In this document: positions 1 through 34,159 of the stretch, in pieces
Layout of the letters: each line of letters begins with the position of its first letter
Numbering within the stretch: position 1 is the stretch's first letter
Assembly: GCA_003554565.1 (NCBI GenBank)
Contig: PWGR01000175.1
Span: 1 to 34,159 of the forward strand
DNA: 34,159 nt
Origin: Clostridia bacterium
Lineage (GTDB): Bacteria; Bacillota; Sulfobacillia; SLMV01
Reading direction: 5' to 3'
Made by a program: the position numbers and the translations under genes
Notes under the pieces: model-generated
Told to the model about the DNA's origin: nothing
The model's input: only the letters and a program-made list of their open reading frames with translations
Databases searched by the model: none

Positions 1-113
1 TCGACTACTGGCGCAAACAGGACCTGATGTTCTTGACTGATCGCTACCTGCTACTTCGTCAACGTACATGAACCGCCGGATGCGGACCCGCATGTCCGGT
101 GGTGTGGGGGGAC

Positions 114-131
114 GGCGGGGGCGACCCCGCC
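114..131 (-). terminator. GC-rich hairpin 15 nt downstream of the proS stop (possible terminator, no clear U-tract)
   Basis: Minus strand reads GGCGGGG-UCGC-CCCCGCC (7 G:C pairs). The tail that follows is C-rich rather than U-rich. Confidence 0.3.
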
Positions 132-146
132 TCCTACCCGATTGAT

Positions 147-1589
147 TCAGTAGGCCCGGGCAAAGATCACTGCAGGTACGTTCTGCTTCGAGCAGCTCAG
201 ACAGGTTCCGGAACCATATTTGTGCTCACCGAACGGCAGGCACCGAATGGTTGCACCGGTTTCTGCCTTGATTTTGGCCTCACACTCGGATGAACCGCAC
301 CAGCCACCCAGCACGAATCCTCGCTCGCCCTTCATCAGGGCGTCCAGCTCATCAACGCTTTCTGCGCGGTGAGTATTATCTTCTCTGAATTTCCGGGCCT
401 TTCCGTACATATCTTTTTGTATCGCATCGAGTGTCTCGCTTGCGGTTGTGACCAGTTCCGCTCGCGGGATAGGGGTCTTGTCCCCCGTATCGCGTCTAAC
501 CAGCATGACCTGGTCGTTCTCCAGGTCCCGCGGTCCAAGCTCCACTCGCAGGGGGGTACCGCGCAGCTCCCACTCGTTGAACTTCCACCCCGGTGTATGT
601 TCCTCACGATCATCTACGTGAACCCGGAGGTCCGCGAGCTCCTGTTCCAGCTGTTCACAGGCACCCAGCACGGCATCGCGGGTGTCGTCGCGGTAGATTG
701 GTACCACGACCACTTGAACCGGTGCAATGGCGGGAGGCAGCACCAGCCCGCGGTTATCGCCGTGTACCATTATCAGGCCGCCGATGAGGCGGTGAGACAC
801 ACCCCACGATGTCTGGTGCACCGGCTTGAGGTGCCCGTCCTCATCCAGATATTCTATGCCCAGAACTTCAGCGAATCCATCCCCGAGGTAGTGCGAAGTG
901 CCGGCCTGCAGGGCGCGACCATCCTGCATCAGGGCCTCGACCGTAAATGTATCGATGGCTCCGGCGAACTTCTCGCTTTCTGACTTCAATCCCACTGCCA
1001 CCGGAATTGCCAGAGTCTCCTCAATAAAATCACGATAGACCTCGATCATCATTTCGGCCCGCTTCCTGGCCTCTTCCTCATCCCTGTGGCATGTATGACC
1101 CTCCTGCCACAAAAATTCGGAGGTGCGGAGGAAGGGGTAGGTTGCCTTTTCCCATCGCATGACGCTGCACCATTGGTTTATAAGTAGAGGCAGGTCGCGG
1201 TAGGACTCAACCCACTTGGCAAACATGGTTCCTATTATGGTTTCCGAACTGGGCCGGATCCCCAGTCGTTCCTGCAGTTCCTCTCCCCCCGCATGTGTGA
1301 CCCAGGGTACCTCCGGGGCGAATCCTTCTATGTGCTCAGCTTCTTTGGCAAAAATGCTCTCCGGGATAAGCATGGGAAAATAGGCGTTCTGCACACCGGT
1401 TTCCTTGAATCGGGCATCGAGACCCCCCTGGATGTTCTCCCAGATCGCATACCCGTGAGGTCGTACGACTATGCAGCCGCGAACAGGGGCGTAATCGGCC
1501 AGCTCAGCCCCCCGCACTACATCAGTGTACCAGCGGGAGAAGTTTTCGTCCTGCGGTGTAATCCGCTCCACGTAGGATTCCTTGCTCAA
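147..1589 (-). CDS. proS: prolyl-tRNA synthetase, archaeal/eukaryote-like type (no INS editing domain, C-terminal Zn-binding extension ending in Tyr)
   Basis: The translation shows a class II aaRS core and an anticodon-binding domain. The C-terminal CLPFGE...CLSCSKQ...FARAY tail is typical of this ProRS type. The listed ORF runs to 1835, but that extension is the T-box leader. A TTG at 1589 lies 8 nt after GGAAGGGAG; the alternative start is GTG at 1598. Confidence 0.92.
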   Translation of the reverse strand: MSKESYVERITPQDENFSRWYTDVVRGAELADYAPVRGCIVVRPHGYAIWENIQGGLDARFKETGVQNAYFPMLIPESIFAKEAEHIEGFAPEVPWVTHAGGEELQERLGIRPSSETIIGTMFAKWVESYRDLPLLINQWCSVMRWEKATYPFLRTSEFLWQEGHTCHRDEEEARKRAEMMIEVYRDFIEETLAIPVAVGLKSESEKFAGAIDTFTVEALMQDGRALQAGTSHYLGDGFAEVLGIEYLDEDGHLKPVHQTSWGVSHRLIGGLIMVHGDNRGLVLPPAIAPVQVVVVPIYRDDTRDAVLGACEQLEQELADLRVHVDDREEHTPGWKFNEWELRGTPLRVELGPRDLENDQVMLVRRDTGDKTPIPRAELVTTASETLDAIQKDMYGKARKFREDNTHRAESVDELDALMKGERGFVLGGWCGSSECEAKIKAETGATIRCLPFGEHKYGSGTCLSCSKQNVPAVIFARAY

Positions 1590-1604
1590 TGTCGACACTC
1601 CCTT

Positions 1605-1855
1605 CCAAACAAAAGGCGCTCTCCGTCCACGAAGGACGAAGAACGCCGCGGTACCACCTTCATTCCGGCAGCGTGTGCTGCCGGCTCTTTCAGCCCGATA
1701 TCGTGAGCAATCCGTCCGGCTCGTCACCGGAAGCTCCGGGCCGGGAAGAGCGAGGTGCGGTCCCGGGACTCTCACCGTTTCCCGTTCGCTGTGATCGCGC
1801 CCGCCTCGCCGGTTGCCCTTCATTGCCGCGCACACTTATTTCTCCCGATATTATC
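1605..1855 (-). promoter_or_regulatory. T-box leader (proline) with intrinsic terminator
   Basis: The minus strand carries the T-box core AAGGUGGUACCGCGG (1646-1660). It overlaps a terminator GGCGUUCUUCGUCC-UUCG-UGGACGGAGAGCGCC followed by UUUUGUUU (1607-1647). The stem I distal elements AGCGA and GGUGAGAGU are present. Pro codons CCC/CCG (1742-1745) sit on the 3' side of the presumed specifier loop. Confidence 0.85.
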
Positions 1856-1882
1856 AGAAATACCGGTACAGTTCCAGTGCCG

Positions 1883-4357
1883 TTATCCTTCCCGCAAGGG
1901 GGGAACATCGTCTGAAGGCGGATCCTGTTCGCCGGCATCATCTTCTGACCGGGTATTGGCGAAGCGACGAAGGGCCAGAGCCATCTCTCGGAGGCGCTGG
2001 TCGGCCTTTCCGAAGACCGTGTCCTCGGGATACCGCCCATCATCGGTGCGATCGCCGGCCGGCTGCCCGCTGAGCAGCTCCAGTCCTTCCCGGACGTCGC
2101 CCATAGTCCAGACGTAAAATGTTCCTTCTTTTACAGCCTCTATTACCTCATCGTTGAGCATGAGATTGTCGAGGTTCTTATCGGGTATGATTACACCCTG
2201 CTCGCCGTTGAGGCCCTTGGCTTTGCAGGTATAGTAAAAGCCCTCCACCTTCTCATTGATGCCGCCCACCGGCTGAACATCACCTTTCTGGTTTACCGAG
2301 CCGGTCACAGCGATATCCTGCCGCAGCGGAATGTCGGCCAGGTCGGAGATTATGGCATACAGCTCGGCGCACGATGCACTATCGCCGTCTACCATGCCGT
2401 ACGACTGTTCGAATGTGATGCTGGCCGACAGCGCCAGGGGCTTATCATAAGCGAAGCGTTCTGAGATGAAACTGGAGAGGATGAGCACCCCCTTGCTGTG
2501 ACTGGCCCCGCTCATTTTGATCTGGCGTTCAATGTTTACCACACCTTCATTTCCCATGTACACATTGGCAGTGATTCTGGAGGGACGGGCGAAGGCGTAA
2601 TCACCCATGCTGTAGACGCTGAGTCCGTTGATCTGGCCGGTTGCAGAACCCTCGGTGTCCACGAAGATTTTTCCGCGATCAATGGCCTCACGGATGTGAT
2701 CTTCGGCCAGGTTAGAGCGATAACGTCTCTCTTCAACGGCGCGGTCGACATGTTCTGCGCTCACTTCCGGAGCCTCGTCTGTCCTGGCCCACGCGTCGGA
2801 TTCGTAGACGATTTCCACCACCTCGTTGAATCTGGCGGAGAGCTTGGTCTGATCCTGCGCGAGACGCGAGCTGTGATCCACGATTCTCGCCACTGCTGTT
2901 TCATTGAATCGCAGAAGATCGTCGCGTTGGGCCACATTGCTGACAAATTGGGCGTACTGCTTGAGGTAGTGGTCATTTCGCTCCATCTGAATGTCGAAAT
3001 CGGCCTTGATCTTGAAGTATTTTCTGAAGTCAGAATCGTGAGTGGACAGCAAATAGTGCAGCATAGGTGAACCGATCAAGATGATTTTTATATCGAGGGG
3101 GATGGGTTCAGGATTCACCCCGGTGGTGGGTACCATCCGATACTGCTCACCAATATTTTCGACCCGTACAGTTTCATTTTTCAGACTCCGCTTCAGGGTA
3201 TCCCAGCTGAAGGGACTGGTGAGAACATCCTCAATCCGGAGAATCAGGAACCCACCATTAGCCCTGTGCAGTGCTCCCGAACGAATCAGGGTGTGGTCGG
3301 TGGTAAGAGTACCCATACTGCTCTTGTACTCCACCGAGCCAAAGAGGTTATAATAGCTCGGGTTAGCTGCCTCCACAACCGGGGCACCTTCGGTCTCGGC
3401 GTTGTTGACCAGAAGGTTTACCTTGTACCGGTCCAGGTCGGAATTGGTGTCCCCCTGCTGGGCAAGAACGCCGTGCTGGCCCGCGGATGACTCATCTTCA
3501 TCGCTCTTGAAGTAGTCCAGGTGATCGATCATATCATCATGGACGGCGTCGAGATACTTGCATACTCGGGGGGCATCACTGTATTTTTCCTGCAGCTGCT
3601 CGATCAGCGGGCGCACAGCAAAGGATCCCACCTGTCGTTCCAGGTCCCTGATGGAGGACTTCACTTCTTTTTCCAGCTGGCGGATCTGCCTTGTGGCTTT
3701 TCGGACTGTGGGCTGCAGCTCCGCTCCGCGTTCCTCAATCTCCTGGCGCCGGTCCGGGGGCAGGGCGCGATATTCCTCGTTACTCATCGGGGTTCCCGCA
3801 TCGTTGAGGGGCACCGGGGCAAACCCTCCCGCCCCTTTCTGTAGGGCGAACCCACTTTCCTGCACCTCTTCCTCCAGCTCCCGGATGGCCTCGCTGGTCC
3901 GTTTCTGGAAGTTTTCCACGAGTTCATTTCTGCGCTTTTCAAACTCACCCCCCTCAAACTCATTGCGAATTGCAGTCCGGGCGTCCTCGATTAACTCATT
4001 CATGTCGGCCTGGAACTTGCTTCCCTGTCCGGGCGGCAGGGATAGTGCCCACGGCGCGGTTGGATCGTCAAAATTGTAAACATAGCACCAGTCATCCGGA
4101 GTGGACATGTTCCGGGATTCATCATGTGAGGCGGTCCGGGCGAAAGTTCGTTTTCCCGTGCCGGGAGCGCCGGCCATGAAGATGTTATAGCCGGGGCTGG
4201 ACACCTGCAGGCCAAACTGCACGGAACGAACGGCCCGCTTCTGACCGATCAACATTGGTTCCTCTCCGTCTCCCGGGTTTGCCGGTGCAAAGGACTCCGG
4301 AGCACAGTGTCTTGTCAGTTGATCAGGCTGCAACTGTCTGGGCAGTCTATCTGTCAC
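1883..4357 (-). CDS. Lon-like protease (LonC/YcbZ-like): AAA-like N-terminal module with a long coiled-coil insert plus a C-terminal S16 Ser-Lys protease domain
   Basis: Walker A is GAPGTGKRT. A charged helical insert spans roughly residues 120-260. The S16 motif is VDGDSASCAELYAIIS, with the downstream Lys in VNQKGDVQPVGGINEKVEGF. The GTG start at 4357 follows GGAGGAG by 7 nt. Confidence 0.88.
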   Translation of the reverse strand: MTDRLPRQLQPDQLTRHCAPESFAPANPGDGEEPMLIGQKRAVRSVQFGLQVSSPGYNIFMAGAPGTGKRTFARTASHDESRNMSTPDDWCYVYNFDDPTAPWALSLPPGQGSKFQADMNELIEDARTAIRNEFEGGEFEKRRNELVENFQKRTSEAIRELEEEVQESGFALQKGAGGFAPVPLNDAGTPMSNEEYRALPPDRRQEIEERGAELQPTVRKATRQIRQLEKEVKSSIRDLERQVGSFAVRPLIEQLQEKYSDAPRVCKYLDAVHDDMIDHLDYFKSDEDESSAGQHGVLAQQGDTNSDLDRYKVNLLVNNAETEGAPVVEAANPSYYNLFGSVEYKSSMGTLTTDHTLIRSGALHRANGGFLILRIEDVLTSPFSWDTLKRSLKNETVRVENIGEQYRMVPTTGVNPEPIPLDIKIILIGSPMLHYLLSTHDSDFRKYFKIKADFDIQMERNDHYLKQYAQFVSNVAQRDDLLRFNETAVARIVDHSSRLAQDQTKLSARFNEVVEIVYESDAWARTDEAPEVSAEHVDRAVEERRYRSNLAEDHIREAIDRGKIFVDTEGSATGQINGLSVYSMGDYAFARPSRITANVYMGNEGVVNIERQIKMSGASHSKGVLILSSFISERFAYDKPLALSASITFEQSYGMVDGDSASCAELYAIISDLADIPLRQDIAVTGSVNQKGDVQPVGGINEKVEGFYYTCKAKGLNGEQGVIIPDKNLDNLMLNDEVIEAVKEGTFYVWTMGDVREGLELLSGQPAGDRTDDGRYPEDTVFGKADQRLREMALALRRFANTRSEDDAGEQDPPSDDVPPLREG

Positions 4358-4386
4358 TTTTTATCTCCTCCTTACGTGCGACACTC

Positions 4387-4416
4387 ATTATCTTCGCAAA
4401 AGTGGTGTTCTCTCAA
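4387..4416 (-). promoter_or_regulatory. candidate sigma-A promoter of the Lon-like gene (TTGAGA-18 nt-GATAAT)
   Basis: On the minus strand the -35 TTGAGA is at 4411-4416 and the -10 GATAAT at 4387-4392, about 30 nt upstream of the start codon. Confidence 0.35.
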
Positions 4417-4578
4417 TTCGTCAATTGACACGGCATACCTCCCGCATCTTTTCGTAAGAGGGGAAAACAGCGTGACCGTGCCCACAGCTGCACGTGGTTG
4501 GACCAGATGCACCTACCCACGTCTGCTGGCTGAATGTACGATCCACATCTCTCATATGCCCGAAAATGCTGCTGCGGT

Positions 4579-4932
4579 TCATTCATCTTTCAGGGGCGTG
4601 GCAAATCCTTCCACCCGGTCGAGGCGCATGGTAAAGAGCAGTCCGGTGTTGGGCTGGTTCAGATCCCCGATGACTTCCTTGATTATCTCAATCGCCCGCT
4701 CCAGGGTCTCTTCGGTCCTAATGACGGTGAACAGGACATTATTATGTGTCTCACCTTCGTGCGACCCAGTCAGATTGCTGAATCGAGAGAAGATGGAGTA
4801 GTGATCAGCGATCATGTGCCCCATTCCCCTGCTGTCAATGACTGTGGCACCAGTAATATCATTTTCATACAGCATATCCAGGATGGGCTCAATTTTTTCG
4901 GGCTCCTCAACTACTGTTACCAGCAAATGCAT
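4579..4932 (-). CDS. P-II-family-like small regulatory protein
   Basis: The 117-aa translation (MHLLVTVVEEPEKIEPILDML...ITGATVIDSRGMG...) has a beta-alpha-beta P-II-like pattern. The ATG at 4932 is preceded by GGAGGAGG. It lies immediately downstream of the antiporter gene. Confidence 0.7.
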   Translation of the reverse strand: MHLLVTVVEEPEKIEPILDMLYENDITGATVIDSRGMGHMIADHYSIFSRFSNLTGSHEGETHNNVLFTVIRTEETLERAIEIIKEVIGDLNQPNTGLLFTMRLDRVEGFATPLKDE

Positions 4933-4957
4933 TCTGCATCCTCCTCCGTCTTCATAT

Positions 4958-6154
4958 TTATGATTCATCCTCTATGATGGAATCTGTTCTTCTGAGGGCC
5001 TCGACCACGAGTGTTGGGCCGACCAGCTGAAAGAATATTACCGATCCAAGAATCAGGGTGACGACCACACCTTCAGGTAGGGGCAACTGCTGTTCTGCCA
5101 GGATCGATAGGCCAATGGCCACTCCGGCCTGCGGGGTCAAGGCCAGACCGATGTGTTTTCTGTGTTTTGGATCAATGTGGCTGCACCCACTGGGAAGCAG
5201 GCTGCAGGTGGCGTGGCCGATTCCGGAACCCAGCAGTTTGCCTGCCACGCGGGCCAGAATGTAGACGACCCCGAGAAACCCAACGGTTGGCAGTGCCTCG
5301 AGGTGCAGGTTTGCCCCGGCCAGCGTCAGAAATATAACCAGTACGGGTGTGTCGATGGTGTGCAGGCTTTCGAAGAAGCGCCTGTAGTTGGGCGTGAAGT
5401 TGACGACCATGGCTCCTGTGATCAGTGTCACCAGCAAGTATGATATGTTCATCTGACGGGATAGACCCACTGCTATGAACAAAATTGCCGTGACCAATAC
5501 CTGCCGTTTGCGATGCAGTCGGGCGCGATTGACGATGTTGATGCCTGCTGCGCCCAGGATTATCGCCAATCCCACGGCCGGTCCGATCTCGCTGATGACG
5601 CCTCGCAGGACACTCTGTCCGGGTTCGACGTCAAAATAGTATAGGTTCAGGACCGTAGTCACGACAGTAAGTGCCACGACGCACCACAGGTTGTCCAGTG
5701 CAACTAGCGACATAACCACTCTGGGAAAAGGCCCCTGCGTCTTGTATTCGCGAATTACCCCGAGAATGGTGGTGGGAGCTGGTGCCAGCGAGAGGACTCC
5801 CAGAATCAATGACAGGATGAGGTTTTGTGTAACGATGTATACGGAAAGAGTGACGAGAAAGAGCGTTCCCAGGCTCTCGCCCAGAAACAGCAACCCAAAA
5901 TTCTGCCATTTTTCCTTAAGAAATCGCCACCGCAGCTCGCCGCCGATGGAGAGTCCGATGAGCCCCAGGGCAAAAGCCGTTACCGGTTCCAGGGCCACAA
6001 GCTCAGCCCTTCCTATGAGCCCGGTGACTGAAGGTCCGAGGATGATTCCCATCAGCAGGTAACCCGTGACGGAGGGCAGTGTCAATCTTTGTACCAGCTG
6101 GCCGCCCAGAAAAGCGGCGGCGATGACAACTCCCAGCACCAGCAGTAGATCCAA
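4958..6154 (-). CDS. cation:proton antiporter (Na+/H+ exchanger / CPA2-like), polytopic membrane protein
   Basis: The 398-aa protein is very hydrophobic, with about 11-12 predicted TM segments and Kef/NapA-like motifs. The TTG start at 6154 follows AAGGAAG. Confidence 0.85.
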   Translation of the reverse strand: MDLLLVLGVVIAAAFLGGQLVQRLTLPSVTGYLLMGIILGPSVTGLIGRAELVALEPVTAFALGLIGLSIGGELRWRFLKEKWQNFGLLFLGESLGTLFLVTLSVYIVTQNLILSLILGVLSLAPAPTTILGVIREYKTQGPFPRVVMSLVALDNLWCVVALTVVTTVLNLYYFDVEPGQSVLRGVISEIGPAVGLAIILGAAGINIVNRARLHRKRQVLVTAILFIAVGLSRQMNISYLLVTLITGAMVVNFTPNYRRFFESLHTIDTPVLVIFLTLAGANLHLEALPTVGFLGVVYILARVAGKLLGSGIGHATCSLLPSGCSHIDPKHRKHIGLALTPQAGVAIGLSILAEQQLPLPEGVVVTLILGSVIFFQLVGPTLVVEALRRTDSIIEDES

Positions 6155-6288
6155 GACTGGTCTTCCTTTCGAGTAATGTGCAGGGCTGCAGCTACTTAAA
6201 TTGTATCACACCCCTGCGTCCACTCACCTTAGCTTTGCTGGACTGCCTCCGTTAGGATGCATCGGTTATAGATGGGCTTGATTTCGCC

Positions 6289-7272
6289 TCAGCGCCTCAA
6301 CCCCATGAGGCAGCCGGCTACCAGGGCTGTGATGAGAATAGAGGCAATCAGTCCCGTGCTGCCGGCCAGCATGCGAATTATCTCGACGGTGACTGCCTCG
6401 GCGGCGAGGGCCCTCGGCAGGGGAGTCCCATGTGCTGTGAGCATCAAAAGTAGGGGGATGGCTCCCGCGGTATACGCCAGTATCAGCGTGTCGGCCATGG
6501 TACTCATGATGTCCCGTCCCACGCTCATGCCGGAGATGGTCAGCTCGATGGTATCCAGGTCGGGATTTGCCCGCTTGATTTCTGCCCCTGCTGAGGCGAT
6601 GGACATACCCACATCCATCACAGCACCCAGCGCACCGATCATCATCGCGGCGAACAGTATCCCCCGGTAGTCGAGTGTGATGTCATCAGGTAAGTGCGCG
6701 AGCATTTGCATTTCATCGAGCTCATAGACTGCCAGCTGGACGGTATCGTCGGCAGCAACTGCAAGAAGACCTGCGACTATGACCCCTCCTGCCTTTCAGG
6801 ACACTGCGGCTACTGTCTTAACTGACGCACCACCTATGCTGGCGAGTGCTAGGACTGCCACCATTGAGCATACGGCTACAGTAGTGATGATGGGATCATG
6901 GCCGGCAATTGAGGCAGACAGCAGGATCCAGATAACGTTGCCAGCTGTAATTGCGACGGTAAAGAGCGTCTTGATACCCTGGATGCCACCGATCAAAAGA
7001 ACCAAGATCACAAACGCCAGGAGAAACAGAGCGAGAGTACGTATCCTGCCCTTGCTTGCTGCCGGGATCCCCGCAGCTTGGTATGTCCGTGAGGGGTGCA
7101 GGTCTTGAGACGCGTCACCGGGCGCCGCTGCAGCCTGGACGGATGGGCTCGAGTCCACAACAGGCACAACAGGCAGGTGCAATCCGACTGCACAGGCGAG
7201 TAGTATAGCGATCAGCGACATGAGAGAATGCGCGTATGCACGCCTGAAGACCTCCGCCACCGCAAATCCCAC
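6289..7272 (-). pseudogene. YibE/F family membrane protein interrupted by a single in-frame TGA (6796-6798)
   Basis: ORFs 6796..7272 and 6289..6711 are in the same frame (6798-6711 = 87 nt). Reading through the TGA gives ...KTVAAVS*KAGGVIVAGLLAVAADD...MQMLAHLPDDITLDYRGILFAAMMIGALGAVMDVGMSIASA, a continuous YibE/F-like sequence. Confidence 0.75.
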
Positions 7273-7583
7273 AACCCGGGTTCACCAACTGTATGAGGGA
7301 AAATCATCTCAATTCGTACGTGTTCAGTACCGGAAACATGCCGGAATGCTCTTTCGAGATGGAAGATCACCTTTACTGCCTTTGCCGGCATGATGCGTGG
7401 CAGATCGCAGGCCGAAGGGGCAATTTTCTCAATGGCTGACAGGAATTGTCCGACCCGTACGGAACGTTGATACAGATGGACTGCAGCATGAGCACGAGGC
7501 CTCTCGACATGCATGAATGATGTGCTGTTGTGCAACCTCACCTCGCGCTCAATTTCTTCAGGGAGATAGGGGGATTTTGCATC

Positions 7584-9020
7584 ATGTCAGTCAAAGCGAA
7601 GAGGGCGTTGAGCTACATTGATGAGCGGCGCGATTTCGTGGTGCAGATTGCAGATTCCATATGGGAGTATGCTGAACTTGCTCTGCACGAGCATCGCTCG
7701 GCGAACTGCCTGGCTGATGCACTGAGAAAAGAGGGGTTCAGTGTAGAAACGGGCGTAGCAGATATGCCGACTGCTCTTGCTGCCACTTGGGGTTCGGGCG
7801 AACCCGTGATAGGTTTTCTTGGAGAGTATGACGCTCTGGATGGGCTATCACAGAAAGTACTACCTGTAAAGGAGGAGCTCCGGCCTGGTGCTCCGGGGCA
7901 CGGATGTGGCCATAATCTTCATGGTGCTGGAGCATTCGGGGCTGCAATTGGTGTCAAGGAGGAACTAAAGGCGAGAAATGTTCCCGGTACCGTCAAGTAT
8001 TTCGGGTGCCCAGCCGAGGAGAATTTGAGCGGGAAGACCTTCATGGCGCGGGACGGCGTATTCAAGGATTGCGATGTCTGCTTCGAGTGGCATCCGGGAG
8101 CAATTAATCGACCGATTGCGGGATCGTCACTGGCCAACAATGCTGCTAATTTCGTATTTTACGGCCGGTCGGCCCACGCCGCAGCAGACCCGCACAACGG
8201 ACGCAGTGCACTGGATGCGGTTCAGCTTATGAACATGGGAGTGGAATTCCTTCGTGAACATATGCCGCCCAGAACAAGAGTTCATTATGCGATTACGGAT
8301 GGCGGGAGGCAGCCAAATGTCGTCCCCTCCGTTGCCAAGGTTTGGTATCTTGTCCGTGCGGATGCCCGGGATGCGGTCGACGAACTGTGGGAGCGGGTAC
8401 TCAAGTGCGCCTCGGGTGCAGCCGAGATGACCGAGACAGACTACGAGATCCAGATGCTGAAAGCCATCTACAATGTCCTCCCCAATACTCCCCTGATTGA
8501 TCTCTTGTTTGACTGCTTTGATCGGCTGGGTCCACCCGAATTCGGCGAAGAGGAACACGATTTTGCCGAAAAGATCAGTGAGAGCATCAGTGCTGAACAG
8601 AAGAGGGCCATGCTTCAGCGTGATCAGGTACCCGAACACCTGTGGGACAGGATCCTTTGCGATGAAGTTCTCCCGAGACCGGAAAGAGATGATGAACCGC
8701 GAGGATCCACGGATGTTGGCGATGTGAGCTGGTGCTGCCCGACGGCTCGCCTGCGTGCTGCCTGCCAGGTGCTGGGGACTCCCGGTCATTCCTGGCAGTA
8801 TACCGCCCAAGCGGGGATGGGCATAGGCCACGCCGGCATGTTGACGGCAGCTAAGGTTATGGCAGAGGCCGCCTGCGAAGTCGCGACGAACGAGGGGTTG
8901 CTCGCTCGGGTCAGGGACGATTTCATACGTCGCACTGGTGGTAAAGCGTATGAGAGTGCTCTGCCGCCGGATCTGAAACCTGCATTTCACCAGTTTGCCG
9001 GTGGTGGAACTGGCGCATGA
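7584..9020 (+). CDS. M20 family amidohydrolase (AbgB-like, p-aminobenzoyl-glutamate hydrolase subunit B family)
   Basis: The translation carries M20 metal-ligand motifs (HGCGHNLHG, GCPAEE) and has a length typical of AbgB-like proteins. The ATG at 7584 is preceded by GGGAGATAGGGGGA. Confidence 0.85.
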   Translation: MSVKAKRALSYIDERRDFVVQIADSIWEYAELALHEHRSANCLADALRKEGFSVETGVADMPTALAATWGSGEPVIGFLGEYDALDGLSQKVLPVKEELRPGAPGHGCGHNLHGAGAFGAAIGVKEELKARNVPGTVKYFGCPAEENLSGKTFMARDGVFKDCDVCFEWHPGAINRPIAGSSLANNAANFVFYGRSAHAAADPHNGRSALDAVQLMNMGVEFLREHMPPRTRVHYAITDGGRQPNVVPSVAKVWYLVRADARDAVDELWERVLKCASGAAEMTETDYEIQMLKAIYNVLPNTPLIDLLFDCFDRLGPPEFGEEEHDFAEKISESISAEQKRAMLQRDQVPEHLWDRILCDEVLPRPERDDEPRGSTDVGDVSWCCPTARLRAACQVLGTPGHSWQYTAQAGMGIGHAGMLTAAKVMAEAACEVATNEGLLARVRDDFIRRTGGKAYESALPPDLKPAFHQFAGGGTGA

Positions 9021-9289
9021 GGTGATTGCGTGTGGACACTGATCCGCACGCATGATTATTATCAAGCCTTGCTTCGGATAGATTGGCGAGGTGGCTGCTC
9101 CGGCGGTGACATGAATGAACGGCCGTCGCAGAGGCGGGCCGATGTCCATTTTCATGTCAGTACTCATGCGGCGTTTCTTAAGACATATACTCAGGTCGAC
9201 TGTATACCGTATTTTCGTTTTCCGCGGCATAACAGTCCGCATCAGCTGTAGCCGCTGGAGGTGGTGGTGGGAGGTTGGAGGGCGGCAGA

Positions 9290-9847
9290 ATGCGTGCCGG
9301 GCGCCTGGAAGTAATGATTTTGCTGTTCATTGTGATGGTCACAGCTGGCTGTCAGGCCGCTGAATGGGTGCAGGTGAAATCATGCCGATCTTTTGATCCA
9401 TCGAGCGATGATCTTCCCCGTGCACTCTGGAGTGCTGACCTGACGGCCGAAGTAGTGATGGTAGCAGTCGGGAATGACGATGCCGTGCTGCTGTACCTGG
9501 AGCGTGAGGAAAAAGCGAAGCTGGTGCTCCTCGACCGCCTCAGCGGGCGCACCCTGGGCAGCTGTGCCGTGCGGCCCTCGCTGCACAGGGGTGGTTACAG
9601 ACCGGAGAATCAGGGGTTTTCCGTGTTGTACGAAGATGGGGACGGAGGAGTACTCGCCGCGCGAGTGGATGATGGTCGGTGTGACTCGCGGTTTCATTTT
9701 CCGGAGCCGTATCCCTGGGGGAGTCTCTCGTCCCTTTCGCCGGGCACGCACCACCCATGGTCGTGCGACGATTACAGGGGGGAAGTGGTCCTGGAAAAGT
9801 CTAACGCCGGTTGGCTCCTTGTGGTCAATCTAATTGAATCCCGGTAA
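9290..9847 (+). CDS. hypothetical lipoprotein
   Basis: The N-terminus MRAGRLEVMILLFIVMVTAGCQ has a signal peptide and a lipobox (TAGC). The ATG at 9290 is 7 nt after GGAGGG. No family was recognised. Confidence 0.55.
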   Translation: MRAGRLEVMILLFIVMVTAGCQAAEWVQVKSCRSFDPSSDDLPRALWSADLTAEVVMVAVGNDDAVLLYLEREEKAKLVLLDRLSGRTLGSCAVRPSLHRGGYRPENQGFSVLYEDGDGGVLAARVDDGRCDSRFHFPEPYPWGSLSSLSPGTHHPWSCDDYRGEVVLEKSNAGWLLVVNLIESR

Positions 9848-9857
9848 CAGGATGGGG

Positions 9858-10595
9858 TCAGGTCAGGCGATATGTCCTGCCTTCCTCGGCCGCTTCGACT
9901 GGTACGCCGGTACAGCTGCCTCGGGCGGTGCAGACCATGGCATCCACGTCTGCCCGCGGCCAGAAATGAGTCAGAAGGAGCCGGCCCACCCCGGCACGCT
10001 CCGCCATGCGTGCGCAATCGAGGGCCGTCATGTGGCCCCGGAACCCGGCGTGGTCCTCCGGCAGTGAACATTCCGCCAGCAGGACATCTGCGTCGCGTGC
10101 AAATCGGGTCAGTTCATCGGAGTATGCTGTGTCTCCGGAGTAGACGATGGTGTGTTCTGCCGTTCGCACACTTACCGCATGGCACAGCATGGGATGATCG
10201 GTTATGGCAAAGCGCACTTCGAACGGTCCCAGCTCCAGCTGATCCTTCTCTGTGACCACTTCTGCTCTTATCGCCTCCTTGTAGGTGAGACGGGCGTATT
10301 CATCCCTCGGCTCCCCCGGGGCAAAGACCCGGATTGGTGCGGGATCCTCCTGATGACGCACGTCCAGGTCGGCCGCGTATCGCAGTACCGACATATCAGA
10401 GCAGTGATCTCCGTGCAGGTGAGAAAGCACTACGTACTTCAGCCTGTTGATGGCTGTGAATTTCTGCAGGCGGGAAACGGCACCGCTTCCACAATCCAGC
10501 AGTAGCGACACCCCCTCGGTCTGCACGAGATAACTGGGACACGCGCCACCAGGGGGAGGATACGGGGAGTATCGCCCCAGTATCGTAAGCTGCAT
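9858..10595 (-). CDS. MBL-fold metallo-hydrolase
   Basis: The SHLHGDHCSD (HxHxDH) motif is present along with downstream His/Asp ligands. Length is 245 aa. Confidence 0.85.
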   Translation of the reverse strand: MQLTILGRYSPYPPPGGACPSYLVQTEGVSLLLDCGSGAVSRLQKFTAINRLKYVVLSHLHGDHCSDMSVLRYAADLDVRHQEDPAPIRVFAPGEPRDEYARLTYKEAIRAEVVTEKDQLELGPFEVRFAITDHPMLCHAVSVRTAEHTIVYSGDTAYSDELTRFARDADVLLAECSLPEDHAGFRGHMTALDCARMAERAGVGRLLLTHFWPRADVDAMVCTARGSCTGVPVEAAEEGRTYRLT

Positions 10596-10601
10596 ATGCT
10601 A

Positions 10602-11378
10602 TCACTCCTGTCCCGACAGGTTTTGCAAGAATGAAGGCTCGCCGGCGATGTCTGCCATCAGGTTGCGGGCCGACCCTACCTGCTCCCGGTTACCCCTAAC
10701 CAGCAGTCGAACAGCGCCCTCGGCTCCGGCAATGCCTCCGGAGGCGATGTGTACTGCCTCGGCGCCGGTAAGAATGTGCAGCGCTTCTATCTCGGTAATG
10801 ATGTCGCCGCGGACTGGCATCATTCGAGGTGGATCCTCAGTGTAATCGTCGTGCCTGTTCAGGTGGTCGGCCATCTCGTAAAGATTGCCGGCGATGCATT
10901 TTTCCAGGCCCACCGGAATAATCAGGCGGAGCCGGCGGCCGATGATATGTCCGATCCCGGTCCCGATCGTTCCTCCGCTCCCGAATCCCCCGATCAGCAC
11001 CCCGGCCACTTTGCGTTCGTAATCCAGGGCATTGGCTCCCTTGATGTACACGTCGTCCGGATTCATGTGCTGCAGGACGGAAAAACGATCCAGGTTTTCG
11101 TCGATTTCTCCGTTTCGCAGTACGACATCAGATCTCCGGTGCTCAGGTATAGGTGATTGGCTGTCAGAGCCCTGGGGGAGAGTGTGGCCGGTAAGGTACT
11201 GGTAGTGTAAAAAGCGTTCTCCGGTGATCTCCTCCAGAACGAAGGCGTTAGTGGAGCCGGTGCAGATTAAAATGGTTCCGTCGCTCAGGGCGCGCTGCAC
11301 CGGCTCCATTTCGTTGACCGCGCGTGCGATAAGGCGCTTCGATTCGGCGGGCGTCAGCACAAAGTGAGTGCCGGTCAC
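10602..11378 (-). CDS. conserved hypothetical protein (family not recognised)
   Basis: This 258-aa ORF is tightly packed between the GTPase and the MBL hydrolase. It has Gly-rich segments GGFGSGGTIGTGIG and ASGGIAGAEGA. Confidence 0.7.
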   Translation of the reverse strand: MTGTHFVLTPAESKRLIARAVNEMEPVQRALSDGTILICTGSTNAFVLEEITGERFLHYQYLTGHTLPQGSDSQSPIPEHRRSDVVLRNGEIDENLDRFSVLQHMNPDDVYIKGANALDYERKVAGVLIGGFGSGGTIGTGIGHIIGRRLRLIIPVGLEKCIAGNLYEMADHLNRHDDYTEDPPRMMPVRGDIITEIEALHILTGAEAVHIASGGIAGAEGAVRLLVRGNREQVGSARNLMADIAGEPSFLQNLSGQE

Positions 11379-11393
11379 TGCTCATCGCTCCTT

Positions 11394-12437
11394 TCAATTA
11401 TCGCTGTGAACCTCGAGAATATCGCCGTCCGTCAGTACGTAGTCGCGTCCCACGCGCTGGGCGTCGAAGGTGTTTTCACCCCAGGCCTTGGCATACTTGA
11501 ATTGGGCTCCGATATCCTTATGAATGGCGTGAGCCAAGTCCAGAGCGGTTGAGCCCTGGTCAAGAACGAAGGGGGCAGAGAGGTCTGCATTGCGTCCTGG
11601 GGGGCGCGTATAAACGCGTACCTTGCCGAGCAGGTGCCAGATTGTGACGCGCAGCAGCTCCAGGTTGTCACCGGTCCGGCAGGAGGTGCGGACCAGTGGA
11701 AGGCGTGGGTATTCGGACACCTCCCACATCTCCTTCAGAAGCTCCAATCTTATTTCCGCCTCGTCGTCCTCAAACTTGCTGCCGACCACAATGGCCGGGT
11801 AGGACTGTACGGAGTCCGGGGGCGAATCGTCTGCGCCCACCGATTCAGGGACCTGCGCCAGGTGAGTCGGCCAGTAAAGTGTGATGTCTTTGTCTGCAAG
11901 AAAGCCGAAGGCCGCCTCGGTGAGCTCAAGTATGTCATCATCAGAGATGTCAAGTACCACGATCGCCCCGTCTGCGCCCCGCATAGCATCTGCCAGCCAG
12001 GTTGGAGACATTTCCCGGTGCAGGGGAGGTAGATCAACCAGCTGAATCTGCACATTTTCGTACTTCATCATTGCCGGGCCGGGCAGTGTCGTGGTGAATG
12101 GGTACTCGCCCACCTCTGGCTCTGCACTTGTGAGGCTTCCCACGAGAGATGACTTCCCGGAGTTAGCCGGCCCGAGTACCATTACCTGACCGCAACCCTG
12201 TTTTTCCACTATCCAATCGGGCCGGCGTTTGGCGGTGGTGGATTTCTGCTGGTTTTCCACCTGGTCGCGCGTCTTTGCAATCCGTTTGCGCAGATCCGCC
12301 TGCATCTTCTCCGTTCCTTTGTGTTTGGGCAGTGCCCGCAGCATATCCTGCAGTGCAGCCAGCTTTTCTTCGGGAGCACTGGCTTTGCGCCACCGCTCCT
12401 CAGCTTCCAGGTATTCGGGCGTGAGATTCGCAGGCAT
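11394..12437 (-). CDS. DRG/Obg-like P-loop GTPase with a C-terminal TGS domain
   Basis: It has a DRG-like helical N-terminus, G1 GPANSGKSS, and G2 YPFTT. The C-terminal TGS domain reads VRVYTRPPG...VLTDGDILEV. Confidence 0.85.
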   Translation of the reverse strand: MPANLTPEYLEAEERWRKASAPEEKLAALQDMLRALPKHKGTEKMQADLRKRIAKTRDQVENQQKSTTAKRRPDWIVEKQGCGQVMVLGPANSGKSSLVGSLTSAEPEVGEYPFTTTLPGPAMMKYENVQIQLVDLPPLHREMSPTWLADAMRGADGAIVVLDISDDDILELTEAAFGFLADKDITLYWPTHLAQVPESVGADDSPPDSVQSYPAIVVGSKFEDDEAEIRLELLKEMWEVSEYPRLPLVRTSCRTGDNLELLRVTIWHLLGKVRVYTRPPGRNADLSAPFVLDQGSTALDLAHAIHKDIGAQFKYAKAWGENTFDAQRVGRDYVLTDGDILEVHSDN

Positions 12438-12460
12438 TAGTTCCTCTCCCTCAGGTGCCT

Positions 12461-12485
12461 ATGATCAACATTTCCCTTTGATCAT
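12461..12485 (-). terminator. inverted-repeat hairpin between the transporter operon and the GTPase gene (terminator or operator; no U-tract)
   Basis: ATGATCAA-N9-TTGATCAT forms an 8-bp perfect inverted repeat. Confidence 0.25.
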
Positions 12486-12533
12486 ATCACGTGCGGGCGG
12501 GGAATTTGAAAGAACTCCCTGAGCATACCGCGC

Positions 12534-13910
12534 TCAACGGAGCCCGGCCAACTGATGCATGACGGACCCCGCCCCCGGCAGCAGGTGCAAAGCGTCGTAT
12601 CCCCGCACCTGTCCGTAAAATTCCTCTGTATTGCCTGCCAGATCCAGGGTTATGCTCCCGTCTTCCGTCTCGACTTGCAGGAACTGATCCCCGGACGGTA
12701 ATGAGACTTCGTCCTCTTTCTCCCCGGGCATCTGGATCTTCTCCGTCTCGAGCTCAAGAACATTCATCACGGCGGTTTCTGCATCATCTTCATGCAGCTG
12801 ATGCAGCTTCTCCCCATGTTCATCGTAGAGAACCCACTGCTCCTCTTCCAGTACCAGGCTAAGCTCCTCATCATCCCAGCTCCAGTGTAACTCCGTGACA
12901 TTCCGCAGGCGGATGGGCCCGAAAGGCCGCTGTATCCATTCGTCCGCCGAGCTGAGGCCCTGGACTGTCAAGATGTCAGCTTCAAGAGAGTATACATATG
13001 GTTGTCCCCGAACTTTCGCGTATACGGTCATCTCCTGCTCGTCGGCGAATGATCCGAGGAGCACCTCTTTCACTGTGCCGTCTTTCTGCCGGAAATCAAT
13101 TTGGGCTTGCGGCTCATCTAGACCGCAGTCGGCGAGGTCCTCGTCGCCTGGCTCGTCGTGAACATATTGAACCGCTCTGAGCCGGTTGAACCGGCTGATC
13201 ATGTTATTGGCTACCGATGCATTGGCCGGTGCATCCAGTGGTGCCGATTGCTGCCATTCGAAAAGGTCATCAGTGCGGGACATGCTCCAGTTATCTTCAC
13301 CGGTGTCGACCTTGATTTGATCGACTTCGTCCAGCCGGAGCATGGTGAGATCGGACCACCTGTCTCCGGGTGCGGCGATGAAGTCCAGGTGGGTCCCGCC
13401 CATCAGATACACCGCCTCATCATCTTCTCGTTGCACGTAGCGATCAGGATGATCGCCGCCTCCGAGAGGACTGGGCCCACCGACGATGATCCGGTGGGTG
13501 GAGCCATCGGTGCCGGAAATGATAATTTCTCCGGTCGGCTCATCCAGGCCAAACTCGCCTATGTCCTCTGGTTCTTCGGTTATGAGCCGTTTCACACGAA
13601 GCTCGGCCGCATTGGTGAATAGCAGGCGGGCGCGGTCCTGGTCGGTTGGGCGCGGGTACGGACTGAGCATTTTATATTCCCGCTCGTCTCCCGTGCCCGA
13701 GCCGGCGATGACGACATCCTCCCTGCCCTCCCAGCGGATGGTGACTTCGGCTATTTCATCCCGGTCACCCAGGTCAATCAACTTTATCTGCTCATCCTGT
13801 TCCTCATCGGCTGGCTCCTCGGCCTCTTCCGGCGAAGGGCCGAGGAGCACCCAACCCAGCATCACGACAAATGCGATAAGGGCAATCAGGGGCATTTTCC
13901 ATTGCTTCAT
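12534..13910 (-). CDS. DUF4340 domain-containing protein (N-terminal TM anchor)
   Basis: MKQWKMPLIALIAFVVMLGWVLL forms the anchor, followed by an acidic repeat-like beta-rich body typical of DUF4340. The ATG at 13910 overlaps the upstream stop (ATGA). The longer listed ORF to 14084 overlaps the GldG-like gene. Confidence 0.8.
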   Translation of the reverse strand: MKQWKMPLIALIAFVVMLGWVLLGPSPEEAEEPADEEQDEQIKLIDLGDRDEIAEVTIRWEGREDVVIAGSGTGDEREYKMLSPYPRPTDQDRARLLFTNAAELRVKRLITEEPEDIGEFGLDEPTGEIIISGTDGSTHRIIVGGPSPLGGGDHPDRYVQREDDEAVYLMGGTHLDFIAAPGDRWSDLTMLRLDEVDQIKVDTGEDNWSMSRTDDLFEWQQSAPLDAPANASVANNMISRFNRLRAVQYVHDEPGDEDLADCGLDEPQAQIDFRQKDGTVKEVLLGSFADEQEMTVYAKVRGQPYVYSLEADILTVQGLSSADEWIQRPFGPIRLRNVTELHWSWDDEELSLVLEEEQWVLYDEHGEKLHQLHEDDAETAVMNVLELETEKIQMPGEKEDEVSLPSGDQFLQVETEDGSITLDLAGNTEEFYGQVRGYDALHLLPGAGSVMHQLAGLR

Positions 13911-15529
13911 CACAGATGCCTCCTCCGCAGCCAGATGGCTCCTCCCACTACCAGTACGATGAAGGGTAGTACCATGGTGCTGCCGTAAAAGAGCAGGCGG
14001 GCTTCCGATGCTGTGACAAACACATGACGCGGGACCGGCTCGCGCGGGCGGATTGTTATCAAATCCTCCCGATCGAGCAGCCACTGTACCGAGTTGAGAA
14101 ACAGATCCGAGTTGCCCTGAAAACCGATCATGTCGTTGCCGACAAAATCGGCATCCCCAATAACAACTGCCACCGGTTCAAGCTCCTGTGCGTCGTCGCC
14201 GGAGTCTACCTCATCAGTGACCCGCGACACCGCATAGCCGAGGCTCAGGCGACCGTCGATTTCTGCGATCTCTTCTCCTTCATCATCGGGATGGACTTCG
14301 CTTCGCGCCTGGTCAGAGGCGAACAGGAGCCGGGTTATGTCATATTCACCCGGAGCGTCCTCTCGAGCCACAAGACTGCGAGTTCGAGGCAGGGCGACCA
14401 CTAACTCGTCCCGCACCAGTTTGTCCGTGATCGTATGGTGTTCTATATGCGCCACTGGCGTTTCCGGGTCCATGTAATAGGACCTTACCGGATCCTGTAC
14501 ATAATCCGGGCGCATTTCTATGCCGACGTGCTCCACCAGGCCACCCAGGTTATTGAAAGCGTGGTTTTTGCCCGGTACGGTATCGGCCAGAATCATCAAC
14601 GGGCCGCCCGCGTCCACGTAATCAATGAGCTGCTCAGCTTCTTCTGTGCGCAGATCGCTGGTGGGCCCGGCTATGATTATGATGTCCGCATCATCCGGTA
14701 ATGGGCCGTCGCGTGCTGGGTCCCAGGTCTGAGGGCGGTATCCCTCACCGTCGAGATAGTGTCGGAGCTGGCTGTATTCGTCATACAGTCCGGGTTGACC
14801 GTGTCCGGTAACGAAGTAGGTGTTTATCTCCACATCCCCGGAAATGTGTGCAATGGCCCGGGTAAGAGCCTGTTCACCCTGGAATTTTACATCTGCAGGG
14901 TCGCCGCCTTGCTCGATGGCCGAGAAGTCGTACAGGTTGCGAATACTAATATGGTGGGTGCGATCGCCGCTCTTTACCACGGTCGTGTAGGCGTCGGTTA
15001 CCTCGTATTCACTGGCCTTACCGGGATTTGCTTCCGGGTCAATGAATCTTACCTCAACGAGGTTTGAGCGGTACTCATATTCCCTCAATAGACCGCTGAC
15101 TTCTCTCTTGATAGCACTGCCGTCCGGGAAGAAGGCAATGATTTCGACCTCGTCATCGAGGTTCTGAAGAATGGTATTGGTCTGGTCCGACAGACTGTGT
15201 TCTCGCTCTTCAGTTACATCCCACCGCAGAGAGGTCTGTGCGGCGAGAACATTTACCAGAATCAGAATTCCTATCACGGCAATCGTGTATACTGTGCTGG
15301 CAGAACCGCGCAGAAACTGCCTGGAGCGAAAAAATTCCAGCTGCTTGAGCCCACCCGACAGAAGATAGCCCAGCAGCAGCACGGTGGCTGCAGTCCCGGC
15401 AATTCTGGAGATCTGTGCGTGCGTGCCGTACACAACTATGGAAAACAGTGTGACGGTCAGCGCCAAGAGTGTGACGACACCCACAATGCTTCTCAACGGG
15501 ACGGAACTGAGTATAGTGCGCTTCATCAT
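13910..15529 (-). CDS. GldG-like ABC-type uncharacterised transport system auxiliary protein
   Basis: The 539-aa protein has N- and C-terminal TM helices flanking a large extracytoplasmic domain. It sits in the conserved position after the ABC-2 permease. Confidence 0.82.
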   Translation of the reverse strand: MMKRTILSSVPLRSIVGVVTLLALTVTLFSIVVYGTHAQISRIAGTAATVLLLGYLLSGGLKQLEFFRSRQFLRGSASTVYTIAVIGILILVNVLAAQTSLRWDVTEEREHSLSDQTNTILQNLDDEVEIIAFFPDGSAIKREVSGLLREYEYRSNLVEVRFIDPEANPGKASEYEVTDAYTTVVKSGDRTHHISIRNLYDFSAIEQGGDPADVKFQGEQALTRAIAHISGDVEINTYFVTGHGQPGLYDEYSQLRHYLDGEGYRPQTWDPARDGPLPDDADIIIIAGPTSDLRTEEAEQLIDYVDAGGPLMILADTVPGKNHAFNNLGGLVEHVGIEMRPDYVQDPVRSYYMDPETPVAHIEHHTITDKLVRDELVVALPRTRSLVAREDAPGEYDITRLLFASDQARSEVHPDDEGEEIAEIDGRLSLGYAVSRVTDEVDSGDDAQELEPVAVVIGDADFVGNDMIGFQGNSDLFLNSVQWLLDREDLITIRPREPVPRHVFVTASEARLLFYGSTMVLPFIVLVVGGAIWLRRRHL

Positions 15530-15542
15530 CTATCCTCCCCTC

Positions 15543-16253
15543 TCATCGCCACTGGCGGCTGTCGAGTACGCGTGTGGTCAGAAACAAAAACCCCACCACC
15601 ATCGTTGCGTAAAATACGATGTGCTGGGTATCTATTATGCCCCGGTTGAAGTCCATGAAGTGTTCCGTCACCGAGAAGTGGCTGACTATGGACTGTACCG
15701 GCTCACCCAGAGCTCCTCCTGCCCAATCTATCACCCAGAGAAGCAGAAGAAGGGCAACTCCCGAGACCCCTGCAACCAATTGACTGTCGGTCAAAGATGA
15801 CGTGAATACACCAGCGGCAAGGAAGGCTCCTGCCATGAGCCAGAAGCCCAGTAGTCCGGAAAGTGCAACTCCCCAATCCGGATTGCCGAAATGGTCGAGC
15901 ACGAGGGGATATATCATCATAAGCAGTATCATAAGGGTGACCAGCCCAAATGCACCGAAGAATTTGCCGGCTACTACCTGGCCGGTGGTGACGGGTGTGG
16001 TGAAGAGCGTCTCCGCGGTACCTGTTCCCGCCTCGTCAGCCAGAAGCCGCATGGTCAGAATAGGTGCCACAAACACCATGATCATTCCTGCATTCCCGAG
16101 CATGGTTGATATGCTGGCATACCGGCTGCTAAGGACGGAGACAGAGAAGAAATAACCGCTGATGATCAGAAAACCTGCCATCAAGGCGTACGCCATCGGT
16201 GTATACAGATAGCTGGTAAACTCCTTTTTGGCCACTGACCATACCTTATTCAT
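15543..16253 (-). CDS. ABC-2 family transporter permease
   Basis: The 236-aa protein has about 6 TM segments. Its start overlaps the ATPase stop. Confidence 0.85.
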   Translation of the reverse strand: MNKVWSVAKKEFTSYLYTPMAYALMAGFLIISGYFFSVSVLSSRYASISTMLGNAGMIMVFVAPILTMRLLADEAGTGTAETLFTTPVTTGQVVAGKFFGAFGLVTLMILLMMIYPLVLDHFGNPDWGVALSGLLGFWLMAGAFLAAGVFTSSLTDSQLVAGVSGVALLLLLWVIDWAGGALGEPVQSIVSHFSVTEHFMDFNRGIIDTQHIVFYATMVVGFLFLTTRVLDSRQWR

Positions 16254-17223
16254 CCGAATCCTCCTCTTCCGTCGGCTCTTGCGCCGGATCCTCAGTGGTG
16301 AGTTGGATAAAGATATCCTCCAGAGATGCGCCCTGCGGTGTCATCTCCACAATGGGGCTGTCATTTTCCACCATCTTGTTGAAAACATCGGCCCGTATAT
16401 CCCGCTGGGGAGACATGTGCACGGCAAAGGTTGCTGTTCCGTCCTCCCTGGATTCCGGCACAACTTCCTGCACTCCGGGTATTGCACTGAGTACTTCGCT
16501 GATCACGTCTTCTGCGCCAATCACTGAGAGCTTCAGTTCAGTATATCCGGTCAGCTGCGCAGCCAGCCCGCTCGGAGTGTCCTCGGCGACCAGTCGGCCG
16601 TCATTTATTATGACCACACGCTCGCAGGTTTGCTGCACTTCGGGCAGCACGTGAGAGCTCAGGATGACAGTACGTTCACCGGCCAGCCCACGGATGAGTT
16701 CCCGGATTTCGATGCGTTGGTGCGGGTCCAGACCGGAAGTAGGTTCGTCCAGAATCAGTATCGGTGGATCTCCGAGCAGTGTGGCTGCCAGACCGATTCT
16801 GTGTCTGTAACCGAGTGAGCAGTTGCCACACAGGCGATTGTACACCGGTTGCAGCTCCAGCTGCTGCACCGCACGGTCCACGTTTTGAGCGATCTGTCCT
16901 GCGTTCAATCCCTTCATCTCTGCCATGAAGTGAAGGTAGTGCTTCACGGTCATCTCCGGGTACACGGGAGCATCCTGGGGCAGGTAGCCCACCCGCTCCT
17001 TGACCTCGAGCGGCTCCTCTAGCACGTCTATACCGTCAACGTGGACGGTGCCGGATGTGGGTGGGAGGAAGCCGGTTATGATTCGCATGGTGGTGGTTTT
17101 GCCGGCCCCGTTGGGGCCCAGGAACCCGAGTATTTCTCCCTTGGAGACGTTGAATGTCAGGTGATCGACAGCGACCTGATCCCCGTATTTCTTGGTCACG
17201 TCGCGTACCTCTATTGTCTGCAC
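16246..17223 (-). CDS. ABC transporter ATP-binding protein
   Basis: Walker A is GPNGAGKTT, the signature is LGYRHR-like, and Walker B is ILILDEPTSGLD. The GTG at 17223 lies 7 nt after AGGGAGGAG; the listed ORF start 17265 has no SD. Confidence 0.9.
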   Translation of the reverse strand: MQTIEVRDVTKKYGDQVAVDHLTFNVSKGEILGFLGPNGAGKTTTMRIITGFLPPTSGTVHVDGIDVLEEPLEVKERVGYLPQDAPVYPEMTVKHYLHFMAEMKGLNAGQIAQNVDRAVQQLELQPVYNRLCGNCSLGYRHRIGLAATLLGDPPILILDEPTSGLDPHQRIEIRELIRGLAGERTVILSSHVLPEVQQTCERVVIINDGRLVAEDTPSGLAAQLTGYTELKLSVIGAEDVISEVLSAIPGVQEVVPESREDGTATFAVHMSPQRDIRADVFNKMVENDSPIVEMTPQGASLEDIFIQLTTEDPAQEPTEEEDSDE

Positions 17224-17777
17224 TTTCGCACTCCTCCCTTGCGTACCATGAGTTTGTCGATTCATAAATCATTATAAGAGGTCGGGCTTGACAATAGGTT
17301 AAGATACAGCTAATTATTTGTGATTCCGAGCCGGAGCGGGGGTTCCGGGTTGTAGATTCGGGGAGTTTTACTGCCGGTTTGGTATCATCCGAGATTCACA
17401 GGTCAATAGATAATGCCGACTCCTGAGTGAGTCAGCATGAAGAGGCCGTCCTCAGAGTGTATGCGGGTCCTCTCCCGCCTATCTTATAGCTCAGCCGAGA
17501 CGATGAACAGCCGCAGGACAGCGGGCAAGACCTTCAGGCACCTCGCCTGCTTCCCCGTCCGTGGTTTGTCACAAAGAGCCGACTGTTCTTATTGGGCCAT
17601 GCCGCCTGCTTCTTCTCGCTTTACGCCGTCAATCCGGAGCAGGGGTTGACTGGCGCCGGGAGACTTATAAGGGGTTTCGTGCCAGAAACGCAAGAGCTCG
17701 GTGACACTACTGCATCCCGGCACCTTGTGCTTGGTCTCGAAATGAGTATTGTCCATATTCATGCGAACACGCAGCAA

Positions 17778-17791
17778 GGGGCAGGTGCCCC
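17778..17791 (-). terminator. hairpin overlapping the trpA stop codon (weak terminator)
   Basis: The minus strand reads UAG-GGGCA-CC-UGCCCC followed by UUGCUGCGUGUU. Confidence 0.4.
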
Positions 17792-18603
17792 TACCGGACC
17801 CGCAGCGCGTTCTTGAGATCCTGTGCCAACCTCCGTACCCCCTCCATTGCTGACTGTGGATCCTCGGCCAAGCTCTGCTGCAGTGTTCGCACAAAGGTCG
17901 TCCCCACGACGACGCCATCACCGATACCAGCGAGATCTTGCACGTCTTGTGGAGTGGATACACCAAAGCCCACCATCACTGGAGGCGATCCTGCATTCTT
18001 CAAGGTTTCAACGCATCGTCTCAAATGACCGTGTGGGCCGGCTTCTGAACCAGTGACTCCTGTGAGCGCCACAGTATACACAAACCCCCGGGCACCGCTG
18101 GCGATAGCCTGCAAACGGGTTCTTCCAGTGGTGGGGGCCGCGAATGATACCAGAATCAGATCTTCTTCGAGACATGCTGCCTCGAAGGGACCAGTTTCCT
18201 CTAGGGGCACATCTGGTATGAGCAACCCATCGGCCCCAGCCCGTCTGGCCTTCTTGGCAAAGACAGCGGGGCCACATCGCAGCACGGGATTTGCGTAGGT
18301 CATAAGAAGGATGGGCACTGTAGAGTGACGCTGACGGAGACTCCATGCCGTCTCGAAGGCACAGTCGAGCCGGAAACCCGTTTGGAGTGCGCGAACTCCG
18401 GCAGCTTGGATGGCCGGACCGTCTGCGAGAGGATCGGAAAAGGGAATTCCGATTTCGAGAATATCTGCTCCTCCTCTTATGACTGCATCCATTGCATCGA
18501 TACTGGTTTTGACATTCGGGTCTCCTGCTGGGAGATAGCCTACCAGTGCTCCTTCTTTTCGCGTGTGCAGTTCTTCGAGACATGTCAACAGTCGGTTTTG
18601 CAT
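17791..18603 (-). CDS. trpA: tryptophan synthase alpha chain
   Basis: TrpA motifs are present (GIPFSDPLADGP, GFGVS). The ATG at 18603 follows GAGGGGAGAG. Confidence 0.93.
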   Translation of the reverse strand: MQNRLLTCLEELHTRKEGALVGYLPAGDPNVKTSIDAMDAVIRGGADILEIGIPFSDPLADGPAIQAAGVRALQTGFRLDCAFETAWSLRQRHSTVPILLMTYANPVLRCGPAVFAKKARRAGADGLLIPDVPLEETGPFEAACLEEDLILVSFAAPTTGRTRLQAIASGARGFVYTVALTGVTGSEAGPHGHLRRCVETLKNAGSPPVMVGFGVSTPQDVQDLAGIGDGVVVGTTFVRTLQQSLAEDPQSAMEGVRRLAQDLKNALRVR

Positions 18604-18616
18604 GGTCTCTCCCCTC

Positions 18617-19861
18617 TCACAGCTCATAATCAATCTCTTCCTCCGTCGTAAGCCGCGCTACTTGGGCTACGTCCTTATCACCTCGACCAGATAAGCAGAC
18701 CAGAATCAGCGCTTCACCGTCAATTTCGTGCAACGGCAGATTCTTCAAATGACCTATTGCGTGGGCCGGCTCCAGGGCAGGAATGATGCCTTCCGTCTCT
18801 GCCAACCATGCAAAGCCTTGGAGAGCGTCCGCATCGTCTGCAGTAACGTACTCTACGCGATCTGCATCCTTCCAGAAGGCATGCTCAGGACCTACGCCCG
18901 GATAGTCCAGTCCCGCAGATACTGAGTGGGCCGGGATAATTTGGCCGTCTTCATCCTGCAGCAAATACGTCATAGCCCCGTGCAGCACACCCGGATCACC
19001 GGCTGTGAGCGAGGCTGAGTGACGCATATTATCAAGTCCCTGTCCACCGGCCTCCACCCCCACCAACCGAACGTTGCGGTCGCGAACGAAGGGATAAAAG
19101 GTTCCCATGGCATTGCTACCGCCACCCACACAAGCGACGACAAAATCGGGAAGACGTCCCTCCTCTGATTGGAGCTGAGAGCGCGCCTCATCACCCACGA
19201 TCCTCTGGAAATCACGGACCATCACTGGATAGGGATGCGGTCCCACGACGGATCCAATCACGTAATAGCTGTCATCCACATTCGTGACCCAGTCGCGGAT
19301 GGCCTCGTTGATGGCATCTTTGAGGGTCTGGCTTCCGCTTTGTACCGGCACCACGGTGGCACCGAGTAGCTCCATGCGAAAAACATTGAGTCTTTGCCGC
19401 TCAATATCTTCTTGCCCCATGTACACTATGCACTCCAGCCCGAATAGCGCCGCAGCTGTAGCGGTCGCCACACCGTGTTGACCAGCGCCGGTCTCCGCGA
19501 TGATGCGCTTGCGCCCCATGCGGCGCGCCAGCAAGACTTGACCCAGAGTGTTGTTGATCTTGTGAGCCCCAGTGTGGGTGAGGTCTTCTCGCTTGAAATA
19601 GACTTTTGCACCCAGCTCTCGCTCAAGGCGTCGAGCTCGCGTCAGAGGGGTAGGACGTCCCACATAGGAAGTAAGGTGGTGCTGAAGAGTCTTCTGGAAA
19701 GAAGGATTATTTATTTGATCCTGATAGATCTCCGCCAGTTCCTCCAGAGCTGGAATGAGTGTTTCTGGCACAAAGCGGCCCCCATGCCTGCCGAAGCGGC
19801 CGTCTGGTCCCGGGTTGTCCCCCGGCTGCATACCATGTTTTTCAATGTTTCGCTCAGTCAT
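18617..19861 (-). CDS. trpB: tryptophan synthase beta chain
   Basis: The GGRFVPETL and HTGAHKINN (PLP Lys) motifs are present. The ATG at 19861 lies 7 nt after GGAGGGGAG. Confidence 0.95.
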
Positions 19862-21350
19862 GGTTCGACTCCCCTCCAAATGCCCTGCGGGCTCCTTCGA
19901 CATACTTCACTATTTTTTGCACATCTTTCACACCCGGCTCTCTTTCCAGTCCTGATGAGGCGTCAACTCCACCGGGTTGGACGGTAGCTATCGCTTGGTG
20001 GACGTTTTCCGGTTGCAGTCCTCCGGCCAGCACCAGACGACTGCCGGCTTCAGCTGAGAGGGTGGATGCCTCTTTCGCCAGATCCCAGTCTATGGTCTCG
20101 CCGGTTCCCCCTCGCAATTCGGGATGCTGGCAGTCCAGGAGGACGGCATCGCTCACTCGGGCGTATTTTCGCACCTTCTCCAGGTGTCTATGTCCCCCTA
20201 CCTGCAGGCCTTTCATGATCAGGTATCCCTGAGAACCCAGCATCTGGCATTGCTCTGGCGTCTCGTCTCCGTGAAGCTGAAGCCAGTCGAGTTTGACTGC
20301 TCGATTGGCGCGATAGATTTCTTCCTCACTGGGATTGACGAAGACGCCGATGCGGGCGATGCCGGGTGTGATGAGCCGGGCCAACTCACGAGCATCTTCC
20401 AACGAAACCCGTCGTGGCGAGGGAGCGAAAACGAAGCCAACGGCATCAGCGCCGGCGGTGCGTGCGGCGTTGATCGCCTTTGGAGTAGTTATGCCGCAGA
20501 CTTTGATCCAACCTCTGGGTGGCGCTTGCACACCTGGTCTTCCGGGTGCTGCCAACAGAGCAGCTACTCCGGTGCCGGGTTGGCGATTCTGCATCAGAGT
20601 AGTTCCCACTAAGGCCGCTCGCACTCCTGCTCGTTTGAAGTGCACGAGATCGGACCTTTTGTGCACACCACTTTCACCCACCACAAAAGCGCCGGATCGC
20701 ACCGCCTGTGGCGCCAATCGTGACGTAGTCTTCAAGTCAGTTGCAAATGTTTGTAGGTTGCGGTTATTGATGCCGATGAGTCGGGCGCCAGCTTTGAGGG
20801 CTGTATCCATTTCCGAGCTGGTGTGTACCTCCACGAGGGCATCCATGCCCCAGGTTGTCGCCGATTCCAAGAGATTCTTGAGTCTGCTTGCACAAAACAG
20901 ACCCGCAATGAGAAGAACTGCGTCAGCGCCCATCGCTCTAGCTTCGGTAATCTGTAACGGATCCAAGATAAAATCCTTTCGCAAGACCGGAAGCGATGAT
21001 GCGGACGCCCCTGTTATCAAGTCCTCTGCCGATCCGGCAAAATGGTCTTCTTCGGTGACAATTGATAGACAGGCCGCTCCATTCATCTCATATGCTAATG
21101 CCACTCGGCCAGCATGCAAGTGGTTTGCAATTTTTCCTTTGGACGGAGAAGCGCGCTTGAACTCTGTTATGAGGGCAAATCCGGAGCGTCGAGCAGTGTG
21201 TTCTAGGCGCTTCAGGAAACCTCTGGGTCTGGAAGCTTGGTTGGCGGCCGCCTCCAAACGGTCGGGATTTCCAGACCGGTAGAGGTGCTTTAACCGTTTT
21301 CGAATGTCTCTGACAATGAGCTCAAGAAAGGGTTCTCTGTTGCCCGTCAT
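19854..21350 (-). CDS. trpCF: fused indole-3-glycerol-phosphate synthase / phosphoribosylanthranilate isomerase (TrpC-TrpF)
   Basis: The N-terminal half is IGPS ([26 protein letters not shown]). A Pro/Gly-rich linker follows. The C-terminal half is PRAI (IKVCGIT, LQLHGDE, LAGGL). Confidence 0.9.
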
Positions 21351-22416
21351 GTGCTTCATCCTCCCCACCCAGTGCCTGTGTCACATCCACCAGTTCTTCT
21401 AGTAGTCTCAATGCTTTCCCCTCATCCACGGCCCGAGCGGATTGCCGAACGCCGTCTTCCAGATGTCTTGCCTTCCCGGCTGCGGTGAGAGCAGCCGCAG
21501 CATTAAGCAATACCGCATCTCGTCGAGGCCCTGGGTCTCCTTCGAGTACGGCTCGTAACAGTCGTGCATTTTCGCAGGCATCGCCACCAACCAGACACTC
21601 GACAGGTTGCGGACTGAGCCCGACTTCTCGTGGGGTCACTTCGAAAGTCTCGACTCGTTGATCCTCAGGACGGAACCGACTGACCCGAGAGGCGCCGGAC
21701 AGGGTCAACTCATCCAATCCATCGCCATGAACCACCCAGGCTTCACGGGCTCCCAAACGTCCGAGTACCCTGGCGATGGGTTCTGTCAGCTCCGGATCGT
21801 ACACGCCTACTAGTTGCACATCAGCCCCCGCCGGGTTGGTAAGAGGCCCCAGGATGTTGAATACTGTTCGAATGGCGAGTTCTTTTCGAGGGCCGAGGGC
21901 GTGTTTCATGGCTGTGTGAAAACGAGGGGCGAATAGAAAGCCGATGCCGATTCGCTCTACACAATGCGCAACCTGTGCTGGGGTCAAAGTCAGCCTTACT
22001 CCCAGGGACTCGAGAACGTCCGCGCTTCCGCAGGCCGAGGATACTGATCGGTTGCCGTGCTTTGCCACTGATACACCAGCGGCGGCAGCTACGAAGGCGG
22101 CTGCAGGGGAAATATTGAAAGTTGCTCGTCCATCTCCGCCCGTTCCACAGGTGTCGACCAGAGGGCGATCTTGCACGTTGACCCTCGTGGCAGCTCGGCG
22201 CATGACTCGAGCGCTTCCGGTGATTTCGTCTACTGTTTCACCCTTCATTCGCAAGGCGACCAGGTAACCGGCGACCTGGCTTGGTGTCGCTCGGCCGCTC
22301 ATGATGAGATCCATGGCTCTTTCGGCCATAGATTCGGGTAGATCGCGCCCAGCCACCAATCGTCCGATGTAGTGGGAAAGGCAGCCATTTTCTTTGCCAC
22401 CGAGTCGGATCAACAT
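21322..22416 (-). CDS. trpD: anthranilate phosphoribosyltransferase
   Basis: The DTCGTGGDG, KHGNRS and NPAG motifs are present. Confidence 0.93.
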   Translation of the reverse strand: MLIRLGGKENGCLSHYIGRLVAGRDLPESMAERAMDLIMSGRATPSQVAGYLVALRMKGETVDEITGSARVMRRAATRVNVQDRPLVDTCGTGGDGRATFNISPAAAFVAAAAGVSVAKHGNRSVSSACGSADVLESLGVRLTLTPAQVAHCVERIGIGFLFAPRFHTAMKHALGPRKELAIRTVFNILGPLTNPAGADVQLVGVYDPELTEPIARVLGRLGAREAWVVHGDGLDELTLSGASRVSRFRPEDQRVETFEVTPREVGLSPQPVECLVGGDACENARLLRAVLEGDPGPRRDAVLLNAAAALTAAGKARHLEDGVRQSARAVDEGKALRLLEELVDVTQALGGEDEAHDGQQRTLS

Positions 22417-22419
22417 TGC

Positions 22420-22986
22420 TCACCCTCTCTTGCAAAAATTCTTGAGCATGCGTTTCCCGTCTTGGGTCAGTATCGACTCGGGATGAAACTGCACGCCTTC
22501 CACAGGGTGTTCTCGGTGCCTGATTCCCATCATGACTCCTTCGGAATCCCGAGCGGTTACTTGAAGTTTTGGGGTCAGCGTTGCCTCATCGATGATCAGC
22601 GAGTGATATCGTGTCGCCATAAATGGATTGGATACGTCGTGGTATAAGGCACCCCCTTCATGAGTGATGCGGGAGGTCTTTCCGTGCATGATCACGGGGG
22701 CAGATCTCACTTTGCATCCATAAGCCTTACCAACGGCTAGATGACCGAGGCAGACACCAAGAATGGGAATCTCTGAACCCAAGGTGCGGATGAGTTCGAC
22801 GCTGATGCCGGCCTCCTCTGGTGTACCTGGGCCAGGAGAAATGAGGATGTGTTGTGGCTTCATAGCCCCGATTTCACCTACTGTGATCTGGTCATTGCGC
22901 ACAACATGCAGTTCCGCTCCCAATTCCCCGAGATATTGCACCAGGTTGTAAGTGAAGGAGTCGTAGTTATCCAGGACAACAATCAC
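22420..22986 (-). CDS. trpG: anthranilate synthase component II (glutamine amidotransferase)
   Basis: The class I GATase triad context is present (GVCLGH, HPES). The GTG start overlaps the trpE stop (GTGA). Confidence 0.93.
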   Translation of the reverse strand: MIVVLDNYDSFTYNLVQYLGELGAELHVVRNDQITVGEIGAMKPQHILISPGPGTPEEAGISVELIRTLGSEIPILGVCLGHLAVGKAYGCKVRSAPVIMHGKTSRITHEGGALYHDVSNPFMATRYHSLIIDEATLTPKLQVTARDSEGVMMGIRHREHPVEGVQFHPESILTQDGKRMLKNFCKRG

Positions 22987-24467
22987 GGGAGCACACTCCC
23001 CTCGGCCCGCTCCAGGGCGGCGAGTAAACCGCCTGCCTTGCTGAGAGTCTCTTCATATTCGCTTTGCGGTTCGGAGTCAGCCACGATTCCGGCGCCAGCT
23101 TGGATATAAGCGCGACCGTCCTTGATGACTACGGTGCGTATGATGATGCAACTATCCAGATTACCCGAAAACCCCAGGTATCCCACGGCACCTCCGTACG
23201 GGCCTCGTTGATCTCGCTCCATTTCGGCAATGATCTCCATAGCCCGCACCTTGGGAGCCCCGGACAAAGTCCCGGCAGGAAAACAGGCTTTGAGGGCATC
23301 GATGCCATCCTTGTCTGGACGTAACTTTCCCTCTACCTGAGATACGAGGTGCATGACGTGTGAATACCGCTCAACGTCGAGCAACTCGGGGACCCGGACG
23401 CTTCCGTATTGTGCGATGCGACCGACATCGTTGCGGCCGAGATCCACAAGCATGACGTGTTCGGCGCGTTCTTTTTCATCATTTCGCAGATCTTCTTCCA
23501 ATAGCTGATCTTCAGCGTCATCTTGACCCCTTCGCCGCGTGCCGGCGAGCGGTCTCGTCTCCACCACGCCATCCACTACTCTCACTAGAAGCTCTGGCGA
23601 CGAACCAACCAGCGTGACATCAGGTAAATCGAGATAGAAGTTGTAAGGAGAGGGATTGAGTGAGCGCAAGTGCCGATAGACTGTGAAGCTGGAGGCGCTG
23701 AGACGAGTTTCTAGTCTTTGCGAGAGAACCACCTGAAGGATGTCTCCAGCTCGTATGTAGTTACGGGCACGCTGCACGCTGGAAGTAAAATCCTCTCTAC
23801 GCACATTGCTGACTGGTTCAAAGGATGTTGTTGGCGGTTTTTCCTCGGATGGAGGAGATGGTTCTTCCATGCGCTGCAAAATTTTCTGCACTGTTTTTTC
23901 GGCGTGACGATAAGCGCCCTTTGGATCCTGTCCCGGAAAGGTATTAACAATCAATTTGATACGGTTGGTGGCATGATCAAAAGCTGTCACCAACCGCGAC
24001 ATGATGAACTGACTGTCTGGCAGATCGACCGGCTGGCCGGCAGCAGTAGGGATGTCTTCAATGTGAGCGGCCATTTCATAACCAAGGTATCCCACGGCGC
24101 CACCGAAGAATGGAGGTAGGTGTTCGCGGGCAAAGTCGAGGGTCCGTTGGCCCGGAGTGTAGTAGTTGGTCCAGGCCCGCAGGGCATCGAAAGGATCGTC
24201 GGGCAGCTTGGGTTCATCCTGTCCCGTCACTTCTGTGCGGCCCTCCCGAATGGTGAGGGTTGCAAATGGATCAGTGCCGATGAAGGAATGGCGTCCCACT
24301 TGTGCTCCCCCGGCCACACTCTCCAGTAAATATGAGGGCGCATCACTACTCAACTTGCGATACAAGGATATCGGAGTATGCTCATCAGCTATGATATCTG
24401 CATAGACGGGGACGACGCCTCCCTCTCGGGCCAGCTGACAGTATGTTTCTGGTTCTGGACATAACAT
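22983..24467 (-). CDS. trpE: anthranilate synthase component I
   Basis: The LESV, GAVGYLG and GAGIVADS motifs are present. The ATG at 24467 lies 8 nt after AAGGAG. The listed ORF extension to 24815 is the T-box leader. Confidence 0.93.
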   Translation of the reverse strand: MLCPEPETYCQLAREGGVVPVYADIIADEHTPISLYRKLSSDAPSYLLESVAGGAQVGRHSFIGTDPFATLTIREGRTEVTGQDEPKLPDDPFDALRAWTNYYTPGQRTLDFAREHLPPFFGGAVGYLGYEMAAHIEDIPTAAGQPVDLPDSQFIMSRLVTAFDHATNRIKLIVNTFPGQDPKGAYRHAEKTVQKILQRMEEPSPPSEEKPPTTSFEPVSNVRREDFTSSVQRARNYIRAGDILQVVLSQRLETRLSASSFTVYRHLRSLNPSPYNFYLDLPDVTLVGSSPELLVRVVDGVVETRPLAGTRRRGQDDAEDQLLEEDLRNDEKERAEHVMLVDLGRNDVGRIAQYGSVRVPELLDVERYSHVMHLVSQVEGKLRPDKDGIDALKACFPAGTLSGAPKVRAMEIIAEMERDQRGPYGGAVGYLGFSGNLDSCIIIRTVVIKDGRAYIQAGAGIVADSEPQSEYEETLSKAGGLLAALERAEGSVLP

Positions 24468-24640
24468 AGTTCTTGCTCCTTTCAGCGAAGTTAGGACGGA
24501 ACAAAAAAACGTCCGCCCCCGACGGGGACGGACGTTACCGCGGTACCACCCTGTTTGGGTACCCGGGCCACCGAATGGTGGTCCCGTCAAGACCCCTCTC
24601 ACCAAGGTGCGAAAATGTGCATGGCCGATATCCTCTGTAT
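24468..24640 (-). promoter_or_regulatory. proximal T-box element of the tandem trp leader, with terminator
   Basis: The T-box core is AGGGUGGUACCGCGG (24538-24552). The terminator CGUCCGUCCCC-GUC-GGGGGCGGACG plus U7 spans 24502-24535. A stem I distal module reads UGGUG-AGAGG-GGUC...GACC-CACCA. The specifier could not be assigned with confidence. Confidence 0.7.
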
Positions 24641-24915
24641 AAACAAAAAACCTCCGGTCCCCATGGGACGGAAGGTTCCGTGGTGCCACCCATTTTGAAG
24701 CGCATGCTGCGCTCTCTTCGGCCAGATGCGATCTCACACCTGCCTCAATATAACGGTAGAGGTTCCGGCTCAGCCTACACGGCGTACGCTTTCGGCTTGC
24801 AGCTTGCGGGCCCATTCACCATCATCCTGAGCATCGGGCTTTCACTAACCCCGACTCGCTACGACTCGGATTTGATGGATACTTCTCCCGCGCATCGCAT
24901 TTTACATATTTCAGT
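24641..24915 (-). promoter_or_regulatory. distal T-box riboswitch (Trp, UGG specifier) with terminator
   Basis: The stem I base is GCGGG/CCCGC, with AGAAGUA on the 5' side and GAA-UGG-G on the 3' side (UGG at 24812-24814). The distal loop is GUUAGUGAAAGC. The T-box core is AUGGGUGGCACCACGG (24678-24693). The terminator is followed by UUUUUUGUUU (24641-24677). Confidence 0.85.
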
Positions 24916-24924
24916 ATTAAAGTA

Positions 24925-24953
24925 TTTATATCATAACATGATTTTCCTGTAAA
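24925..24953 (-). promoter_or_regulatory. trp operon sigma-A promoter (TTTACA-17 nt-TATAAA)
   Basis: On the minus strand the -35 TTTACA is at 24948-24953 and the -10 TATAAA at 24925-24930, with exact 17-nt spacing. Confidence 0.7.
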
Positions 24954-25113
24954 GGGGGTCACGCATGTTTTTGGCAACCCCGACGGCATAGAAAGGCAAC
25001 GTAAAAAATGCATAACATCCTGATTGTGTTGTTGAGTTTTCGCGGAGGAACTACTTCAGGGATTGCGGGTGCAGGTCGCAATGATCCGTATATTATGAGT
25101 GGATGCTCCTCAA

Positions 25114-25142
25114 TTGACCGCTATATACCGAATGATTATACT
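25114..25142 (+). promoter_or_regulatory. pur operon sigma-A promoter (TTGACC-17 nt-TATACT)
   Basis: The -35 is at 25114-25119 and the -10 at 25137-25142, about 30-50 nt upstream of the purS start candidates. Confidence 0.65.
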
Positions 25143-25174
25143 GTAAGTGCCTCTTATATATCGGAAATGGGGTT

Positions 25175-25453
25175 ATGGAAAGGTTGATTTTTGTGCTGAT
25201 GCGCGTGGTGGTAACGCTGAAGCCCGGCGTACAGGATCCGGAGGGTGCGACGATCACAGATTCCCTACAGAGGATTGGTTTTGCGTCGGTCAACCGGGTG
25301 ACTGTTGGGCGGCACTTCGACATCGAGATCCCCGGGCGGGACGAGGATCGTATACGGCGTGAGGTGGAAAAGATGTGTGAATCACTTCTGGTGAATCCGG
25401 TTCTGCAAGATTATCACATCGAGCGAATACAGGGACCGCAACCCGCCGGGTGA
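25175..25453 (+). CDS. purS: phosphoribosylformylglycinamidine synthase subunit PurS
   Basis: RVVVTLKPGVQDPEG...EKMCESLLVNPVLQDY matches the PurS pattern. The start is uncertain: ATG 25175, GTG 25193 (9 nt after GGAAAGG) or ATG 25199. Confidence 0.88.
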   Translation: MERLIFVLMRVVVTLKPGVQDPEGATITDSLQRIGFASVNRVTVGRHFDIEIPGRDEDRIRREVEKMCESLLVNPVLQDYHIERIQGPQPAG

Positions 25454-25484
25454 GGGGATGCAGGAAATGTATGGAGGTGCCATT

Positions 25485-26183
25485 GTGCAGTTTTGCGTCG
25501 TAACTTATCCGGGTTCCAACTGCGACCGTGACTGTTACCATGTCATAGGCGAGGTTCTGGGAGAACCGGTCCGATATCTCCGACATTGGGCTGAGCACGT
25601 GCCACGGGGAACGAGCTGTGTGGTGTTGCCCGGCGGATTCTCTTACGGGGACTACCTGCGACCGGGAGCCATTGCCGCCCGCATGCCGGTTACCGGTGCC
25701 ATCGAGGACTTCGCGGCAGGCGGTGGTCTGGTATTGGGCATCTGCAACGGTTTTCAGATTTTGTGTGAGGCGGGACTCCTCCCGGGATCACTCATTGTGA
25801 ACGATCATCTTGCATTTTCCTGTCTTCCGGTTCATGTCCGTGTGGAGGGGGATCCTTCGCCTTTCACTCATTCGCTCAAACAGGGGGAGGTGCTGCGGAT
25901 GCCCATCGCGCATCGGGATGGGAACTACAGGCCGCCCTCCGATGGGGCGCAGCCACAAGTGGCATTGCGCTACTGCTCTCCGGCGGGCGAACTCGGAGAA
26001 GACTATAACCCCAACGGCTCGCAATACTCGACGGCGGCGATCACCAACGAGCGCGGCAATGTGATGGGCATGATGCCGCACCCAGAGCGCTGCGCGGAAT
26101 CGATCCTGGGAGGCGAGGATGGAATGCGCGTTCTCCAGTCAGCGGTTGACTGGTGGAAGGAGGTAGGCAGTTATGGGATCTGA
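25485..26183 (+). CDS. purQ: phosphoribosylformylglycinamidine synthase I (glutaminase subunit PurQ)
   Basis: The FPGSNCD-like YPGSNCDRD motif, GICNGFQ (catalytic Cys) and MPHPER are present. The GTG at 25485 follows GGAGGTG. Confidence 0.9.
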
Positions 26184-28380
26184 GCCGCGTATGGCCTCCT
26201 GGGAGGAGGCGGGACTGACTGCGAAGGAATACGACGAAATTTGCGAGCAACTGCGCCGTCCGCCCAATGCGCTCGAACTGGGGATGTACGGCCTCATGTG
26301 GTCCGAACACTGCAGCTATAAGAGCTCACTGCTGCATCTGGAGCAATTGCCCACTGAGGGGGAGAGGGTCCTGCAGGGACCCGGCGAAAACGCGGGAATC
26401 ATCGACCTGGGAGATGGTTTGGCCGCAGCCTTCCGCATCGAATCGCACAACCACCCCAGTGCCGTGGAGCCGGTGCAGGGCGCGGCGACGGGTGTCGGCG
26501 GCATACTGCGCGACATACTCGCAGTGGGAGCCCGGCCGATCGCCCTGCTGGATTCTCTCCGATTTGGAAATCTCCACGACTCCCGGGTTGAGCACCTATT
26601 CTCGGGGGTGGTGTCGGGAATAAGCCAGTACGGTAACAGCGTGGGCGTCCCGACGGTGGGAGGCGAGGTGTACTTCGACGATGCTTACGCGGACAATCCC
26701 CTGGTGAATGTGATGTGTGTGGGGATAATGTCCACAGAACAGCTGACCCGGGGTACAGCCGTCGGGCCCGGCAATCCCGTGTACATAGTCGGCGCACCCA
26801 CGGGCAGGGACGGTATTCATGGAGCCAGTCTGCTCGCTTCCCGTCAGCTGGGCGACGGGGACGGGGATATGCGACCGGCTGTTCAGGTCGGCGACCCCTT
26901 CAGAGAAAAGCTCTTGATCGAGGGATGCCTGGAGATGCTGCAAAGCGATGCCGTGATCGGTCTCAACGACCTGGGCGCGGCCGGATTGACTTCAGCGGCT
27001 TCTGAAACGGCCGCCCGGGGCGGCACAGGTATGGACATCGACATTCGGGCAGTGCCGCGGCGAGAGTCCGACATGACGCCATATGAGATAATGCTCAGTG
27101 AATCGCAGGAGCGCATGCTGGTCATCGGGCGAAGAGGCTGTGAGGAAGAAATAGAAGAGACATTCCGCCGCTGGGAACTGGACGCTGCCTGTATCGGCAA
27201 GGTTACGAACGACGAGGTTCTGAGCATCCGGGACGGCGAGCGGATTCTGGCCCACATACCGGTACAGAGTCTGACCAGCGGCGCCCCCAGGTACGATCGA
27301 CCCACGCGACCCCCGTCAGATTGTGCGGCGCGGGAGGCAGGCGCGGAAGAGATTCCGATTCCGCATGATGCAGGGGATGCTCTCCTCCAGATGCTGTCGC
27401 ATCCAAATCTCTGCTCCCGACGCTCCATCTACCGCCAGTACGATCACATGGTGGGTATAGATACAGTCCTGACACCTGGGGCTGACGCTGCAGTCCTGCG
27501 CATCAAGGGGACGGAGCGGGGGCTGGCCCTGGTCACCGATGGCAATGGCATGCTGTGTCGGCTCGACCCCGAACGGGGCGCGGCACAGACCGTGGCGGAA
27601 AGCTACCGGAACATATGCGCCGTGGGCGGCGAACCACTGGCAGTGACCAATTGCCTCAATTTCGCCGACCCCGAACACCCGGAAGTCATGCACGCCTTTC
27701 AACAGGTTGTGCAGGGCATGGCCCGAGCCTGCCGGGAGCTGAACACACCGGTGACCGGAGGCAACGTCAGCTTCTATAACCAGACTCTCGACCGGGGCAT
27801 TGCTCCCACCCCGGTCATCGGCATGGTGGGCTCTGTGGATGACGTTAGCAGGTGCCCGGGCAGGGGATTCCAGAGGCCCGGCGATGCCGTCCTCATGGCG
27901 GGACAGATCAATACGGCGAAACTGGCAGCCTCCCAGTATTTGAACATAATGCACGGGTTGCAGGAGGGACCGGTACCGGAGGTGGACTACGACGCAGAGC
28001 GGCGAGCCGGAGAACTGTGCCGGCGCGCGATCATGGAGGACGCCGTCCACTCAGCAACCGACATCTCGGACGGAGGGCTGATGATCGCCGTGAGTGAGTG
28101 CGGGGCAGCCTCGGATGAAGGGTTGGGATGTCGACTGGATCTGACTGACTCCCGGCGACCAGACGAGCTCCTGTTCGGCGAGGGGGGTCCCCGCTATCTG
28201 CTGACCGTACCGGAGGATCAGATCGACACCCTGGTGTGTCTCGCCAGAGAAACACAGTGCCCCGTCGAGCGCATAGGCACGGTGGGCGGAAGCGAAGTGC
28301 AGGTGCACGTCAACGGTGAACTGATACTGAGGGCCTCAGTACCAAGCCTCTGCCGTGCCAGAGGGGAGGGGCTGACCTGA
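26173..28380 (+). CDS. purL: phosphoribosylformylglycinamidine synthase II (PurL)
   Basis: The 735-aa protein carries the SEHCSYK, ESHNHPS and GGILRD motifs. The ATG follows AAGGAGG and overlaps the purQ end. Confidence 0.95.
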
Positions 28381-29768
28381 CAGAGAATCTGAGGGAAGAA
28401 TGTGGAATCTGTGGGGTAGTGGGCCATCCGCACGCGGCAGCGCTTGTCCATCACGGGCTTTACGCACTACAGCACCGTGGGCAGGAGTCAGCGGGAATTA
28501 CCGCCTGCAATCAAGAGGGAACTGAGCTGGTGACACACAGGGGGACCGGATTGCTGTCCGACGTTTTCAGCGGGTACGACCTGAATTGTCTGCAAGGCGA
28601 GATGGCCATAGGCCACGTCAGGTACTCGACGACCGGGGAGAGCTCTCTACTCAACGCTCAACCTCTCGTGGTTCAAATCGACGGGCATTCGGTGGCCCTT
28701 GGGCACAACGGAAATCTGGTCAATGCGGCAGCTCTTCGACGCAAGCTGGAAACAGAGGGCAGCATATTTCAGACCAGCTCCGACACGGAGGTGATCGCGC
28801 ACCTGACGGCCAGAGCCGGGGAAGAGGGCATCGGAGAAAGGCTGCGTGCCGCCCTGCGTCAGGTGCGCGGCGCCTACGGTCTCGTTTTCCTGACCCCTAA
28901 GGCACTCTACGCTGCCCGCGACCCACATGGACTTCGACCCCTTTGCCTGGGCCACATAGAAGGAGCATGGATGGTAGCATCAGAGACCTGCGCTCTGGAT
29001 GCGGTTGGAGCGCAGTTCGAGCGTGAGGTCAAACCGGGTGAATTCCTGTACATAGGGCAGGACCAGATGCACAGTTCGGGTCTCGGACCCGAGTCATGCC
29101 GTTGCACACCATGCATATTCGAACACATCTATTTCGCACGCCCCGACAGCAAGATTGGAGCTCGGAATGCGCACCAGATTCGCAAGAAGATGGGACAAAT
29201 ACTCGCGCGCGAACACCCCATTGCAGCCGACCTGGTCTCCGGGGTGCCCGACTCAAGCCTCTCGGCCGCCTCGGGATACGCTGAAGAGGCAGGACTACCA
29301 TACGAAATGTCGCTGGTTCGCAATCGCTACGTGGGTCGAACGTTCATTCAACCGGGGGATGAACTGCGCCGTCTGGCAGTACGACTGAAATTCAACCCCC
29401 TGGAGAAAGTGGTGCAGGGGCGCCGTTTGATTTTAGTAGATGATTCGGTTGTGCGGGGAACCACCTCCAGAGCTCTGATTCAACTACTCAGAGAGGCCGG
29501 AGCTGAAGAGATCCATCTCCGCATAACATCTCCCCCGTACAGACATCCATGCTACTACGGAATCAATACCAGCTGCCGCTCGCAGTTGATAGCAGCGGGA
29601 CGGTCGGTAGGCGAGACCGGAACACTGCTCGGCGCAGATTCTCTGCGGTACCTCTCGATAGAGGGTACCGCTGCAGCTGCGGGGGGTACAGTGGAGCAGT
29701 TCTGCACTGCCTGCTTCTCCGGCGAGTATCCCGTACCGGTAGCCGAAGCGGGGGGGAGCAGGTCATGA
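28377..29768 (+). CDS. purF: amidophosphoribosyltransferase (PurF), probable CTG start overlapping the purL stop
   Basis: [32 protein letters not shown] aligns with the B. subtilis PurF propeptide/Cys1 region. The catalytic Cys codon is at 28401-28403, upstream of the first ATG/GTG/TTG (28419). The 4Fe-4S Cys ligands are present ([19 protein letters not shown]). Confidence 0.85.
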
Positions 29769-29865
29769 GAGATGATCTGCACGAGCCGGAAAAGTCACCT
29801 CCCATCAATGAATAATGCGGAATCAAACGTTGCAATCTTGCGCCGCCCGACCACCCGCAGCTGCC

Positions 29866-29895
29866 GGGGGGGCATTCATACAGACTGCACCCCCC
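29866..29895. terminator. G7...C6 hairpin between convergent purF and glnA (possible bidirectional terminator, no U-tract)
   Basis: The sequence GGGGGGGCATTCATACAGACTGCACCCCCC lies in the 143-nt convergent spacer. Confidence 0.3.
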
Positions 29896-29911
29896 GCATG
29901 CCAATCAAAGA

Positions 29912-31291
29912 TCACAGAGAATGCAAATATCTCTGCACTTCCCAGGGCGTGACCTCAAGCCGCGCCTCCGCTGTCTCAGTGCGCCTGGCCGCCAAGAATC
30001 TCTCGAGTATGTGGCTGCCGACAGATTCCACCACAACTTCATCCTCCTGCAGAACATCCAGAGCTTCATCGAGGGACCGGGGCAGCACATCGATGGATCG
30101 GCTGCTGAGTTCCTCTCGCGTCATGCTGTAGATATCCTCCTCCACTGGTTCCGGCGGATCAATCTCCCGTCTTATCCCGTCCAGCCCGGACTGGAGAATG
30201 GCAGCAAAGGCGAGATAGGGATTGCAGGAAGGATCCGGCGAACGGAACTCGAGCCGGGTGGAAGTCGCCGGCGTTGCAGACGAGGGAACGCGGATCAGGG
30301 CTGATCGATTGTGTCGCGCCCAGGATATATTGACCGGGGCCTCGTATCCGGGAACCAGGCGTTTGTAGGAATTCACAGTGGGATTGGCCAGCGCGGTAAT
30401 TGCCCCGATGTGACGCACCAGCCCTCCCAGGAAATGGCGGGCGATACTGGACAGGTTGTAGGGCTGGTCCGGATCGTAGAATGCATTGACACCATCGCGG
30501 AAGAGCGACAGGTGTAGATGCATGCCGGAGCCGCTCTGCCCCGTTATTGGCTTGGGCATGAATGTGGCGTGCAGATCCCGAAACCCGGCCACCGTCTTCG
30601 TCACCAGCTTGAAGGTCACAATCTTGTCTGCAGTGTCCAGGATGTCACTGTACCGGAAATTGATTTCGTGCTGCGCAGGAGCCACTTCATGATGAGCTGC
30701 CTCGATATTGAACCCCATGGAGTCCAGTGCGAGGACAATGTCCTTGCGCACTTCTTCCCCCAGATCGAGGGGGGCCAGATCGAAGTAACCACCGTAATCG
30801 TGCGTGTTGAGCGTTACGTCTCCATCGGAATCCTTTCGAAGCAGAAAGAATTCAGGTTCGGGGCCAGCACATGCAGTAAACCCCAGATCGGCTGCGCGAC
30901 CCGCGGCCCGCCGCAGAGCATAGCGAGGGTCACCCGGAAAAGATTCACCATCGGGCGTCTTCACATCACAGATAATGCGAGCTGTGCGTCGATGGCCATT
31001 GCTGATGGGCGCGAGCGGCCCCTCCGTGACATCTTCTCTCCACGGGTAGATCAGAAAGGTCTCCGGATCCGGCTGAAGATACATGTCGGATTCGTAGATA
31101 CGGGCAAACCCTTCAATGGAGGATCCGTCAAAGGCTATGCCGTCACGCAGCACCGTGGGCAGCATCCGTACAGGCACCTCTACATTTTTGGGTATGCCGG
31201 AAATGTCCGTGAACTGCAACCGCACAAAATGTACATCCTGTTCTGTGGCGAATTCGACCACGTCATCGGCTGTAGCTGGCTCGATCAACAA
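29912..31291 (-). CDS. glnA: glutamine synthetase type I (GSI-alpha-like)
   Basis: The FVRLQFTDISGIPKNVEV, GSGMHLHLSLF and NPYLAFA motifs are present. The start is probably TTG at 31291 or 31288, after GGGGGTGG. The listed 31327 start lies at the predicted transcription start. Confidence 0.92.
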   Translation of the reverse strand: MLIEPATADDVVEFATEQDVHFVRLQFTDISGIPKNVEVPVRMLPTVLRDGIAFDGSSIEGFARIYESDMYLQPDPETFLIYPWREDVTEGPLAPISNGHRRTARIICDVKTPDGESFPGDPRYALRRAAGRAADLGFTACAGPEPEFFLLRKDSDGDVTLNTHDYGGYFDLAPLDLGEEVRKDIVLALDSMGFNIEAAHHEVAPAQHEINFRYSDILDTADKIVTFKLVTKTVAGFRDLHATFMPKPITGQSGSGMHLHLSLFRDGVNAFYDPDQPYNLSSIARHFLGGLVRHIGAITALANPTVNSYKRLVPGYEAPVNISWARHNRSALIRVPSSATPATSTRLEFRSPDPSCNPYLAFAAILQSGLDGIRREIDPPEPVEEDIYSMTREELSSRSIDVLPRSLDEALDVLQEDEVVVESVGSHILERFLAARRTETAEARLEVTPWEVQRYLHSL

Positions 31292-31331
31292 CACTACCAC
31301 CCCCAACAGAGTATCTGAACATTCCAAGGAT

Positions 31332-31360
31332 AGTATAATAGAATCTTCGTACTATAGCAA
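31332..31360 (-). promoter_or_regulatory. glnA sigma-A promoter (TTGCTA-17 nt-TATACT)
   Basis: On the minus strand the -35 is at 31355-31360 and the -10 at 31332-31337, with exact 17-nt spacing. Confidence 0.6.
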
Positions 31361-31584
31361 CTATTATTGCGAGATATCGCGACATTGTTCGGGTTTTGCG
31401 TGGTGGTTAGGACTGTTTGAGAGGTGATCTCTCACCAGATGCCATGCGGATCCCACCCGAAACAGAGTAGGTTGCCCAGCCTAATGCCCCACCGGCGCAG
31501 CAGCCGGGTGAGCCCGAATGGGCCAACACATTATTGCAGGAGCTGGAGCCAGCAGATGGAGGGCATTGTGACAGCAAACGGCAA

Positions 31585-32586
31585 TCAGGACTCGTCAGAA
31601 TTAGCAGGTCCCACGTGTTTCCATAGAGTAGTGGCAGCCGCTCCCGCTGAAAGAACCAGGGGAAACCAGAAGGTGACCAGACGGGTCAGGAGGGCCACCG
31701 CGAGGCCCTCGGCCGGGGTCAATGTCCCACGCGCCAGCATGATTGCCATTGAACCCTCAAAAGTTCCCAGCCCCCCGGGAGTCAACGGAATCATACTGAG
31801 CACGTAGGCAGAGTAGGTGGAGACGACAACATTCAGTATGCCCGCATCAAGTCCGAGCATCGATGCCACGAGGTATACCTTGACCGGATAGAGCATCCAG
31901 ATGAGGGCGGAGACTGCGAGCAAGATACCGCGCTCGCTCCCGGAGACGAGATACCGTGAGTACTGCGCCGCCTCCCCGACTTGTGCCACTGTCCGACGTA
32001 ACACCGCTGAGAAGGCGCCCCGCAACCCGTCATGCTCAGACTCGGACCCATCGGGGGCGGTGCGGACATATCCTTCTTTATGGATAAGACGGAAAAAGAG
32101 GGCGAACACAAAAGCCAGAATGAGGAACGAGTACACAACCCACAATGAGAGATATTGCGTGGACACCGACGTGGCGACAACTGGAACCAGGATGGCCAGA
32201 AAAGGCAGGAGGGACAGATATTTGTGCGCCATCGCCGCACCGAGCAGCTGTCCCCCGGGAAGCCCTGTGGCCCGGCGAGAGAGGTAGATCTTTGCTGCCT
32301 CGCCCCCGACCTTCACGGAAGGCGTTACACTCTCCACAAAAGCCCCCGACAGGTGGATGACAAACGCATGGGAGAAGCTGATATTCGCCCTCAGATTGAC
32401 CAGCAGCCGATACCACTGGTATGCACTCATCGCCAGGGTGACGACCTGCAGAAAGCAGAGTAGTGCGAGGGTTAGGGAGTCGGCCTCGCTTACTGCCCAT
32501 GCCACTTCGTCGCCACCGAAAATGAGGACAAAGATCCCCACAACGAGAATGCCCAATGTCCACAAAGATGCGGTCCTGATATCCAT
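31585..32586 (-). CDS. flippase-like / lysylphosphatidylglycerol-synthase-TM-like (UPF0104) integral membrane protein
   Basis: It has about 8 TM segments and the AFVESVTPSVKVGGEAAKIYL motif typical of the LPG_synthase_TM family. The ATG at 32586 follows AGGGGA. Confidence 0.8.
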   Translation of the reverse strand: MDIRTASLWTLGILVVGIFVLIFGGDEVAWAVSEADSLTLALLCFLQVVTLAMSAYQWYRLLVNLRANISFSHAFVIHLSGAFVESVTPSVKVGGEAAKIYLSRRATGLPGGQLLGAAMAHKYLSLLPFLAILVPVVATSVSTQYLSLWVVYSFLILAFVFALFFRLIHKEGYVRTAPDGSESEHDGLRGAFSAVLRRTVAQVGEAAQYSRYLVSGSERGILLAVSALIWMLYPVKVYLVASMLGLDAGILNVVVSTYSAYVLSMIPLTPGGLGTFEGSMAIMLARGTLTPAEGLAVALLTRLVTFWFPLVLSAGAAATTLWKHVGPANSDES

Positions 32587-32659
32587 TCGTTCCCCTGTCC
32601 ACGCCATCGACTGCGGCCGATATGAGATAAGTACAAGTTGATATCGCGCCACCCGATTA

Positions 32660-32680
32660 TGATAATAACAATCATTATCA
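32660..32680. promoter_or_regulatory. Fur-family-like operator (TGATAAT-N7-ATTATCA; two overlapping 12/14 matches to the 7-1-7 Fur box)
   Basis: The + strand GATTATGATAATAACAATC matches 15/19 positions of the classical Fur consensus GATAATGATAATCATTATC. The site abuts the predicted -10 of the flippase-like gene. Confidence 0.5.
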
Positions 32681-32708
32681 ATCTAGCACCGCGTCCCGCC
32701 CCAGTCAA
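32680..32708 (-). promoter_or_regulatory. candidate promoter of the flippase-like gene (TTGACT-17 nt-TAGATT)
   Basis: On the minus strand the -35 is at 32703-32708 and the -10 at 32680-32685. Confidence 0.4.
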
Positions 32709-32736
32709 CGGGTGCTTCATCCAGCATTTTCTGATT

Positions 32737-33539
32737 GTAGAGTAGGCCATTGGCCTCACGGTTTAGGGCAATGTTTGTGTTCACTGTTTGCCCGCCCTTT
32801 CGTCTGCGGGTGTCACAATATCTCACCCATGTCGTGCAGCCAACGGCCCCTCGTCAAACCGTGCATGAGGTGCTACCTCACACGGCTTTCACCACGCGTT
32901 CACCAAACGGCATTACGCTTTCGCTTGGCCGTCCAGTACAGTGCCCTCCGAAGTTCTCACACGCCGCGATGTCGGGTGGTATTAGCCCTGTCGGGCACTC
33001 ACCGGTGCTTCCCCTCTTCGGACACATCGCGCTTCCTCGGGTCCTTCCCTCAGGTCGAGTTATGTTGTCTCGACCCTGCCAGCGGTACTATTACCCGATC
33101 CGAATCCCTCTCGCCAGGCTATCCCTTCGTGGGTCTCACTTATAGATAGCCCCGTTTCGGCGAGTAGGGCCTCCCCCGCTTTCCTACTGTGCCTTCTCCA
33201 CATGCCGCTCCCTATACACCGGGGAGGCCGCGGACATCTTCTCCCTGCCGCTCAGTCCACGATCCTGCCTTCGCCCAAATGGCTGAGGCTCGGCCCTCCC
33301 TGCACCAGCTCTCCCAGTCATTCGCGCCGGTCCTGCAGTGACGATGCATCTATGGGATTCCCTTGTGGTACAGCCTGTGGATTCGCCTCCGCTCACGGAC
33401 TGGGTTCTGGAGCGTTTGTCAGGTCGCTCAGACACACTGATCTCTCAGCATGCCCGACCTCAGGCTATCTGGCATATTCAGGGTGTTACCAGAACGACCT
33501 CCTTTCAGGTCGTTGACATCAATAGGTGTCGGGGCACAC
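32737..33539 (-). mobile_element. ORF-less group II intron (self-splicing ribozyme), about 803 nt
   Basis: The 5' end is GUGUG. EBS1 GCCAUU and EBS2 CUGCAG are complementary to the 5' flank AAUGGC and CUGCAG. Domain V is consensus-like. J5/6 is 3 nt. Domain VI has a bulged A at 32743, and the 3' end reads ...CCUACUCUAC. Many GNRA-capped helices are present. No ORF for an RT/maturase exists (details in findings). Confidence 0.75.
32856..32888 (-). ncRNA. group II intron domain V
   Basis: The sequence is AAGCCGUGU-GAGGU-AGC-ACCUC-AU-GCACGGUUU. It forms a 9-bp lower helix containing the AGC triad, a 2-nt 3' bulge and a 5-bp upper helix. This is the same layout as the consensus GAGCCGUAU-GCGAU-GAAA-GUCGC-AC-GUACGGUUC. 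Confidence 0.8.
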
Positions 33540-33586
33540 GCCATTCCCTGCAGTTCTATGTTGCCATCTACATCAAAGTGAGGGCT

Positions 33587-33781
33587 CTAACATAATGCGC
33601 CTACTCTACTCTTATAGTCGAAATAATCACTTTCCCATTGAAGTATGCCGGGCGTGATATGCGTCCAGGGCCGGCCAAGGAGGAGGTCCGCAGAAGACAG
33701 AGCATAGACATGTGGCTGAGGTGCGCCGGGCTGAGCGCCCGCAGCCGAATTGCCCATCTCTTGCTGGATGTACTGCATCAT
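33587..33781 (-). CDS. hypothetical small protein (64 aa)
   Basis: The ATG at 33781 lies 9 nt after GGAGGA. No family was recognised. The N-terminus is low-complexity (AAGAQPGAPQP). Confidence 0.4.
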   Translation of the reverse strand: MMQYIQQEMGNSAAGAQPGAPQPHVYALSSADLLLGRPWTHITPGILQWESDYFDYKSRVGALC

Positions 33782-33828
33782 GCTGGTATATCCTCCACAG
33801 GAATCACTCGCATAAATGACCTGGGGCT

Positions 33829-33984
33829 CTATTCAAACCTCTCAACCCCAGCCGAAATACCCAGCCACCCCAAGCCCATGCTCTCCACATTGCGGACATG
33901 AGTCCAGACACATGTACTGCCCGCTTTTCTGCACAGCCTGCCGCGATCCTCCCGTGCGACCATCAGGATACCGATGCTCGGCAT
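33829..33984 (-). CDS. hypothetical small protein (51 aa)
   Basis: The ATG at 33984 lies 6 nt after GGAGGGG. No family was recognised. Confidence 0.35.
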   Translation of the reverse strand: MPSIGILMVAREDRGRLCRKAGSTCVWTHVRNVESMGLGWLGISAGVERFE

Positions 33985-34159
33985 CTGACACCCCTCCGAT
34001 TCTCCGGCAGCGGAATCACCTGTCACCGCCGTCCTCACATAAACCCTCAATCCGAAGGTACGGCAGCGGCCTCAATCTCCTCACACTCCTCCCCCGCTAA
34101 AAACTCATCTATGTGCGGGATAAAGGCAAACCCAACCCCGGCAACGGTGCAGCAGCCAA

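Follow-up and report, generated by a model that had tools for sequence, protein, structure and literature searches.

A compact group II intron of the RF02003 family without a reverse-transcriptase gene and with evidence of recent copying

Bacterial group II introns without an ORF are rare and are nearly always found alongside related IEP-encoding introns (review, PMC4424553). In the TeI3 ORF-less introns of T. elongatus, DIVb has been deleted, N- and C-terminal remnants of the IEP gene are left and DIVa is conserved; DIVa is a critical IEP-binding region in subgroup IIA introns, and the TeI3 introns are mobilised by the IEPs of related introns (Mohr et al. 2010, PMC2882425). A second case is C.te.I1 from Clostridium tetani, whose genome holds no related IEP. 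This intron uses its 5' splice site in an altered manner, and the gene context in which it lies shows alternative splicing (PMC4424553). As for introns that do carry an IEP gene, B.th.I3 has been assigned to g2, a group previously known as class F or left unclassified; it is En-less and has an IIB-like RNA (Toro & Martinez-Abarca 2013, PMC3552965).

The element described here extends from 33539 to 32737 on the minus strand of the window, by which we mean the whole stretch of DNA that was analysed, a contig of 34,159 bp. It is almost certainly a group II intron, complete, 803 nt long and ORF-less, and it belongs to an already well described category, that of the bacterial IIB introns that have lost their reverse-transcriptase gene and depend on a helper. 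Structurally, it is a IIB-type member of the RF02003 family. Like the TeI3 introns it became ORF-less through a deletion in DIV, has kept remnants of the IEP gene and is part of a set of near-identical copies at several sites. It differs from them in that two copies are known, the DV loop is non-GNRA and DVI measures 113 nt. The TeI introns also represent another structural and IEP lineage, since the IEP of TeI4h has an En domain, whereas the relatives of the window intron have none. With the RF02003 introns, including those similar to B.th.I3, it shares the D1 architecture, the IIB type with EBS3 and the 3' end CUACUCUAC. Many members of this family have an extended DVI, and their IEPs are of the form RT-X without an endonuclease domain. 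The window copy, however, has no IEP, is 45-53% identical to the other members in D1-D3 and reaches 54.6 bits with the RF02003 model, compared to 78-113 bits for the relatives checked with Rfam. C.te.I1 is likewise a bacterial ORF-less group II intron, but the window intron differs from it by its canonical termini and by the evidence of recent copying.

The initial annotation of this DNA had read the region as an ORF-less bacterial group II intron and had suggested a scan with Rfam covariance models as well as searches for additional copies and for homologues with compensatory changes in the proposed helices. Its reading is supported, with catalytic and exon-binding elements intact and no recognisable gene around them. 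All of its coordinates could be reproduced, and on recheck there was again no ORF of more than 145 aa between 32.7 kb and the end of the window. The Rfam scan of the whole window with curated thresholds resulted in a match to RF02003 (group-II-D1D4-4) at 33507-33363 with 54.6 bits, above the gathering score of 49 (E 1.5e-9). When the final 1.76 kb of the window were scanned permissively, RF00029, which covers DV and DVI, matched as well, at 32890-32737 with 39.3 bits (E 8.8e-6). This is 0.7 bits under the gathering score of 40, and the low score is explained by an insertion of approximately 95 nt within DVI. The RF00029 match terminates precisely at 32737, the position that had been proposed as the 3' end. 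The D1 and the DV-DVI matches follow each other in the right order and with the right spacing.

Both termini have homologous counterparts in the relatives. The intron starts with GUGUG (33539-33535) and ends with CUAC at 32737, and the start assigned to 33539 agrees with the relatives, which begin with G(U/C)G(U/C)G at the same homologous place. The unconstrained minimum free energy (MFE) fold of the 803 nt has an energy of -330 kcal/mol (z = -5.4 compared to shuffles). In this predicted fold the outermost multiloop has six branches (6-366, 367-438, 442-503, 508-646, 648-687 and 688-800), which would represent the canonical six-domain wheel.

In principle, structured non-coding DNA could resemble a group II intron by chance in a number of motifs, and the RF00029 score slightly below the gathering threshold fits such a reading. 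However, two independent covariance-model matches in correct order and spacing, the homology over the full length to approximately 45 introns among the matches listed, and the covariation of EBS1, EBS3 and DVI described below all speak against it. The comparative data have already overturned this reading, which is effectively refuted and has a negligible probability.

The relatives were collected with a degenerate DV pattern in species-representative genomes, which gave at least 120 loci. The first relatives served to construct a D1 profile, and with it approximately 45 introns of the same structural family were recognised among the 120 loci listed. The hosts of these introns include, among the matches listed, Paenibacillus, Bacillus, Nitrospira, Brocadia, Clostridia and Chthonomonadales. 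In most of the same-family relatives, the 5' end and DV are approximately 1850 nt apart, and the encoded protein of 430-450 aa has an RVT_1 and a GIIM domain but lacks an endonuclease domain. The best annotated protein match, with 58% identity, comes from a B. thuringiensis plasmid, where an intron of 1.97 kb encodes it. This intron reaches 113.6 bits with RF02003, and its size agrees with that given for B.th.I3. The resulting class F/g2-like placement is a lead inferred from the proteins of the relatives and not from the window intron itself. When the window intron was compared to plasmids by blastn, DV was matched and nothing else.

Domain I is predicted to extend from 33534 to 33174 (minus strand), based on the MFE branch 6-366 and the RF02003 match. 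In comparison to the D1 consensus structure of the family, which was derived without this intron, 52 of the 63 consensus pairs (83%) are retained, 16 of them through double changes. The apparently broken pairs are mostly located in one helix, where the Rfam alignment is correct and the MAFFT alignment is shifted. As far as can be judged from the sequence, the ribozyme looks maintained rather than decayed.

The exon-binding sites connect the intron with its flanks. EBS1 (GCCAUUU, 33283-33277) is exposed in the hairpin GCCU-CAGCCAUUU-GGGC (33289-33273, minus strand) and can form 7 bp with GAAUGGC of the 5' exon. The EBS1/IBS1 pairing proposed earlier is strengthened by the relatives, as the homologous loop complements the own 5' exon in 25 of 27 of them (at least 5 pairs), with a mean contiguous pairing of 6.1 bp with the own exon vs 3.2 bp with foreign exons. 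EBS3 is the U at 33214 (minus strand), and its partner is the IBS3 A at 32736. The column of U33214 is the only one among 600 alignment columns that is the complement of the first 3'-exon base in all nine introns compared (9/9). This complementarity fixes the 3' splice site independently, and the exon recognition is therefore of the IIB type. The ribozyme core is intact, as are EBS1 and EBS3, and both sites fit the flanks of this intron.

The assignment of EBS2 is less straightforward. The initial annotation had proposed CUGCAG at 33338-33333 (minus strand), and this candidate is indeed a perfect 6-nt complement of the exon from -14 to -9. However, the EBS2 position of the family corresponds to 33322-33317, approximately 15 nt further 3', where the window intron has AAUGAC without complementarity to the exon. 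In at least 16 relatives, a segment complementary to the exon between -7 and -14 is located directly 5' of a GNRA-capped hairpin. The alignment places CUGCAG itself on a conserved CUGCCG/CUGCAG element or, alternatively, inside an insertion of approximately 20 nt that is private to this intron, and a palindromic complement of six bases is on its own without significance in that region.

Domain V is located at 32888-32856 (minus strand), and this position was confirmed by RF00029. It shows a 2-nt bulge AU at 32866-32865 and a terminal loop UAGCA. The catalytic AGC, however, is the basal one at 32887-32885 and not the AGC of the loop, as the earlier parse had it. In an alignment of 11 introns with long DVI, 13 of 13 DV pairs are kept. 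The J5/6 segment GAC (32855-32853, minus strand) holds up as well, with GAC or GAU at this place in the relatives. It is followed by an unusually long, branched Domain VI of 113 nt (32852-32740, minus strand; MFE branch 688-800), from which the branch-point A at 32743 bulges. The consensus of DV and DVI from the same 11 introns comprises 38 pairs; 94% of the cells are paired, and compensatory changes occur in 18 of the 38 pairs. In 500 shuffles the observed score was not attained once, and in slid controls the paired share was 36-46%. A32743 is invariant and unpaired; counted from the 3' end it occupies position seven, with six nucleotides after it. The DVI model of the initial annotation, including the bulged A, is hereby corroborated. 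In DVI alone, 16 of 25 pairs covary and, together with the 16 double changes in D1, these are compensatory changes in homologues of the kind that the initial annotation had suggested to look for. DVI tails of at least 60 nt were found in 18 of the 120 loci listed. The DVI of the window intron is 72-77% identical to those of the introns L014, L016 and L041, to which its D1 is least similar (45-48% identity). That the closest DVI and the most distant D1 are found in the same three introns hints at a mosaic ancestry.

The terminal loop of DV deserves special attention. Among the 120 genome loci listed, 117 have a GNRA loop and none has UAGC, and a non-GNRA loop could impair the docking of DV. However, a scan of metagenomes with the DV of the window intron found the UAGC loop at 13 loci. 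These include multi-copy ORF-less introns of 718-720 nt (L125-L129, L133, L135) and two IEP-bearing introns from soil metagenomes (L131, L134). Since the loop recurs in metagenomic introns, also in multi-copy ones, it is no private lesion and is tolerated. We considered whether the UAGC-loop introns form one clade with the window intron and rejected this, as its D1-D3 identity to them is 51% and thus no higher than to other members. In viral contigs, no UAGC DV was found. The multi-copy introns of this group come from soil and have inserted into IEP genes of other introns, within the RT-0 region. ORF-less introns of Methanosarcina are reportedly nested in IEP genes too (twintrons), which is said to go back to Dai and Zimmerly in 2003. 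The soil relatives resemble the twintrons of Methanosarcina and T. elongatus in this respect. The window intron, in contrast, is not nested, and its target has no detectable coding homology.

The remaining domains were assigned from the MFE fold. Domain II (33173-33102, minus strand) and Domain III (33098-33037, minus strand) are tentative predicted branches, which align with conserved blocks of the family. Domain IV corresponds to the fold branch 508-646 (33032-32894, minus strand; approximately 139 nt) and is the place where the reverse-transcriptase/maturase gene was lost by a deletion. Its 5' side corresponds in the alignment to the beginning of the IEP genes of L066, L089 and L045, with their ribosome-binding site, GUG start and first codons. 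Accordingly, a remnant of the IEP gene is found at 33019-32975 with a GGAGG-like site (GAGGGG), a GUG start and approximately 10 codons, whose reading frame is disrupted by small indels so that a UAA lies in frame. The 3' side of DIV shows 85% identity to the last codons and the downstream DIV strand of L131, the soil intron with an IEP gene. From its 5' end to DV the window intron measures 651 nt vs approximately 1850 nt in the ORF-bearing relatives. Apart from the frame-broken start, no ORF for a reverse transcriptase/maturase was found in DIV. The initial annotation was therefore right in stating that no reverse transcriptase is present, but the 34-nt hairpin that it took for DIV is only the distal part of a larger domain that has kept remnants of the IEP gene.

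Loss of the ORF is not restricted to the window intron. Among the matches listed, 33 loci have a complete 5' end and DV, and 10 of these 33 are of a short form with 600-980 nt from the 5' end to DV; these 10 are ORF-less or carry large deletions. In the ORF-less introns L014, L001 and L089 the first 25-40 codons of the lost gene are still present, and L041 has an internal deletion in the reverse transcriptase. As far as the sequences tell, the varying lengths of the retained ORF start suggest independent deletions.

The most informative observation concerning the window intron is a second copy. The search for additional copies identified the whole intron, identical at 802 of 803 positions, at another locus, the 5.4-kb contig SL_8KL_010_SEDDRAFT_10013306 (L130), which apparently originates from soda-lake sediment. 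The surroundings of the two copies are unrelated except for approximately 49 nt about the insertion point. On the 5' side, the shared target segment extends from -36 to -1 (33575-33540, minus strand) and contains IBS1 (AAUGGC, 33545-33540) and the candidate IBS2 (CUGCAG, 33553-33548). It shows four mismatches in 36 nt, with the positions from -15 to -1 being identical. On the 3' side, the shared segment reaches from +1 to +13 (32736-32724, minus strand), with IBS3 as its first base and one mismatch, and the similarity stops at +13. The target around the insertion point reads TGATGTAGRTGGCAAYATRGRACTGCAGGGAATGGC on the 5' side and AATCAGAAARTGC on the 3' side, and in the predicted ligated-exon junction ...GGAATGGC is joined to AATCAGAAA. 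The two copies therefore differ at 5 of 49 positions in the flanks and at 1 of 803 positions in the intron (Fisher p = 3e-6). The simplest reading of these sequences is that one intron inserted recently into two older, related targets, whose size is such as group II RNPs recognise.

A different reading would be that the repeated unit is a block of 852 bp or more that was moved or duplicated by recombination or by another mobile element. The similarity to L130 does reach beyond the intron, by 36 nt on the upstream and by 13 nt on the downstream side, and an IS1634-like transposase gene (DUF4277) adjoins the L130 copy. However, divergence is significantly higher in the flanks than in the intron, the block ends at the expected span of group II target recognition (about -36 to +13), repeats bounding the element were found neither in inverted nor in direct orientation, and the window copy has no IS. 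We therefore regard the movement of a larger block as very improbable.

The initial annotation had left the choice between trans-mobilisation and decay. Of these, trans-mobilisation is favoured by the second near-identical copy and by the divergence of the flanks (5/49) in comparison to that of the intron (1/803). As the intron has no coding capacity of its own, the protein must have been supplied in trans by a helper. There is no IEP on the 34,159-bp contig. Of the only other group II intron on it, the 3' end is present (71-142, plus strand; 45.4 bits with RF00029). The DV of this second intron is of a different type, with CGC as its triad, and the contig edge truncates the intron.

We propose the recent trans-mobilisation of an ORF-less intron as the full account of this element and assign it a probability of roughly 65%. 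Both copies come from metagenomes, so this does not imply that they reside in one genome. The element would be transcribed from an upstream promoter, and the RT-maturase of a related intron elsewhere in the genome would bind the RNA, probably at the retained DIVa-like region around the start codon. The bound protein would assist splicing of the intron as a lariat at A32743, and the RNP could then reverse-splice into DNA sites that fit EBS1 and EBS3, and perhaps an EBS2. For other group II introns without an En domain, priming with nascent DNA at replication forks is established. Because the proteins of the relatives lack an endonuclease domain, priming would also here be expected to occur from nascent DNA at replication forks.

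It might also be the case that the element is a relic, either still competent for splicing or inert, which is no longer mobile and whose two copies were left by a helper that has since been lost. The missing IEP on the contig would fit such a relic, as would the non-GNRA loop of DV, the lacking complementarity at the EBS2 position of the family and the covariance-model scores, which are low in comparison to the family members (for RF02003 roughly half, with 55 vs about 100-113 bits). Moreover, the location in non-coding DNA would not select for splicing. On the other hand, a relic should hardly show one difference in 803 positions between copies whose 49-nt targets differ at five, and the 16 compensatory changes that maintain D1 pairs, the perfect fit of EBS1 and EBS3 to the flanks and the recurrence of the UAGC loop at 13 metagenome loci including multi-copy introns all argue against a relic. 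Taken together, we think that the relic is rather unlikely.

Still less likely, and quite improbable in our opinion, is a self-splicing element that is independent of any IEP in the manner of C.te.I1, with the enlarged DVI or other insertions standing in for the maturase. The compact and very stable fold (z = -5.4) and the unusually long DVI backed by covariation would be in line with it, and one such independent intron has been documented in bacteria (PMC4424553). However, self-splicing alone does not explain the new insertion at a second site, and the IEP start region is retained in DIV. The same long DVI is furthermore present in the IEP-encoding relatives L016 and L041, and it is therefore no substitute for the protein. 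Trans-mobilisation by the RT-maturase of a related intron is thus the reading that we prefer.

Concerning the genomic context, the intron is located approximately 150 nt upstream of a gene for a flippase-like/LPG-synthase-TM protein (start at 32586) and beyond the likely promoter of that gene (TTGACT-17-TAGATT, 32708-32680) and a Fur-box-like palindrome. For the ORFs in the flanks and upstream, neither a Pfam match nor, in a set of 5.8 billion proteins, a homologue was found; the designation of the insertion site as intergenic therefore stands, and with it the statement of the initial annotation that the intron interrupts no gene. We also considered an upstream ORF of 64 aa with its read-through as a real interrupted gene and rejected it on the same grounds. 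The ligated exons of both copies would give ATG GCA ATC AGA AAR TGC, and no evidence for a coding gene in the ligated exons was found. Also rejected was the idea that the conserved target derives from part of an IEP gene, comparable to the situation in the soil twintrons, as tblastn and blastn gave nothing significant. An unoccupied copy of the target was found neither in the window nor in viral contigs, and the locus of the nearest homologue (P0002, L121) lacks both synteny and an empty site.

As a side observation, the homologues of the neighbouring genes point to haloalkaliphilic anaerobic Firmicutes, which is consistent with the apparent soda-lake origin of L130.

Overall, the description that suits the element best is that of a non-autonomous group II retroelement of type IIB. 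It adds a compact case, for which there is direct evidence that copying took place recently; its host is an uncultured Firmicute-like organism of haloalkaliphilic character, and the boundaries of this 803-nt intron rest on comparative evidence. The atypical DV loop and the long, branched DVI might be of interest for the structure of the ribozyme and for the engineering of small targetrons. The statement of the initial annotation that ORF-less copies are uncommon agrees with the literature on bacterial introns in general (PMC4424553), but within the family sampled here 10 of the 33 complete introns among the matches listed are ORF-less. One might go further and assume that trans-dependent ORF-less introns are a common and persistent lifestyle in the RF02003 (class F/g2-like) family and not rare accidents, that some of them are hyperparasites in the reverse-transcriptase genes of other introns, and that the window element is an actively spreading example with a remodelled structure, as seen in its non-GNRA DV loop, its DVI of 113 nt and possibly a relocated EBS2. 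We offer this as a speculative extension that is unlikely to hold. The frequent ORF-less forms in the RF02003 family nevertheless bear on the undercount of introns by IEP-based catalogues and, if the extension were true, surveys driven by IEPs would substantially undercount the group II introns of bacteria.

The group II intron of the window and its second copy, on a metagenome contig apparently from soda-lake sediment (L130), share the same splice junction, between ATGGC and AATCAG (window, 33540-33590 and 32700-32736; L130, 1168-2045). The predicted ligated exons of both copies read ATG GCA ATC AGA AAR TGC (MAIRKC...). In this frame, two of the five flank substitutions between the copies are synonymous, and a possible indel of 12-15 nt further upstream would be in frame if it comprises 12 nt. 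However, a homologue search gave no match, and the reading frame across the ligated exons is therefore probably a coincidence. In L130, about 160 nt separate the 5' exon from an IS1634-like transposase gene with a DUF4277 N-terminal domain (2178-3830, plus strand), which is on the strand opposite to the intron, and a perfect 30-nt palindrome (1119-1148) is located just past the 3' exon.

Between the window intron and the flippase-like gene (about 32660-32710, minus strand), there is a promoter-like site (TTGACT-17-TAGATT, 32708-32680). Directly downstream of its -10 hexamer is a palindrome, GATAATGATTGTTATTATC, which is Fur-box-like in that it matches 16 of 19 positions of the consensus. Elsewhere in the window, a T-box leader (24661-24904, minus strand; RF00230, 98.9 bits) precedes a long ORF on the same strand (22983-24815 frame), and the gene behind it is presumably an aminoacyl-tRNA synthetase gene or another amino-acid-related gene.

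There is also a second, different group II intron in the window, of which the DV-DVI 3' end is present at positions 71-142 (plus strand; RF00029, 45.4 bits), with a DV of the CGC type and a DVI of 36 nt. The contig starts within this intron, which suggests that a multi-copy element caused the assembly to break here. In the first 70 nt there may be coding sequence for the C-terminal end of its IEP.

The DVI of the window intron (32740-32852) belongs to a long, branched type of 110-121 nt that is supported by covariation, compared to about 35-40 nt for the usual DVI stem of the family. This long-DVI subset comprises, among others, the window intron and the genome loci L014, L016, L041, L042, L048, L053, L056, L076, L079 and L094, and the long form occurs in ORF-bearing as well as ORF-less members. 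In DV-DVI, the window intron is 72-77% identical to L014, L016 and L041; in D1-D3, these three are the least similar of all family members (45-48%). Such mosaic similarity could result from recombination between introns or from uneven evolutionary rates.

Six metagenome loci from soil that share the UAGC DV loop of the window intron (L125, L126, L128, L129, L133 and L135) have the exon sequence ...KPFVIDKWVVWE/AYLRVKANKGAAGVDG. Their introns are twintrons, in effect hyperparasites. At the locus L124, an RF01999 D1 match also lies 180 nt downstream.

The intron at L041 (4145-5894, minus strand) has a truncated IEP, in which an internal in-frame deletion removed part of the RT domain (375 aa vs 433), and it looks like an intermediate stage in ORF decay. 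Among the ORF-less RF02003-type introns, the retained start of the IEP differs in length (25-40 codons in three of them), and these unequal lengths suggest that the ORF deletions occurred independently of one another. Reviews rate ORF-less bacterial group II introns as 'rare' (PMC4424553). Among the listed matches to a degenerate DV pattern (L001-L120), however, 10 of the 33 RF02003-type introns whose locus includes the DV as well as the complete 5' end lack the ORF or carry large deletions, a share that, in this small sample chosen by DV pattern, is far above that status.
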